DNA of 64,000 nucleotides from a bacterium (GCA_963692865.2 OY843592.1:3712001-3776000), one strand, 5' to 3'. Numbered from the stretch's first letter, positions 1 to 64,000 are shown. Numbers and translations: made by a program. The notes: a model not told the origin generated them from the letters alone.

Positions 1-951
1 GAATTCGCTCACGATGAGCCAATAGTTGCCTATCAGCTTGAGCTTGGGGAGAACCTGCAAAAAGATCGCCAAAAACACGGTGAGGGTGAAAAAGGGAATT
101 TCCAGAAATTCGACTGAAACGACCAAGCAGAAAACCATCATCAAAAAAATCAGCGGCTCGTAGAAGAACGACGCGACGATTCTGTTGTCCATGACCTGGA
201 CACTCACCCTGCGATAGCCTCTCGCTCGCATCGTGTAGTGTTCGATGTGGTGCGTGAGGTTTCCAAACACCTTCACCGTCTTGATTCCCGAGAAAACATC
301 GTGAAGATAGGAGCTGACGTCTTCCACGCCCTGTGATTCTTTCGCTCCCTCCGCATAGGCCTTCCGAAACCATGGAAGCAGGAAAAACCAGGAGATCGAA
401 GTGAGTCCCAAGACCAGAAGACTCAGCGAAAAAGAAACCATCAGATTCAGAATCAAATACAAGACACAGAAGAAAACTGCGTTCGTGATGAGCATCACGT
501 GCTCGAATAGAAAACCGCAATTGTTCGCAGAGGTGAATTGAACACTGACGAGATCACCGATTTTTTTCCGGTAGAAAACCGAGAGTGGGAGATTTATGAG
601 GTTTCGGAAGATTCTTTCTCTCATTTCGCACGCGATTCTCGAACTCAGCACCCGCGCAAAGCGCATGGAGATCGCAACCAGGGCGTATTTGACCAGCATG
701 GCGAACGTGAACAGAGCGATGAGATTGAGGAGTGAAAACTCCAGGCCGACGACGCCGAATCCCCACTCGGCGTACGCCGTGAGAATGTGGTTCGTTTCGA
801 TGCCCTGAATCGCCTGAAATATGGGCATCAGCAGTCCCAAGCCGATACTTTCGAAAATCGTCGCCAAAATGAGGATGAGCAAGTACAAGAACAGAAACTC
901 CTTGTACTCCCGCGCGACGGCCAGAATATCCCTTTGCTTATCGTTCCACAT
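1..951 (-). CDS. ABC exporter, MsbA/PglK-like transmembrane domain (runs off the left edge of the window)
   Basis: Manual translation from ATG at 951 reads MWNDKQRDILAVAREYKEFLFLYLLILILATIFESIGLGLLMP..., later 'LINLPLSVFYRKKIGDLVS'. This is the typical multi-TM ABC_membrane pattern. Absent from the ORF track because there is no stop in the window. Confidence 0.8.
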   Translation of the reverse strand, partial: MWNDKQRDILAVAREYKEFLFLYLLILILATIFESIGLGLLMPIFQAIQGIETNHILTAYAEWGFGVVGLEFSLLNLIALFTFAMLVKYALVAISMRFARVLSSRIACEMRERIFRNLINLPLSVFYRKKIGDLVSVQFTSANNCGFLFEHVMLITNAVFFCVLYLILNLMVSFSLSLLVLGLTSISWFFLLPWFRKAYAEGAKESQGVEDVSSYLHDVFSGIKTVKVFGNLTHHIEHYTMRARGYRRVSVQVMDNRIVASFFYEPLIFLMMVFCLVVSVEFLEIPFFTLTVFLAIFLQVLPKLKLIGNYWLIVSEF

Positions 952-1152
952 ACGGCTTCTTTGGCTTAAGCCGGAAATTGCCCGAAAACACGAACGATTT
1001 CATCTGGTCGAACCCCCCGGACGCATCAAGAGAATCACTCGATGCGTCTCGCAGGCTACGCCATGCGCTTCATTCTCATTCGCTTCCGGGCCGGGTCGAT
1101 ATCTCCGGAACTTTGCCTCGTGGTGGGTCTGTTCTATCTCGTGGAATGGCGT

Positions 1153-2559
1153 TCATGGACTCCGAATATCGGCGAGTTTATCAGACGGAGACGTTTGCAT
1201 CCACTCGGCCGCTATTTTCTCAGCCAACCAGAAACCATACTCGGAATTGATTCTCACGCTTTCCTCCGGGAGCATCGTGATGTGCCCTATTCTTTCTCCC
1301 GGAAATTTTCCGGCTAGAATCGTGTCCGACCGGCTCAGGTAGATCGCGCCGTTTTCCCTGAACAGCGCCTTTCTCTCCAGACGCAGCGTTCTCTGGCGAG
1401 AACCGTTGACTGGTGTGAGTCCGTTTTTCCCGTGATGATAGAAAAACGAAGTATCCTCGGTAATGGCTATCACGGAATCGACATTGAAAATCGTCATGGT
1501 ATCCACGGCTTCATCGATGTGCCTGCCCCTGCGAAAAGGGGTGTCTACGTAGCATACGCATACGGCGTCGGGAACGTATCCCCGCTCCCCCAGCGTCCTC
1601 AAAACATGAAGCGCCGTATCCTCCATCATGGCAGTCCGTTTCGCCGGCGCTTGGGGTCTGAGGAGTCCGTCCACTCCCTCGAAGCGCTCCGCATAGGCCA
1701 ATACATCTTCATCGTTTGAGAATACGACTGTCCTGTCGACGGAACACGCTTCCACGATTTGCTCCAGCGTTCGCCCCAGCAGCGGTTTTCCCATGAACTG
1801 CGTAAAAGGATTCTCGAGTTCGAATCCCGCATCCACGACGACGGGAACGAGCGCCAACACTCTCGGTTTGCGGGAGAGGTTCATCTCCTCCACTACCCGC
1901 CTTTTGATTTTGCAGCGCGTCTCCAGGAGAAGCCCTTGGGACTTCGACAAACCCTCGCCGTGGCGACGATAATAGAACAGGGGCAGGTTCACATTGTAGG
2001 GACGATGCCGTTCAATGAATTTCAACCACATGCCACAGCCGTCCTGTCGATCGAACTCCTCGAAATAACCTCCTATTTCCAGCAAAACTTCCTTGCGGAT
2101 CATGGTGCATGCGCCATGGGCCGGAATATCCAGCAAATCGACTTCTTCTCCTATCTTCTGGCGACGGACGATTTCGGTGATCTCTCCATCCTCGTCCACG
2201 TGATAATAATCCGGATACACCAAGCCCACGCCGGGCTTCGCGTCCAGGACATGGGAGAGGATCAACAAAATGTTCTCGTCCAGGAAATCATCTGCATCCA
2301 GCCGCATGAGGTATTCACCCTCGGCGATGCGCAAGGCGATATTGTTCGTGATATTCAAGCCCTTGTTCTCTTGCTCGAGAATGCGAATCTTGGGATGGGT
2401 TCTATAAGATTTGAGTATCTCCGGAGTGTTGTCGGTCGATCCGTCATCAATAACGATCAACTCCCAGTCGGCCATGGTCTGCTCTAGCACGCTTCGTATC
2501 GCGGCATCGAGAAAACGACCGTAGTTGTAAGCAGGGATGTACACCGTGACTTTAGGCAT
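1153..2559 (-). CDS. Glycosyltransferase family 2 fused to a degenerate CMP-nonulosonate synthetase (NeuA-like) domain
   Basis: N-terminal VYIPAYN...IDDGSTD...RLDADD (GT-A fold). C-terminal GKPLL...DTPFRR...DSVIA...RENGAIYL resembles acylneuraminate cytidylyltransferases. Confidence 0.85.
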   Translation of the reverse strand: MPKVTVYIPAYNYGRFLDAAIRSVLEQTMADWELIVIDDGSTDNTPEILKSYRTHPKIRILEQENKGLNITNNIALRIAEGEYLMRLDADDFLDENILLILSHVLDAKPGVGLVYPDYYHVDEDGEITEIVRRQKIGEEVDLLDIPAHGACTMIRKEVLLEIGGYFEEFDRQDGCGMWLKFIERHRPYNVNLPLFYYRRHGEGLSKSQGLLLETRCKIKRRVVEEMNLSRKPRVLALVPVVVDAGFELENPFTQFMGKPLLGRTLEQIVEACSVDRTVVFSNDEDVLAYAERFEGVDGLLRPQAPAKRTAMMEDTALHVLRTLGERGYVPDAVCVCYVDTPFRRGRHIDEAVDTMTIFNVDSVIAITEDTSFFYHHGKNGLTPVNGSRQRTLRLERKALFRENGAIYLSRSDTILAGKFPGERIGHITMLPEESVRINSEYGFWLAEKIAAEWMQTSPSDKLADIRSP

Positions 2560-2598
2560 GACGTATCGACTCGAATGGCATAAACCCCGATTCCACGA

Positions 2599-4191
2599 TC
2601 ACTCCACCATGTCCATCGTGAGAGCCTGATCCTCTCGGATATCCGTTTTCGCCCGTTTGCCGATCAACGCATCCATCATCCAACCGGGAAGGCCGTCGGC
2701 GGGCCGCTTCATGCCCAACATCGAAGATTCGATGCTCTCCCCACGCCGAATGTCCCGCTCGGCGACGATGCTGCGCCGCGCGCCGTTTCGCGCGCCGCTT
2801 TCCGCTTCTGCGACTCCTAATGCGCCGTCGCCCAAAGCGCTCTCCGCAAGGCGAACATTTTGCACCATCTTTTTCAAATCTTTCGGGTCCATCGAAAAGA
2901 AATGCCCCGAGCCGCTCAGGCTCCGGTCCAGTGTGTAGTGTTTTTCGAGAACCTTTGCGCCCAGCGCCACGCCCAGAGCGGGTATGACCATGTGTTCGTC
3001 CGGCTCGGTATGGTCGGACAAACCGACGATGAGGCCACGATACTTTTCCTTCAAAGTGCGGATTCGAAGGAGGTTCGCCTCTTCGTTCGCAGCCGGATAG
3101 CTCAAGGTGCAGGCCATGAGGATGAGTTGCTGGTTGCCCGTGGTGAAAATGGCGGAGATAGCCCGCTCGATCTCCGCCACGGTCGAACCGCCGGTCGAAA
3201 GAATAACGGGCTTGCCGAAACCCGCCACGCGCTTGAGCAACCGACCGTCAGGGAGGTCGCACGAGGCAATCTTGAAGAGTGGCGCGCCCAAATCGTTCAG
3301 TATCTCGGCGCTTTCTACGTCGAAGGGCGTGGAAAACGTGATGACGCCCTTCTCGTGGCCATGCTTGATAAGCGCTTCATATTCGGGCGCGCCGAAGCGA
3401 TCCAGTTTCCGATAATACTCGATTTGCGGAATCCGCTTTCCCCGCCAGTAGGTCATCGCCCCTTTGCGCGTCAGGCGCTCCGCCTTGTAGGTCTGGAACT
3501 TGATCGCATCCGCCCCGGCATCGGCGGCGAGGTCAATCATTTCCTTGGCGGTTTGAACGTCACACATGTGATTGCAGGCGGCTTCGGCGATCACGAAGGT
3601 GGGATGTCCTGCGCCTATCATCTTGCCGCCGACGGCGATTTCCTTTGAGTATGGACTAATCTCCTGCGCGGCCATGGCGAAGTCGAACGCGGAGTGGATG
3701 TTGGTGCAATCATCCTGAACGATGGAGGCGCACAGAGGCGGATCCGCCGTCAACGCCCTCATGCTCATGATGCGGAGTGCTCCGTTTCGCTTGCCGTGGC
3801 GGTCCACCGTGCACAAATCGTCTATTCCATTGTTCTCGACGTATTCCAACAGGGCGTCCAGGTCGCTTTTTCTGCTCGGATGATCGGGCTGAACCCCAAC
3901 GAGAAAAGAAATGTTCTCACGGCCCAATTTCTCTGCAACGTCCCGGTAGACTTCGATGAGCGGCGCTTCACCGCTCAACTCCGGGCCACGCAAATGAACC
4001 TTCGCGCCGTTTCGCCCGGCGATTTCGGCGACTTCCTCCGAATCGGTGGATACGATGATCTTGTCCACGCTCTTGAATCCACCGGCGTAACGTATCGCAT
4101 GCGCCAACAAAGAAACCCCATCTATTTCCAGCAAATTCTTGTCCGCCAGACGACTCGAATGCCGTTTGGCCGGAATGACGGCGACGATCAC
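2599..4191 (-). CDS. Cytidylyltransferase (NeuA-like) fused to NeuB/SpsE-family nonulosonic acid synthase with C-terminal SAF domain
   Basis: IPAKRHSSRLADKN at the N-terminus; IAEAACNH, ADAIKFQT, KIASCD, GLSDHT, EKHYTLD; C-terminal RRSIVA...KRPADG. Confidence 0.9.
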   Translation of the reverse strand: MIVAVIPAKRHSSRLADKNLLEIDGVSLLAHAIRYAGGFKSVDKIIVSTDSEEVAEIAGRNGAKVHLRGPELSGEAPLIEVYRDVAEKLGRENISFLVGVQPDHPSRKSDLDALLEYVENNGIDDLCTVDRHGKRNGALRIMSMRALTADPPLCASIVQDDCTNIHSAFDFAMAAQEISPYSKEIAVGGKMIGAGHPTFVIAEAACNHMCDVQTAKEMIDLAADAGADAIKFQTYKAERLTRKGAMTYWRGKRIPQIEYYRKLDRFGAPEYEALIKHGHEKGVITFSTPFDVESAEILNDLGAPLFKIASCDLPDGRLLKRVAGFGKPVILSTGGSTVAEIERAISAIFTTGNQQLILMACTLSYPAANEEANLLRIRTLKEKYRGLIVGLSDHTEPDEHMVIPALGVALGAKVLEKHYTLDRSLSGSGHFFSMDPKDLKKMVQNVRLAESALGDGALGVAEAESGARNGARRSIVAERDIRRGESIESSMLGMKRPADGLPGWMMDALIGKRAKTDIREDQALTMDMVE

Positions 4192-5483
4192 CTCCCCTTC
4201 CCCCTCGTTTTCATGCCGGGAATCACGGGCAGGATTTGTCCCGCCTGCCGAAGCACGATGACTTTCGAATCCGGTCCCGAAGAATCCAGAGCGGCATCGA
4301 CCGCCGCCCCTATCGATTCTGACCAGCCGAGCCCCATTCTCTCCGCCTCTTCGCGACCGATATTTGGAGAAACCAACACGCCTTTCACACGCCCGGAGAT
4401 GATTCTTCCGATGGCGACCAGCGTGTAGGCCAGGAGTTTTTCACGAAATTCGCCCGCTTCGACCTTGCAGTAAAGCGCGTCGGGGTCTTTGAATCCATAA
4501 CGCTCGAAATTCGGGAATTGTGGCGAAACGCCCTCCCGGCACTCCGCTGCCAGGATGATCACCCCGCCATCGCGGCAGACGACGTCCCCCGCGCACACAG
4601 CCTTGATGGCCTGACGCAAATCGATGTCGGAGGGGAAGGCTTCCGCGACGACGACTTCCGCCTTCTCAGGGATCGACGCGCCGTATAGTTTCAGGCATCG
4701 CCCACAGCCCGCCTCGTGGGCTATTTCCACGTCTCCGGCAACGGCGTCGTAGATTCTTCTTTCATCCATCATGATCGTGTTGACGATGAAGCGCAGTCCC
4801 GCCCGGCGTGCAACGCGAACGAACGCTTCCCTCACCCTGTTGTCGAAGTTGCCGAGAATTTCGCTCATCTCATAATCCAGAGCGGCCCAGTGAGTCGCCT
4901 CTATCGTGGCCTCGCCGCAAATGCCGGGCATCACGCTCTTCGCCCCGCCGGAGAAACCCGCCGTCGCATGGGGGATGATACTGCCGACGGATATAACGAG
5001 ATCCGTCCCCAGGATTTCCCGGTTCATCAACACGTCGAAGCCCAGCGCGCTCCTTCCCAATGAAGTCATTCTGGCGGGATTTTTCCACTCGTGGTTGAGA
5101 ATCTCGAATCGCGCGGCCAGATCGTCGCCGAACTTGCGCCTTATCTCCTCATCCGTCATCGCGCGGTGCGTGCCCAGGCCGATCAGGATACGGACCGAGG
5201 AATCGGGGACGCCCACCTCGGCGAGTTCTTCCAGAATGAGGGGGAGCACGCGATGAAGCGGGGTATGGCGCGTGTTGTCGTCGGTGACGATCAACACCCT
5301 TTCGGCGCTTTTGGAAATCTCCCGAAGAGGGGGAGCGCCGATCGGGTTTCGAATCCGCTCTCTGAGGACTTCGTCGTCAAGACCCTTGCCTTTCAGAGGG
5401 GCGGGGCCATAGACGCCCACTAGCCGTCCATCTTCGACTTCGAAGTCGTCGAATAGATTATTTGTCAGTGATATTTTGGCCAT
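4188..5483 (-). CDS. larA: LarA-family nickel-pincer-nucleotide-dependent 2-hydroxyacid racemase/epimerase
   Basis: NPIGAPPL, DDNTRHTP, GLGTHR, PHATAGFSGGAKSVMPG, H in HWAA and QAIKA match the LarA catalytic and cofactor-binding residues. Confidence 0.85.
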   Translation of the reverse strand: MAKISLTNNLFDDFEVEDGRLVGVYGPAPLKGKGLDDEVLRERIRNPIGAPPLREISKSAERVLIVTDDNTRHTPLHRVLPLILEELAEVGVPDSSVRILIGLGTHRAMTDEEIRRKFGDDLAARFEILNHEWKNPARMTSLGRSALGFDVLMNREILGTDLVISVGSIIPHATAGFSGGAKSVMPGICGEATIEATHWAALDYEMSEILGNFDNRVREAFVRVARRAGLRFIVNTIMMDERRIYDAVAGDVEIAHEAGCGRCLKLYGASIPEKAEVVVAEAFPSDIDLRQAIKAVCAGDVVCRDGGVIILAAECREGVSPQFPNFERYGFKDPDALYCKVEAGEFREKLLAYTLVAIGRIISGRVKGVLVSPNIGREEAERMGLGWSESIGAAVDAALDSSGPDSKVIVLRQAGQILPVIPGMKTRGKGR

Positions 5484-7369
5484 CAGCCCGTTCCCGCCTC
5501 ATCGTTTCGCCACAATTCGGAATCGGGGGATGAGAAAATATCCACCCATTCTGCGCGCCAGTTCTCGCTGCTCCTGTAATAACGACCCGCAAACTCGGCG
5601 ACGACTTCCCGCGTGCGTCCATCCTCCCACCACGAATCGACGTCGGGCCAGATGGCGTTCAGATGCTTCGCCGCGCCTTCGCCGGATGAATGGTGAACAC
5701 CTACGCTTGAGAGTTTTTTGAAGTATGGCGTGGCATGGCGTGAAACCCGCCAGGCGTTTTGATGGCCAAAGAAAAGGGTCGGAATGCGCGCCGCCATCGT
5801 GTAGGCCGCCGTCGTCCCCGGACGATCGAGAACGCAAACGCCGCACCCCGCCAATGCGGGCGAGAGCCTGCTCGGCATGTATCGCGCCAGTTTTCCATGA
5901 AGTATTTTCACGTCGGTATATCGTGTTTCGATATAGGCCTGATCGTAGCGGTTGTTTCTCCTGCGCATGTACGGCCTGTAAAACAAGGCGGATCGAGGCG
6001 CGTCGTCCAGGTGTTCTATGAAACTCGCTTTCTCCCGCATATAGTGCGGTATGTCTTCGGGAATGCAGTCCGCCGCCAGCCACTTGAGATGGGGGGTGAG
6101 TTCGGAGCTGACCAAAATGATGGACAGGCCACGTTTCTTGCTCCGCTTCATTTTCGAAAGAAAAGGAGAGGCCGCCGGCATGGCCCTTACCCGATAATCG
6201 GATTGGCGCCTCCATCCCCACGATATGAATCGATCGGCCGCCTCATACTCGGCCAGATGATGCCAGGGCGCCGATTCGATAACGCCGTAGTTTCCCCCAT
6301 GCTGATTGATGACCAGCTTTACGGGGCGTTTTTCGAGGAGAGCGGCCACGTAAAAATTCGATTGATCGTCATTTCCGAGATGACCATAGGCGATGGTGTC
6401 CGTCCAGGGCGCCGTCGCTCTCACCCTTGACAGCGCTTTTTTCTCGTTTTCCAGATAATGATCCGTGAAAACCTTCGGCATCGTCTCCGAAACGAGTCCA
6501 TCCAGAACACTCAGGAAAATCCCGGCCTCCCCACGCGATACGTCCAGAATCGATCGGAGTTCTCCAACCACGTCTTCTTTGGTAAGGCGCACGCTTTCCG
6601 CTTTCGGTGTTTCCCGAAACGACCTCGCGGCCTCCCCCCGGCGTCTTCCACCTCGAAACAGCATGCGCAAGGAAATACAAAGGGCATCCAGCGGACTCAG
6701 GCCAAGCACCTTATGAAATTGCACGCGCCCTATGTTGGAAGAGAGAATGCTCGTCCAGCGGTAGGCCTCCATTTTTCTTTGTACTTTCCTGAATATGGCG
6801 TAGTTTTCCGTTGGCGGCGCGCCGGATGAGTGGTTTGAGGAAAAATACGCATCTTCCGGGGCGGGCGCGCCGTCTTCCATCGTCCACCCCTGCGGCTCGT
6901 ATGCGCGGATGAACCTGCTGAAGATCAGCCGGTTCAATGGATCGTCGATCATCATCTGGTTGAAATGCGGTGTCGTGATGGATGAGAGAGTTTCATCGCG
7001 CGGCGCGAGATACACCAGATACGGAACCCCGCTCCTCACCCTGTTTCTGATGCGCAAAAACCGCTCGAAAGAGCACATGACGAGACTGGTGAGCCACGGC
7101 ATCAACAAGATGCGCCAGTAGCGATTCGAATAAGAGCGGTCGTGGCTTTCGTTTTGTCTCAAGGCCAATCGAGAGATGTAAAACTCACAAACCTTCTCCA
7201 GCCTTCTGGAAACGAAGTGAACCTCCTCGCTCCGAAGAGGCGGCTCGATTCCGTATTTCCTCCACTCCCACCCGAAAAACTTGGGCGCAGGGAGTGACCA
7301 GGGGCCCAGATGCTCGGTTCCCCTTTCATCCGGGATGGAATCGATTTTCGTCAAGATAAGTCGTTTCAT
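5483..7369 (-). CDS. LIC12162-family putative transferase (surface-glycan loci)
   Basis: LGPW, YSNRYWRILLMPWL, QHGGNYG and FISWGW motifs. Start placed at MKRLILT because the ORF-track extension overlaps the tRNA. Confidence 0.7.
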   Translation of the reverse strand: MKRLILTKIDSIPDERGTEHLGPWSLPAPKFFGWEWRKYGIEPPLRSEEVHFVSRRLEKVCEFYISRLALRQNESHDRSYSNRYWRILLMPWLTSLVMCSFERFLRIRNRVRSGVPYLVYLAPRDETLSSITTPHFNQMMIDDPLNRLIFSRFIRAYEPQGWTMEDGAPAPEDAYFSSNHSSGAPPTENYAIFRKVQRKMEAYRWTSILSSNIGRVQFHKVLGLSPLDALCISLRMLFRGGRRRGEAARSFRETPKAESVRLTKEDVVGELRSILDVSRGEAGIFLSVLDGLVSETMPKVFTDHYLENEKKALSRVRATAPWTDTIAYGHLGNDDQSNFYVAALLEKRPVKLVINQHGGNYGVIESAPWHHLAEYEAADRFISWGWRRQSDYRVRAMPAASPFLSKMKRSKKRGLSIILVSSELTPHLKWLAADCIPEDIPHYMREKASFIEHLDDAPRSALFYRPYMRRRNNRYDQAYIETRYTDVKILHGKLARYMPSRLSPALAGCGVCVLDRPGTTAAYTMAARIPTLFFGHQNAWRVSRHATPYFKKLSSVGVHHSSGEGAAKHLNAIWPDVDSWWEDGRTREVVAEFAGRYYRSSENWRAEWVDIFSSPDSELWRNDEAGTG

Positions 7370-7512
7370 TCGTCGGGCGCTTTCCTCGCGCCTCATCGCA
7401 TACGCATGAGGCGCGGACGGAGCAACGGCGCTGATGACCGTCCCCCCAAGGCGCGCGTTGTTACACCCTCGCGCCGCCCGACTTGACGGGAAAGGAATAT
7501 GGGTGCTCTGGT

Positions 7513-7590
7513 TGGCGTCCCCAAGGGGATTCGAACCCCTGTTGCCGGCGTGAAAGGCCGGTGTCCTGGGCCAGGCTAGACGATGGGGAC
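7513..7590 (-). tRNA. tRNA-Glu (anticodon TTC)
   Basis: Reverse complement is GTCCCCATCGTCTAGCCTGGCCCAGGACACCGGCCTTTCACGCCGGCAACAGGGGTTCGAATCCCCTTGGGGACGCCA: cloverleaf, T-loop GTTCGAA, encoded CCA. Confidence 0.97.
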
Positions 7591-7688
7591 CGGCAAACAT
7601 TCATGAGGGCCGGGAAGCGGAGTCCCGAACCATCAAGGGGTCGATTTATACTGGTTTTCGGGCCGAAAGTCCATCCTGCTCCATCGTT

Positions 7689-8558
7689 TCAAACGCGCAA
7701 GACGACCAGAATCACTCCGCTCACGGTGAGCGTCGCTCCCGCGGGTACTCGCCATGTGATGAATTCGGCTCTCCTCAGAAAAATCACGCTGAAAAGCACG
7801 GTGAACAAGGGGCTGATTTGCACGAGCGGCACCACCCTGAAAACCTCGCTCACCTGCAAGGCGGAGGTGAAGAGAAAAATTCCCATCCCCGCCGCTATCC
7901 CGCCCAGCAGATACGGCCAAAACGCCCGCTTCACGTCTCCTGCCTCCCCTTCGCGCAAGGCGTAACAGGTGTATGCGCCCACCAAGACAAGAGCGGCGGA
8001 GGCGCCTACCATCGAGGCGGGAAGAGCGCTCGGAAAAACAACCAGCCCCTTTTTCCAGGACATGGCTCCAAACCCCGATATGACCGCCGCGATCAGGGGC
8101 CAACGGGCGTCCCAGCGGCTCCATCGACCTTCCGTCTTTCCCGATACGAGCAACACGATGCCGCCAACCACGAACACAACGCCCATCAGATGATACCAGG
8201 CCGGGTCCTCTCCCAGAAAAATAAGCGCAAAAAGAGCGGCGAATATGGGAGACATCCCCTTAATCGGCGCCGCGCGCGCCACGCCGATCCGGTGGATGCC
8301 GATCAGGAAAAAGATGAGGAAAAGACCCGGGTTGCACATGCCGCCAATCATTACCCACAGATAGTGCGCACCCATTTCCGGGAACGGGGGACCCAGGAGA
8401 AATACCAGCGGAACGAAAAGGAGCAACTCTCCCACCAGCGTGATGGTGGCGCCCACGAAATGGTTGGCGTACTGCAAGCCCTTGCGCGCGAAGATATCCG
8501 CACAGGTGAAAGAGAGCGCCGCGCTCAGGGCGAGAAAAACGAACGGCTCGATCAGCAA
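7689..8558 (-). CDS. DMT/EamA-family transporter
   Basis: About 10 hydrophobic helices in two repeats, with SPIFAALFALIFLGE and SPLFTVLFSVIFL. Confidence 0.88.
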   Translation of the reverse strand: MLIEPFVFLALSAALSFTCADIFARKGLQYANHFVGATITLVGELLLFVPLVFLLGPPFPEMGAHYLWVMIGGMCNPGLFLIFFLIGIHRIGVARAAPIKGMSPIFAALFALIFLGEDPAWYHLMGVVFVVGGIVLLVSGKTEGRWSRWDARWPLIAAVISGFGAMSWKKGLVVFPSALPASMVGASAALVLVGAYTCYALREGEAGDVKRAFWPYLLGGIAAGMGIFLFTSALQVSEVFRVVPLVQISPLFTVLFSVIFLRRAEFITWRVPAGATLTVSGVILVVLRV

Positions 8559-8624
8559 GGCGGGAGTCTCCGCGCGAAAATCGACGACCTCAAAGATATC
8601 CTCCCCCGGAGGAGCCCTGAAAAT

Positions 8625-9845
8625 CTAGGCGAGATATTTCTCAGAATTTTCCAGGAACTCGACCGCCGCCTGGACGAGGACGCTCGCGCCGACCGGCAGC
8701 GCCTCCTCATCCAGGTCGAAGCGATCGGAATGGAGACCGTGAACGAACCCTTTTTCTTCGTTCGATATACCCACGCGGAACAGGGCGCCGGGCCGCTTCT
8801 CCGCCATGTAGGAGAAATCCTCGCCTCCCATCGAAAGCGGCATCTCTTTCACGTTCTCTGCGCCGAGAACCTGAATGCCCGCATTTTCGACGAGCGCGGC
8901 GGCGGCCTCGTGGTTCACCAAAACGGGATATCCCGGCGTGATGTCGAGGTCGATCCGCACGTCGAAGGCTTCGGCCACCCCGCGCGCCACCGCCCGCACG
9001 CGCTCGGCCATCTTCGCCCTGACCTTCGGATCGTGCGTGCGGATGGTGCCCTGAATCTTGACGTCGCGCGGCACGATGTTGACCGCAACGCCTGCTTCGA
9101 AAGTCGTGATGGAAAGTACGGCGGATTCGAAAGGACCGACGTTTCTGCTCACGATGGTTTGCAGCGCGGTCACCAGATGGCAGGCGGCCACCAGGGCGTC
9201 TTTGGATTGATGGGGATACGCCGCGTGCGAGCTTTCGCCTCTGATGCGAAAGAGGAGTCTGTCCCCCGCCGCCAGCGCGGGGCCCGCGCGCGTGCCGATG
9301 TGGCCCGCCGGCATGTCGGGCCACACGTGCGCGGCGATGAGGAGATCCACCCGCGGCTCCTCCAGAATGCCTTCTTCCACCATCCTCTTTCCGCCGGCCT
9401 TCCCCTCCTCCGCCGGCTGAAAGATGAACTTGACGTTCCCCCCCAGACCGCCGATCCAATCCTTGTTCTCGGAAAGAAGGCGCGCCGCGCCCAGCAGCAT
9501 ACTCACGTGGGCGTCATGCCCGCAGGCGTGCATCTTTCCCGGACGGCGGCTCTTGTAGGGAACGTCGTTGGACTCGCCGATGGGGAGCGCATCCATGTCG
9601 GCGCGCATGCCGATGGTGGGGCCGGGCCGTCCCGTCTTCAGCAGGCCGACCACCCCGGTTTCCGCGATGCCGGCGTACGCTTCGACCCCGAAACTCTCGA
9701 GGTTCTCCACAATGAAGCGGGAGGTTTCATGCTCCTCGTAGCCGAGTTCGGGATTCATGTGAATGGCGCGTCTGGTCTCGGAAAGCCATGGCAGCAGCGC
9801 CGAAGAAGCATCCCGTATCGATCGCGATGTGTCGCCGGATTTCAT
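8625..9845 (-). CDS. M20D-family amidohydrolase
   Basis: HMNPELGYEE, RADMDALP, MHACGHD, FQPAEEG, GGEDF, LHSDRFD. Confidence 0.92.
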   Translation of the reverse strand: MKSGDTSRSIRDASSALLPWLSETRRAIHMNPELGYEEHETSRFIVENLESFGVEAYAGIAETGVVGLLKTGRPGPTIGMRADMDALPIGESNDVPYKSRRPGKMHACGHDAHVSMLLGAARLLSENKDWIGGLGGNVKFIFQPAEEGKAGGKRMVEEGILEEPRVDLLIAAHVWPDMPAGHIGTRAGPALAAGDRLLFRIRGESSHAAYPHQSKDALVAACHLVTALQTIVSRNVGPFESAVLSITTFEAGVAVNIVPRDVKIQGTIRTHDPKVRAKMAERVRAVARGVAEAFDVRIDLDITPGYPVLVNHEAAAALVENAGIQVLGAENVKEMPLSMGGEDFSYMAEKRPGALFRVGISNEEKGFVHGLHSDRFDLDEEALPVGASVLVQAAVEFLENSEKYLA

Positions 9846-10218
9846 GAATTCGTTTCCCTCACCCCGCCCAGGCGCCCTTTACGAATCCTCTCCGTAAAAG
9901 CTCGGCAGGCGTTTGGAAAAATGCTCGATGAAGGCTAGATATCACAATCGAATGGGATAAACCAATCCTTTGACCGATTTCGCGCTTGCCAGCCCGGACG
10001 ATGACACCTGGATAGGCGGGAGCGGTTCCGTCGGCGGTGGATTCAATCATAATAATCACGCTATCGCTTCCGCGCTCCCCATTCCTTTCGGCTGATTGCA
10101 AGTCAGGGGCACGGCTGATTGAAAATTTCAGGCCGGCTGGATGAAAGGCGACGGAAAAACCTCACATGCTGGAGCAACAGAAGGTATTACTCTACATCAG
10201 AGACGCCACCCCAGACGA

Positions 10219-11895
10219 TTAAAAATCATCCGACGAAAATTCGGGCCGTTCCCCCAGTATCGCCTTGATGTCCTCTCGCTTGTGTTTGCGCGTGGTGGTT
10301 TTGGGCAATTCCTCCTCGGGCCAGAGGAAAAAACCGGCCACCCGCTTGTAATCCGCGAGGTGCGCGCTCAGGCGCTTGAGTTCCGAGTCGGCCAGAGCGG
10401 CGCGCTTCTCGGCTTCTTGCGGCAAATCGGTTTCGGGATCGAGCAACACGACAGCGAACACCTCCTCACCACCGTGAGGTGATTTCCTGCCGATAACGCA
10501 CACGTCCTGGAACCATTTGCTCTCGAGAAGTTGCTCCTCCACCTCTTCGGGATAGATGTTTTTCCCCGCCTCAGAGACAATCACGTTTTTGGAGCGGCCG
10601 CATATCGTCAGGTAACCATCCGCATCCAGACGACCGATGTCTCCGGTATGAAACCACCCATCCTGCAAGACCTCAGCCGTCAGTTCCGGATTCTCGAAGT
10701 AGCCTTGCATCACGTTCGGTCCTCGTATGAGTACTTCTCCCTCTCCCTCGTCGGCGCCTTCTACGGGGACGACCCGCGCCTCCACCCCCGGAATCGGCGG
10801 GCCGACGGTTCCGATTCTGTTCGGCGCCCCCGGCGGAGTCACATGGGTAACGGGGGAAGTTTCCGTCAAACCATACCCCTGTAGCACTTCAATTCCCAAA
10901 ATCAGCAAATCGCTAGCGATTTTCGGGTCAAGTGCGGATCCCCCACTAGCAAAGAAACGCAAATCCGGGCCGAGATTCTTCTTTACCTGAGAAAACAACA
11001 AACCCCCGACGCGAAAACCCATGGAGAGGCAAATACCTGAAATACTGAAAAGGGTATTGAAAACGAGTTTTTTCGCCCCGTTCAGAGACTCCACGTTCGA
11101 CATGATCCGTTTGTGGATGAGGCGCGCAAGTGCCGGCACCATCAGGCAGATGGTGATGCCCTCGTTTTGCATGGCCTCCACGAGGAGCCGCGGGTTCAGG
11201 GAAGAGAGGTAATGCACGCGGGCGCCGGACGCCAGCGGTATCAGGAAACCACCCGTGCTCTCGAACATGTGATGAAGCGGCAGAATCGAGAGAAAAACGT
11301 CGTCGTCCCCTACGAGGAAAGGCTGGAGGGCTGCGCGCACGTTGGACGTGATGTTCCCGTGTGAGAGCATCACGCCCTTGGGCGTTCCCGTCGTTCCCGA
11401 TGAAAACGACACCAGCGCGAGATCGTCCGGGCCTCGTTCCACGCCCGGCAGCGCTTCGGAAGAAACGTCTGGTTCAACTTCCCTCTTCTCATCAAAGCGC
11501 AACACCGCGCAGTCTGATACCAGACCATCTGCAAGCGATGTTGCGCGTTCCACTTCCTGAGCATCCGTAACCAGACAAACGGGTCTTGCCTTCTCCAGGA
11601 TGTTCGCGAGTTCTCCCTCTTTCAGGTTCACATCCAGGGGCACGAGAACGCCGCCGGCGAGCAGCGCCCCGTAAAACCCCACCCCCCATTCGGGTTGATT
11701 CGGCGCCAACAGGGCGACGAAATCGCCCGGCTTCACACCCGCATCCATCAAGTCGCGGGCCAGGGCGGCCGCCTTTCCGCACAACTCCCTTCTCGTGAGC
11801 GCCACCCGGCCGCGTCCTTCCACATCGCCTTCCAGGGCGACCGAATCGGGAAATTTCGCGGTCGTCTCTTTCAGGAAATCAATCAGCGTGTCCAT
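10219..11895 (-). CDS. AMP-dependent (long-chain) acyl-CoA ligase
   Basis: FSSGTTGTPKG, QGYGLTETSP, WFHTGDIG, GKNIYPEEVE. Confidence 0.9.
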   Translation of the reverse strand: MDTLIDFLKETTAKFPDSVALEGDVEGRGRVALTRRELCGKAAALARDLMDAGVKPGDFVALLAPNQPEWGVGFYGALLAGGVLVPLDVNLKEGELANILEKARPVCLVTDAQEVERATSLADGLVSDCAVLRFDEKREVEPDVSSEALPGVERGPDDLALVSFSSGTTGTPKGVMLSHGNITSNVRAALQPFLVGDDDVFLSILPLHHMFESTGGFLIPLASGARVHYLSSLNPRLLVEAMQNEGITICLMVPALARLIHKRIMSNVESLNGAKKLVFNTLFSISGICLSMGFRVGGLLFSQVKKNLGPDLRFFASGGSALDPKIASDLLILGIEVLQGYGLTETSPVTHVTPPGAPNRIGTVGPPIPGVEARVVPVEGADEGEGEVLIRGPNVMQGYFENPELTAEVLQDGWFHTGDIGRLDADGYLTICGRSKNVIVSEAGKNIYPEEVEEQLLESKWFQDVCVIGRKSPHGGEEVFAVVLLDPETDLPQEAEKRAALADSELKRLSAHLADYKRVAGFFLWPEEELPKTTTRKHKREDIKAILGERPEFSSDDF

Positions 11896-11983
11896 TCAAG
11901 TTTCCTCCTGCTTCGGCCCGGCCGAAAGCTTCCGCCAGGCAGAACGGGGTTTACCACCACTCGACTCCAGTAAACGTCCCGGG

Positions 11984-12775
11984 CTAAATCAACCGTTTTC
12001 TGACTTGCCATGCGGCGAACTCTCCCGCGAAAACCAGGGCGATAATGGCCAGCACCAGCACGCCTGATTTTTGCCACTGAAACTGCTTCACGTACAAGAA
12101 CACGTAAAAACCCAGCCCCCCCGCGCCGACGAGACCCAGAATCGTGGAATCGCGCAGATTCATCTCGAAGCGAATGGCCAGATGCGCGACCATCTGCGGC
12201 AGAACCTGGGGAATCAGCCCATGTTGTATGACCTGGACGGACGAGGCGCCCGTGCCCTGCAATGCGAGCAGGGGTTTCGGATCGGTCGCCTCGATTTCCT
12301 CCGCCACGAACCGGCCGAGCACCCCGACCGAGTGAACCGCCAGCGCCAAAACGCCAGGGAAAGGGCCGAGCCCCACGGCGGAGACGAACAACAATGCGAG
12401 AAGCAGCAAGGGGATGGAGCGGACGAACGCCATGAACGCCTTGATGGGCAAATGGACCCAGATCGGCGTCCAGTTCGACGCCGCGAGGACGCCCAGCGGA
12501 TAAGCGAACAGGGCACCCAGAAAAGTGCCCGCAATGGTGGTTTGCAACGTTTCGACAGCCGAGGTCAGCAAAACGTCCCAGACCGACCAGTCGGGCGGCG
12601 TCATCCGGCCAAAAAAGTGAAACAGCTGGGGAATCCCGCGCCAGAATTGCCCGGGTGAAAACTCAGAACCCTGAAAAGACCAGAATAAGAGTGCGCTAAC
12701 CACCAGAAAGAGGCTGATCTTGCCAGCCATACGGCCAGGTGAAAGCGCTTCTGCTTGCTCTCGTTCCGTTCCCAT
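11984..12775 (-). CDS. phnE: PhnE/PtxC-family ABC permease
   Basis: PPDW, RSIP, VGLGPFPGVLAL, FEMNLRDSTILGLVGAGGLG. Confidence 0.85.
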   Translation of the reverse strand: MGTEREQAEALSPGRMAGKISLFLVVSALLFWSFQGSEFSPGQFWRGIPQLFHFFGRMTPPDWSVWDVLLTSAVETLQTTIAGTFLGALFAYPLGVLAASNWTPIWVHLPIKAFMAFVRSIPLLLLALLFVSAVGLGPFPGVLALAVHSVGVLGRFVAEEIEATDPKPLLALQGTGASSVQVIQHGLIPQVLPQMVAHLAIRFEMNLRDSTILGLVGAGGLGFYVFLYVKQFQWQKSGVLVLAIIALVFAGEFAAWQVRKRLI

Positions 12776-13541
12776 TCACGACTCCATTCGTTCCCACGAA
12801 CTCGTAGATTTCACGTATCCTATCATTCGAAAGAGAATTCGAAGAACCATCCCACATGATTTTTCCGTTTTTCATCGCGAGGACTCTATCGGCATACTTC
12901 CGCGCAAGCTCTGGAAGGTGAAGGCTCATCATGAGCGTGAGTTCGTAGGCGTCGCAAACCGACACGAGAAGATCCATGATGTCCTCGGCCAGCGCCGGAT
13001 CCAGGCTCGATACGGGCTCGTCGGCCAGCAGAATCGTCGGTTCCTGCGCCAACGCTCGGGCAATGGCCACGCGCTGCTGTTCTCCACCGGAGAGCGTGCG
13101 GGCGAAGCGGCGTTGCTTGTCCTCGAGGTGCACCTCATGAATGGCCTGCGCGCAGATTCGCAAATCGCGCTGCGAGCAGATTCCCATCATGCTTTTCAAC
13201 AAAGACACATAACCGAGCCTTCCGTGATAGACGTTTTGCCAGACGGTTTCCCGGCCTATCAGATCGAAATGCTGATGAATCATACCGATATGCCGATGGT
13301 GGGTTTTCATCTTTTGCGTATCCTTGATCGGGAAAACATCTCCCATCACGACCACCTTGCCCTCCTGGCAAGGCACGTAGCCTTTCAGCATTCTCATGAG
13401 AGTCGTCTTGCCGGAACCGCTGTTGCCGATGATGGCCACTCTCTCTCCACGAGAGACCTCGAGATGATCGAGGGAAAGAATCGTCCGCCCCTCCATCTCA
13501 ATACGCGCATCTTCGATTTGGATGACCACCTCTTCTGACAT
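12696..13541 (-). CDS. phnC: PhnC-family ABC ATP-binding protein
   Basis: [38 protein letters not shown]. Confidence 0.88.
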
Positions 13542-13544
13542 TTT

Positions 13545-14468
13545 CTACTCCTTCAAAAAACCATACTTGCGAGCCATGTCGGCAACCGATTTATAACGGC
13601 TGTGTCCGACCCTGACGTAACCATCCGTTCCGTAAAGAGCCCGCAGCAAACTGCGATTTTCAGGCTGGTTCATCTTCAACATCGCCGAAACGAATTTTCG
13701 CCTGATTTCAGGCTCCAGCCCTTTGCGCACCACCACGTTGTGGCTGGGAATTCTGGCCGACTGCGCAATGGCGACGACCCGGTCGCGGTGCTCGGGACGC
13801 AGAAGATTGAGCGCGTATTGGCTTACACCCGCAGCGGCGACGAAGCCGCCGACCATCGAGTTGATCGCCTGCTGATCCCCGCCTGCGAAATACACCCTTC
13901 GGAAAAACCCGCCCTCGGGCTTTTCCACTCCCCCCTTCGCCAGACCAGCGCGAATGAAAATGTCGTGGGGGTACATGAACCCCGAACTCGAAATGGGGTC
14001 GACATAAGCAATGGTCTTGCCCCTGAGATCGGAGAGCTTCTTGATGCCGCTGTCCTTGCGCACGAAAATCTTCGAGTAGTAATAGGATTTCCCATCGTAT
14101 ATCTCGCCGAGAACCGCCTCGACTCCCGAATGCCTGTTCGCCAGGACATAAGGCAGCGGAGACATGAAGCTCACGTCCGCCTTTTTCGAAATCATGGCTT
14201 CCACGGCGGCCGAGTAGTTCAGAGTAATGAAATACCGAACCTTGCGCCCCATCTCCCTTTCGAGGAAATTCATCGCCGGCTTCACGTTGCTGATGAGTTT
14301 CTCGGGATTCTCCAGTGGAATGAACGCGACCCGAAGCTCTCTATCGACCGCGTAGAGGGGAGCTGCAGCGAACACCAAGAAACTGGAGATGAGGAGAATC
14401 ACCATCTTGAAACCGGCCCTCTGCGCTCTCGGCGATGATATTCGGATGAAAGGCATGGCTCTGCTCAT
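13545..14468 (-). CDS. phnD: PhnD/PtxB-family substrate-binding protein
   Basis: Signal peptide, LRVAFIP, NYSAAVEAM, DLRGKTIAYVDPISSSGFMYP. Confidence 0.82.
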   Translation of the reverse strand: MSRAMPFIRISSPRAQRAGFKMVILLISSFLVFAAAPLYAVDRELRVAFIPLENPEKLISNVKPAMNFLEREMGRKVRYFITLNYSAAVEAMISKKADVSFMSPLPYVLANRHSGVEAVLGEIYDGKSYYYSKIFVRKDSGIKKLSDLRGKTIAYVDPISSSGFMYPHDIFIRAGLAKGGVEKPEGGFFRRVYFAGGDQQAINSMVGGFVAAAGVSQYALNLLRPEHRDRVVAIAQSARIPSHNVVVRKGLEPEIRRKFVSAMLKMNQPENRSLLRALYGTDGYVRVGHSRYKSVADMARKYGFLKE

Positions 14469-16426
14469 TTCAGTTTGTCCCGGTTTTTCTGGTAAAGCGC
14501 GTGATAAGCTGCGAGTTTATGGTCGGTCATATTCACGTCGCCGGCGAGATGCGCTCTCAGGGCCTCGCTCAGTCTTTCCTCCATCTGATTGAGAATCGGC
14601 AGATTTTCCTCGTCCTGAACATCCCATTTATGGGCCTGCACCTCACGCACCACGGTTTTGAGCAAGACGGTGATCAACTCTTTTTTCTTTCTCTGTTTCA
14701 AACGCTCATACGTGGAGAGGAAAAACTTGAACTCCTCCAACTCCGACTCCAGCGTGTAAACCGTATTCTCAATTCCCTGGACGCCATCTCCCACGGCTTC
14801 GACGTAGGCCGTGAGGTCGTCGATATCTTCTCGGCTCAGCCCCAGCTTGAATTGCCTGTTAAACCACTCGCTCACCGCCCGCAGTGTGGAAAGGCTCCCG
14901 TCGTGGAAATATGGGGCCGTGAATTTCGACGAGAGCAGAGTCGGCGTATCCAAACCGCCGACGCGGAAGGGCTGGTTCCTTCCTCCCGCGGAGCCGATGT
15001 CGTGGCGTTTGTGGTCCACGAAGTTCGCGTTTGGAATGTGACAACTCGCGCAACTCATGCCGCCCATCATCTGGGGGAATTTCCGGTGAAATATCTTCTC
15101 GCCCCGAAGCGCTGCTTTTGAAACCTTCCCGGGATTGAGCCTCCCGCTTATTTTCAGCTTCGGGTTCGGCAAGAACTCGAACTCGTTCATGTAGGCGATC
15201 ATCCCGTCCATGATCATCGGATCGGGCTCGGGACCGTTGAACTCGTTCACGATGACGTTGCGGACGAATTCCCTGAGTGAGGCGAAACGCCCGTTTCTTC
15301 CGTAGGGGGCCGTGAAGCGAATGCCCCGCAAATCAGGCGTGTCCAATGGATCGTGCAGGCCGTTGTTGGCATGGCCGGCGAAGAAGCTGTTCGACACGTC
15401 CATTCCGCCTTTTTCCCCGGAAAGGCCGGGAATAAAGAGTTTGGGATTCGTCACCCCCTTGTTGTGGCAAGTGTTGCAACTGACGCCTAAGCTGCGCGCG
15501 GGTTCGCCGAAAATCTCCGCGCTGTCGAAAGCCATATCGCCCAGGGCGATGAGAAAGGTTTCCGCCTCGTTCACTCCGCGCTCCGCCATTCCGAGAATTT
15601 GTCTGGGACGCGGGAGTTGTTTGTTGATGTCGGAGCCGGGCGGCAGGCGCCAGGGGACTTTCGCTGTTTCAATATACGTTTCGCTCTTCCTGGGACGGGG
15701 CAGAAGCCTGTGCCCTCTTCCGGCCCGGAACCCCGAAAAATTCGCGTGGAAATACCGGCGGATGAACACGGTACTCCTGTGAATTTTCTTGATGTTCATC
15801 GGCCTTGCGCCGATGCCCATCACACCCGCCGCCCCAAGGTGGGAACTCGCCTCGAGCCAATGGATTTGCATCTTTTTCCACGCTTCAGGATCCAGGTGCG
15901 GCAGGGTCTCGGCGAAAGCCCGGGAGATTCTTCGCGCCTCGTTCAGGAGGCTTTTCACCTCGGCTCTGTCCGAGTTCGCTTTGATGGCGTCCAGATGAGA
16001 TATCAACAGCGAGGCGACCGCCCGCGTGGCCAGGGAGAAAACCAGACGACTCCCGTTCTTGCGCGCGGTGACCATGTCCGGTTCTTCATCGCCTCTCGCC
16101 ACGGGTTGGGCCACGCGCTTGGCAACGGCCAACTCTTCCGAGAACCTCTTCGCACCGGGAGAATTCACCCCATTGAGCGCCTCCTCGATACGCCCCATAT
16201 CGGACCAGACCTGCGGCCAGAGCACGGGGTTGAGATTCAAGATGAAGCCGGCGCGACGGTAACTTTCGGCAACGGGATGCAATTCCTCGGGGGGAACGAC
16301 GTGCGCCGATGCCGGGCCGAAACACATCACCAGCAAACCGGCGGCCAGAAACCACATCGGCGCCACCAAGGAATTTTTGATACGCAGAGCAAGCCTCGCC
16401 CCGGGCGTTTTGAGGCCGCAAATCAT
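14465..16426 (-). CDS. Secreted di-heme cytochrome c of the bCcP/MauG superfamily with large accessory N- and C-terminal domains
   Basis: Signal peptide (…PASA|HVVP); two CXXCH motifs (SCNTCH, SCASCH); DTPDLRG..TAPYGRNG and DTPTL..TAPYFHDGS motifs. Confidence 0.8.
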   Translation of the reverse strand: MICGLKTPGARLALRIKNSLVAPMWFLAAGLLVMCFGPASAHVVPPEELHPVAESYRRAGFILNLNPVLWPQVWSDMGRIEEALNGVNSPGAKRFSEELAVAKRVAQPVARGDEEPDMVTARKNGSRLVFSLATRAVASLLISHLDAIKANSDRAEVKSLLNEARRISRAFAETLPHLDPEAWKKMQIHWLEASSHLGAAGVMGIGARPMNIKKIHRSTVFIRRYFHANFSGFRAGRGHRLLPRPRKSETYIETAKVPWRLPPGSDINKQLPRPRQILGMAERGVNEAETFLIALGDMAFDSAEIFGEPARSLGVSCNTCHNKGVTNPKLFIPGLSGEKGGMDVSNSFFAGHANNGLHDPLDTPDLRGIRFTAPYGRNGRFASLREFVRNVIVNEFNGPEPDPMIMDGMIAYMNEFEFLPNPKLKISGRLNPGKVSKAALRGEKIFHRKFPQMMGGMSCASCHIPNANFVDHKRHDIGSAGGRNQPFRVGGLDTPTLLSSKFTAPYFHDGSLSTLRAVSEWFNRQFKLGLSREDIDDLTAYVEAVGDGVQGIENTVYTLESELEEFKFFLSTYERLKQRKKKELITVLLKTVVREVQAHKWDVQDEENLPILNQMEERLSEALRAHLAGDVNMTDHKLAAYHALYQKNRDKLK

Positions 16427-16508
16427 GTTTTCAGTTCTCCATAAAAACCATCAACAAAGAAATTTTATTTGGATTCGAAAAATAAAGTCAACCCTTACTG
16501 AATATATT

Positions 16509-16524
16509 TTTAGTCATGCCTAAA
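16509..16524. promoter_or_regulatory. Putative DtxR/MntR-family metal-repressor operator
   Basis: Near-perfect 16-bp palindrome TTTAGTCATGCCTAAA in an AT-rich region about 85 bp upstream of the di-heme cytochrome start. Resembles TTTAGG-N4-CCTAAA boxes. Confidence 0.55.
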
Positions 16525-16622
16525 TTTAGAAAAAGAACCAAACATCAGCATAAACAGGCACTTCTCTGAGATTGCCAAAAATATCGCATTAAAAAAATTT
16601 GTCTTTTGTAGAAATTGGGCAC

Positions 16623-16655
16623 AAAAAACCGACCCTGAAACAGAGTCGGTTTTTT
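16623..16655. terminator. Intrinsic, probably bidirectional, terminator downstream of glnK
   Basis: AAAAAACCGAC-cctgaaacaga-GTCGGTTTTTT hairpin flanked by A6 and T6. Confidence 0.75.
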
Positions 16656-16776
16656 GAAGGTTCGGGGCTCGGAGGTTTTTGTGTTTCTAAAAATTGATTC
16701 GAGGTTGGCTCCCAAAAACCATAAAGTCTTCCGCTCTACCTCTTGCCTGAACAAAACTCTCCGAGGCGAGGACCCC

Positions 16777-17118
<342 letters not shown>

Positions 17119-17173
17119 TCATTCCTCTCAGATGACGGATGGACTCATCCGGTATAATCCCTTCGCGCCTGCA

Positions 17174-18565
17174 TCAACCCAACCTCTCGCCCGCGTAGGC
17201 CTCCATGGCGTGCTCGGAGATGTCGAGGCCCGCCAATTCATCCTCTGCGGAAACGCGCACGCCCATAACGGCCCTCACCACATGCCAAAGGACGAAGGAC
17301 AAAGCGAAGGTGAAGATACCTACCGCAACGACACCCGCAAGCTGTTTGATGAAGAGCCCCGCGCCGCCGCCGTAGAACAGACCCACGACGCTGTCGTCGA
17401 TGGAAGGCGCGGCGAACAAACCCAGCGCAAGCGTACCGAAGACGCCGCACACAAGGTGAACCGAAACCGCTCCGACCGGATCGTCTATCTTGATCTTGTC
17501 GAGGAACGGAATCGCAACGCAGACGATGAAGCCTGCGGCCAGACCGATAATCACCGCTCCCAGCGGAGCAACGTTGGCGCATGGGGCCGTGATGGCGACC
17601 AGCCCGGCAAGCGCGCCGTTCACGCTCATGGAAAGATCGGCTTTTCCGAACATGGCCCTCGAAGTGATGCTCGAAGCCACGACGCCCGCCGAGGCGGCGA
17701 GGTTCGTCGTCACCGCGATGCGCGCGATGGCGCCTGCGTCTGCGGCCATGGTGCTGCCCGGGTTGAACCCGAACCATCCGAGCCACAAGATGAACCCGCC
17801 CAACGTGACGAGCGGCATGTTGTGGCCGGGCATCGGCTGCATCCGGCCGTCGGAGGTGTACTTGCCGAGCCGCGGGCCGAGGACGATAATTCCGGCGAGT
17901 CCCGCCCAGCCGCCCACGGAATGAACCACGGTGGAGCCGGCGAAATCGAGAAAACCCATACCGCCCAACCAGCCGCCACCCCAGATCCAGTGGCCCTGGA
18001 TGGGATAGATGACGGCGACGAGCAGGAAACTGAAGATCATGAACGAAGAGAACTTGATGCGCTCGGCCACACAACCTGAAACGATGGTCGCCGCCGTCGC
18101 CGCAAACACGAGTTGGAAGAAGAACTTCGCGTAGAGCGGCACGCCCGTCCAATTGAGGGACGAGAAAACACCTTTGTACGCTTCACCCGTGGCCGGGCTG
18201 TTGTCCGCTCCCGAGAGGAAAAACCCATTCGTTCCGAATATCGAGCTTCCGTCCCCGAACATGAGGGCGAAACCCAATATCCAAAACGCCAGGGACGAGA
18301 CGGCGACGACACCGAAGTTCTTATACAGAATGGCGACGGTGTTCTTGGCCCGGCAAAGCCCCGATTCGAGCATCGCGAAGCCTGCGTGCATGAAAAACAC
18401 CAGAAAACCGGCCACCATCACCCACACGGTATCCGCCGCGACTTGCAAATTCGCGAGGCTCTTCGCCATGGCCTTGACATCCTGCGCCCAGCCGTTGCCG
18501 GCAAAGGACAAAACCCCCACGGCGAAGACCAACGCCGCCGTAATGTAGAGATTTCTTCTTCTCAT
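17174..18565 (-). CDS. amtB: Ammonium transporter
   Basis: GFAMLESG, FQLVFAAT, DFAGSTVVH, WLGWFGFN, DDPVGAVSVH. Start chosen after a GGGAGG RBS. Confidence 0.95.
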   Translation of the reverse strand: MRRRNLYITAALVFAVGVLSFAGNGWAQDVKAMAKSLANLQVAADTVWVMVAGFLVFFMHAGFAMLESGLCRAKNTVAILYKNFGVVAVSSLAFWILGFALMFGDGSSIFGTNGFFLSGADNSPATGEAYKGVFSSLNWTGVPLYAKFFFQLVFAATAATIVSGCVAERIKFSSFMIFSFLLVAVIYPIQGHWIWGGGWLGGMGFLDFAGSTVVHSVGGWAGLAGIIVLGPRLGKYTSDGRMQPMPGHNMPLVTLGGFILWLGWFGFNPGSTMAADAGAIARIAVTTNLAASAGVVASSITSRAMFGKADLSMSVNGALAGLVAITAPCANVAPLGAVIIGLAAGFIVCVAIPFLDKIKIDDPVGAVSVHLVCGVFGTLALGLFAAPSIDDSVVGLFYGGGAGLFIKQLAGVVAVGIFTFALSFVLWHVVRAVMGVRVSAEDELAGLDISEHAMEAYAGERLG

Positions 18566-18811
18566 GATCCCTCCCCCGATACGTTTCAGCCATTTCGAGA
18601 ATTCACGTTCGTAAAACATCGTCTTTATTTTGTAGGTGAGAAATATTTCGGTCTCGTTTCCGCCGTATTACTCGAAAGTTAATTGCGCCTTCTTCGCACC
18701 TATCCGCTCCGGTTTGACAGGCGATTTCGTGCGTGTTAGCAATTCCGCCAATTCGATCAAATTTCTTCCGACTAAGCCCTTTTCCGGAATCAACCCACTG
18801 AAGGAGAAACA

Positions 18812-19255
18812 ATGCCTCCAAAGCGAAAACCCAAAATTCCCGCGAGAGCCCTCAAGCGCGGCGCACACCTATGGACCAAGGAGTTCACCGAGCGCATCGG
18901 TCATGACATGGCCGAATGGGCGGATGAGGAATTCATGGAGCTTTTCATGAACTTCTGCTATGGCGGGCTTTATGATCGAAATGTCCTGTCCCATAAAACC
19001 AGGGAGCTTTGCGCCGTGGCCGCATGCGTCATGGCAAACGCGCATCCGCAACTGCGCACCCACATCCAGGCCTCGTGGAACTGCGGGGCGACGAAGCGTG
19101 AAATCATGGAGGTCATCATCCAGATGGCCACTTACTGCGGGATGCCCTACATGCTTCAAGCGGCTCGAATCGCCGCGAACGAGGTTTTTCCCTTGCTCAA
19201 GCGCGGAGAAAAGGCAGCCGCTCCGCCGCCGGGCCTGAAGTTGAAAGAAAAATAA
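18812..19255 (+). CDS. Carboxymuconolactone decarboxylase family protein
   Basis: YGGLYDRNVLSHKTREL, LRTHI...GATKREIMEVIIQMATYCGMP; AAGGAG RBS. Confidence 0.85.
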   Translation: MPPKRKPKIPARALKRGAHLWTKEFTERIGHDMAEWADEEFMELFMNFCYGGLYDRNVLSHKTRELCAVAACVMANAHPQLRTHIQASWNCGATKREIMEVIIQMATYCGMPYMLQAARIAANEVFPLLKRGEKAAAPPPGLKLKEK

Positions 19256-19319
19256 CCCGAAATCAACAAGCGCCAGACGGCGCCACACCCAAAATCAAAT
19301 ACGGGAGGAGCATCATCCA

Positions 19320-20096
19320 ATGGCCCGAAGAATCGTAGATTTAAGCGTTCCCCTTCAAAACGCGCCCATGGAGAACAACCCGGCCGCCATCCAGTACGTG
19401 AACCACACCGAACTCGGGCGCATGCGAGCCAAATCATACAAGTTTCCGGACACCAGCTATTTTCCGGACCACATGCATTGCGCAACCGAAAACATCACGG
19501 CCATCAGCACGCACAGCGGCACGCACCTCGATTCCCCGTACCACTACGGCCCCGAATGTGAGGGACAACCCTCCAAAACGATCGACCTCGTTCCCCTCGA
19601 ATGGTGCGTGGGTGATGGGGTGGTCCTGGATTTTCACGACGCCGAGCGCGGCCACAACATCACGCTGGAGGAAACGCAGCAGAAAGTGGCGGCCTTGGAG
19701 GAGAAAGGCTATTCCCTCAAGCCGATGGACATCGTCCTCATCCGCACCGACCACACCACGAAGTATCTTTACACCCCCGATTTCGAGCAAACACATCCGG
19801 GCATGAGCGTCGACGCTACGGAATGGCTCGTCGATCGGGGCATCAAGGTGATGGGGATTGACGCATGGGGTTTCGACATTCCCGTCTCCAGGATGACCGA
19901 ACTCAGGCGCCAGGGGAACACGAAAGATTTCTTCGGCAGCCATTTCCTGGGCCGCAAGAAAGAATACATCCACGCGGAAAAACTCATGAATCTCGATAAA
20001 ATCCCCGAATTCGGCTTCACTGTCTCGATGCTCCCCGTCAAGATAGAGCGCGCAAGCGGCGCCTGGTGTCGGGCCGTGGCCATCATCGACGATTAG
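19320..20096 (+). CDS. Cyclase / kynurenine formamidase family metallohydrolase
   Basis: IVDLS, THSGTHLDSPYH, DIVLIRT, HPGMS, GIDAWGFD, HAEKLMNL. Confidence 0.9.
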   Translation: MARRIVDLSVPLQNAPMENNPAAIQYVNHTELGRMRAKSYKFPDTSYFPDHMHCATENITAISTHSGTHLDSPYHYGPECEGQPSKTIDLVPLEWCVGDGVVLDFHDAERGHNITLEETQQKVAALEEKGYSLKPMDIVLIRTDHTTKYLYTPDFEQTHPGMSVDATEWLVDRGIKVMGIDAWGFDIPVSRMTELRRQGNTKDFFGSHFLGRKKEYIHAEKLMNLDKIPEFGFTVSMLPVKIERASGAWCRAVAIIDD

Positions 20097-20210
20097 ACCG
20101 AATTTCTCCGCGGAGGCTGAGACCTGCGCAGTGGAGTGACTTCTCGGGAAAATATGGTAATATCCCTCACATAAGACAGTGGTGCGGAAACAAATCAGGG
20201 GAGTGGATCA

Positions 20211-20408
20211 ATGGCTTCATATGAGAGCGCAGCGAATCAAGGAACCCTGTCCGGTGGCCTCATCCGGCGAATGGATGCCGTCAAGCCGGCCATCCTGGCG
20301 ATCGTTCTCGGCGTATTCATTCTCTACGGCGTAGGCTTCGCCCAACCACGGCTTTTGCATGACGCCGCACACGACACCCGCCACGCCTTCGCCTTCCCCT
20401 GCCATTAA
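20211..20408 (+). CDS. cbtB: CbtB-type small cobalt-transporter subunit
   Basis: One TM helix followed by HDAAHDTRHAFAFPCH. Confidence 0.85.
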   Translation: MASYESAANQGTLSGGLIRRMDAVKPAILAIVLGVFILYGVGFAQPRLLHDAAHDTRHAFAFPCH

Positions 20409-20435
20409 CAGGCCCGGCAACATATTGCCGGACAA

Positions 20436-20472
20436 GAGACGGCGCCCGTTCCCGAGGCGCCGTTTTTTCTTT
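20436..20472 (+). terminator. Intrinsic terminator after cbtB
   Basis: GAGACGGCGCC...GGCGCCGTTTT stem followed by a T-run. Confidence 0.6.
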
Positions 20473-20482
20473 GAGGAACCGG

Positions 20483-20833
20483 ATGTCCGAGGATAATACG
20501 GAACTTAAGCCTTGGGGGCATTTCACCGTATTGGCGGATGAGCCGGACCACAAGGTCAAACGGGTTGTCGTTCATCCGGGGCATCGCATCAGCCTGCAGC
20601 GGCATACCCGAAGGTCCGAGCACTGGCACGCCGTATCCGGCAAGGCCCTCGTCACCCGCGAAGAAGAAGAAACCGCGTTCTCCGCCGGCGAGAGCATGGA
20701 TATACCGCAAGGGGCATGGCACAGGGTTCAAAACGAAGCGGACGCGCCCTTCGTTTTCATCGAGGTGCAGACCGGCGCCTACTTCGGCGAGGACGACATT
20801 GAACGACGCGAAGATGATTACGGGAGAGCATGA
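20483..20833 (+). CDS. Mannose-6-phosphate isomerase type II C-terminal cupin protein
   Basis: KPWG, VKRVVVHPGHRISLQRH..RSEHW, IEVQTGAYFGEDDIER. Confidence 0.9.
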   Translation: MSEDNTELKPWGHFTVLADEPDHKVKRVVVHPGHRISLQRHTRRSEHWHAVSGKALVTREEEETAFSAGESMDIPQGAWHRVQNEADAPFVFIEVQTGAYFGEDDIERREDDYGRA

Positions 20834-20924
20834 TAAGGCATTCCTGGAATAGCCGGACAAAGAAACACCCCCATCGGCACGTGAGGGTGTTTCCTGATCA
20901 ATCAGGGATGCAAACGTTTTTAAC

Positions 20925-22124
20925 CTAGCCTTTTCGAAGCTGCTCCAGCGCAACGGCCAGACGCTCCACGCCGCGCTCGCATTCTTCCGTAGAGCAGGAA
21001 TATGCGATTCTGATAAAACCCTCACCCCCAAATACGGCGCCGTTTACCGTGGCGATGGCGTGCTCGTTCAGAAGATAGTCCGCCACCTCGCCCGAGGTTT
21101 CGCCGAAGGCCTTGACGTTCGGAAACGCATAGAACGCGCCCGTGGGCTCCGCCAGCGTGACGCCCTCTATGGCGCGCAGGCCTTCTGATATCACGCGCCG
21201 CCGCTTGTCGAATTCGCGCGTCATCGCCTCCATGGGCGCCTGATCCTCGAGCACGCCGCGCGCCGCGCCGTTTTGAATGAAGGTGTTCACGCATACGGTG
21301 GTGTATTGGCGGATTTTGAGCAGGTGGCGCGTAATCTCGGGGCTCGCCACCGTCCAGCCGAGCCGCCAGCCGTCCATGCTGTAGAATTTCGAAAATCCGT
21401 TGATGATCACAGTGCGCTCCGCCATGCCGGGCTGCGAGAAAATGCTCGGGGCGCACGGCGCATCGCCGTAATATATGCGCGCATAAATCTCATCGCTCAT
21501 CACCATGAAATTGCGCCGCACCGCCAGTTCGGCGATTTTGGCGAGTTCGGATTCCGGGATCGTGCAGCCCGTGGGGTTGCCGGGCGAAGTGAGGCAAACG
21601 AGTTTCGTCTTGGGCGTCAAAACCGCCTCGATGTCCTCGGCGCGCAATGCGAAATCGTTCTCTTCTTTCGTCATCACCTCGACGGGCACGCCGCCCGCCA
21701 ACGCCGTGCAGGATTTATAATGATGCCAGTTCGGCTGCGCGATGATCACCTCATCACCCGGATTGACCAGCGCCAGCATGGAAACCATGATGCCCTCGTT
21801 CGCCCCCGCCATGACGATCACCTGCGCGTCGGGGTTCACCTCCACGCCGGTGTCGATTTCCGTCCGGTATGCAATGCCCTTGCGCAGGGCGGGGACTCCC
21901 GTGCTCGGAGCGTAGTGCACGTCGCCGCGCGCGAGGGATTCGGCGGCCCCTTGCTTGATGTGCTCGGGCGTGTCGAAATCGGTGCGGCCGATCTGCCAGT
22001 GGATGACGTCGCGGCCTTCGGCTTCGAGCCTCGCCACGGCGTCGAAAACCTTGCGAATGCCCGAGAAGGGAATCTCTTCCAAACGATCCGCGCCCACCGC
22101 CTGGGCGTCAAAAGCAGTAACCAT
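20925..22124 (-). CDS. Class I/II PLP-dependent aminotransferase
   Basis: SPGNPTG, SDEIY, GFSKFYSMDGWRLG, GAFYAFP. Start chosen after AGGAG. Confidence 0.92.
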   Translation of the reverse strand: MVTAFDAQAVGADRLEEIPFSGIRKVFDAVARLEAEGRDVIHWQIGRTDFDTPEHIKQGAAESLARGDVHYAPSTGVPALRKGIAYRTEIDTGVEVNPDAQVIVMAGANEGIMVSMLALVNPGDEVIIAQPNWHHYKSCTALAGGVPVEVMTKEENDFALRAEDIEAVLTPKTKLVCLTSPGNPTGCTIPESELAKIAELAVRRNFMVMSDEIYARIYYGDAPCAPSIFSQPGMAERTVIINGFSKFYSMDGWRLGWTVASPEITRHLLKIRQYTTVCVNTFIQNGAARGVLEDQAPMEAMTREFDKRRRVISEGLRAIEGVTLAEPTGAFYAFPNVKAFGETSGEVADYLLNEHAIATVNGAVFGGEGFIRIAYSCSTEECERGVERLAVALEQLRKG

Positions 22125-22349
22125 CCAGTGTCTCCTTGCATATGAAAATGATTTTGTAAGCGATGATTTCAAATCTCTGAAAAACGCGCTTGAAGCCGCC
22201 CCTTATAGCTTTTGAGGCCTTCAGGCGCAAGAGAGTTCTCGCCCCGGGTTATCCTCGACTACAACCAGACACTTTCTTTTTTCCGAGTTTGATATGGGGT
22301 TGGTAACTCATTGAGAACGGGGTACTGATGGCTACCGACTGCCGGATGA

Positions 22350-23138
22350 CTATAGCAAATCCCCCTGTAGAACGGTTACGGCCTTTCCCCCCAGGACGAT
22401 GCGGTCTCCAAGGATTCTCATGCGCACGACCCCGCCTCTCGTGGAGGCTTGACAGGCCGTAAGCTCTTCTTTTTTCAGGCGTTTCGCCCAAAACGGCCCC
22501 AGGCAGCAGTGGGCGGAACCCGTCACCGGGTCTTCGTTCACGCCTAGCCCTGGGGCGAAGAAACGAGATACGAAGTCATATTCAGGATTATCAGCGCGCG
22601 CCGTGACGATGCAGCCGCGCATCGGAACCGTCTGGAGAAGCCGGAAATCAGGCGTCAAAGCCCTGATCGCCGCCTCGGAGTCGGCCTCCACCAGAAAATC
22701 GAACTCGCTTTTCCCCACATAGCGGGGGGTCAGGCCGATACCCTCCACCAGGGCGTCAGGAGGCGCCGCGGGAGATTCCCGGCTTATGGGGAAATTCATC
22801 TCTATCCATTCGTCTTTCTGCTCGCAGGTCAAAACCCCGCTTTTCGTGTGAAAGATGATCGTCTCGTCGGAATCGAGATGCCCCCTCTCCCAAAGAACAT
22901 GGGCGCTCGCAAGCGTGGCGTGGCCGCAAAGATCCACCTCGCTCACGGGCGTGAACCATCGCAGGCCGTAGCCGTCTTCCTTTCTCACGACGAAAGCGGT
23001 TTCAGAGAGATTCATCTCCGCCGCCACGCGCTGCATCCATCCCTCGTCCACTTGCGCCGGCAGGATGCAGACGGCGGCCGGATTTCCCGAAAAGGGCGTA
23101 TCGGTAAAAGCATCCACCTGTACGATGGGAAACGACAT
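22350..23138 (-). CDS. PhzF-family isomerase/epimerase
   Basis: VDAFT..PFSGNPAAV, NLSETAF, EVDLCGHAT, EDPVTGSAH. Confidence 0.93.
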   Translation of the reverse strand: MSFPIVQVDAFTDTPFSGNPAAVCILPAQVDEGWMQRVAAEMNLSETAFVVRKEDGYGLRWFTPVSEVDLCGHATLASAHVLWERGHLDSDETIIFHTKSGVLTCEQKDEWIEMNFPISRESPAAPPDALVEGIGLTPRYVGKSEFDFLVEADSEAAIRALTPDFRLLQTVPMRGCIVTARADNPEYDFVSRFFAPGLGVNEDPVTGSAHCCLGPFWAKRLKKEELTACQASTRGGVVRMRILGDRIVLGGKAVTVLQGDLL

Positions 23139-23163
23139 GAAAAGTTCTCTAGAAAATATTGAA

Positions 23164-23634
23164 TCAGATACGCGTTATGACGTCGCCCGCGCGTACGGAG
23201 CCTTCGCTTAGAACCTGCGCGTTCAGCCCCGAGCGGTTGATGAGCGCGTCGTGCAGGCCATCTATCCCCAGCAAGTTTTCGAAATACCTGCACGGCTCGT
23301 TCAGGCGGACGCCGCGCATCCGCACCTCGCCCACCAGAAACTCCGCACCCACCAGATGGTTGAGCGGAACCCCTCGCGTCACGATGTTTCTCCTGCTCTG
23401 GCCCGCGTCGAGATGGATGTCGTGGTCGCGCGCAAGCGCCTCGACGGCTTCGATTTCGATGAGCGTCACCTCGCGATGAGGCCCTTGTATTTTGGAATAC
23501 GTGCCCACGCCTTCGGCGTAGCGATCTCCCGCAAGGCCTGATCCTGCAACCGCTTGCGCCTGGGCGACCTCCATCATGGGTTCCCCGCCCACCGAGGCGA
23601 TGTGAACCGAGACCACTTCGCCCTCGAAGGTCAT
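23164..23634 (-). CDS. MOSC-domain protein
   Basis: GLAGDRY, REVTLIE, RRNIVTRG, EPC, GSVRAGD. Confidence 0.9.
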   Translation of the reverse strand: MTFEGEVVSVHIASVGGEPMMEVAQAQAVAGSGLAGDRYAEGVGTYSKIQGPHREVTLIEIEAVEALARDHDIHLDAGQSRRNIVTRGVPLNHLVGAEFLVGEVRMRGVRLNEPCRYFENLLGIDGLHDALINRSGLNAQVLSEGSVRAGDVITRI

Positions 23635-23873
23635 GCTTTCACACGTTCCTGAATGAGATTAACGGCTTCTTCTTCCGCGGGAAAGTTGCCCGAGTCGAGT
23701 TTCGACCAAAGGAGTTCACCGTCGAGCACCAACTCGAAGGAGCCGACGCGAAAATTCCCGTCTTCGTTTCCGGCGATTTCCAGGTCCGGGAAATGTTTTC
23801 TTAATTCTTGAGCCAACTGCTCATATCGTGGCCCGTAGTTTCACTTTTCGCAGTATTCAACGTGAAGTTTCAT
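23631..23873 (-). CDS. SelT/SelW/SelH (Rdx) family selenoprotein with CxxU motif
   Basis: ATG at 23873 after a GAGAGGGG RBS gives MKLHVEYCEK-(TGA at 23843-23841)-NYGPRYEQLAQEL...GSFEL..DGELLWSK..GNFP. In frame with the 61-aa ORF; Rdx-family motifs on both sides of the UGA. Confidence 0.85.
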
Positions 23874-24084
23874 TCATCCCCTCTCCTCAGGAAGGCAAAA
23901 ATCCGCAAGCGGTTACATCATAGAAGAATTCAGGCCCCAGGAGAAGGAGGGGAAGAGCAAAATCACCAAACCGAATTTCCTCGCGCCTCGATAAAAATCG
24001 CGGAAGCCTTGTGCAGCTTGACTAATTGGCCGACACAAGCGAAAAATCTCCCCGATTTCCGCAGAAAAACTTCAAGGAGGAGAA

Positions 24085-25488
24085 ATGGCCGGAATCACAC
24101 GTGTGGGAGCATACATACCCTTTCACCGCCTGGGCGGTGAGGCCGTGCGGGCCGTATGGGGGGCCGGCAACCGAAGGGCGTCACGCCCGCTGGCCGGTTT
24201 CGACGAAGACCCCATCACCATGGGGGTGGAAGCGCTGATCAACGCCGCAGGCTGGGGCGATTCCGCTGTCGATTCGCTCTATTTCGCCTCCACGTCGCAT
24301 CCATACGCTGAAAAATCAAACGCCGCCGTGCTCGCCGCGGCGGCGGATCTGCCCGAAAAACTCTTCACCCTGGATGCGGGCGGCTCGGTGCGCGCGGGCG
24401 TGTCCGCGCTCAAGGCCGCCTGCGACGCCGTAGAGGCCGGATCCTCCAAAATGGCCGCCGTGGTGGCGGCGGAGAAAAGGCCCTCGCTGCCGGGAAGCCC
24501 CGATGAACTGGCCCTTTGCGACGGCGCGGCGGCGGTGCTGCTGGGCAAGGGAGACGACGTGGCCGCCGAGATCGAGGCGGTTTATTCATGGTCCGAGGAT
24601 TTCATCGACAGGTGGCGTCTGCCGGGCGAAGGATCTGTCTCCGCGGGCGACGCCAAATTCATCCAGGACTACGGATATGTGCGCCAGAGCGTCGCCACCG
24701 TGGAGGGATTACTCCAGCAAACGGGCGCCACGAGAGAGGACATCGCCCGCGTGCTCGTCTACGCTCCCGACGCCCGCACCCACGCGGCGATCACCCGAAA
24801 ACTGGGCTTTCCCGACTCGGCTTATCCCGAAAACCCCCTCATCGCGCGCTTGGGCGACTCCGGGGCGGCGGCGCCACTGCTCGCTCTCGTCGATGCCCTC
24901 CAGAACGCGGAGCCGGGCGAGCACATCATCGTGGCGGGGCACGGGAGCGGGGGCGAGGCCATCCTCCTCCGGGCGACGGAGAAGGTCCATTCTTTAAGGG
25001 CGCAGCGGGGAGTCGCCTGGTCCGTGGAGCGGGCGCGCGCCATCCCCAATTACGGTCAGTGGCTTAAATTCAATGGTTTATCGCCCGAGGAGGAGATCAG
25101 GCCCTTCACCTCGCCCAGCATCCTGTGGAAGGAAAACCGGGCGACCATGCGCCTGATGGCCGGCGTTTGCCGCTCATGCGGAGAGCTTCAGTATCCCCGC
25201 CAGCAGGTCTGCAACGCCTGCGGGGCGCGGGATGAATGGGATGAGCGTAAACTAAACCGCCGGGGCAAAATCTTCACCTTCATCCACGACTACCTGCCCC
25301 CATCGCCGGAGGGCTTCATCACGATGGCCACGGTGGAATTAGAAGGCGGCGGACGGTTTTACGGCCAGATGACGAATCACGTGAAAGACGATGTCCGCAT
25401 CGGCATGGAGTGCGAACTCACGTTCCGGCTTCTCCATCAGGGCGATGGGTATTATAATTACTTCTGGAAACTGCGCCCCGCCGAATAG
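24085..25488 (+). CDS. HMG-CoA synthase/FabH-like domain fused to a Zn-ribbon OB-fold (DUF35)
   Basis: GAYIP, DEDPITMGVEA, DGAAAVL; C-terminal CRSCG..YP...CNACG, GKIFTF, IGMECELTFR. Confidence 0.85.
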   Translation: MAGITRVGAYIPFHRLGGEAVRAVWGAGNRRASRPLAGFDEDPITMGVEALINAAGWGDSAVDSLYFASTSHPYAEKSNAAVLAAAADLPEKLFTLDAGGSVRAGVSALKAACDAVEAGSSKMAAVVAAEKRPSLPGSPDELALCDGAAAVLLGKGDDVAAEIEAVYSWSEDFIDRWRLPGEGSVSAGDAKFIQDYGYVRQSVATVEGLLQQTGATREDIARVLVYAPDARTHAAITRKLGFPDSAYPENPLIARLGDSGAAAPLLALVDALQNAEPGEHIIVAGHGSGGEAILLRATEKVHSLRAQRGVAWSVERARAIPNYGQWLKFNGLSPEEEIRPFTSPSILWKENRATMRLMAGVCRSCGELQYPRQQVCNACGARDEWDERKLNRRGKIFTFIHDYLPPSPEGFITMATVELEGGGRFYGQMTNHVKDDVRIGMECELTFRLLHQGDGYYNYFWKLRPAE

Positions 25489-25535
25489 GGCTTTATCTTT
25501 CCTCAGGGAAGACATCTTTTTTCAAGGAGTTGGAC

Positions 25536-26732
25536 ATGAGCGGAACTATCGCCGGCAAAGTCGCCATCATCGGCGCGGGCATTACGAAATTCGGGGAACT
25601 CTTTGAGCAGAGCTATAACGACCTCGTGGTGGAAGCCGCCTTCGAGGCCTATGAGGACGCCGGCGTGAGCGGCGATGACGTCGAGGCCGCGTGGCTGGGC
25701 ACGTATCTCCCGCTCGGCTGGGGCTTCGACGGCACGGGCGGCCCTTCGCTGGCGGAGGCGCTCAACTTATATCCCAAGCCCGTCTCGCGGGTCGCGAACT
25801 ACTGCACCACGGGCATGGAGGCCGTCCGCATGGCGGCGATGGCCGTGGCTTCCGGGATGCACGACGTCGTCCTCGCCGTCGGCGCAGAGAAGATGCGCGA
25901 GGTCCCGCCCCGGGGCAGCCTGGTCGCGCAACACGTTGAAAAACTTCACCCTATGTACTCGAAGGGCCGCACGGCGCCGGGCAGTTTCGCCGTCCTGGCG
26001 AGGCGGTATTTCGAGGAATTCGGCGCGGACAAGGAAGACCTGGCCGAGGTGGCGGTGAAGAACCACTACCACGGGAGCCTGAACAAGCGCGCGCACTTCA
26101 GGAAGGAGATCACCAAGGAGCAGGTACTGAAGGCCCCGCCGGTCACGGAACCCTTAGGCCTTTATGATTGCTGCCCCACGACGGACGGCGCCGCGGCGGT
26201 CGTGCTCTGCCGGGCGGAGCTGGCCGAGACGCGCTTCGACAAGAAAGACTACGTCCTGATCGACGGCATGGGCCTTTCGTGCGCGACGGGCTACATCACC
26301 ACGGCGTTCAACCCCAGGTTCAGCTTCATCGGCTTCGAGGCCACCCAGGAGGCCGCGCGACAGGCCTATGAGCAGTCCGGCGTAACGAACCCGCGCGAGG
26401 AGATAGACGTCGCGGAAGTGCATGATTGTTTTACGATTACGGAGATCCTGAACTATGAGGACTTAGGTTTCGTCGAGAAGGGCGAGGGTCCCGGTTTCGT
26501 GAAGAGCGGCGCGAGCAGGCTCGGCGGCGAACTGCCCGTGAACACCTCGGGCGGCCTCAAGAGCTGCGGCCATCCCATCGGGGCGACGGGCGCGCGCGTG
26601 GTGGCCGACCTCACGCACCAACTCCTGGGACGCTGCGGCGAGCGGCAGGTGAAGGGCGCGAGGCGGGCGCTCGGCCACACCCTGGGCGGACCGGGAGCGG
26701 TCTCCAGCGTGTTCGTCCTGAGCAGGAACTAG
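25536..26732 (+). CDS. Thiolase (SCP2-type acetyl-CoA acetyltransferase)
   Basis: VAIIGAG.TKFGE, NYCTTG, DCCPTTDGAAA, EVHDCF, NTSGGLKSCGHPIGATG. Confidence 0.92.
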   Translation: MSGTIAGKVAIIGAGITKFGELFEQSYNDLVVEAAFEAYEDAGVSGDDVEAAWLGTYLPLGWGFDGTGGPSLAEALNLYPKPVSRVANYCTTGMEAVRMAAMAVASGMHDVVLAVGAEKMREVPPRGSLVAQHVEKLHPMYSKGRTAPGSFAVLARRYFEEFGADKEDLAEVAVKNHYHGSLNKRAHFRKEITKEQVLKAPPVTEPLGLYDCCPTTDGAAAVVLCRAELAETRFDKKDYVLIDGMGLSCATGYITTAFNPRFSFIGFEATQEAARQAYEQSGVTNPREEIDVAEVHDCFTITEILNYEDLGFVEKGEGPGFVKSGASRLGGELPVNTSGGLKSCGHPIGATGARVVADLTHQLLGRCGERQVKGARRALGHTLGGPGAVSSVFVLSRN

Positions 26733-27290
26733 CCGGATGCCCCCCGGCGCGTCCGGGGGGATTTCAGCCCCGCAACTGCCCGCAAATCCGCGCATTTCCC
26801 GTCATCGCGCGGGAGGCGGGCCGTGGCAGAATTCCCCTGCGCCCGGATTCCTCGGCGTCATTCCCCAAGAAAACAATTTGCCATCTATTTATCGAAAAAC
26901 CCCCTGAATTTATCCAATTTTATACAATTTTTCAGGAATTCAATTATTCTCGAACGAACCGCCCGGCGCCCCCATCTTACCCGGATTCCCCTCCCCTCCC
27001 GCCACCGCAAATGCGGGCAAATGCGCGCGCCGGCCGCCGTCATTCACGTCGGCCCCGGGCGGAGAACGAGGGCCGCGCCCTCCCGATATGTAAAGGCCGG
27101 CCGGCGCGCAACCTCTCAGGATACTTCTGCGCGCCTCATCCACCAGGACCGCAAATACGGGGAAATGCGGAGCGCGCCGCCGAAAAAGGCCGCGGCGCCT
27201 CCCCCGGCGAGAGGCGATCCTCCCTTCCAGAGGGTCGTTGAAAAACCCGACCCCGGGAGCGAGCGCCGCGTTCCATCCCGTATTCGGAGT

Positions 27291-27561
27291 GTAGGTCAGA
27301 CATATATGTCTGACATATCATGCGACCCGTATCGTGAAGGCGAAAAGGCAGGGCCGCATGATATGCGGCCCCTACGGGTGAAAGCCCGATTGGCGCGGGA
27401 GGGAATCCCGATTATCGAACTATCCACCGTAGGGACAGGCCTCCGCGCCTGTCCTGATTTCAACCATCCTGCAAAAGGACGGCCACGGAGGGTTGTCCCT
27501 ACGTTTCGTTTCGCAGAAGTCGGCAGGTCAGACATATACGTCTGACATATCATGCGACCCG
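27291..27561. repeat. Cluster of GTAG-type REP palindromes from three sequence families
   Basis: GTAG-GTCAGACATATATGTCTGAC (27291); GGGCCGCATGATATGCGGCCC-CTAC (27351-27375); GTAG-GGACAGGC..GCCTGTCC (27429-27454); GGACGGCC..GGTTGTCC-CTAC (27477-27502); GCAG-GTCAGACATATACGTCTGAC (27523). Confidence 0.8.
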
Positions 27562-27588
27562 GCCTTTTTCGCAGCCGCCCGCTCTGTT

Positions 27589-28629
27589 TCAAGCAGGCCC
27601 CGCCGCCTCGCCTCGGGCGCGCCGGAAACGGGGGAGGACTTCCTCTCCGAGCAGCCGAATCGCGTTCATTATCTTCTCGTGCGCAAGCCCCGGAAACTGC
27701 ATGCGGAAGTGCATGGAGGTCGTTCCGAGTTCCTCCTGGTATCGCTTAATCCGGCGAACGCAGTCATCCGGCGAGCCCAGGATGAAGCGCCCCCTGAGAT
27801 TCTCCGTGGCTTCCGCGCCCCGCTTCACCGGCCTGCCCTCGTCGTCCACCAGGTGGCCCCAGTCGAGATACTCCTGGTAGTTGTAGAGCATGGGTTCGCG
27901 CGCCTCCTCCCAGGCCCGCCCGCTATCCTCGGCCACGTAGGCTTCGCGCCGCAGGGGAAACTCTGCGCGTGATGCGTCCTTGCCCGCCTCGGCCAGGGCG
28001 TCGAGATAGATTTTTTTCCGCTCCTTGAGAACCTTGAGCGGCGTTACCGGATCGGCGAGCCACGCGTCCCCCATGCGCGCGGCGCGGCGGACGGCGGCGG
28101 GCAGCTTGGCCCCCACCCAGATGGGAGGGCATGGGTTCTGCTCGGGCCGGGGCATGAGGGTGACGTCCTCCATCGGAAAGCGGGGGCCCGGGTGCGTCAC
28201 GCCGCGCTCCGTCAACAGCCTGCGGACCAGCCCGAGCGCTTCCTCGAAGCGTGCGGCGCGATCCTCGAAAGGGACGCCGAAGGCCGCGAATTCCTCCCGC
28301 CTGTAGCCGAGCCCCACCCCCAGCACGAAGCGGCCCCGGGACATGATGTCCAGCACCGCGGCGTCCTCGGCCACCGCCAGCGGGTGGTAGAAGGGGAGGA
28401 GGAGGACGCAGGTGCCGACCCGCATCTTCTCCGTCCGGGTGGCGATGCCCGCGGCGGTGACCATGTTGGAGGGGAAGTAGCCGTTGTCCTCCACCATGTG
28501 GTGTTCGCTCGTCGTCACCATGTCGAAGCCGTAGCTCTCCGCCAGGGCGATCTGCTCGAGCGAATTGTGGTAGGCCTCCACCCAGTGCCCGGTGCGGGAC
28601 TGGTAGCTGTAGTGCAGGGCGAATTTCAT
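27589..28629 (-). CDS. LLM-class flavin/F420-dependent oxidoreductase
   Basis: GFDMVTTSEHH, HPLAVAEDAAVLD, SRGRFVLGVGLGY, PPIWVG, RRAARMGDAW. Confidence 0.9.
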   Translation of the reverse strand: MKFALHYSYQSRTGHWVEAYHNSLEQIALAESYGFDMVTTSEHHMVEDNGYFPSNMVTAAGIATRTEKMRVGTCVLLLPFYHPLAVAEDAAVLDIMSRGRFVLGVGLGYRREEFAAFGVPFEDRAARFEEALGLVRRLLTERGVTHPGPRFPMEDVTLMPRPEQNPCPPIWVGAKLPAAVRRAARMGDAWLADPVTPLKVLKERKKIYLDALAEAGKDASRAEFPLRREAYVAEDSGRAWEEAREPMLYNYQEYLDWGHLVDDEGRPVKRGAEATENLRGRFILGSPDDCVRRIKRYQEELGTTSMHFRMQFPGLAHEKIMNAIRLLGEEVLPRFRRARGEAAGPA

Positions 28630-28753
28630 GGCTCCTCCTCCTGAACGCTCCGTGAACTTCTTTCAGAAAAATTCCTGTCCGCGCCGCAGCCGGATGCCCT
28701 GGGGGCCCGCTGAAAAGCCCTCGCGGGTTGGATCAAACCACTCCCCCCTTGGG

Positions 28754-28950
28754 GGGGCTGTTGAAAAAGTCCCGCAATTGCCGGAATGACGGCGACGGGG
28801 CGCTGCCTTCCCGAAGGGTGTGTAGGTCAGACATATATGTCCGACATATCATGCGACCCGGATTTTCATGCCTCCTGCGAACGGGCCGCATCATATGCGG
28901 CCCCTACAAACCCCTCTGCTTTTCTCCTGCACGGCTTTTTCAACAACCCC
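28754..28950. mobile_element. Putative MITE (197 bp) carrying a REP pair
   Basis: Terminal inverted repeats GGGGCTGTTGAAAAAGTC (28754-28771) and GGCTTTTTCAACAACCCC (28933-28950) match at 16/18. Internal REPs at 28822-28860 and 28883-28907. No transposase ORF. Confidence 0.6.
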
Positions 28951-29241
28951 TTGAGGGTCGGGCTTCCCGAGGGGAAAGCCCGACGAAGAGGCCGAGCGGT
29001 TTGTGCGAAGGCCAATTCGGTGGGGGGTGGAATGCGCTTTGTCGCCACTCCGAATCATACCCCCCACCGGCGCGACTTCGGGCTTCGCCCTCGTCTTGCC
29101 GTCGGTCTTCCCGAGGAAGAAAAACCGACCCTCAAGGGGGGAGTGGCTCCTCTCTCCTCGGCCTTTTTCAACATCCCCCTTCAAGCCCCCTTTCCGCCGG
29201 AATTTCCGCCGGCGGAATCAGGCCATGCCCCAGACCGAAGG

Positions 29242-30204
29242 CTATTTCTTCTTCACGAGCTTGTTCACGAGCGCCTTCATGTTGTTGTTTTCCTCCACCA
29301 TGAAGGACTCGAAGTCCTTTCCGCTCATGTAGATCACCCGCTCGCCCATGCGCTTCACCATGGACTGGAAGGATTTGTCCTTCACCCCCTTGTCGAAGGC
29401 CGCCCGGAGCTTGGCCAGGATGTCGGCGGGCGTCTTCTTCGAAGCGAAGACCGTGCGGAACATGGCGAACTGGACGTCGAAGCCCTGCTCCTTCATGGTC
29501 GGCAGGTCGGGAAGCTGGGGCAGCCGGTCCGGCGCGGTGATGGCGAGAACGCGGACCGCCCCCTTGGAGAGCTGGGGCATCACCGTGGAGGCGAAGGCGG
29601 GAGCGATGTCGATGTGCCCGCCGAGGAAGGCCTTCCAGGTGGGGCCGCCGCCCTGGAACGGAACGAACTTCAGCTTGATGCCCGCCTTGAGCGAGAGAAG
29701 CTCCATGGGAATCTGGTCCACCCCCAGGCCGGGCACGCCGCCGAAGGATATCTTGCCCGGCCTGCGCTTGGCGTCCTCGATCAGGTCGCGCAGGTTCTTC
29801 CAGGGGGCGTCCTTCTTCACGGTGATGAGGAGGGGGCTGTAGTTGATTCGCCCCACCGGCGCGAAGGACGCCGCGGAATAGGGGAGGCTCTCCAGGAGAG
29901 GCTTCACCAGGATGCTCTGCTGGTCGCCCAGGATCAGGGTGTGCCCGTCCGCCCGCGCGCGGGCCACGAAGCTCGCCCCGATGGAGCCGCCGCCGCCCGC
30001 CCGGATGACCGCGAGCATGGGCTGGCCCAGATAGGGTTCCATGACGCTCGCGAAGGCGCGCGCGTGCGCGTCGTGCGAGCCGCCCGGCGAATAGGGGATG
30101 ACCAGCCGGACGGGCTTGTTCGGGAACTTCGCGGCTTCTGCGTGGGTCGGCGCCAGCCACAGCGCCATGGCCGCGATGAGTAAAACTGCCGAGAGTCTTT
30201 TCAT
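29242..30204 (-). CDS. tctC: TctC/Bug tripartite tricarboxylate transporter substrate-binding protein
   Basis: Signal peptide, FPNKPVRLVIPYSPGGSHD, GGGGSIG, ADGHTL, LPDLPTMKEQG. Confidence 0.92.
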   Translation of the reverse strand: MKRLSAVLLIAAMALWLAPTHAEAAKFPNKPVRLVIPYSPGGSHDAHARAFASVMEPYLGQPMLAVIRAGGGGSIGASFVARARADGHTLILGDQQSILVKPLLESLPYSAASFAPVGRINYSPLLITVKKDAPWKNLRDLIEDAKRRPGKISFGGVPGLGVDQIPMELLSLKAGIKLKFVPFQGGGPTWKAFLGGHIDIAPAFASTVMPQLSKGAVRVLAITAPDRLPQLPDLPTMKEQGFDVQFAMFRTVFASKKTPADILAKLRAAFDKGVKDKSFQSMVKRMGERVIYMSGKDFESFMVEENNNMKALVNKLVKKK

Positions 30205-30273
30205 GGGAATTCCCTCCTGTGGGTTGTTCCTGCCTTCCGTGAAATCACGCGCCCCGATTTGGTGAAGCCCTGC

Positions 30274-31779
30274 TCATTCATCGCCGGCCGGCGGGGATCG
30301 GCGGCGGGCGCCCCAGACGACGACACCTGCAGCCAGCAAAATGAAGACGAGAGAAATTGGCCGTCGGATGAACAGGGAGGGGTCGCCGTCTCCCAGGATG
30401 AGCGATTGTCCCAGGGAAGACTCGAACGCCCGGCCCAGAATGAATGTGATGATCAGGGGGGCTACGGGGAAGTCGAATTTTCGGAGAAAATAGCCCACCA
30501 CCCCGAAGACCAGCATCACCTTCACGTCGAAGAAGCTGTTGTTCAGCGCGTACGTCCCCACCACGCAGAACGCCGCCACCACGGGGAAGACCGCCTTCTT
30601 CGGGAGCCGCGCGATCCGGGCCACGTAGCGCAGGCTGAAGTGCCCGAGTATGAGCATGAGGACGTTGCAGAGCAGCATGGCGATCAGGATGCTGTAGACG
30701 ATCGCGCCGTGATCCTCGAACAGCCGCGGTCCCGGCCGGAGCCCCTGCACCATGAAGGCGGCGAAAAGCACCGCGGTCACGATGTCGCCCGGAATGCCGA
30801 AGCTGAGCAGGGGGATGAGGCTCGAACCGTTGACCGCGTTGTTGCCGGTCTCGGCGGCGGCCACTCCCTCCAGCGATCCTTTCCCGAAACGCTCGGGCTC
30901 CCTGGACCTCCGGTAGGCCAGGCCGTAGGAGACGAACGCGGACACCACCTGGCCCAGTCCCGGTATCGCGCCGATGATCGTGCCGACCACCGCAGAGCGG
31001 GAGATCGTCCGGCCGCAGTTCTTGAACTCCGCCAGGGTCAGGGGTTCGTTGCCCTCGGCGCGCCACGCGGTCATGCGGCTCTCATCCTCGGTATCCCGCT
31101 CCTCCCGGCTCCTCTCCCCGTAGAGGAATATCTCCGAGAGCGCGAAGATTCCGATCAGCATCGCGATGAACGAGATGCCTCCTGTGAGGTCCACCGAACC
31201 GAAGGTGAAGCGCCGCACCCCGATCAGGGGGTCCAGGCCGACCGAACTCAGAAACAGCCCGAGGGCGGCGGACATCAGCCCCCGGATCACCGAGCGGCCC
31301 GTGACGCAACTGATGATGGCGAAGCTGAATATGAAGATGGCGAAATATTCCGGGGGACCCACCAGGAGGGCGACCGCCGCGATGGCGCCCGCGATGAAGA
31401 TGGTGACGAGATCGCTGAAGGTGTCCCCGATGACGGAGGAGTAGAGGGCCATCTCGAGGGCCTTTCTCGCCTTGCCCTGCCGGGCGAGGGGGTAGCCGTC
31501 CAGGACGGTGGCGGCGGCCGCTCCCGTCCCCGGCGTGTTGATGAGAATCGCGGGTATCGATCCGCCGAAAATCGCTCCCTTCGTGATGGCCAGGAGGAAG
31601 GGAATCCCCAGAACGGGTTCGACGAAGAAGGAGACCGGCAGCAGAACCGCCACCGCCATCGCGGCCGTGAGGCCGGGGAGGCCGCCCACCACGATCCCCA
31701 GCAGCATTCCGATCACCAGGACGGCCAGCACGTCGAAGCGCAGGCTCAGGAGCAGGCCTTCTCCCAGCTGGGCCCACAT
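30274..31779 (-). CDS. tctA: TctA tripartite tricarboxylate transporter permease
   Basis: GGLPGL, GGSIPAILINTPG, DGYPLARQG, EGVAAAETGNNA, GIPGD. Confidence 0.93.
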   Translation of the reverse strand: MWAQLGEGLLLSLRFDVLAVLVIGMLLGIVVGGLPGLTAAMAVAVLLPVSFFVEPVLGIPFLLAITKGAIFGGSIPAILINTPGTGAAAATVLDGYPLARQGKARKALEMALYSSVIGDTFSDLVTIFIAGAIAAVALLVGPPEYFAIFIFSFAIISCVTGRSVIRGLMSAALGLFLSSVGLDPLIGVRRFTFGSVDLTGGISFIAMLIGIFALSEIFLYGERSREERDTEDESRMTAWRAEGNEPLTLAEFKNCGRTISRSAVVGTIIGAIPGLGQVVSAFVSYGLAYRRSREPERFGKGSLEGVAAAETGNNAVNGSSLIPLLSFGIPGDIVTAVLFAAFMVQGLRPGPRLFEDHGAIVYSILIAMLLCNVLMLILGHFSLRYVARIARLPKKAVFPVVAAFCVVGTYALNNSFFDVKVMLVFGVVGYFLRKFDFPVAPLIITFILGRAFESSLGQSLILGDGDPSLFIRRPISLVFILLAAGVVVWGARRRSPPAGDE

Positions 31780-31780
31780 C

Positions 31781-32263
31781 CTAGAAAACCCCGCCCGAAA
31801 GTCTGCCTTCCGGCAGAACGACGCCCAGGAAATGCCCGAAGAAAACCCGGATGAAGAGCGGGGTGAGGAGGGAGATCAGCGCGATTGTCCGCCAATCACG
31901 CCCCCCGAGCTGAACGGCGAAAAGGGCGACCGCGACGGGGGTGGCGGGGAGCATTCCGAACCACTCGACGAGCAGGATGTAGAGGGCGAAGGTGGCGACC
32001 GGCGCCAGGGCGCGGGTCCGAAGCGGCCCGTCGGGAAGCGGCTCACGCCCGGAGGAGGCGGAGAACCAGCCTCGCGCGGCCATCAGGGCGGCCAAAATCG
32101 CCAGCAGGGAGAGGGCGAGCGAGGGAAAGGCGCCGGGCGGGAACGGAATGGTGCGCTCTCCCATCTTTCGGAGCAGCACCTGGCTGGGTATCAGCGCCAG
32201 TCCGGTCAGGCTGATGGCGAGAACGGCAAGCCCGACCCAGGTTTCCCAGTGGAACCGCTTCAT
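31781..32263 (-). CDS. tctB: TctB small membrane subunit
   Basis: Four TM helices, PGAFP, C-terminal FLGVVLPEG; directly upstream of tctA. Confidence 0.8.
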   Translation of the reverse strand: MKRFHWETWVGLAVLAISLTGLALIPSQVLLRKMGERTIPFPPGAFPSLALSLLAILAALMAARGWFSASSGREPLPDGPLRTRALAPVATFALYILLVEWFGMLPATPVAVALFAVQLGGRDWRTIALISLLTPLFIRVFFGHFLGVVLPEGRLSGGVF

Positions 32264-32688
32264 GGTGCTTGCCCTCCAGCGGGGCGCTCACGACCACGAG
32301 GCCCGCTCCCGGAGCAAAGCGATGCGGCTATCGACCCAACGCGCTCCCGCGAAAATGCATCCCGGCGAAGGGCCACGCTTGCGTCGACCGCTTTGGGGCC
32401 AAGGGAGCCGTTATTTCGATTTTTGCAATGAACGCAGGATACGGGAGCGTATCCTGCCGGTCAAACGGCGTAGTTTCTCGAACTATACCGCGACCGCTTC
32501 CTTCTCGGAAAAGTGAAGTGAGAACTCCTGCTCGCTGCGGTAGGACGCGAACAAGTCGCGCAGTTGCACAGCAACTGAATGAGAAGCCCGCAGTTGCGAA
32601 TCAGGTCGTGAGCACATTTTCTGAGATATGCCGACTCGCCGATGGCAAAGGGATGGTTCTCGTGGGAATAAAGCCGTGCTGCGCGTTC

Positions 32689-32972
32689 GACTGCGGTCAA
32701 GGTTCTAGTCTCTCTACCGCGCCTTCTCCAAGCCCCCTAGGTCATCCCTAAAAATAAATCGGGGACAAACCTGCAAATGTTCGCTGACGCCTAGAATGCC
32801 GTCCACTCGAACGCAAGTCTTGAAGATAAGCGCCGACCTGCGGCATTGATATGACTCGCGCGCTCTGGTGCCCAAGGTGAGTTTCTCTATGATCGGTAAA
32901 CTCCTGGGTCACGCCCGGATCGAGATAATAGCGTACTACGCGTATTTAGTGCAGGAATCGGTTAGGGGGTAG
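32689..32972 (+). pseudogene. Decayed tyrosine recombinase/integrase, C-terminal fragment
   Basis: Manual translation gives STAVKVLVSLPR...*VIP...ASLED, then after a frameshift DLRH*YDSRAL...MIGKLLGHARIEIIAYYAYL. This matches the H-x-x-R-H / LLGH / catalytic-Tyr region, with internal stops. Confidence 0.75.
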
Positions 32973-33049
32973 CTGAGCAGGTCGCCAATTCAGTTAAGAA
33001 TACCATTAGCGTAACAGGAAGACCGGCTGACTACCGCCTTACCGGTGAG

Positions 33050-36000
33050 TCAATTCAATGACCTGCGTCTCAAGGCAAATTTAGCGTTAGCAATGATGGG
33101 CTGAATATTATTTTTTGAATCTATGTTGTGGCTGGACAAAATACCGAGGTGGTGCCGTTTCCCAAACTGGATGACAATGGTTGCAGCAAGCTCCAGCGCC
33201 TTAATGTCTCTTTGGTGGCTTAACCAAGTCTCCAAGACATTCATCATGTGGTCAGCAGTTCTTGCGGTCTTAAGAAATCTTTCGGCCCAATTACGAGCCC
33301 ATAACCCGTGCGCTTGGCCTATTTTGTTGTCTAACTCTGCCATTGCCCGGTTGTCATCTAGATACATATTATAATTGGTTGATTTTACCCGAGTGTCGAG
33401 GTGCTGTCGGCGTAATTCCAACCAGCCATGAGTGTTGCACGTTTCCCAGAGTCGCAAGATTTCATGCTCTCCAAGATAATCGAAATACGGCAATAGAACC
33501 TGAACCTGCTCAATTCGTGTAATTCCCTGTCGGCCTTTTGTCCAGAGCCCAAATTTTATCGCGAGGTGTTGAAACATGGATTTTGGATCGGGGCAGTTAT
33601 TGATCGTTTCCCCGACGAGATCCGAAAGGCGAGGGTTTGCTGTGTATAGAGCCGCCTGCACGAAATAGCGCGAAAAGCGTAAACTTTCCCAGTGCTTAAT
33701 CAGCAACTGTGTCGATTTCCCTGTGGGAAGTTCCATCAATCGCTCAGCTAATATCCAGTCGATATCCGAAGTGTTATCGCAATCCCAACTACGTTTCACC
33801 GTCTCACCTCGTCGATTCAAAGCCTTGTCGAGGCAATCCGTTAAATCATCTGACCAGATGTAACGCCCGGCTTGCCACCAATAAGGGCCAGCGTCCTGTT
33901 GCAGTTTTTCAACTAGTCCAGGGATGGCCTCAATGTCTTCTCGGCGCAGCCTTTGAAACAACGCTTTATCTGAGAGTTCGTCATCAGCGCAGACGGCTCG
34001 AAGAGCTAGAATGTCTCCTTCCGCTGTTGTAGAGCACCAAACCTGGAAGGCTCGCGACCTTAAATGCTTGCCATGATATTTTTCTGACCAAATCTGATGA
34101 AGTCGGTTACGTGATGCTTTTGACATCGCACGCCCTGTTTTTTCTTGCCGTAGCTCCCATTCATCTTCTGCCGTTATCCCGAATATTGAAATATTGCCCG
34201 TTTGTTCTAGTCGTTTGTCGGTTTCAGCTTGTTCCCGCACTACGAACTCTACCGCATCAGGATGGTCGACGCCGCTCAACATATAAGTAATTGGCCATCG
34301 CAACTCCGGCGAAATTGCCCGCTCGATAAAATACCGGATGGCGCTTTCAGGGAGTTTGTCCCGAAATGCCCAACGAATGTTATAAGCAGCTAGGCTATCT
34401 CGGGGTGAACTTGAATGTTCTTTTTCTGGTTGATCCGACAGCATCGCCCAACTATCGCAAACGGGAGCTAGGAGATCCGCAACTGAATCACCACAGCATT
34501 GAGCACTGGCCCACAAGTAATCCGCAAGCCTTTCAATCCGACTCCCATCGCTCAACCACGCCGTCATGATTGCATCCGCAAGCTTCGGGTTTCCGAGATG
34601 GCCAGCCAATCTCAGTGCACCGGATCTGCTACCGTGTGCCAGTTGGTCTTTGTGCAAAAATTTTTCCAGCGCGCGCATAAGACTTCTGGGAAATCGTTGT
34701 TGTACATGTTCGATTAACTCCAAATGTCCGATGACCGTTATGCCCGGTTCATTAAGGTGACACAGTTTGATGCCCGCCACGAAATCGCCGTTCCGAAATC
34801 TGGCACGTAATCCCCACCAATTATCTTTATCGTGGCGATAACTTTGAACAAGCGAAGTGATATATGATGCATCGATTTCAGAGAGGACCCGGAGCGTATT
34901 CCATCGTAAATCGTGGTTTTGAGCGCCATGGGTAGAGTCTCTATCCAGCCAAGCTTCGGCGGCCTTGAGAATGGCTTGATGCAGATGATTTGTGGGTTCT
35001 CCAAAGATTCGCATTGCGTAGAAAAGCGCAAGGGGATTGGCTTCCTTGACCTTTTCAACCGTTCCCACTGGAATATCTTCACGAGCCAACGCTGCTCCGA
35101 TGATTTCTGCGAAATAAGGTTCCTCAAGCATTTTGTCCGGCATGGCATTGCGGCGTAAGAGATCCGCGGCAGCATCGACATGAAGCCAATCGAGAACGCG
35201 ATCATGACGAAATTCTATTTGCTCGTTTGACGTGGAGCCGACAATGCGAACGACTTCGCCAAACTGAATAATATGGCGGAGCATTTTCGTGGTATCGGGA
35301 GTGTTTTTGAACCAAGAGGTGACGTCAGTCATGACAGGTTCAAGACAACGTCGCTCAAGCATCTCCGTGGCGAAATATCTTAACGTCTCTTGATATTCTC
35401 TTGCTGTAAACTCACTGCGACTTCCAGAAAGTCGTTCAAGACTGCCTCCGATAAATTTACGAATAACGTGTTCGGGAGCTGGTGCTACTCCGGGACCCTG
35501 CAGGCTTATAAGAAGGGGGTCGTGGCCTAGGGCTGACGCCACCGTTTCCGCTTCGAGCTTTGTTACTGGAGTGTCCGCTAACTCGCAACGCCGCTGTACG
35601 GCGGCGAGCCCTTCTTCTGTGGTGAAGGAAGAGACCGTAAGCACTAACTCGCCAATCTTCTTGCGGGCTTCATGAGCAAGCGATGTGAGCATCTTGGGCC
35701 ATACAGGACAAAGAATCTGCCAACTCCCGAGATGATTGTGACCTATCTGCCTGGAGCGCCACTGCATTAGCCTTTCGATGAGTATGGTAGGTTGTCCTGA
35801 TTTCTTGATATCTTCTACTACCATTAACAATGGCATACGCTCCGACGACATGGCGCAAGCTTCCCTTCCCGTACCAGAAGCAAGCCATGGATGTAGTTGT
35901 CTTAGTGTGTCTTCGATAGCCTGCTCAAGTGAGGAAGTTGTTGCGATTACTTCATGTGGAACGATTAATCCAAATCCTCCTGCCTCAATATGTGCATTCA

Positions 36001-36742
36001 GGCGCTTATGGCATGCAACGCTCTTACCGAAACCCGACTCGCCGGTGATAAAAACCAGATCGCGACCGGCTGTGTTTTCCAATGCTTGGTCTAGCTGGCG
36101 GTCGATCCACAACTCGCTACTGTCGAATAATCTGCTGTTTTGAAGACTACGTTGCGATAAATCACGCAACAACTCTTCTGACAGACGCTCCTGATCTATT
36201 CCAAAATATTTGTTACGAATCCACTGTCCCGTTGCATCGTAGTCGAGAAAATGCGCTATCGCCGACCTTGACCAGATAACGACATCAAGGCCAACGGCAT
36301 TACCGGCAGCAGTGACTTCACTCATTAGTGACGCCGACGGTTCTTTGTTTGTCGTCAGGATAAGTGTCGCCCGCAGGTCAGGTATACGCTGCCGATGTTC
36401 CGCGAACAGTTCAGCAGTCTTTACCAGATCTCCGGGTGGACTGGTCGTCTTTCGCTGTTGCTCCGGTTTGCTTTTTGATGGGTCATGGAGCCATTTTGAT
36501 TTTAGTTTCTCGCTACTACTGATGGTATGTTGTACCGTAATCATGTGCGGTGGGTCTGCGCCGGGCACAAAGCCGAGCCCATCGACTGGACCAGGAATTG
36601 TCTTCCCCTGCAGGTTCACTCCAAGATGAGTGAGCAGACGATATCGCTGATCCGCCTCGCGTAATACGGCCGTCGCAAGATCCTCAAACAGGCCTTCATC
36701 TGTGATCTCAGATAACCTTCGCTGTGTCTCTCTATTCGACAT
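33050..36742 (-). CDS. Large STAND/NACHT-type NTPase with N-terminal restriction-endonuclease-like domain (candidate Avs-like defence protein)
   Basis: N-terminal FEDLATAVL...VDG...VQHT; Walker A GESGFGKS; Walker B LMVVED; GHDPLL; FRHDRVLDW; long helical C-terminus. Lower GC than the flanks. Confidence 0.7.
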   Translation of the reverse strand: MSNRETQRRLSEITDEGLFEDLATAVLREADQRYRLLTHLGVNLQGKTIPGPVDGLGFVPGADPPHMITVQHTISSSEKLKSKWLHDPSKSKPEQQRKTTSPPGDLVKTAELFAEHRQRIPDLRATLILTTNKEPSASLMSEVTAAGNAVGLDVVIWSRSAIAHFLDYDATGQWIRNKYFGIDQERLSEELLRDLSQRSLQNSRLFDSSELWIDRQLDQALENTAGRDLVFITGESGFGKSVACHKRLNAHIEAGGFGLIVPHEVIATTSSLEQAIEDTLRQLHPWLASGTGREACAMSSERMPLLMVVEDIKKSGQPTILIERLMQWRSRQIGHNHLGSWQILCPVWPKMLTSLAHEARKKIGELVLTVSSFTTEEGLAAVQRRCELADTPVTKLEAETVASALGHDPLLISLQGPGVAPAPEHVIRKFIGGSLERLSGSRSEFTAREYQETLRYFATEMLERRCLEPVMTDVTSWFKNTPDTTKMLRHIIQFGEVVRIVGSTSNEQIEFRHDRVLDWLHVDAAADLLRRNAMPDKMLEEPYFAEIIGAALAREDIPVGTVEKVKEANPLALFYAMRIFGEPTNHLHQAILKAAEAWLDRDSTHGAQNHDLRWNTLRVLSEIDASYITSLVQSYRHDKDNWWGLRARFRNGDFVAGIKLCHLNEPGITVIGHLELIEHVQQRFPRSLMRALEKFLHKDQLAHGSRSGALRLAGHLGNPKLADAIMTAWLSDGSRIERLADYLWASAQCCGDSVADLLAPVCDSWAMLSDQPEKEHSSSPRDSLAAYNIRWAFRDKLPESAIRYFIERAISPELRWPITYMLSGVDHPDAVEFVVREQAETDKRLEQTGNISIFGITAEDEWELRQEKTGRAMSKASRNRLHQIWSEKYHGKHLRSRAFQVWCSTTAEGDILALRAVCADDELSDKALFQRLRREDIEAIPGLVEKLQQDAGPYWWQAGRYIWSDDLTDCLDKALNRRGETVKRSWDCDNTSDIDWILAERLMELPTGKSTQLLIKHWESLRFSRYFVQAALYTANPRLSDLVGETINNCPDPKSMFQHLAIKFGLWTKGRQGITRIEQVQVLLPYFDYLGEHEILRLWETCNTHGWLELRRQHLDTRVKSTNYNMYLDDNRAMAELDNKIGQAHGLWARNWAERFLKTARTADHMMNVLETWLSHQRDIKALELAATIVIQFGKRHHLGILSSHNIDSKNNIQPIIANAKFALRRRSLN

Positions 36743-37259
36743 GGGCTAGTACTTGGATATGGAATATAGAGGAATCGTTCCCTGCAAATCGAAACCCTGT
36801 CACCCAGGGAATCCCAAAGATGCTACCGGTATCCGGCACTTTTCGACAGCAGCATTTTTTTCCAAGTTGTGAAATCTCCTTCGTAATAATAGCTTGGAAA
36901 GAACCCATCAAGCCATGGATAATCAGAAACGACTCTTGTCTCACTTCGTCAGCTATGACACGTAATTAGTGTCGGTGTCTAGGTTGAATTGTATATCCTT
37001 AAAATTGGAATCGTATTAAGCTTGTCTTACATTCGACCGAGGATTCCGAGAACAGGACACATTCCTTCGAACATTGCTGTCCCTTAGAGGATCGTAAAGC
37101 TAGAAGTTCTCCGCGACCGCTACTCCACCGGGTAAGGGAAAAATCTACCAAACGCTTAACCTATGCTCTTTCGCCTCGGTTGTCATCAAAAACCCCCTTG
37201 TGTAGGGTTTATTTATAGCAATTTTCAAATCTCTGAAATCCTGCGCAGGGGGGGACGCC

Positions 37260-38648
37260 ATGGCCACAAAGACCAGGGTGGATGTCCTGATTGAGAACGG
37301 AACCGTCGTCACCGTGGACCCGGAGCGGAGGGTCATCCGGCGCGGCGCGGTCGCCATCACGAGGAACCGCATCAAGGACGTCGGGAAGGCATCGGCGCTC
37401 AAGAAAAAATACGAGGCCAGACGCACCTACGACGCCGCCATGAAGCTCGTCACCCCAGGTCTCATCAACGCGCACATCCACTTCTATCACCACATGCACC
37501 GGGGGCTCTCGCCCGAGACCCTGGCGGGGATGCAATGGTCCGACTTCGTCCACCGCAAGGTCGCCACCATCGTGAACGCCGAGGACGAGATATGGGGCGG
37601 CCTCGGCATTCTGGTCGAAACCTTGAAGACGGGCGTGACGACCTTCCTCGAGGCGGGTTCCTACAACCCCGGCCCCGTCATCGAAGGCGTCTCGCGAATC
37701 GGGATGCGCGGCCTCATGGGCCGAAGGTCGTTCGACATGGTGAGCCAGGGCCACGAGATGCTGGTCGAGAGCACCCGGAAGTGCCTGAACGAGAACGAGA
37801 AGTTCATGAAGGACTACCGGGGCGGGGTGGGGCTGGTGAAGCCCTGCGTCGTCGTGGTCGGGATGGGGCGCTGCTCGGACCGGCTCTACGTCAAGTCCAA
37901 GGAGATGGCGGACAACTACAGGACCATCCTCCACATGCACCAGGCCAACATGATCGAGAACGTCCAGGAGAGCCTGAGCCTGAACGGCGCCCGCCCCATC
38001 GAGCATCTCTACGACATCGGCGTCCTCGGGAAGAACGTGGCCCTCACACACATGATCCACGTGAGCGCAAAGGAGATCGGGCTTCTCGCCGAGACGCGGA
38101 CGAACGTCCTGCACTGTCCGAGCACCGCCATGAAGATCAGCTACGGCCTCGCCGCCTTCGGGAAATTCCCGGAGATGATGGAGGCGGGCGTCAACGTCGC
38201 CATCGGCACCGACGCGTCCGACTGCTCGAACTTCAACGACATGGTGCGCCTCATCTACCTGGCGGCGGCGACGCCCAAGGACTACCGCTACGACCCGGCC
38301 GCCGGCAGCGCAGAGAAGGCCATCGAGATGGCGACCATCAACGCCGCCAGGGCGTTGAACATGGAACAAGAGATCGGCTCCATCGAACCGGGGAAGAAGG
38401 CCGACATCGCCATCTTCGACATGAATCGGCCGGACTGGGTCCCCCTCTACAACGAGATACAGAATTTCGTCTATTCGGCCCAGGGGAACAGCTGCGAGAG
38501 CGTCATGGTCGACGGGAAGTTCCTGATGGAGAACCGCGAGGTCAAATCGGTGGACGAGGCGGAGATCGTGGAGCGGATCGGGCGCCTGGCGAAAGGAGTC
38601 CTGAAGCGGAGCAAGGTGCCGCTCTACAGCCCGTGGAAATTCGTCTAG
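37260..38648 (+). CDS. Amidohydrolase (MtaD/AtzA-like deaminase family)
   Basis: PGLINAHIH, LHMH, HMIH, HCP, AIGTD, AIEMATINAARAL, GSIEPGKKAD. Confidence 0.9.
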   Translation: MATKTRVDVLIENGTVVTVDPERRVIRRGAVAITRNRIKDVGKASALKKKYEARRTYDAAMKLVTPGLINAHIHFYHHMHRGLSPETLAGMQWSDFVHRKVATIVNAEDEIWGGLGILVETLKTGVTTFLEAGSYNPGPVIEGVSRIGMRGLMGRRSFDMVSQGHEMLVESTRKCLNENEKFMKDYRGGVGLVKPCVVVVGMGRCSDRLYVKSKEMADNYRTILHMHQANMIENVQESLSLNGARPIEHLYDIGVLGKNVALTHMIHVSAKEIGLLAETRTNVLHCPSTAMKISYGLAAFGKFPEMMEAGVNVAIGTDASDCSNFNDMVRLIYLAAATPKDYRYDPAAGSAEKAIEMATINAARALNMEQEIGSIEPGKKADIAIFDMNRPDWVPLYNEIQNFVYSAQGNSCESVMVDGKFLMENREVKSVDEAEIVERIGRLAKGVLKRSKVPLYSPWKFV

Positions 38649-38686
38649 GCGGGCGGAGCGCTTTCCCGGACGAGGAGGAGCCCCTC

Positions 38687-39820
38687 ATGACGCGCATCGC
38701 CACCACGCACGTCGGTTCGCTTCCCAGAAGCAGGCGGACGCTCGATTTTCTCTTCGCCCGCGACCGGGGCGAGGCCTGCGACCCGGACGAGTTCGCCGCC
38801 TGCATGGCGGAGGAATGCGCGGAGACGGTCCGCCGGCAGGTCGACGCCGGGGTCGACATCGTCTCCGACGGCGAGACGTCCAAGATTTCCTACACCACCT
38901 ACGTCAAGAACCGCTACACGGGCTTCTCGGGCAACAGCGAACGCGCCGTGCCGGGGGACCTCAAGCTCTTCCCGCGCTATCTCGAACGCCTCGCGCGCGA
39001 AGGCGGCACGCCGAAACTCGTCCGTCCGCAATGCACCGGGCCGGTGGAGCCCAAGGACGACGCGGAGCTTAAGGCCGACATCGAAAATTTCCAGAACGCG
39101 ATGGCGGCGCACGGCGCCGAGCGCGGATTCCTGAACGCGGCGTCGCCCGGCGTCGTCGCGCTGTTCATGCCGAACGCCTACTACCCCTCGCGCGACGCCT
39201 ACCTGGAAGCCCTCGCCGACGCGATGAAGCCCGAATACGACGCGATCTTAGCGGCCGGCTTCGACCTGCAGCTCGACTGCCCGGACCTGGGTCTCGCGCG
39301 CCACGTGCTGTACGAGGACCGCTCCGACGCAGAGTTCGGCGATATCGCGGCGGCCAACGTGGAAGTGCTGAACCACGCCCTGCGCGACGCCGACCCGGCG
39401 CGGGTGCGCGTCCACATCTGCTGGGGAAACTACGAGGGGCCGCACGTGTGCGACGTTGCGCTGGACCACGTGTTCTCCGCGCTCATGTCCGCCCGCGCCC
39501 GCTGCGTGCTGTTCGAGAACGCGAACCCGAGGCATGAGCACGAATGGACCGTATTCCGCGACCGCCGGGACGAGATTCCGGAAGACATGATCCTCGCGCC
39601 CGGCGTCATCGACACGACGAGCAACTTCGTGGAGCATCCCGAACTCGTCGCGCAGCGGATCTTGCGCTTCGTGGAGCTCGTGGGTCCCGAGCGGGTGGTC
39701 GCCGGAACCGACTGCGGGTTCGGGACGTTCGCCGGCTTCGGTTCGGTCGACCCCGACATCGTCTACGTCAAGCTGGCGGCCCTGGCCGAGGGCGCCGCCA
39801 TCGCGTCCGGGAGAATCTAA
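38687..39820 (+). CDS. Cobalamin-independent methionine synthase II / epoxyalkane:CoM transferase-like Zn protein
   Basis: TTHVGSLPR, DIVSDGE, HICWGNY, ENANPRHEHE, GTDCGFGT; GAGGAGGAG RBS before the ATG at 38687. Confidence 0.88.
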   Translation: MTRIATTHVGSLPRSRRTLDFLFARDRGEACDPDEFAACMAEECAETVRRQVDAGVDIVSDGETSKISYTTYVKNRYTGFSGNSERAVPGDLKLFPRYLERLAREGGTPKLVRPQCTGPVEPKDDAELKADIENFQNAMAAHGAERGFLNAASPGVVALFMPNAYYPSRDAYLEALADAMKPEYDAILAAGFDLQLDCPDLGLARHVLYEDRSDAEFGDIAAANVEVLNHALRDADPARVRVHICWGNYEGPHVCDVALDHVFSALMSARARCVLFENANPRHEHEWTVFRDRRDEIPEDMILAPGVIDTTSNFVEHPELVAQRILRFVELVGPERVVAGTDCGFGTFAGFGSVDPDIVYVKLAALAEGAAIASGRI

Positions 39821-39960
39821 GGCCAACCGGAACTGGCGCGCGAAACCCGGCGCCTCCCCCCTGACCGGCGATAAAGAGGAGTGAAAACAATTGGCTCGAC
39901 GACGGGGCTTGCATGACGATCTGTTTATGGACTATATTTGGTTCGATAAGGAGAGAGTCG

Positions 39961-40236
39961 ATGGGGTTGTCCGGCCGAATCAAGCCAATCAGTTATCTCA
40001 AGGCCCATGCCTCGGAAATCATGCGCACGCTTCGTGACGAACAGGAGCCCCTAATCGTCACCCAGAACGGCGAAGCCAAGGCGGTCGTGCAGGATATCGA
40101 CGCCTACGAGCAGACGCAGGAGACCATGGCGCTGCTCAAGATACTTGCGCTTGGTAATCGCCAGATCGAAGCAGGCCGGGTACGGCCTGCCGCCGATCAC
40201 ATCGCGAGGCTGCGGGAGCGGCGACAAACTCCCTGA
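39961..40236 (+). CDS. Phd/YefM-family antitoxin
   Basis: IKPISYLKAH, PLIVTQNGEAKAVVQD; overlaps the toxin start. Confidence 0.9.
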   Translation: MGLSGRIKPISYLKAHASEIMRTLRDEQEPLIVTQNGEAKAVVQDIDAYEQTQETMALLKILALGNRQIEAGRVRPAADHIARLRERRQTP

Positions 40237-40562
40237 TGCCTTTCTCGGTTCAATTGACCGATGACGCGGCGCGCGACCTTGAAGAACTCTACGATTACGT
40301 AGAAAGACACGATGCGCCGGGCAGGGCCGAGAATATTCTGGAGCGGCTCGAAAAGGTATTCGAAAGCCTTTCTGAACATCCCCACCGCGGAAATTACCCG
40401 AACGAATTGTTGGAAATCGGTATTCGAGAATACCGGGAAGTCTTCTTTAAGCCCTACCGCGTCATCTACCAAGTAATGGAAAACGACGTCTATGTGCTCC
40501 TTATCGCCGACGGGCGGCGTGACATGCAGACGTTGCTGCAGCGGCGCTTGCTCCAGACTTGA
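40236..40562 (+). CDS. RelE/ParE-family toxin
   Basis: AARDLEELYDY, PHRGNYP, YREVFFKPYRVIY, IADGRRDM. Confidence 0.9.
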   Translation: MPFSVQLTDDAARDLEELYDYVERHDAPGRAENILERLEKVFESLSEHPHRGNYPNELLEIGIREYREVFFKPYRVIYQVMENDVYVLLIADGRRDMQTLLQRRLLQT

Positions 40563-40689
40563 ACCCCGGCTTGTGTGCTGTTTTCAAAAAGATTGGAGAG
40601 GAAGACGCAGTAGGTTCTGAACAAATGCGTATTTCCCGGGATCGGCCCCGTTCTCGCCAGATGATGAAAACTCCCCGGGGCGGAGTTTG

Positions 40690-42096
40690 TTACGCCGATT
40701 CCGTCTCCGACCTCACGGACGCCCCGCGCGGGACGAACCGGCCGTAGCCCGGCTCCTGCGCGAGCGCCCCGTCTCTCAGGAGCGGCTTTCCGCGCAGGAG
40801 GCTCAGTTCCAGCCGTCCGTTCAGTTCCCATCCCTCGAAGAGCGAGTAATCGGAATTCGTGTGCTGCCCCGCCGCCGTCACGGTCGAGTTTCCTCCGGGG
40901 TCGATCACGACGAGGTCGGCGTCCGAGCCGACCCCGAGCGCGCCTTTCTGCGGGTAGAGACCCAGCGCGCGCGCCGGGTTCTCGCTCGTGAGCTGCACGA
41001 GGCGCTCCTCCGTAATCCGCCCGCGCGCCACGCCCTCGCTGTAGACGACGGGCAGCAGGGTCTCGATGCCGGGCGCGCCGTAGGGCGCCTCGGTGAAGGG
41101 CGGGTCGTTCTTCTGCGCCTTCGTGTAGGGGGCGTGGTCGCTCCCGATGAGGTTGATCCATCCCTCCCGGATCCCCTCCCAGAGCGCTGCGACGTCCGCC
41201 TCCGTCCGCATCGGAGGCGCCACCTTGGCCGGGGCGCCCATCTCGCGCACGGCGTCCCCGGTGAGGGTCAGGTACTGCGGGCAGGTTTCCACGACCATGT
41301 CCTTGCCGGCCGCCAGCCCGCGCCGCGCCTCTTCGAGCGCGAGCGCCGAGGTGAGATGGACGATGTAGAGCGGGCAGCCCGCCAGATCGGCGAGGTGGAT
41401 GGAGCGCGCGACGTTTTCGGCCTCCAGTTCGGGCGGACGCGTGTATTCGAGGAAATCGGCGCCGTCCAGGCCTTCGCCCAGGGCCTTGTTCTCCAGGTAG
41501 TCGATGACCATGCCGTTTTCCGCGTGCACGAGCACGGTGCCGCCGTGCCGCCCCACGATGTCGAGCGCGGCGTAGAAGTAATCGTCCGGGATGCAGCGGC
41601 CCCAGCCCCGTTTCCGGTAGCCCATCATGACCTTGAAGCTCGTGACGCCGCCCTCGACGGCCTTGGGGATATCGGCGAGGTAGTCGAAGTCCTCGAATAT
41701 CCAGGCGTGCAGCGCGAAGTCGACCACGCTCCTCGCCTCGCCCTCCTCGCGGATGCGCTCAAGCGTGGTGAGCATGGTCTCGTTCTCCTCGCCCGTGGCG
41801 AAGGCGACCATGGTCGTCACGCCCCCGTGCGCGGCGCTGCGCGCAACGTCTTCCAGGGAATCGATGTGGCTCGAATACGCCCGGAAGTGGACGTGGGGGT
41901 CGATGACGCCCGGCAGAACGAGCCTGCCCGAGGCGTCGATCACCTCATCGGCCGCGGGCATGCTCTCGGGCGCGCCCACGCAGGCGACCCTCCCGTCGCG
42001 AACGCCGACGGCGGCCTCCTGCCTGCCGTGGCCGGATACGACCGTGCCGCCCGCAACGATCAGGTCGAGCGGTTTCTCGTGGGTTCTATCCGTCAT
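40690..42096 (-). CDS. Cyclic amidohydrolase (dihydropyrimidinase/allantoinase family)
   Basis: PGVIDPHVH, GGVTT, SFKVMM, VHAEN, YIVH, ETCPQYL, GSDHAP, ENPAR. Confidence 0.9.
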   Translation of the reverse strand: MTDRTHEKPLDLIVAGGTVVSGHGRQEAAVGVRDGRVACVGAPESMPAADEVIDASGRLVLPGVIDPHVHFRAYSSHIDSLEDVARSAAHGGVTTMVAFATGEENETMLTTLERIREEGEARSVVDFALHAWIFEDFDYLADIPKAVEGGVTSFKVMMGYRKRGWGRCIPDDYFYAALDIVGRHGGTVLVHAENGMVIDYLENKALGEGLDGADFLEYTRPPELEAENVARSIHLADLAGCPLYIVHLTSALALEEARRGLAAGKDMVVETCPQYLTLTGDAVREMGAPAKVAPPMRTEADVAALWEGIREGWINLIGSDHAPYTKAQKNDPPFTEAPYGAPGIETLLPVVYSEGVARGRITEERLVQLTSENPARALGLYPQKGALGVGSDADLVVIDPGGNSTVTAAGQHTNSDYSLFEGWELNGRLELSLLRGKPLLRDGALAQEPGYGRFVPRGASVRSETESA

Positions 42097-42273
42097 GAAA
42101 ACCTCCCTTGGGGACAGCCGCCCGAGACGGGGCAAACCGTCGCTTCACGCCGTCTCCTCGTTCGTGAAACGACCCGGCATCGAGGCGGTAATCGAACTTT
42201 GGCGCTTTGGCCGATCAGGGGGGAAGCATACCATAAAACCCGGGCGGGCCGCCCCTTTCAACGCAAGCGCCAC

Positions 42274-44002
42274 TCAACACGCAGGCCGTGCGCTCTCCGC
42301 CACGCGGACAATCGCATCCAGCGTTTCAGCGATTTCGGGAGCAATTTCCTCTTCGGGAACATGGGAGGCGAGTTCATAAAACTGCTTCTTGGCCATGAGG
42401 TTGGGCAAACTCGAGTTTGTCGAAATACGTCTGGAACAAAGGGGTGAGGAAGTCATCGCTCGCCTTGATGTCGTCTCCCCATGGCGAACCTCTGCCGAGC
42501 CTCTCCAGGGCCCCTTCTATCTCGGCGATGGCTTCGCCCATCGCCCCGAGCCGCTTATCCACTTGCGGTGTGAAGAGGGTCTGTTCTCCCAGGTCCGCAG
42601 AACCTCGCGCATAGTCCTCCAGGGTCGCCCGGGTGCAGAAATAGTTTTCGATTTCGCACCTTCGCCACATCAGGCATTGAAGAGCGCCGCTCTCCGGCAT
42701 ACCGGCTTCGAGTCGGTCGAAGAGCGCCACGCCCTGAAGCGCCGGACACGCTTCCCTCAGACCGTGATAGTGGTCTGCGGCCTGCCTCGGCTGGTTCCCG
42801 ACGTAATGCGCGAAAGGCCGCTCCAGCGCCTTTACCGCCCTCTCATGGCCGAGGCGTTCGGCGAAAGCCCGCAATATCGCCAGATCCGTCGAGCCTTCCA
42901 GGTAAAACACCCAGCCCGTCTGTTGGGCCTGGTAATACTGATCGAATCCGATCTCGCGGAGCGCCTTCTGCACTTGGCTCCCCTTGTCGTCGATGCGGTG
43001 AGGCGCGCCGACGAAGGCGATGACCATATCCTTGCCTGCGGCTTCGTTCAAAAGAACTTCCGAATGGCTCGCCGCGATGATCTGGTTGCCGCGTTCTTCC
43101 GCTACGTCGGTGATCAGCCTGTAGATTTGCCGCTGCCGAAGAATTTCGAGGTGCGCGTCGGGTTCGTCCAGAAGGATGACCGCGCCGGGATTCGCGTACA
43201 TATACGCTAAGAGCAACAGGGTTTGCTGCAAACCCCGTCCGCTGGAGGAGAGATCGAGGAGCGTTTCATGCTCTCGGTAATCCATCACTATCTCCCCCCG
43301 TTCCGCAACGTAGCGGGGGTCGTTGAGTCTGGAGCCGAACAGGTCGTCAATCCGGCCCACCAATTCTTTCCATCGCTCCGGATCATCGCTCTTCACCTTG
43401 AAGCAGAGATTGCGCAACACCTCCGCCGTGCGCCCTTCTCCCACCCGCACGTTCACGGCCCCTTGATCGAGCCGCGTTTCCGTGGCCGCAAGACCGGACA
43501 TCGGGGGGAGGAAAGCGATTTGCGTGGAGCCGGCCTCCTCGGGCACCGGCATTCGGTCCGGCGTCTTGCCTTCACCTCTGCGCAACGGCCTGCAATAGAA
43601 CGACTCGGGGTTCGCGTAGTCGAATTCGAGGCCGCAGGTCCACGCCTTGTCTTGCGAGACTCCCTCGACGATTAAGTCGATCCGTATGTTGTCCGTCCGC
43701 TGGCTGCCTTCGACTTTCTGCACGATCCTCGTGTGGAGTTCGCGCCACAGGAGAGCCGCGTTCGGAACGGGAGTGGCGAGGAGGTCCCTGCGATTGATGG
43801 TGACGCCCGGGCGATTCTCCGGCGCCGTTTTGCCTGAGCGTTTCTCCTTCCAGCGCTTCAGCCCGATGTCCCAAAGGGCCAGGGCCTGCATGGCGGAGGT
43901 TTTACCCGAATTGTTCGGGCCGATGAACACCACGGGGTTCCCCAACTCGATCTCCACCTCGCCGAAACGCTTGAAGTTGCGGACGGTGAGTTTGGTGAAC
44001 AT
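42274..44002 (-). CDS. ABC/AAA_21-type ATPase with TOPRIM-like domain (OLD-like); apparent 1-bp frameshift near 42410
   Basis: RNFKRF, GPNNSGKT, SSGRG, LLDEPDAHL, ASHS, YLEGSTD, EIENY. A protein-like tail LPNLMAKKQFYELA...LDAIVRVAE continues in another frame to 42274. Confidence 0.75.
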
Positions 44003-44158
44003 GGGAGAACTCCTCGCGGTTTCAATTCGCGATCAGGGCGCGCATTCGTTCCATCAAATAGGCAGACAACATATCACGAAGGGCGGTAAGAACACGGCTG
44101 TGGAAACATTAAACCCGATTTTTCGAGCTGAAACTAGCCCGTAGGGGCGGTTGCGGCT

Positions 44159-44204
44159 TTACCTCACCACTTCCCGGCGCGCCTGCTCAATGCGCGTCCG
44201 ACCG
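44159..44204 (-). repeat. Displaced copy of the aceE-like gene 3' end (encodes RIEQARREVVR*)
   Basis: Colinear with 45367-45412 (39/46 identical) and with 47405-47450. Confidence 0.7.
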
Positions 44205-44302
44205 CTCCGGAAGGCGTCGCAGCCCTCGCGCGGGAGGCCGCTCCGGTCGAACCGGCCCGCGCCCACCGCGCCTCCCGCGATTTATTTTTCCGAAACAAGC
44301 CC

Positions 44303-44331
44303 TTGACAAAACCAGCCTGATTTTTCATCAT
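44303..44331 (+). promoter_or_regulatory. Sigma70-type promoter
   Basis: TTGACA at 44303, 17-bp spacer, CATCAT at 44326; AT-rich upstream tract. Confidence 0.55.
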
Positions 44332-44335
44332 GCTC

Positions 44336-44443
44336 TCGCCAAACAAATCCCAAGGCCCTGAAGTCGGGCCGCCTGCCGAATACAAGACCGCTTCCTTGCG
44401 GAAATAGGCAGGAACCCCTTCACAATTGGGATTTGTTTGGCGA
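44336..44443 (+). ncRNA. Candidate structured leader/small RNA of unknown family
   Basis: Perfect 18-bp inverted repeat (TCGCCAAACAAATCCCAA / TTGGGATTTGTTTGGCGA) encloses GGCCC/GGGCC and CCTGCC..CCGC/GCGG..GGCAGG stems. It begins at the predicted transcription start. Confidence 0.45.
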
Positions 44444-44503
44444 CCGACCCGGCCTCACTGGGAGGTCGGAGAAATCTCAACACCTGCAAGGGGGAAAGTC
44501 AAA

Positions 44504-44872
44504 ATGAAAAAGCTGCTGATCGTTTGCGCCGTCTTGATGTTTGTTTTCGTCTCAGCACCGGACACGAGAGCCGAGACGAAGGAAGAAAGAATGCTGGTCT
44601 GCTCCAAAACATTGAAGAACCTAGGCGCATCAAAGGATGTGATCGCCGGAGTCTGCAAGAGCTACGGGAATTCGAAGCAGAAATTCCTGACGCCGAAAGT
44701 AATAGAACTCATGGAAACGCGGACTACGTATACAGCGTTCTGCGGATGGGTGCGGGACCTTCTGGCGAGCGGAGGCAATCTAAATGACAGGAATATGTGG
44801 GGCGTAGGGTGCGCTCCCGCTCACTTGTCGGACGGCCAGATCGGGCGACACGGACGAAGCTACGGAAATTAA
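44504..44872 (+). CDS. Hypothetical secreted Cys-containing protein
   Basis: Purine-rich RBS; MKKLLIVCAVLMFVFVSA signal peptide; four Cys in the mature region. Confidence 0.7.
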   Translation: MKKLLIVCAVLMFVFVSAPDTRAETKEERMLVCSKTLKNLGASKDVIAGVCKSYGNSKQKFLTPKVIELMETRTTYTAFCGWVRDLLASGGNLNDRNMWGVGCAPAHLSDGQIGRHGRSYGN

Positions 44873-44940
44873 AATCCCCGTTGCGGGGCATGGTGCTCTT
44901 TTCTCGGAGGAAAGGGCGCGGAGCGGATGCCCCGCAGCCT

Positions 44941-44968
44941 AAAGCCCCTCTCTATCGGAGGGGCTTTT
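44941..44968 (+). terminator. Terminator/attenuator hairpin upstream of the lipoprotein gene
   Basis: AAAGCCCCTC-tctatcg-GAGGGGCTTTT. Confidence 0.6.
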
Positions 44969-44988
44969 CGCTTCTGGAGGAAACTGAA

Positions 44989-45312
44989 ATGACACGTCTG
45001 GCGATCGGCGTCATGGCGCTTTTGTTTCTTGCCGCCTGCTCGACTACGGCGGTGGAAATCGACCAAGAAAACACCGCTCTCAAGGTGAAAGCGACTACGC
45101 AAATTCCACTCATAGATGATCTGGATATGCTTATGGAGGATACACGCTCAAGGGTTGAAAAAGTGTGCAGATTCAACCAGGCCCATAAAAACCTTAACAT
45201 CAAGAAGATAGGTGAAATAGTAGGAGTAACGAAGGGAATTTTGGGTTTATTCCCCGTGCACAGCTATACGTGGTCCGGCACGTGTTCGAAAAACCCTGTT
45301 ATTTCTCAATAG
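44989..45312 (+). CDS. Hypothetical lipoprotein
   Basis: GGAGG RBS; MTRLAIGVMALLFLAAC lipobox (LAAC). Confidence 0.72.
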   Translation: MTRLAIGVMALLFLAACSTTAVEIDQENTALKVKATTQIPLIDDLDMLMEDTRSRVEKVCRFNQAHKNLNIKKIGEIVGVTKGILGLFPVHSYTWSGTCSKNPVISQ

Positions 45313-45366
45313 ACAAACCAAAACCAAGGCTGCCGCACATCAAAGCGCACGCGCTCCCATAACCCC

Positions 45367-45412
45367 CTACCCCGCCGCCTCCCGGCGCGCCTGCTCAATG
45401 CGCATCCGGCCG
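45367..45412 (-). repeat. Displaced copy of the aceE-like gene 3' end (encodes RIEQARREAAG*)
   Basis: Colinear with the live gene end 47405-47450 (HIESACREAVG*), 34/46 identical. Confidence 0.7.
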
Positions 45413-45548
45413 CCTCGGCGGGCGCGCGCGTCGATGCGCCCGAGATCAGGCGCGCCGAGTGCGGCGAACAACGCGACCGCGCGCGGCGGGCGTATTCCGC
45501 CTCCGCGCTGGGCGGTCGCCCGAAAGCCGCCCCGCTCCGCGGCGGGGC

Positions 45549-47144
45549 TTATGAGAGCTGCTTCGAAGCCGCCCGCAGGCCGACCCAGGTGCTGTAGCAC
45601 ATCGCCAGGAGCACCAGGGTGAACGGCAATCCGGTCGAGACCGTCATCGCCTGCAGGGCGCTCAGCGCTTCGGCGCCGCCGACCAGCAGCAGCACCGCCG
45701 CCACCAGCCCCTCGAACGTGGCCCAGAACACCCGCTGGCTCTTCGGCGCGTTTTCCTTGCCGCCCGCGGTGATGGTGTCGATCACCAGCGAGCCGGAGTC
45801 CGACGAGGTAACGAAGAACACCAGCACCAGGATGATGCCGATGAACGAAAGCAGCCCGCTCAGCGGGAACTGCTGGGCCATGACGAACAGCTTGACCTCC
45901 AGGGCCGCGCTCGCCACCGGCGCCTTGGCGTTGGCCATCACCTGCGAGATCGCCGCGCCGCCGAACGCGGCCATCCAGATGGTGCAGACCAGGGTCGGAA
46001 TCAGGATGACGCAGATCACGAATTCGCGCACCGTGCGGCCGCGCGAGACCCGCGCGATGAACATGCCGACGAACGGCGACCACGATACCCACCAGGCCCA
46101 GTAGAAGGAAGTCCAGCCCCGGGCGAAGTTGGCGTCTTCGCGGCCGAAGGGCATCGACAGCGGGACGAGCTCCTTGACGTAGGCGAGCCCGCCGCTCAGC
46201 GCGGTGGCGAGTATCTCGCCGGTGGGGCCGAGGAGGATGACCGCCAGCAACAGGAGAAACGCCAGCACCATGTTGATTTCGGACAGCACCTTGACCCCGC
46301 CGTCGAGGCCGCGCAGCACCGACGCCAGGGCGAGGCCGGTGATGATCGCGATCAGCACCACGACGGCCACCGCGCCGGTGCCCCAGCCGTACAGGAAATT
46401 GAACCCCGCCAGCGCCTGGGTGGTTCCGAAGCCGAGCGAGGTGGCCAGCCCGAACAGGGTCGCGAACACCGCCAGGGTGTCGACGATGTGCCCCCACCAG
46501 CCCCACACCCTCTCGCCCAGGATCGGGTAGAACGCCGATCGCAGCGTCAACGGCAGGTTGTGGTTGTAGGCGAAGAACGCGAGCGCCAGGCCCACCACCG
46601 CGTAGATCGCCCACGGGTGCAGTCCCCAGTGGAAGATGCTTGCGGCCATGGCCAGATCGCGCGCTTCGGCGGCGGCGCCGGCCGCGCCGGCGAGCGGCGC
46701 CCAGTCGGTGCGCACCCCGTTCTCGACCGACGCGCCGCCTATCGACGACGCGTAGTGCGAGAGGGGCTCGGAGACGCCGAAGAACATCAGTCCGATGCCC
46801 ATGCCGGCGGCGAACAGCATGGCGAACCAGCCGGGATAGCCGAAATCCGGGGTCGCGTCCTGGCCGCCGAGACGGACCTTCCCGACGGGCGGAAGCATCA
46901 GCAACACGGCGAAGATCACGAACAGGTTGCCCGCCGAAAGGAAGAACCAGTCGAAGGCGCCGGTGATGGCCGGGCGCAGCCAGCCGAAAAACGCCGCCGC
47001 CTGGGCCTGGAATATCAGCGTGCACGCGACGAATACGATGATGCTAAGTCCCGAGATCACGAATACCGGATTGTGGATATCCAGCCCGAAGGGCGTGATG
47101 TTGTCCTGCCCGATACGGTAGCTGGATTGCTTCGACTCATCCAT
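45549..47144 (-). CDS. BCCT-family (betaine/choline/carnitine) transporter
   Basis: WFAMLFAAGMGIGLMFFGVSEP, FHWGLHPWAIY, WTSFYWAWWVSWSPFVGMFIARVSRGRT, FFVTSSDSG. Confidence 0.94.
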   Translation of the reverse strand: MDESKQSSYRIGQDNITPFGLDIHNPVFVISGLSIIVFVACTLIFQAQAAAFFGWLRPAITGAFDWFFLSAGNLFVIFAVLLMLPPVGKVRLGGQDATPDFGYPGWFAMLFAAGMGIGLMFFGVSEPLSHYASSIGGASVENGVRTDWAPLAGAAGAAAEARDLAMAASIFHWGLHPWAIYAVVGLALAFFAYNHNLPLTLRSAFYPILGERVWGWWGHIVDTLAVFATLFGLATSLGFGTTQALAGFNFLYGWGTGAVAVVVLIAIITGLALASVLRGLDGGVKVLSEINMVLAFLLLLAVILLGPTGEILATALSGGLAYVKELVPLSMPFGREDANFARGWTSFYWAWWVSWSPFVGMFIARVSRGRTVREFVICVILIPTLVCTIWMAAFGGAAISQVMANAKAPVASAALEVKLFVMAQQFPLSGLLSFIGIILVLVFFVTSSDSGSLVIDTITAGGKENAPKSQRVFWATFEGLVAAVLLLVGGAEALSALQAMTVSTGLPFTLVLLAMCYSTWVGLRAASKQLS

Positions 47145-47404
47145 GGCTCCCTCCCCCCTTGGATACACCGGGTTGTTTTCATCGGTCATGAAATCTTTCG
47201 CCCGATGAAACGATGATGGACTCCCATTTCTTGAACGTCGTTCGGAACCAGCATTCCATGAGACGCAACCCAAACGCAAGCGGACTCGTCAAAACTCCCG
47301 CGCATCCCGGCGCGTTTTTGCCCGATCGTCGCGGAGCCTTTCCCAAAAACCCGGCTCGCCTGCGCTCGCGCGCCGGCGCCCCGACGAGCAGGGAATGAAC
47401 CTTT

Positions 47405-49777
47405 TCACCCCACCGCCTCCCGGCACGCACTCTCGATGTGCGCCTGGCCGATTTGCAAGGCGTCGTAGACTTCGTGCGGGAGGCCGCTCTGGCCGAACTG
47501 GTCGGTGCCGAGACAGGTCTGCTCAGCACCCAAGGCGCCGCCGAGGAAGGAGAGGGCGAGCGAGTGGCCGTCCAGCACCGAGACGACCGGGTTGTCGCGG
47601 TGCTCGTCTCCCACCATCATCTCGAGGCGCGAGAGACGGCCCGCGCGTTTCGCCTTCTTGTGTTCGGCGTAAATCCTGTCCGCGCTCGTGAGGACGAAGA
47701 CGTTCGCGTATACGCCCTCGGCTTCCAACGCGCGGGCGGCGGCGAGGGCTTCGGGCGTCATCACCCCGCTCACGAAGAGGTTCACCGCGTTCACGCCCGC
47801 GCGGTAGCCGGGCGCCTCTTTCGCCGAGTGGAGCAGGTAGCCGCCGCCCAGGACGTTCTTCCTCAACACCTCGCGCTTCAGGGGGTCTTGGAGCCAGTCT
47901 TCCGGCAGGAGGTTCTGATCCACCTGCTTCGTGCTTAAGCGCAGGTAGAAGGCCGGGCAATCGGCATCCCCCAGAACGCGGCCGATGGCTGATAAGAGCA
48001 GCCACTCGACCTCGACGGCGAAGGTCGGCTCGTAAGCCTCCAGCCCCGGCATCTCAAGCGAAATGGCGGGCGTGAGGATGCTCTGGTGCGCGCCGCCTTC
48101 GGGCGAGAGGCTCACGCCGCTCGGCGTCGCCACCACGATGAAGCGGCCGCCGTTATAGACCGCGTAGCGGAGCGCGTCGAGACAGCGGCTGATGAAGGTG
48201 TCGTACACCGTGCCGATGGGGCAGACGCGCACCCCGCAGAGCTCCTTCGAGACCCCGAAGGCGGCGAGAAGGAGCATGAGGTTGTTCTCGGAGATTCCCA
48301 GCTCGATGTGCCGGCCCGCGGGCGACTCCTCCCACTTGAGGAGCCTCTGCACCTGCTGTAAGGCGAAGAAATCCGCCTTGCCCTCGGGGTGGTACACGCC
48401 GCGCCGGTTGATCCAGCCGCCCAGGTTCGTGCTCACCGCCACGTCGGGCGAGGTGGTGACGATGTGGCGCGCGAGGGCGTCCTCCCGCGCAAGGTTCGTC
48501 ATGATGGCGCCGAACGCCTCCTGCGTGGAAGTGGTGGAGGCGAAGTTCGCCCCCACTTCCCGGGGGACGGGAGCGGGGGTTATCTCTTCTCTTTCAAGGG
48601 CGGCCCTCGCGTCGTAGCGCGCCACCGCTCGTTCAACCGCGCGCGCCTCGGGGCTATCTCCTGCCAAGGGCGCGAGTTCCTCGCCCTCGCCCAGGCCCGC
48701 GGATTCGCGCAGGTCGGCGATTTGCGCTTCGGTCAGGAGCTGGGAGTGGTTCATCGGGTCGCCCGCGATGGGAAGCCCCCAGCCCTTGACGGTGTAGGCG
48801 AGGATCATCACGGGCTTGTCTCGAACGCCGTCCGCTTCTTCGAGCGCCTCCAATATGCACTCGATGTCGTGGCCGCCGAGGTCGGACAGGAGCGCGGGCA
48901 GGTCTTCATCCGCATATCGATCCAGAAGGCCCGCGAGACCCTCGTATTCGCCCGCCTCACCGCGCGTGAGGCCCTCCCTTATCTCGCGCCCGCTTCTTCC
49001 GATGAGCATCTGGTACTCGCCGTTCGACATGTCGTCGATGCGCCGCCTGAGAGACTCGCCGTTTTTGAGCGCGAACGCGGCCTGGAGGCGCTTTCCGTAT
49101 TTGAGCTCCACTACGCGCCAGCCGTGCAGGCGGAACTGATCGCGTATCTGCTGCGCCTTGCCGTCGGGCACGACGCGGTCGAGGCTCTGGCGGTTCAGGT
49201 CCACCACCCAGATGACGTTGCCCAGATGCGCGACGTATTCCTCCGCCAGCGCCTCCCAGACGTTGCCCTCGTCTAACTCCGCGTCCCCCACGAGGGAGAT
49301 GAAGCGCTGCCTCGGGCCCTCGCCGAAGTGATCGTCGATGTAGGACTGCATGAGCGCGGCGAACGAGGCGGCGACCGAGGGCAGCCCGAGCGAGCCGGTG
49401 GAGAAATCGACGGGGTATTCGTCCTTCGAGCGGCTGGGATAGGCTTGTAAGCCGCCGAAGGCGCGCAGGTCGCGCAGGCGCTCCATCGGCAAATCGCCCC
49501 GGAGCGCATGGGCCGCGTGCAGGACGGGCGAGGCGTGGGGCTTTATCGCCAGCCTGTCTCCCGTCTTGAGCCAGCGGAAGAACATGGCCGTCATCAGGCT
49601 CACGACGGAGGATGAACTCGCCTGGTGGCCGCCTATCTTGATGCCCTCGGAGCCTGCGCGGAGGTTGTTCGCGTAATGAACGCTGTAGGTGGAGAGCCAC
49701 AGGAGCCGCTTTTCGATGCGCCGCAGAACCTCGGCCTCGTCCTGCTCGATGGCGTTCGTCTCTGGCGGAGGGTTCAC
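47405..49777 (-). CDS. AceE-type homodimeric 2-oxoacid (pyruvate) dehydrogenase E1 / transketolase-like ThDP enzyme
   Basis: GGHQASS, KPHASP, GLQAYPS, FSTGSLG, GDAELDEG, NRQSLD, ELGISENN, EGGAHQS, DQFGQSG. Confidence 0.85.
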   Translation of the reverse strand: MNPPPETNAIEQDEAEVLRRIEKRLLWLSTYSVHYANNLRAGSEGIKIGGHQASSSSVVSLMTAMFFRWLKTGDRLAIKPHASPVLHAAHALRGDLPMERLRDLRAFGGLQAYPSRSKDEYPVDFSTGSLGLPSVAASFAALMQSYIDDHFGEGPRQRFISLVGDAELDEGNVWEALAEEYVAHLGNVIWVVDLNRQSLDRVVPDGKAQQIRDQFRLHGWRVVELKYGKRLQAAFALKNGESLRRRIDDMSNGEYQMLIGRSGREIREGLTRGEAGEYEGLAGLLDRYADEDLPALLSDLGGHDIECILEALEEADGVRDKPVMILAYTVKGWGLPIAGDPMNHSQLLTEAQIADLRESAGLGEGEELAPLAGDSPEARAVERAVARYDARAALEREEITPAPVPREVGANFASTTSTQEAFGAIMTNLAREDALARHIVTTSPDVAVSTNLGGWINRRGVYHPEGKADFFALQQVQRLLKWEESPAGRHIELGISENNLMLLLAAFGVSKELCGVRVCPIGTVYDTFISRCLDALRYAVYNGGRFIVVATPSGVSLSPEGGAHQSILTPAISLEMPGLEAYEPTFAVEVEWLLLSAIGRVLGDADCPAFYLRLSTKQVDQNLLPEDWLQDPLKREVLRKNVLGGGYLLHSAKEAPGYRAGVNAVNLFVSGVMTPEALAAARALEAEGVYANVFVLTSADRIYAEHKKAKRAGRLSRLEMMVGDEHRDNPVVSVLDGHSLALSFLGGALGAEQTCLGTDQFGQSGLPHEVYDALQIGQAHIESACREAVG

Positions 49778-49812
49778 GCCCGTCCCTCCCTCGGGAGCGC
49801 GGGGTCTGCGGA

Positions 49813-50535
49813 TTATCCACGCACCCCGGTGTGAAGCTCGGCGATGCCGCCCGTCATCGGGCGATGGCCCACCTCGCGGAAACCCGCATCGCGCATCATC
49901 GCCGAGAGCCTCTCGGCTTCGGGAAATTCATATACCGTGCTGGGAAGGTAATTATACGCGCTTCGGTGCGCGGAGACGAGCCTCCCCGCGACGGGGAGGA
50001 GCGCCCGGAAGTAAAAGGCGTACAAAAGCCCGAACAGGCCCACAGGATGCCCGAATTCCAGCACCACGAGTCTGCCGCCCTCTTTCAATACGCGGCCCAT
50101 CTCGGCCAGACCGGCTTCCCTATCCTCGAAATTGCGCAGGCCGAACGCGATGATCACCCCGTCGAACGCGCCGTCATGAAAGGGCAGACTCAAGCCGTCT
50201 CCCTGAATCAGGGAGAGAGTTGCGCCCTGCTTCTCGGCCTTTACCTTCCCGCGCGCGAGCATGGGATACGCGAAATCGACGCCGAAGATGCGCGCGCCGC
50301 GTCCGGCTTGGGCGTGCGCTTCCAGCGCGACGTCCGCCGTCCCCGTCGCCAGATCGAGAAAACGCGCCTCTTCCCCGCCCGAACCTTGGAGAAGGCTCGC
50401 GACTGCGCGCGCGCGCCAGAGGCGGTCCACGCCGAAGCTTAAGATTCGGTTCAGGAGGTCGTAGGTGGGCGCGATGTCCGAGAACATCGCCTGGACTTGG
50501 CGTTTCTCGACGCGGGTCGGCACGAGCGCGTTCAA
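49813..50535 (-). CDS. menG: UbiE/MenG quinone C-methyltransferase
   Basis: MFSDIAPTYDLLNRILSFG.D..WR, LDLATGTAD, FGLRN, RVLKEGG.LVVLEF. Confidence 0.9.
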   Translation of the reverse strand: MNALVPTRVEKRQVQAMFSDIAPTYDLLNRILSFGVDRLWRARAVASLLQGSGGEEARFLDLATGTADVALEAHAQAGRGARIFGVDFAYPMLARGKVKAEKQGATLSLIQGDGLSLPFHDGAFDGVIIAFGLRNFEDREAGLAEMGRVLKEGGRLVVLEFGHPVGLFGLLYAFYFRALLPVAGRLVSAHRSAYNYLPSTVYEFPEAERLSAMMRDAGFREVGHRPMTGGIAELHTGVRG

Positions 50536-51410
50536 CCCGCGCGGATGAGCACGTCGGCGACCGCGCCCGATGCGATGACCACGGACACCCAGGCGTTCAA
50601 GTTGAAGAACGATATGTCCACGCGGCTCAGGTCGTCGGGCCGAACGATCCAGTGCTCCCAGAAGAGGAGGCACCCCGCCGCCGCGAGCGCAGTCCAGTAA
50701 ACGGGTCCCAGACCGGAGGCCAGGCCCGCCGCGAAGAAACAGGCCATCGTCCCCAGGTGGGCGACGGCGGAGACGATGAGCGCGCCCTTGACGCCCAGAA
50801 GGCGCGGCAGGGAATGGATGTCCTCCTCGTCGTCGAAATCCACGTCCAGACAGGCGTATATGAGGTCGAATCCGCCCACCCAGAGGGTGACGCCCAAGAA
50901 GAGCAAGACGGGCACGAAGTCCAGATCGCCGCGCACGGCCACCCACGCGCCCGCGGGCGCGCAACCCAGCACGAAGCCCAGGAACAGGTGCGTCGAGGAG
51001 GTGAAGCGCTTGGAATACGAATAGAAGACGATTACAGCCACCACGGCGAAGGAAAGCGCGAACGCGAGCGGGTTCAGCATCCAGGCCGAGAGGATGAACA
51101 ACGCCAGAAAGCCCGCCAGCATCCCGAGGATGGATTTCGAATGCAGCAGCGCCTGGAACTCGGCGCGGTCTTTCGTCCTCGGGTTCTTGGGGTCGATGTC
51201 CCTGTCGGCGAAGCGGTTGAGCGACATGGCGAAATTGCGCGCGCCCACCGCCGCCGTCACCATCCAGAACAGTACCCACGCCGAGGGCACCCCGCCTGCG
51301 GCCATCACGCCGCCCATCAGCACGAAGGGAAGGCCGAAGATGGTGTGCTCGAACTTCACCATGCGCAGGAACTGCCGGAAACTCCTCGCCATCGACGCCT
51401 CAGCCGCCAA
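50532..51410 (-). CDS. UbiA-like prenyltransferase (MqnP type)
   Basis: VKFEHTIFGLPF, NRFADRDID.KNPRT..R, YSYSKRF, GFDLIYACLD. Confidence 0.9.
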   Translation of the reverse strand: MAAEASMARSFRQFLRMVKFEHTIFGLPFVLMGGVMAAGGVPSAWVLFWMVTAAVGARNFAMSLNRFADRDIDPKNPRTKDRAEFQALLHSKSILGMLAGFLALFILSAWMLNPLAFALSFAVVAVIVFYSYSKRFTSSTHLFLGFVLGCAPAGAWVAVRGDLDFVPVLLFLGVTLWVGGFDLIYACLDVDFDDEEDIHSLPRLLGVKGALIVSAVAHLGTMACFFAAGLASGLGPVYWTALAAAGCLLFWEHWIVRPDDLSRVDISFFNLNAWVSVVIASGAVADVLIRAG

Positions 51411-52863
51411 GGCCGTACTCCTGCCAGCGCCTCGTGACGCGCTCCTTGATCTCGTCCGTCATCACGATCTCCGGCGGCCATTCGCGCTCGAAACCCTCGG
51501 ACGCCCACTTGCGGGTGCCGTCCACCCCCACCTTGCTGCCCACGTGGAGGCGCGGGGCGGCGTGTTCGAGCGCGTCCACGGGGCCGTCGACGAACACCAT
51601 GTCGCGCCTCGGGTCGATGCTGCCGAGCGCCTTCCAGGCGACCTCGCTGATGTCGTGCACGTTCACGTCCTCATCCACGATGACGATGACCTTCGCCAGC
51701 GCCATCTGCCCCATCCCCCACAGGGCGTACATCACCTTCCGCGCGTGGTAGGGATAGGACTTGCGTATCGAGACGATCACCATGTTGTGGAACACGCCCT
51801 CCGCCGGCATGTGCACGTCCACGATCTCAGGCAACTGCATCTTCATGAGCGGCAGGAAGATGCGCCCCGTCGCCCCGCCGAGCCAGTAGTCCTCCATCGG
51901 CGGGCGGCCCACGATGGTGGTGGGGTAGATGGCCTCGCGCTTCCTCGTGATGGCCGTTACGTGAAAGACGGGGTAATCGTCCGCCAGCGAATACCAGCCC
52001 GTGTGATCGCCGAAGGGTCCCTCTTCCCTCAACTCGCCGGGGTTCAGGTAGCCCTCCACCACGATGTCCGAATCGGCGGGAACCTCCACGTCCACCGTCT
52101 TGCACTTGACGAGTTCGGCGCTCTTTCGCCTCAGGAAACCCGCGAGGTTCAACTCGTCAATCGCGGGCGGGAGCGGCGCGCTCGCCGCGTAGACGTAGAC
52201 GGGGTCGCCGCCCAGGGCGATGGCCATCTCCATGCGCGCGCCCATCTTCGAGCTTTCCTGGAAGTTCTGCGCCCCGTCGTGGTGTAAGTGCATGTGCATG
52301 CCCGCTGTCTTCTCGTCGAAGAACTGCACGCGGTAGAGGCCCACGTTCCGCCTGCCCGTCCGGGGGTTTCGCGAGTAGATGTGCCCGAAGGTGATGTAGC
52401 GGCCCGCGTCCTCGGGCCAGCACTTGATGGCGGGAATCGAGAAGAGGTTCGGGTTTTCGGTCTCCACGATCTCCTGGCACGGCGCCGCGCTCACCGTCTT
52501 GGGCGAGAAGGACGCGAGCCGCGCGAGCTTGGGCAGCATCTTCACCTTCTCGATGATGCCCTCGGGCGGCTTGATCTCCAGAAGCTCCGCCACCTCGTCC
52601 GCCACCGCGTCCATGCTGTCTACCCCTAAGGCCATCTTCATGCGCAAGTCCGAGGCGTAGGCGTTGATGAGGACGGGAACGTCGTATTCATGCCCGTCCG
52701 GGGCGACCGGCTTTTCGAACAGAAGTGCTGGGCCGCCGCTCTTCACCGAGCGGTCGGCGATCTCGGTGATCTCGAGTTCGATATCGACCGGAACCCGGAC
52801 GCGGCGCAACTCGCCCGCGCGCTCCAGCGAATCGACGAATTCTTTGAGGGAGGCGTACGCCAT
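51400..52863 (-). CDS. UbiD-family menaquinone-biosynthesis decarboxylase (MqnL type)
   Basis: EITEIADR, GPALLFE, RNVGLYR, EGPFGDHTG, GRPPMED, DPRRD, GSKVGVDGT. Confidence 0.9.
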   Translation of the reverse strand: MAYASLKEFVDSLERAGELRRVRVPVDIELEITEIADRSVKSGGPALLFEKPVAPDGHEYDVPVLINAYASDLRMKMALGVDSMDAVADEVAELLEIKPPEGIIEKVKMLPKLARLASFSPKTVSAAPCQEIVETENPNLFSIPAIKCWPEDAGRYITFGHIYSRNPRTGRRNVGLYRVQFFDEKTAGMHMHLHHDGAQNFQESSKMGARMEMAIALGGDPVYVYAASAPLPPAIDELNLAGFLRRKSAELVKCKTVDVEVPADSDIVVEGYLNPGELREEGPFGDHTGWYSLADDYPVFHVTAITRKREAIYPTTIVGRPPMEDYWLGGATGRIFLPLMKMQLPEIVDVHMPAEGVFHNMVIVSIRKSYPYHARKVMYALWGMGQMALAKVIVIVDEDVNVHDISEVAWKALGSIDPRRDMVFVDGPVDALEHAAPRLHVGSKVGVDGTRKWASEGFEREWPPEIVMTDEIKERVTRRWQEYGLGG

Positions 52864-52876
52864 GTTTCCGGAAAAA

Positions 52877-53161
52877 CTACTCGATGACCTTGGGAACGCG
52901 GAAATGGCCCCTTGCGAAATCGGGCGCCATCTTCTCGATATTCTCGATGGGGGATTCGGTGACCGCATCCTCTCGGAACACGTTCACGATGTCGAGAACG
53001 TGCGAGGTGGGCGCCACTCCTTCCGTATTCACCTCGTTCAGCTTGGCGATGTGCTCGAGAATGGCGCCGAGCTGTTCGGTGAACTTCTCGACCTCATCCT
53101 CGCTGAGGTTCAGCCGCGCCAGCCTGGACACGTGGATCACGTCTTCCCGCGAAATCGACAT
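52877..53161 (-). CDS. gatC: Asp/Glu-tRNA amidotransferase subunit C
   Basis: ISREDVIHVSRLARL, FRED, FRVPKVIE. Confidence 0.92.
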   Translation of the reverse strand: MSISREDVIHVSRLARLNLSEDEVEKFTEQLGAILEHIAKLNEVNTEGVAPTSHVLDIVNVFREDAVTESPIENIEKMAPDFARGHFRVPKVIE

Positions 53162-53179
53162 CACTCCCCCTTTGCGCCC

Positions 53180-55489
53180 TTATACCGCCCGGTTCTCGCC
53201 CCCGTCAACGCCCTCATCCGCAGGCGAGAGCGGCGCGTACTTCAAAACCAGCTTCCTGGGTCCCGCCTTTTCGAACTCCACGCTCACCGTCGCCCGGTCT
53301 CCCGTTCCCTCGCGCGAGCGGACCACGCCGATCCCGAATTTCTTGTGCTTGACGCGCGCGCCGGGCGCAAAGGGGCCGAGCGCGGCGGGGGATACTATGG
53401 GCGCGCTCTCCTCTTTTCGGGAAGGAGCGGCTTTCGCTTCCGCCAGAATATCGGCGTAGCGCGAGTCGGTGGGATCACGCGGCGTTCTGAAATCGCGGGG
53501 TGCGCGCCGCCTCGTCTGCGCGTGATCGCCCACCCGCCTGATGAGTTCCGGCCCGATTCCATCCAGGAAGCGGCTCGGATGCGACGTCCAGCTTTCCTTC
53601 TTGCCATCGGGCCGCCGCTCCTTCGCCCAGGAGAGACACAAGATCTCCTTCGCCCGCGTGACGCCCACGTAGAGGAGCCTCCTCTCCTCATCCAGACCGG
53701 CCGGCTCGTCCCGCGAGCGGCTGTGCGGAATCAATCCCTCCTGCACGCCGACGACGCACACGGCGGCGAACTCCAGGCCCTTCGCCGCATGAAGCGTCAT
53801 CAGGGAGAGCGCCCCGCTCTCTTCTGACATCTCATCCGCCTCGCCCATCAAGGCCAACTCCTCCAGGAACAGGGTCTTGGCCTCATCCGATTCGGGATGC
53901 ACCCCCTCTTCCTCAAGAATCCGCTCCTCGAACGCGCGCGCGGCGGCGGCGAACTCCGCTGCGCCCTCCATCGCGCGCGCGGCGGCGCGGCGGCGCTCCT
54001 GTGAAGTGCTTCTCTGCGCAGCGCCCTCCAGCCAGGCACGGTAACCCGTCCGATCGAGCGCCTCTTCGATCAGGCGCGCGGGGCCCGTCCTTAACGAGGC
54101 GAGCGCATCGAGCGTATCCAGAAGCGCCCCGAGGCTTTGCGCGGCATTCCCCCTGATGCGGCCCTGGTCCAGAGCGGCCCGCGCACCGGCCAAAGTGACT
54201 TCCGCCGCGCCTTCGCCCGCTATCGCCTTCAGGCGCTCCGGCCCCAGCCCGCGGGGCGGGCGGTTCACGACCCGCGAGAACGCCGCGCCGTCATCCGGCC
54301 GGATGAGCACGCGCAAGTAGGCGGCCAGGTCCTGCACCTCGGCGCGGTCGAAAAACCGCTGGCCCTTCACCACCTGGTAGGGAATCCCCCGCCTTCGGGC
54401 CGCCTCCTCCAGCGGGCGCGATTGCGTGTTGATGCGGTAGAAGACGGCGGCCTCTCCCCAGGGGATATCGCCGCCCGCTCCTGATTCGATTAAGCGCTCG
54501 ATGACGCCTTCCGCCTCTTCTTCGGGGTTCGCCGCCGCCAGATAGCAGACGGCTTCCCCCGCAGGATTCCGGGTGAAAAGGCGCTTCTCGTGCCGCGCCC
54601 CGGCCCCGCCCACGATGCGCGAGGCGAGGTTCAGTATCGCGCCGCTCGATCGGTAGTTCTCCTCCAGCCGGAACACCCTGGCGCCGGGGAACCTGCGCTC
54701 GAAATCGAGGATGTTCTCCACCCGCGCGCCCCGCCAGCCGTAGATTCCCTGATCGTCGTCCCCCACGGCGAACACGCGCCCGTGAGCGCGCGACAGCAGG
54801 GCCACGAGTTCGTCCTGCGCGGGGTTGGTGTCCTGGTATTCGTCTACGAGTATTTCCTCGAAGCGCTCCTGGTATTTCTTGAGAACGTCGGGGCGCCGCC
54901 GGAACATGCTTAATGGTCGCGCCAGCAAATCATCAAAATCCACGGCCCCCGCCTCACGCATGGCGCGCTCATAGGCGGGCGTGATCTTGAGGGCGGTGGC
55001 GTCGATGCTGAAGGGGGGCGGATCGGAATCATCCGTCTCCCCGAGCGAGGTCTTGCGGCGTCCAATCTGCTCCAGAACCGCTCTGGGCGCGTAGCGCTCC
55101 TCGCTGATGTTCGCCGCCGCCAGACACCGCTTGACGAGCGCGAGGCACTCCCCGCGCGAGAAAATGGTGAAGTTTTTCGATAAACCCGCCGCTTCGGCTT
55201 CGGCCCTCAAAATCCTCGCGCACACCGCGTGAAAGGTGCCCACCCAGACGCCCTGGGCGCCCTCGCCCAGTGAGGCGAAAAGGCGCGCCCGCATCTCGCC
55301 CGCCGCCTTGTTCGTGAACGTGATGGCGAGAATCCGGTTCGGCGCGAGACCCTCGGCGAGCAGGCGCAGGACGCGGTGGACGAGCACCCGCGTCTTGCCC
55401 GAACCCGCGCCCGCCAGCACCAGGTTCGCGCCCGGCGGCGCGAGCGCCGCCTCTTTCTGCTGGGGATTCAGGTCTTTCAGATAGCCCAC
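53180..55489 (-). CDS. pcrA: UvrD/PcrA ATP-dependent DNA helicase
   Basis: AGAGSGKT, TFTNKAA, VDEYQD, GDDDQ, LEENYRS, TLHAAKGLEF, EERRLLYVGVTRA; C-terminal V.H.KFG.G domain. Confidence 0.92.
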   Translation of the reverse strand: MGYLKDLNPQQKEAALAPPGANLVLAGAGSGKTRVLVHRVLRLLAEGLAPNRILAITFTNKAAGEMRARLFASLGEGAQGVWVGTFHAVCARILRAEAEAAGLSKNFTIFSRGECLALVKRCLAAANISEERYAPRAVLEQIGRRKTSLGETDDSDPPPFSIDATALKITPAYERAMREAGAVDFDDLLARPLSMFRRRPDVLKKYQERFEEILVDEYQDTNPAQDELVALLSRAHGRVFAVGDDDQGIYGWRGARVENILDFERRFPGARVFRLEENYRSSGAILNLASRIVGGAGARHEKRLFTRNPAGEAVCYLAAANPEEEAEGVIERLIESGAGGDIPWGEAAVFYRINTQSRPLEEAARRRGIPYQVVKGQRFFDRAEVQDLAAYLRVLIRPDDGAAFSRVVNRPPRGLGPERLKAIAGEGAAEVTLAGARAALDQGRIRGNAAQSLGALLDTLDALASLRTGPARLIEEALDRTGYRAWLEGAAQRSTSQERRRAAARAMEGAAEFAAAARAFEERILEEEGVHPESDEAKTLFLEELALMGEADEMSEESGALSLMTLHAAKGLEFAAVCVVGVQEGLIPHSRSRDEPAGLDEERRLLYVGVTRAKEILCLSWAKERRPDGKKESWTSHPSRFLDGIGPELIRRVGDHAQTRRRAPRDFRTPRDPTDSRYADILAEAKAAPSRKEESAPIVSPAALGPFAPGARVKHKKFGIGVVRSREGTGDRATVSVEFEKAGPRKLVLKYAPLSPADEGVDGGENRAV

Positions 55490-55505
55490 GGGTATGTTTT
55501 TCGGA

Positions 55506-56282
55506 TCAGAACCGGCGGCGGCCCACGCTCGGCTTGGGAGCGCGGATGAGCGTTCGCCCGGGATAGACCCCCTTGGAGACGGTCGCGTTCGGCGCGACCC
55601 AGGAGCCGGGACCCAGCAAGGCGCCCGGAGAGGTCACGGCGTTGCACCCGATCTCGACGTCATCGCCGATGACGGCGCCCAGTTTCGTGAGGCCGGTGTC
55701 GATTCGTTCTCCCTCGGCCCTGAGAACAATGTTTTTCACCACACCCGTTCTTTTCTCCTCCTCGGTCCTCAGTTCGAGGTTCGCCAGCTTCGCGCCGGCG
55801 CCCAGGTTGGCGTCCGCGCCCAGAATGCTGTCCCCCACGTAGGCGAAATGCCCCGCCTGCGCGCCGTTCAAAAAGACGCTGTTCTTGACTTCCGTGGCAT
55901 GGCCCACGACGGCGCCCGGCCCGATGAGGCAGCCGCCCCGCAAATACGCGCCGTGCCTCACCTCCGCGCCCGCGCAAAGCGCCGTCGGCCCCTTGATGAC
56001 GACGCCGGGCTCCACCCGCGCGCCCGCCTCCACGAGCAGGCCGACAGAGGCGATTTTCAGGCGCTCTCCTGTTACGAGCAGCCCCTCGCTCACCACGAGG
56101 CCCTCTTCCACCCGAAGCGCTGCGGCCTCGCTCAAAGGCGCATCCGCCTCATCCACCAGTTTCTGGACGAAACCCTCCAGAAGGCCGACCGCCTCCCAGG
56201 CGTGGGCCGCACCATCGAACAAGCCGGCGTGGGGAAATTCGCCGAGCCTGCGGAAATAGGTTTCCGGCGTCGTCGCGCTCAT
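55506..56282 (-). CDS. Left-handed beta-helix acetyltransferase (GlmU C-terminal-like)
   Basis: Hexapeptide repeats, EVRHGAYLRG, GHATEVKNS, HFAYVGDSILG, NLGAG, KLGAVIGD; no nucleotidyltransferase domain. Confidence 0.82.
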   Translation of the reverse strand: MSATTPETYFRRLGEFPHAGLFDGAAHAWEAVGLLEGFVQKLVDEADAPLSEAAALRVEEGLVVSEGLLVTGERLKIASVGLLVEAGARVEPGVVIKGPTALCAGAEVRHGAYLRGGCLIGPGAVVGHATEVKNSVFLNGAQAGHFAYVGDSILGADANLGAGAKLANLELRTEEEKRTGVVKNIVLRAEGERIDTGLTKLGAVIGDDVEIGCNAVTSPGALLGPGSWVAPNATVSKGVYPGRTLIRAPKPSVGRRRF

Positions 56283-58210
56283 TTTTTCATCTCCAGATAC
56301 CACTCGCCCAAAGGCGTGATACTTAAATTCCCTGCATCTTCGCGCGCCAGGCCGCCGCGCAACGCCTCTTTTCTGACGCCCGCTGCGCGAACGGGCGCGC
56401 CGAAGCGGGCTTGGGCGTCTGTTTCCAGAAGCGCATCAACCGCCTGGGCGTCCATCTCACGCTCGCGCAAGGCTTCGAGCAAGCAGGCCTCCGCCCGCGC
56501 GCCGGGAGCGTCATGATCCTTCATGCGGTTTAGAATCTCGCGCAGCACCTCTTCTCCCACGGCGCAGAGTTTCTGTTCCCATTCGGCGGGGCCCCTCATC
56601 ACCACGCCCGTCCTGCTCTCGGTCCCTGAGTTCCTCACATAAACCGCGCCCAGCGGCCCGCCCGCATCGTCTTCCAGGGCGAGATACATGACGCCCGCGT
56701 CGTCCTCCAAAGGCGCAAAGCGCGGGGCGGCTACGCCTGAGAAGGCGCTCCTGGCACTCTCCATGAGTTTCTTGGCAATGGCCTCCCACGCCTCCGCGCC
56801 CGGCGCGAAGCGGCTCCGCTCCACGTGGTAGGCATAATAAGACCTCTTGAACCCGCGGGGAAACGGCGCGGCGACCGCCGCATACGCATCTTCGAGGTCC
56901 GCCTCCTTCAAAAGGCTCCGCAGCGCGGCGCAGGTGTTGAGAAAACACTTCAAGCCGTCTCCCGCGGCGAGCCTGCGCCCCTCGCCCGCCGCGTTCGCGA
57001 GCAGGCCCGGCGCGATAGTGTGGCCGGACTCCTCGCCCCCCAGGGCGAAGCGGTCCCCCCATTTGCGCGCCTCGTTCAATATCCACTTGTCCCCCACCGG
57101 GGTGAAGACGACCCGAAGCCCCGCCTCGTTCAGGGCCGCCGCCGCGCCCGAATCGCTCTCTATCGTGAGGGCGGCTACGCCCCCATCGGGCAGTTCGCCC
57201 TCCTGCTTCAGGAAGCGGGCCTGCAGGACGAGCGCGTCGTCCCCGTCCAGGACGTGAAGCGCGTCTTGATGCGGATTGTAGACGAGGGCGCAGCTCCTGT
57301 CGCCGTCGGCGTCCAGGACGCATGCCGCCGCCAGACCGTCGCCTCGCTTCAGTTCTTCGCGCCGCGCGCGGCCCGCCTCAAAAAGCGCCCGCGCGCCCGC
57401 GTGGACGTCGATGAAACCGGCGTCCGCGCCCTCGACCACGCGCCTGCCTTCGAGCGCGACCACGCCGCCGTTCTCGTTCACGCGGCCATCGCCCAGGGCG
57501 TTCACCTCCTGCACGCTCAATGGGCCAAGCTCCTCCAGAACCCCCGCGGCCAGCCCGCTCCAGGCCCCCGCCGCCGGGTCCACCACGAGGCTCCACCGGG
57601 CGAGGTCCCCCTCGCGCAGCCAGCAGTTGGGAAGTTTGGTAACGTAATCCAGGTAAAAGGCGCGCGCCTCGGCGGCCGCTTCCACGCCGCGGCCGCTCTC
57701 GGGCGTCTGCGCCACCGCGCTCCACTCGCTCGCCCGGACGCGGGCGCTGAGCGCCGCGTCCTCATCCGGCAGGGGCTTCATCGAATCGGGGGCCAAAAGG
57801 ATTTTCACGCCGTTCTGATCCGCCGGGTTATGAGAGGCGGTGAGCACCACCGCGCCCGCCGCGCCCACGCCCGCCAGATAGGCGGCCGCCACAGGCGCGG
57901 GCATCACCCCGAGCGAGAGTAGGTGCGCCCCCGCGCGCAGGAGGCCGTTCACGCAAGCGGCGGTTAATTCCCCGCCCACGTCCCGGGGGTCCCAGGCAAG
58001 CACGACCGCCGCGGGGGAGATGAGCTGCTCGGAGGCTCTCTCCAGAAGCCATCTACCGGCCTCGAAGGCGTAGTGTTCGACGAACCGGGGCGTGAGGACG
58101 CCATGCTCCACGAAAGCCGCGCGCGGGTCGCGGCCCGAAGCCTGCGGGTGATCCCCATCCACCGCGAGGCCGCGAACCCCGTCCGTTCCCTGAAACTTCG
58201 CGTCCGGCAT
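56279..58210 (-). CDS. glmM: Alpha-phosphohexomutase (GlmM-like)
   Basis: FQGTDGVRG, TASHNP, DADGDR, VGDKWI, GGEESGH, RNSGTE. Confidence 0.8.
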   Translation of the reverse strand: MPDAKFQGTDGVRGLAVDGDHPQASGRDPRAAFVEHGVLTPRFVEHYAFEAGRWLLERASEQLISPAAVVLAWDPRDVGGELTAACVNGLLRAGAHLLSLGVMPAPVAAAYLAGVGAAGAVVLTASHNPADQNGVKILLAPDSMKPLPDEDAALSARVRASEWSAVAQTPESGRGVEAAAEARAFYLDYVTKLPNCWLREGDLARWSLVVDPAAGAWSGLAAGVLEELGPLSVQEVNALGDGRVNENGGVVALEGRRVVEGADAGFIDVHAGARALFEAGRARREELKRGDGLAAACVLDADGDRSCALVYNPHQDALHVLDGDDALVLQARFLKQEGELPDGGVAALTIESDSGAAAALNEAGLRVVFTPVGDKWILNEARKWGDRFALGGEESGHTIAPGLLANAAGEGRRLAAGDGLKCFLNTCAALRSLLKEADLEDAYAAVAAPFPRGFKRSYYAYHVERSRFAPGAEAWEAIAKKLMESARSAFSGVAAPRFAPLEDDAGVMYLALEDDAGGPLGAVYVRNSGTESRTGVVMRGPAEWEQKLCAVGEEVLREILNRMKDHDAPGARAEACLLEALREREMDAQAVDALLETDAQARFGAPVRAAGVRKEALRGGLAREDAGNLSITPLGEWYLEMKK

Positions 58211-58227
58211 TGCGGGAGTCCGCGCCC

Positions 58228-60051
58228 TCAGGCGACGGTGACGGACTTCGCCAGCGCGCGCGGCCTGTCTACGTCGCGCTTCAAGGCCACGGCGAGGAAG
58301 TAGGCCAGCAACTGCCCGGAGACCAGATGCAGGAAGGGCGCCAGCAGGGGGGAGACCCTCGGCAGCACGATCTCCTCGCTGAACAGCCCTTCCACCACGT
58401 CGTCCCCTTCGAAGCGGTAGCCCAGGACGAAGCCGCCGCGCGCGCGAACCTCTTCCGCGCTGCTCCTGGTGAGCGCGTGGAGCTCGGCTTCTTCTGGCGT
58501 GGGCATGAGGACGATGGTGTGCATGTTCTCGTCGATGAGGGAGATGGTGCCGTGCTTGAGGAAGCCTGCGCTCATCCCCTCCGCGTGGAGGTAGGTGACT
58601 TCCTTCATCTTGAGCGCGCACTCCAGCGCGGCGGGATAATAGATGCCCCGGCCCAGGTAGAGCCAGTTCTTCATGTGCTGATGCGCCTGCGCCGCCGTGT
58701 GGAAAAAGCCCGAGCGTTCGTTGAGCGTCTCGAGCACGAGGTCGGACAAGGCGGCGACTTCTTCTCTCAGCGCCGCGACCTCCGACTCGCTCAAGCGCCC
58801 CGCGAGCAGGCCCAGCTCCATCGAGGCGAGCAGCAACACCACCGCCTGGCTCAGGGCCGTCTTGGTGCTGATGACGCACTTTTCGGGTCCCGCGCCCTGG
58901 AGGATCGGCACGTCCACCGAGCGGACGAGGGTGGAGCCCATCATGTTCACGATGCCCGCCGTCCTGGCGCCGCTTGCTTTCGCATGGCGCAGGGCGCTCA
59001 GGGTGTCGTAGGTCTCCCCCGACTGGCTGATGGCGCAAAAGCCGTCCTCGGGCCCGATTTCCGCGATGTGGGCGAACTCGTCCGTGCTGACGACGGGCAG
59101 ATATCTCCCCCCCAGGCGGCTGAAGAAATACTGCCCCATCGAAGCGATGTAATACGTCGTCCCCACGCCGCCCAGGAAGCATTGCCGCGATTCGTGGATC
59201 ATCCCGGCCAGGGCCTGGATATCCTCCAGGGGAATCTGGAGGGCGGCCTGGACGGTGGTGGGCTGATCGTAAATCTCCTTGAGCATGAAATGGGGATAGC
59301 CGCCCCGGCGCGCCTTCTCCGCGTCCCACTCGATCTCGGTGACTTCCTTGTCGACGCGCTCTCTGGTGAGCAGGCTCTTGACCGCGTGACTCTCCGGCGT
59401 GATGAGGGCGTATTCGCCGTCTTCCATGATGATCGCCCGGCGGGTGTACTCGAAGAACGCGCTGAAATCCGACCCCACGTAGTTGGCGTCGTCCCCAAGG
59501 CCGATGATGAGGGGCGATTCACGCTTCACGCAGAAAATCCGGCCCGGCGCGTCCACCGAGATGACGGCAAGCGCGAAGGTGCCCTCCAACTCGTCGATGG
59601 CCTCGACGAAACCCTCCTCCACGTCCCGGCCGTTGCGCGCGATTTTCTGCGCCACCAGATGCGCGATGACCTCGGAATCCGTCTCGGAGCGGAACGCGGC
59701 GCCGTCGCGCGCGAGCCTCTCCCTGAGTTCCTTGTAGTTCGAGATGATGCCGTTGTGGACCACGGCCAGGCGGCTCTCGTTGTCCGCGTGGGGGTGCGCG
59801 TTCGCCCGCGTCACCCCGCCGTGCGTCGCCCAGCGCGTGTGCGCGATGCCGACCAGGCCCTTCATGTCCGTGAAGCGTTCGAGAGAATTCACCGCCTCCA
59901 CGGTGCCCACGTTCTTGCGGATGTCTATCGCGCCGTTTCTCTGAACGGCCATGCCGCAGGAGTCGTACCCCCGGTATTCCAGGGCGGCGATGGAGCGCAG
60001 GAGTTTTTGCGAGACGTTCGCGCTCGCCGCCATGCCCGCGATGCCGCACAT
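58228..60051 (-). CDS. glmS: Glutamine--fructose-6-phosphate aminotransferase
   Basis: MCGI, LEYRGYDS, HTRWATHG, VHNG, SQSGET, ALKMKE, KHG, PRALAKSVTV. Confidence 0.95.
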   Translation of the reverse strand: MCGIAGMAASANVSQKLLRSIAALEYRGYDSCGMAVQRNGAIDIRKNVGTVEAVNSLERFTDMKGLVGIAHTRWATHGGVTRANAHPHADNESRLAVVHNGIISNYKELRERLARDGAAFRSETDSEVIAHLVAQKIARNGRDVEEGFVEAIDELEGTFALAVISVDAPGRIFCVKRESPLIIGLGDDANYVGSDFSAFFEYTRRAIIMEDGEYALITPESHAVKSLLTRERVDKEVTEIEWDAEKARRGGYPHFMLKEIYDQPTTVQAALQIPLEDIQALAGMIHESRQCFLGGVGTTYYIASMGQYFFSRLGGRYLPVVSTDEFAHIAEIGPEDGFCAISQSGETYDTLSALRHAKASGARTAGIVNMMGSTLVRSVDVPILQGAGPEKCVISTKTALSQAVVLLLASMELGLLAGRLSESEVAALREEVAALSDLVLETLNERSGFFHTAAQAHQHMKNWLYLGRGIYYPAALECALKMKEVTYLHAEGMSAGFLKHGTISLIDENMHTIVLMPTPEEAELHALTRSSAEEVRARGGFVLGYRFEGDDVVEGLFSEEIVLPRVSPLLAPFLHLVSGQLLAYFLAVALKRDVDRPRALAKSVTVA

Positions 60052-60128
60052 TTTAATACGCTCTCCGTTGACGGGCGCAGTCCGAAAATTTCCGTGAAAC
60101 ACCCGAGTCCGCCACGACGCGGCTCATG

Positions 60129-61334
60129 TCAGTTCCTTCCCCTCGGATAGGTGTAATGGTGCGGGATGACTTCACCGGGCGGGACGACGGTTCCCGAGGC
60201 CAGCGTATTCGCGGCGCCTACCTTCACGCCGTCGCCCAGGAAGGAACCCACCTTGTCGAGACCCGAATCGACCTCTCCCTCCGGCATGCGCACCACGACG
60301 GGGGCCGGGTCCAGATCCTGGGTCAGCGTTATCGTCCCCGAACCCACCACGGCGTCCTCGCCGATGACGCTGTCGCCCACGAAGGAGAGTCGCCCCACGC
60401 GAACGCCGTTGAACAGGATGCAGTTCTTGAGCTCCACGCCGAAGCCGATGGTCGCGTTCGCGCCGACCGACGTATACGGGCGCACCAGAACCCCGTTTCC
60501 CAGAAACGTGTTCTCCCCGATGAAGCACGGCCCGAAGATGGAGGCGCCCGACTCGATCACCACGTTTTTCTCGATCACCACCGGCCCGCGAAACTGCACC
60601 GCGCCCCGAAGGCGCACGCTGCCGTCCACGCGGGCCTCGCTCCAGGCGTCCATGACCATGCGGTTGCCCTTGAGCAGATCCCAGGGATGCTGGGCGTCCA
60701 GCCAGGGCTCCTCCCAGATCGAGGAGCGCAGCCCCTCGCCCGCGCACAATTCGTTGAGCGCCTCGTCCATCTCGAGGCTCTCCAGCAAATCGAACAGCCG
60801 GTAGGGCATCACGAACACGCCGGCCAGCACGTAATTGCCCACCTCGCGCTCCACGGGCTTCTCCACCAGGCGCTCAATCTGCATGTCCTTGCCGAGATAG
60901 ACGGTGCCGTAGTTCTGGGCGTGGGGGGTATGGCAGATCGCCGCCACGGGCCGTTGAAACGTACCGAACGCCTGCACGACCTGGCGGTACATGTTCTCGG
61001 ACGCCAGCACGTCCGCATAGACCAGCAGGAACGACTCGTCCTCCTGAAAATGCCCTTTCGCGAGACGGACGGCCTCGCGGATTCCCGCGGGCTCGTCCTG
61101 GCGAATGTACTGAATCGTCATCCCGTAGCGCGAACCCTGCCCGAATTCGTTGACGATCCTCTCGGCGCGGTGGCCGACGACGACGACGAGGTCGCTCACG
61201 CCGGCGGCGCGTATTTTCTTGAGCGCCGAATGCAGGAGCATCTCGCCCGCCATCGGCAGCATCGCCTTGGGCCGGGTGTTCGTGAACGGATACAGACCGG
61301 CCCCGCGGCCGGCCGCCAGAATCAACGCTCTCAC
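60129..61334 (-). CDS. Sugar-1-phosphate nucleotidyltransferase plus hexapeptide domain (archaeal-type GlmU-like)
   Basis: ILAAGRG..LYPFT.TRPKAMLP, VEKP, PWDLL, LβH repeats, LSFVGDSVIG. Confidence 0.82.
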   Translation of the reverse strand: MRALILAAGRGAGLYPFTNTRPKAMLPMAGEMLLHSALKKIRAAGVSDLVVVVGHRAERIVNEFGQGSRYGMTIQYIRQDEPAGIREAVRLAKGHFQEDESFLLVYADVLASENMYRQVVQAFGTFQRPVAAICHTPHAQNYGTVYLGKDMQIERLVEKPVEREVGNYVLAGVFVMPYRLFDLLESLEMDEALNELCAGEGLRSSIWEEPWLDAQHPWDLLKGNRMVMDAWSEARVDGSVRLRGAVQFRGPVVIEKNVVIESGASIFGPCFIGENTFLGNGVLVRPYTSVGANATIGFGVELKNCILFNGVRVGRLSFVGDSVIGEDAVVGSGTITLTQDLDPAPVVVRMPEGEVDSGLDKVGSFLGDGVKVGAANTLASGTVVPPGEVIPHHYTYPRGRN

Positions 61335-61441
61335 GGGACGCCTTCCTGAAATTCGCTCAAAATAGCCTCGAAACGGGCGTTTTCTTTCGCTTTTTCTATC
61401 TCGCGCGGGAAATTATAGCAAATCGAGCGGCTCCATGCGCA

Positions 61442-62203
61442 TCAGCTCTTGAGTTCGCGCTTCTCATGGATTTTCTGCGCCCGGCGCAGATCCGCTTTCG
61501 TGTTCACGCCCAGCGCCTCTTCCGCCGGAGCCAGAGAGACGCCGAGAATCGCGCGGCCCTCGGCGCGCGCGATGGGGAAAACGTCGGGCAGATAGAACTC
61601 CCCCTGGTTGTTCTCGGGCTTTATCCTCGGCAGGGCGGCTCGCAGGAAAGCGGCCTCGAAGGCGTAGGCGCCCGTGTTGATCTCGGGGATCTCTTTCTGC
61701 GCGTCCGTCGCGTCCGCTTCCTCGACCACCCCGATGAGTTCGGCTCCATCCCGCAGCACGCGGCCATAGCCGCGCGGCGCATCGACCACCGCCGTGAGCA
61801 TGGTGGCCGCCGCGCGCGATTCGCGATGGAGACGGCTCAAGCTTCTTAAGGTTGAAGTCCGTATCAAGGGCGCATCGCCGCACAGGAGATACAGATGTTT
61901 CGCCTCGGCGGGCAGAGCGGACAAGCCCACCTCGGCGGCATGGCCGGTGCCGAGTTGCTCCTCCTGAACGGCGAAGACGACATCCGCATCATCACCCGAA
62001 AACGCCTCCTGGACGTCGCGGGCCTGGTGGCCCACGACGATGACGACGGGCCGGGCGCCCGCCTCTCTCGCGGCGGCCGCGACGCGGCGGATCATGGGTT
62101 TCCCGCCGACGGGATGCAGCACCTTCGCCAGCGGGGATTCCATGCGCTTCCCCTCGCCCGCCGCGAGGATGACCGCGGCGAACCCATCGCCTCGATGCGC
62201 CAA
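61442..62203 (-). CDS. glmU: GlmU N-terminal uridyltransferase domain only
   Basis: ILAAGEGKRM.S..AKVLH, QLGTGHA, GDAPLI, GYGRV, EINTG, NNQGEFYLPD, GVN; stops before the LβH domain. Confidence 0.8.
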   Translation of the reverse strand: MAHRGDGFAAVILAAGEGKRMESPLAKVLHPVGGKPMIRRVAAAAREAGARPVVIVVGHQARDVQEAFSGDDADVVFAVQEEQLGTGHAAEVGLSALPAEAKHLYLLCGDAPLIRTSTLRSLSRLHRESRAAATMLTAVVDAPRGYGRVLRDGAELIGVVEEADATDAQKEIPEINTGAYAFEAAFLRAALPRIKPENNQGEFYLPDVFPIARAEGRAILGVSLAPAEEALGVNTKADLRRAQKIHEKRELKS

Positions 62204-62207
62204 AAAT

Positions 62208-63596
62208 TTATCTCCGCCGGGAGGAGGAAGGCTTGGTGAGTCCGAATTCCAGGAGTTTTCTTCTCAGCGTGTTGCGGTTCATGCCCAACAGTCGCGCCGC
62301 CTGCACCTGGTTCCCGCCCGCTTCGCGGAGCACCAGTTCGAGCAGGGGTTTCTCGACGCTGCGTATGGTGTGCTCGTAGAAGTCGCTGCTCCCCCCGTCG
62401 CCCAGGGCGGTGACCACCGAGGAGAGCCTTTCGCGGAAAAAGCCCTCGATGTCGTTGCTTCTCTTTCTCTGGGGAGAGGGGCTCAAGTCATCGAGCGAAA
62501 TCGAGTTGCCCTCGCTCACGAGGAAGGCGCGGCACACGGCCATTTCGAGTTCGGATTCATTCCCCCACCACTTCTGCGCACAGAACCAATCCATCGCCGC
62601 CGGCGTGATCCGCCTCCTCGGCTGACCGATGCGGCTCGAGAATTCATCCAGAATCCCCTCGGCCACGAGCGAAATGTCCTTTTTCCTCTCGCGCAGCGGA
62701 GGAATCTTGATGAAACAAGTCGTCTCTTTGCGATACAGACGCTTGAGAATCGTGTCCTGTATCAGCCTTTCGGGATCGTTCATGCACCCGAATATCACGC
62801 GAAACTCCTGGGGGAGGCTTTTTTTCCTCAAAACCCCGGCCAACGCCTTCTGGTGGTCCCTGCCGATGAGCTGGGCGTCCTCGATGAAGAGCGTACCACC
62901 TTTTTCGACGATGTCCCCCTCTTCGCCGCGCTTCTCTTCCATGCGCTTGATGGCCTTCTCCAGCGTCGAGGCGCGCCTCATTTTCGGCCCCCAGTGCAGA
63001 AACGGGTGCCGCGTCCCCGGATGCAGGGCATGCAGCGCGCGGGCGACGATCATGAAATTCAGCCCCTTCTCCCCCTCCAGGACAACCGTCCCGTACTTGG
63101 GGCCCGCTCGCTGAATCGAGCGCCTGAGCCTCTCGGCCGCCGCGCTCGTTCCCTCGAACCGCCATCCGCCTTGCTCTTCGCGCGCATCGGTGCGAAGCCA
63201 CCTGATCTCCCGGCGCAGATAACCCTCCTCGCTCAACACCCGTGAGAACTGGAACACTTCCTCGGGATGCACCTCGTCCACGAAAACGGCCCGCGCCCCC
63301 GCCTGGATGCTCGAGGGCGTGATGCCCTTGTCCTCGGGGCGCAGAACCGCGGCGAAAGGCTTGCCCGTCTCCGCGATTCTTCGCATCGGAGCCGCCTCTG
63401 CGGGGTCGGATGCTCCGTAAAGAATGAAATCGCACCAGTTCATGCGGGCGCGCGCTTTATGGGGGGTATCGAAATACAGCGTCTCCATGCCGATGTTCCG
63501 CAAGCCGCCGAGCAAACCCTCTCTTTCCGGCGTGAGGCGGCCTACGAAGAGCGCCTTGGCGCGAGTCGCGTCCTTGTCGATCAAGTTCACCGTCAC
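62208..63596 (-). CDS. Degenerate NtrC-like regulator (REC-like, AAA+, Fis HTH)
   Basis: GGTLFIED, IPPLRERKKDI, WWGNESELE, GGNQVQAARLLGMNRNTLRRKL. Walker A is degenerate and GAFTGA is absent. Confidence 0.8.
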   Translation of the reverse strand: MTVNLIDKDATRAKALFVGRLTPEREGLLGGLRNIGMETLYFDTPHKARARMNWCDFILYGASDPAEAAPMRRIAETGKPFAAVLRPEDKGITPSSIQAGARAVFVDEVHPEEVFQFSRVLSEEGYLRREIRWLRTDAREEQGGWRFEGTSAAAERLRRSIQRAGPKYGTVVLEGEKGLNFMIVARALHALHPGTRHPFLHWGPKMRRASTLEKAIKRMEEKRGEEGDIVEKGGTLFIEDAQLIGRDHQKALAGVLRKKSLPQEFRVIFGCMNDPERLIQDTILKRLYRKETTCFIKIPPLRERKKDISLVAEGILDEFSSRIGQPRRRITPAAMDWFCAQKWWGNESELEMAVCRAFLVSEGNSISLDDLSPSPQRKRSNDIEGFFRERLSSVVTALGDGGSSDFYEHTIRSVEKPLLELVLREAGGNQVQAARLLGMNRNTLRRKLLEFGLTKPSSSRRR

Positions 63597-63602
63597 ATGC
63601 CC

Positions 63603-63914
63603 TCAAGACACCCGAAAAACCGGCCCGGTATCCGAAAGGCCGGAAAAAACCACCTTGTCGCCGATCGACGGCTCACTTTCATCATCATCCGCCAGGCGGG
63701 CGAGAATCCGCCCCCCCTCTTCCAGTTCAACCAACGCGAGCAGATAAGGCGTCGGCATCCCCCGGGCTCCCATGTGAACCGATGAGAAGCTGTAGACGAC
63801 TCCCCGCCCGGAGGCCGGCCGCTCCTCCGTCTCGGCGCCGCAATGCCCGCAGCGCTCCGAGTTTTCGAGGTAAATCCGCCCGCATCCGGCGCAAACGAAG
63901 GTCTCCATGAGCAA
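63603..63914 (-). CDS. Zn-ribbon OB-fold protein (DUF35)
   Basis: CAGCG...CGHCG, GRGVVYSFS, PYLLALVELEEG, IGDKV. Confidence 0.85.
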   Translation of the reverse strand: MLMETFVCAGCGRIYLENSERCGHCGAETEERPASGRGVVYSFSSVHMGARGMPTPYLLALVELEEGGRILARLADDDESEPSIGDKVVFSGLSDTGPVFRVS

Positions 63915-63953
63915 TCATCCATCCTTCTGCGCGCTCAGACGGTCGACCTCCGT

Positions 63954-64000
63954 TCAGGAGGTCGACCCCAGGATGTGCACCGCGCACGTGGCCCCGGAGC
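63954..64000 (-). CDS. Probable thiolase C-terminus (partial)
   Basis: Reads ...SGATCAVHILGSTS* directly upstream of a DUF35 gene, the usual thiolase-DUF35 pairing. Confidence 0.5.
   Translation of the reverse strand, partial: SGATCAVHILGSTS

Follow-up and report, generated by a model that had tools for sequence, protein, structure and literature searches.

A conserved gene module joining a di-haem protein to a PhnDCE-type transporter, with an MntR/DR2539-type operator-like box, in a marine Nitrospinota bacterium

The window analyzed here is a stretch of 64,000 nucleotides from a marine Nitrospinota bacterium (GCA_963692865.2, OY843592.1:3712001-3776000), whose minus strand carries four genes in the order di-haem cytochrome gene (hereafter cyt), phnD, phnC, phnE. 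According to the list of open reading frames and to profile searches, cyt (14465..16426, minus strand) encodes an exported di-haem protein of 653 aa, phnD (13545..14468, minus) a periplasmic binding protein of the PhnD/PtxB family with 307 aa, phnC (12696..13541, minus) a PhnC-type ABC ATPase of 281 aa (TIGR02315, 238 bits, below the cut-off of 266), and phnE (11984..12775, minus) a PhnE-type permease of 263 aa (TIGR01097, 266 bits, above the cut-off of 216.7). The stop codon of cyt and the start codon of phnD share the letters ATGA, an overlap of 4 bp that can be read directly in the sequence; the true start of phnE is uncertain, because its listed reading frame overlaps phnC by 80 nt. A secreted 653-aa protein with two CXXCH motifs, overlapping phnD by 4 bp and followed by phnC and phnE, was the core of the preliminary description of this region, and reading frames, profiles and sequence all bear it out; the coordinates given there, 11984-16524, are exact. 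A hairpin with a T-run (16623..16649, minus strand, read by eye) is the likely terminator behind the upstream PII gene, and likely separates the operon from that gene. Its stem is preserved in the locus alignment despite base changes; it is not among the elements listed by the consensus scan. Contigs from one sponge metatranscriptome library, with 85-95% likeness, match parts of all four genes; they are no proof of start site, level or transcription, and the parts left uncovered are uninformative.

The di-haem protein begins with a hydrophobic, signal-like N-terminus ending ...GPASA|HVVPPE (cleavage site placed by eye), and carries the motifs CNTCH at 317-321 and CASCH at 459-463, both invariant in 60 homologues. 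The signal peptide is followed by a helical N-domain (~50-230) and two c-haem domains (~300-550), and a four-helix bundle (553-653) forms the C-terminus. Its placement in the bCcP/MauG superfamily, as originally proposed, holds for the C-terminal haem domain only: the Pfam profile CCP_MauG (PF03150) scores 48.1 bits (cut-off 25.6) only over residues 442-517, corresponding to profile positions 7-76 of 149, and hhalign against the canonical bCcP of this same genome aligns residues 435-549 (97.5% probability, 104 columns), the first haem domain finding no partner in that comparison. The best Foldseek E value was 8.6e-3, with a structure model whose haem domains are poor. Fold searches with the whole model and with the N-domain returned only generic helical-bundle matches; the N-domain reached a Z of 7.5 at best and the C-terminal bundle, itself a generic arrangement, one of 12-13; a search of the ESM Atlas with the N-domain gave no usable match. 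We take the sixth ligand of the electron-transfer haem, Met in bCcP and Tyr in MauG, to lie 14 residues past the histidine of the PY(F/M)H motif. Here Phe occupies that position (522) and Trp the one before it, both without variation, instead of a Met or Tyr ligand; this mapping is provisional. Among the candidates scored, 1086 proteins are homologues at E <= 1e-5, and any names given by their sources go no further than 'cytochrome c peroxidase', 'cytochrome C' or 'hypothetical protein'.

The phnD product matches PF12974 (188.9 bits, 1.2e-55) and TIGR01098 (176.6 bits, cut-off 112), and falls below the cut-off of the PhnD equivalog TIGR03431 (173.6 bits, cut-off 261). It is the sole strong PhnD-family protein in the genome (189.5 bits, versus at most 30 bits for other matches), and we know of no protein of this family that binds a metal. 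Its closest solved relatives are PtxB (E 2e-26), ArrX, HtxB, AioX and PhnD, and its own family is marked by the signature E122, Y124, Y130, D157, S162-G163, YFAGGD198, PSH243 and Y279. In the available part of the PtxB study (PMC5700983), the phosphite site is described as an STS-H motif, a hinge Tyr, and a capping Tyr held by an Asp. The oxyanion core of this site is retained in our protein (the hinge Tyr Y94 corresponds to Y130, and STS to S160-S162), while the residues specific for phosphite are swapped: H155 for G197, the capping Tyr for the invariant H243, and D16 for L52. Because the core is kept, an oxyanion alone could be the cargo. Over the whole genome, which is 97% complete, PhnJ was not found and no phosphonatase scored above cut-off, in line with the earlier statement that genes for C-P lyase and phosphonatase (PhnX) are absent.

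The order cyt-phnD-phnC-phnE is kept in all 31 relatives with a full-length homologue of the di-haem protein (31 of the 61 genomes searched; two families, one class). We also assembled a wider set of 80 loci, taken from public genomes that represent about ten phyla, in which phnD lies on the same strand as cyt and downstream of it wherever room allows, directly adjoining it except in L055. Exceptions are L097, L102 and L108, with 6 kb devoid of phnD, and L094, L101, L104 and L112, with insufficient room or no phnD match; the neighbours of the stand-alone homologues (L097, L101, L102, L104, L108) reveal no common partner. Genes for the ATPase and the permease accompany the cyt-phnD pair in nearly all of the 80 loci, and the linkage of the cytochrome to phnDCE that had been noticed in a single window is thus conserved at both scales. 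Judging from record titles, the carriers are mostly marine, and they include relatives of nitrite oxidisers, sponge symbionts, and deep-sea Planctomycetota, Acidobacteriota and Verrucomicrobiota. In 24 of the 80 loci a DtxR-family gene lies no farther than ~1.7 kb from the module, the regulators being long with a FeoA domain (15) or short (10; L075 has both types); a gene for a PF13557 outer-membrane barrel is found in 17, and one or both of these genes in 35. Pfam analysis of all 42 members of the corresponding neighbour cluster assigned 22 to DtxR and 17 to PF13557, leaving 3 without a family. The PF13557 search gave no match in the present genome, a result of little weight since the control was unmatched in every genome too. 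The arrangement had been put forward as lacking a prior description, and our literature searches likewise found no paper describing a cyt-phnDCE module; such a gene cluster goes unmentioned in the available part of PMC6405878, supplements aside.

A sigma-70-like promoter (16462..16491, minus strand) was recognized by consensus scan upstream of cyt, with 10 of 12 matches: TTGACT, an 18-nt spacer, and TAAAAT. Neither hexamer varies across a 14-locus alignment, and from its sequence this element is predicted to be a strong promoter of the operon. On its upstream side, after a gap of 17 nt, stands the operator-like palindrome TTTAGTCATGCCTAAA (16509..16524, plus-strand reading), of the form TTTAG-N6-CTAAA and the MntR/DR2539 type, with symmetry at 7 of its 8 base pairs. 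There is a single copy of the core TTAG-N6-CTAA in 4,150,441 bases, versus ~21 occurrences expected by base composition. With a weight matrix derived from orthologous boxes the window box scores 33.3 bits and the runner-up site of the genome 18.4 bits; the same scan of this genome brought out no further strong boxes or convincing regulon members. In loci of the same genus the box is at about -97 to -103 relative to the ATG, and its center is ~61.5 bp upstream of the predicted start, beyond the -35 hexamer and the core promoter; at such a position activation fits as well as repression. A widened pattern, T[TG]T[AT]G-N6-C[AT]A[AC]A, drawn up after examples were known, has 44 matches in 900,132 nt of loci, and 31 of these, in 31 loci, lie no more than 250 nt upstream of cyt, where 0.27 would be expected. 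DR2539 is the manganese sensor of Deinococcus, a member of the DtxR family, and its experimental operator as given in the available part of the preprint (bioRxiv 10.1101/2024.02.12.579695) is ATTTTAGTCGCGCCTAAAAT, which has the 5-6-5 form TTTAG-N6-CTAAA in common with the window box. The DtxR/MntR-like palindrome of the preliminary description is therefore real, it equals the DR2539 operator in form as far as that source goes, and it is conserved in homologous loci, both within the genus and, as the widened box, beyond it. When the 80 loci were scanned for the classical 19-bp DtxR/IdeR consensus, allowing up to 5 mismatches, only 4 matches were obtained (L050, L057, L059, L112), just 2 of them immediately upstream of cyt (L059, L112); because of this scarcity we assign the module box to the shorter, 16-bp DR2539 type.

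A DtxR/MntR gene, surmised from the box, does occur in the genome, away from the operon (G000:C1:1544291-1544947). The closest solved relatives of its product, DtxR-1, are DR2539 (8pvt, E 1.1e-39) and 5zr4 (listed as a metal-dependent transcriptional regulator, E 8.6e-38). All three have EDYLK and EAExLEH (EDYLK and EAEELEH in DtxR-1 itself), where the iron-type DtxR/IdeR have EMYLR and EACRWEH. The best NCBIfam model for DtxR-1 is that of Mn-dependent MntR (NF047407, 194 bits, not reaching the cut-off of 350), and the iron DtxR model gives 95 bits, also under its cut-off. Orthologues of DtxR-1 directly adjoin cyt in three relatives (G042, G043, G044). An orthologue is present in 44 of the 61 genomes, versus 31 of 61 with the full-length di-haem protein, and since relatives without the module have it too, DtxR-1 is not dedicated to the module. 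Of the 24 linked regulators, 10 are of the short type and have a Cys where DtxR has C102; in those lineages the metal sensed may be iron or a different one.

Structure prediction suggests that the di-haem protein docks on the PhnD-type binding protein. Three runs gave the pair ipSAE scores of 0.80, 0.73 and 0.75, and none of 3 controls scored above 0.00; of the reference cases, 116 of 157 solved complexes and 2 of 215 mismatched pairs attain the tool's mark, counts that apply only roughly here because our own alignments and haem were used. The predicted runs share at least 90% of contacts, with a pLDDT of at least 85 for the partner. In the model the interface is on the binding cleft and is formed by a conserved N-terminal His peptide, loop 184-208 and a C-terminal motif HKWDVQD, and family-invariant residues of both proteins fall within it. 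In the homologues devoid of phnDCE (L097, L102, L108) all three interface motifs are missing, and both haem motifs are present.

Further features of the genome count in favor of the metal-uptake reading proposed below. A separate canonical bCcP serves peroxide removal. Nramp was not found in this genome; two proteins of the ZnuA family are encoded at a locus that bears the palindrome TTATGTTATAACATTA, unlike the operon box and presumably Zur-like, and these circumstances may leave room for other manganese importers. An FbpA-like Fe(III) binding protein is encoded beside a second, Cys-type DtxR gene, and genome scans did not find the operon-type box at that locus.

We observed how the genes are ordered, that this order and the box are conserved, and which sensors the regulator is related to; from these observations we arrive at a reading to which we give about an even chance: that this is a widely conserved, undescribed envelope uptake module, controlled by a manganese sensor of the MntR/DR2539 type and serving redox-assisted metal uptake. 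We infer its substrate, its redox step and the direction of its regulation, and draw on the predicted complex for the rest. Metal-loaded DtxR-1 would bind TTTAG-N6-CTAAA upstream of the operon and set its transcription, repression under plentiful manganese being the likelier mode. The 653-aa protein would be exported and acquire two c-type haems, its mature N-terminus being the conserved His; on docking, the N-terminal peptide, loop 184-208 and HKWDVQD would jointly cover the cleft of the binding protein. The haem protein may then oxidize or reduce a scarce metal, or capture it, and hand it over to the binding protein, which would pass the cargo on to the PhnE/PhnC importer; the metal is most likely manganese, possibly together with an oxyanion. 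In other phyla, the PF13557 outer-membrane barrel and a regulator gene would complete the cluster. More tentatively, and with clearly less than even confidence, we propose that this is ABC import of a new class, where a binding protein does not pick up its cargo alone but has a dedicated di-haem oxidoreductase docked on its cleft, with the N-terminal His of that enzyme completing the site, and is loaded by it with a metal in a changed redox state, such as Mn(III) produced from Mn(II) or Mn(II) released from Mn(III/IV).

Two alternatives retain import and change the cargo. The module could take up phosphite, a small phosphonate, or arsenic or another tetrahedral or pyramidal oxyanion, oxidized or reduced by the haem protein before import, with control by a metal sensor being secondary. 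The nearest solved relatives of the binding protein (PtxB, ArrX, HtxB, AioX, PhnD), the retained Tyr and Ser loop for oxyanion binding and the lack of a second strong PhnD-family protein in the genome argue for this; however, the phosphite-specific residues are replaced (H243, L52, G197), the whole genome yields neither PhnJ nor a phosphonatase above cut-off, the box and the linked regulators belong to the metal-sensor type and not to the Pho type, and the family-specific residues of the binding protein sit in the predicted protein-protein interface, so that we consider an oxyanion importer unlikely. Comparable oxidation of Fe(II), and binding of Fe(III) with an anion, are familiar from EfeUOB and FbpA, and the haem protein might here oxidize Fe(II), the PhnD-like protein holding Fe(III) and a synergistic anion. 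The Cys at the C102 position in 10 of the 24 linked regulators is consistent with iron, as are the mostly marine carriers, in whose habitat iron is scarce, and the invariant Tyr, His, Glu and Asp that flank the anion site; several manganese sensors of the DtxR family respond to iron too, and DR2539, in the available part of its description, bound DNA with several metals. Against iron are the Mn-type residues of DtxR-1 and of the long regulators elsewhere, whose nearest relatives are manganese sensors, the separate FbpA-like protein beside the Cys-type DtxR gene, a locus at which the box was not found, and the cost that a two-haem accessory protein would probably impose under iron shortage; we hold this version to be decidedly unlikely.

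It is also conceivable that the ABC cargo is unrelated to the haem chemistry, in which case the binding protein might sense or regulate the haem enzyme, or the haem protein might mature the binding protein in the manner of MauG. The usual target of MauG and MbnH is a Trp, and the binding protein has no Trp conserved at the 95% level. Moreover, the ATPase and the permease are kept in nearly all loci and the barrel gene occurs in 17 of 80, both of which fit transport. The direct complex predicted by modelling would suit a sensor or a maturase; ArrX and AioX, of the PhnD family, work as sensors (judging from titles), and MauG and MbnH modify partner proteins (PMC6405878, in its available part). 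Overall we judge this explanation very improbable.

Redox-assisted metal uptake under a manganese sensor, the reading that we prefer, can be placed among known systems. With EfeUOB, in which redox-coupled metal uptake involves the haem peroxidase EfeB, the analogy would be that a periplasmic haem protein treats the metal before a dedicated importer, under metal-sensor control; the two systems are built from unrelated protein families, and our importer is of the ABC kind, has a binding protein of PhnD type and probably carries manganese. Like CcpA, MauG, MbnH and BthA of the bCcP/MauG group, the di-haem protein is periplasmic, with two CXXCH motifs ~140 residues apart and a C-terminal haem domain that aligns; it differs from them in matching only half of the Pfam profile, in a first haem domain without an hhalign partner, in an added ~260-aa helical N-domain and ~100-aa four-helix bundle, neither with an informative fold match, in the Phe at the presumed position of the Met/Tyr ligand, and in its predicted partner, an ABC binding protein. 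PtxABC, HtxBCDE and PhnCDE share the three-part transporter, the fold family of the binding protein, and the oxyanion Tyr and Ser loop; here, in contrast, PhnJ was not found and phosphonatase did not pass its cut-off, the residues capping phosphite are replaced, a metal-sensor operator stands in place of a Pho box, and a di-haem protein is translationally coupled. The likeness to the DR2539/MntR regulon of Deinococcus radiodurans lies in the form of the operator and in DR2539 being the closest solved relative of DtxR-1; the targets there, according to the available part of the source, are Nramp and MntABC-type transporters, whereas here they would be a PhnDCE-type importer and a haem protein, with the box, in this genus, upstream of the -35 hexamer.

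These results bear on the way in which such genes are counted. PhnD-type transporters routinely serve as markers of phosphonate and phosphite uptake in marine metagenomes, and for this subfamily such counts would be wrong, because of the metal-sensor control and the lack of a phosphonate catabolic partner. The module also places a large branch of the bCcP/MauG superfamily, so far uncharacterised, in a context that is linked to function. If it is true that the haem protein loads the binding protein, this would be a new coupling of redox chemistry to ABC import, and a so far unknown route of manganese (or iron) acquisition for bacteria of about ten phyla that live in the sea or in association with sponges.

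The operon occupies positions 11984-16524 of the minus strand, where four genes are tightly packed: cyt, which encodes the 653-aa di-haem protein (14465-16426, from the ORF listing and the sequence), is followed by genes for a PhnD-family binding protein (13545-14468), a PhnC-type ATPase (12696-13541) and a PhnE permease (11984-12775), all three recognized by profile matches. The overlap of the first two genes can be read directly, as the phnD start shares the ATGA of the cyt stop. Directly upstream, on the same strand, profile matches identify amtB and then a PII gene (16777-18619), a neighborhood that is kept in 23 of 23 same-genus genomes (the window's own counted) and not beyond the genus. 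These genes end in a hairpin and T-run, recognized by eye, and the AT-rich spacer between the hairpin and the operon contains the palindrome TTTAG-N6-CTAAA (16509-16524); 17 bases past it lies a promoter-like TTGACT-18 nt-TAAAAT (10/12 matches), the only such site in the region.

The assembly has a size of 4.15 Mb, with 97% completeness and 6.7% contamination. The MAGs closest to it in public databases carry the label Nitrospinota, and several have sponge-like isolate names; most of the sequencing runs that share near-identical words with it are described as sponge, coral or marine metagenomes. Elsewhere in the window, a 1230-aa ORF (33050-36742, minus strand) that matches no Pfam family at E≤1e-5 sits in the stretch of lowest GC (49-54%, versus 60-69% further on), and the region may be an acquired island or encode a large surface protein. 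A 705-aa ORF (5483-7600, minus strand), also with no Pfam match, overlaps at its 5' end the window's single tRNA gene, which encodes tRNA-Glu(ttc) (7513-7590), so that its true start must be further downstream.

The linkage of cyt to phnDCE claimed in the preliminary description is conserved. Among 61 genomes (60 relatives plus the one that contains the window), 31 contain a full-length cyt homologue (58-100% identity), and in 31 of these 31 phnD, phnC and phnE lie directly downstream, as far as the fetched DNA reaches. A wider scan of bacteria and archaea, with one genome per species, yielded 80 loci whose titles name Nitrospinota, Planctomycetota, Acidobacteriota, Verrucomicrobiota/Opitutales, Sumerlaeota, Hydrogenedentota, Oligoflexia, Lentisphaeria, Nitrospirales and one 'Deltaproteobacteria' MAG. 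In nearly all of them phnD follows cyt on the same strand, after one inserted gene in L055; the exceptions among loci with sufficient room are L097, L102 and L108, which have no phnD in the 6 kb downstream of cyt (L102 and L108 being Planctomycetaceae homologues of 43-44% identity), while four loci (L094, L101, L104, L112) offered too little DNA or no match for this check.

The palindrome, whose conservation upstream of cyt the preliminary description had suggested checking, is retained in most same-genus loci about 97-103 nt before the cyt ATG. Its center there is some 61.5 nt upstream of the predicted transcription start, a position that would suit activation as well as repression; the arms are kept (apart from a one-base change in two loci) and the six bases between them vary. 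A search of the whole genome finds the core TTAG-N6-CTAA once, versus about 21 times expected from base composition, and a weight matrix built from the orthologous boxes scores 33.3 bits at the window site versus 18.4 bits at the genome's next best. Other lineages have 16-bp palindromes of similar shape (TTTTG-N6-CAAAA, TGTAG-N6-CTACA), located outside Nitrospinota 17-176 nt before the estimated cyt start. The widened pattern T[TG]T[AT]G-N6-C[AT]A[AC]A has 44 matches in the 80 loci (900,132 nt), of which 31, in 31 loci, lie no more than 250 nt upstream of where cyt is estimated to start, versus 0.27 expected at the rate of the remaining DNA; this count is inflated to some degree because the pattern was widened after examples had been seen, although it includes loci uninspected when the pattern was set. 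Several of the remaining matches sit just before dtxR or a barrel gene preceding cyt. A different near-palindrome, of the TGTTGAGTGCTCTACA or TGTAGAGCGCTCTACA type, is repeated in at least six places of the genome (C1:119188, 349512, 1623462, 1906845 and 2981298; C5:23263), and could represent either a repeat dispersed through the genome or the site of a regulator.

The genome encodes two distinct DtxR-family proteins, and the search for the regulator anticipated in the preliminary description led to the first of them, DtxR-1 (C1:1544291-1544947). Its best solved relatives are Deinococcus radiodurans DR2539 (E = 1.1e-39) and 5zr4 (E = 8.6e-38), whose entry describes it as a metal-dependent transcriptional regulator, with SloR and ScaR next; IdeR and DtxR, which sense iron, rank after these, and have EMYLR and EACRWEH where DtxR-1 has EDYLK and EAEELEH. 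Among NCBIfam models the Mn-dependent MntR model comes first with 194 bits and the iron DtxR model reaches 95 bits, each under its cut-off. For DR2539, the published operator in the Nramp promoter is ATTTTAGTCGCGCCTAAAAT (bioRxiv 10.1101/2024.02.12.579695), whose TTTAG-N6-CTAAA form the window box shares. In three relatives (G042, G043, G044) the DtxR-1 orthologue adjoins cyt. The DtxR-1 gene is present a second time on a 28.7-kb contig (C8:8829-9485; protein 100% identical), a duplication that probably reflects redundancy in the assembly and agrees with its contamination figure. The short gene for DtxR-2 encodes a Cys-type metal site, with Cys at the position of DtxR C102, and adjoins an FbpA/AfuA-like Fe(III) binding-protein gene identified by eye; together (L116:177-1902; C1 about 2508849-2510574) they likely form a separate iron regulon. 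Another palindrome, TTATGTTATAACATTA, lies at C1:2663997, about 160 nt before the first (2664159) of two adjacent ZnuA-family binding-protein genes. It looks Zur-like, and if it is, these two genes would encode zinc, not manganese, importers.

Clustering of the ORFs neighboring the module in the 80 loci gave 42 members, which Pfam resolved into 22 DtxR-family regulators, 17 outer-membrane barrel proteins (PF13557) and 3 without a family. By tblastn, a DtxR gene lies within about 1.7 kb of the module in 24 of 80 loci (15 long genes with an FeoA domain and 10 short ones, L075 having both); the barrel gene, just before cyt or just after phnE, is found in 17, and one or both in 35. In the window's genus neither is present near the module.

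The haem protein has a signal-like N-terminus and two haem motifs (CNTCH 317-321, CASCH 459-463). Its family is highly conserved (50-57% identity between phyla), including the predicted mature N-terminus H-[IV]-[IV]-P-P-E; in public sources its members are called, if anything, 'cytochrome c peroxidase', 'cytochrome C' or 'hypothetical protein'. AlphaFold predicts a helical N-domain and a C-terminal four-helix bundle with confidence, and models the haem domains poorly. The protein appears to be a distant, rebuilt member of the bCcP/MauG superfamily, since hhalign matches the genome's own canonical bCcP (358 aa) to residues 435-549 only (97.5% probability), and fold searches return weak di-haem peroxidase matches (Foldseek E = 8.6e-3) and generic helical bundles. 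The original bCcP/MauG assignment thus holds for the C-terminal haem domain and does not extend by alignment to the rest. With the 358-aa bCcP, the genome already has a canonical enzyme for peroxide removal.

The nearest solved relatives of the binding protein, the sole strong PhnD-family protein of the genome, are PtxB (E = 2e-26), ArrX, HtxB, AioX and PhnD. Compared with the PtxB phosphite site, as described in PMC5700983, it keeps the hinge Tyr (Y130) and the Ser loop (S160-S162), whereas H155 is changed to G197, the capping Tyr to H243 and its Asp partner to L52. Across 54 module-linked binding proteins, N54, P55, Y85, E90, D98, E122, Y124, Y130, D157, S162, G163, Y193-F-A-G-G-D198, Q200, P241-S-H243, R248 and Y279 are at least 95% conserved. 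Beyond the previously stated absence of C-P lyase and phosphonatase genes, we found no PhnJ and no phosphonatase over the cut-off in the genome as a whole.

Co-folding of the haem protein (residues 42-653, 60-row alignment) with two haems and the binding protein (41-307, 38-row alignment) gave ipSAE scores of 0.80, 0.73 and 0.75, against 0.00 for the best of three controls; 116 of 157 solved complexes and 2 of 215 mismatches reach the tool's mark, rates that apply only roughly here because we supplied our own alignments and included a riding ligand. Contact agreement between runs is at least 90%, and partner pLDDT is at least 85. To our knowledge no such complex has been solved, which makes it unlikely that the score reflects memorization by the model. 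The predicted interface comprises residues 42-48, 155, 184-208 and 597-606 of the haem protein and residues 52-53, 83-86, 89-90, 122, 124-125, 157-159, 192-200, 243, 279-281 and others of the binding protein; it consists of family-specific invariant residues, and includes the positions that form the cap over the PtxB cleft. Because Y130 and S160-S162 are absent from the listed contacts, room for an anion or metal site could be left under the cap. The three homologues without phnDCE, together with L101 and L104, keep both haem motifs and APYFHDGS and lack the N-terminal His peptide, the WLE..LG.PG.LG loop and HKWDVQD. This difference independently backs the predicted interface in a suggestive way, not as a statistic, because L101 and L104 belong to the clade of L102 and L108 and two evolutionary events at most are represented.

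The most likely interpretation of these results is a pathway in which a Mn-type DtxR sensor would control the operon, and the exported di-haem protein would dock on the binding protein and load it with a metal, most likely manganese, whose redox state it would have changed or which it would have captured; the PhnE/PhnC importer would then take the metal in, and elsewhere the outer-membrane barrel would complete the path. Precedents are haem-peroxidase-coupled metal uptake by EfeUOB, anion-assisted Fe(III) binding by FbpA, and manganese oxidation by haem peroxidases. Uptake of an oxyanion, which the PtxB-like hinge and Ser loop favor and the altered capping residues disfavor, appears unlikely. 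Iron in place of manganese is somewhat less likely still, and we consider it improbable that the pair of haem protein and binding protein, encoded as it is with an ATPase and a permease, acts as a sensor or maturase.

As far as full-text literature searches show, the module is undescribed. We file it as joining two known kinds of system, metal-sensor-controlled ABC import and redox-coupled metal uptake, with a reasonable chance that a haem enzyme docking on a binding protein would represent a new principle.
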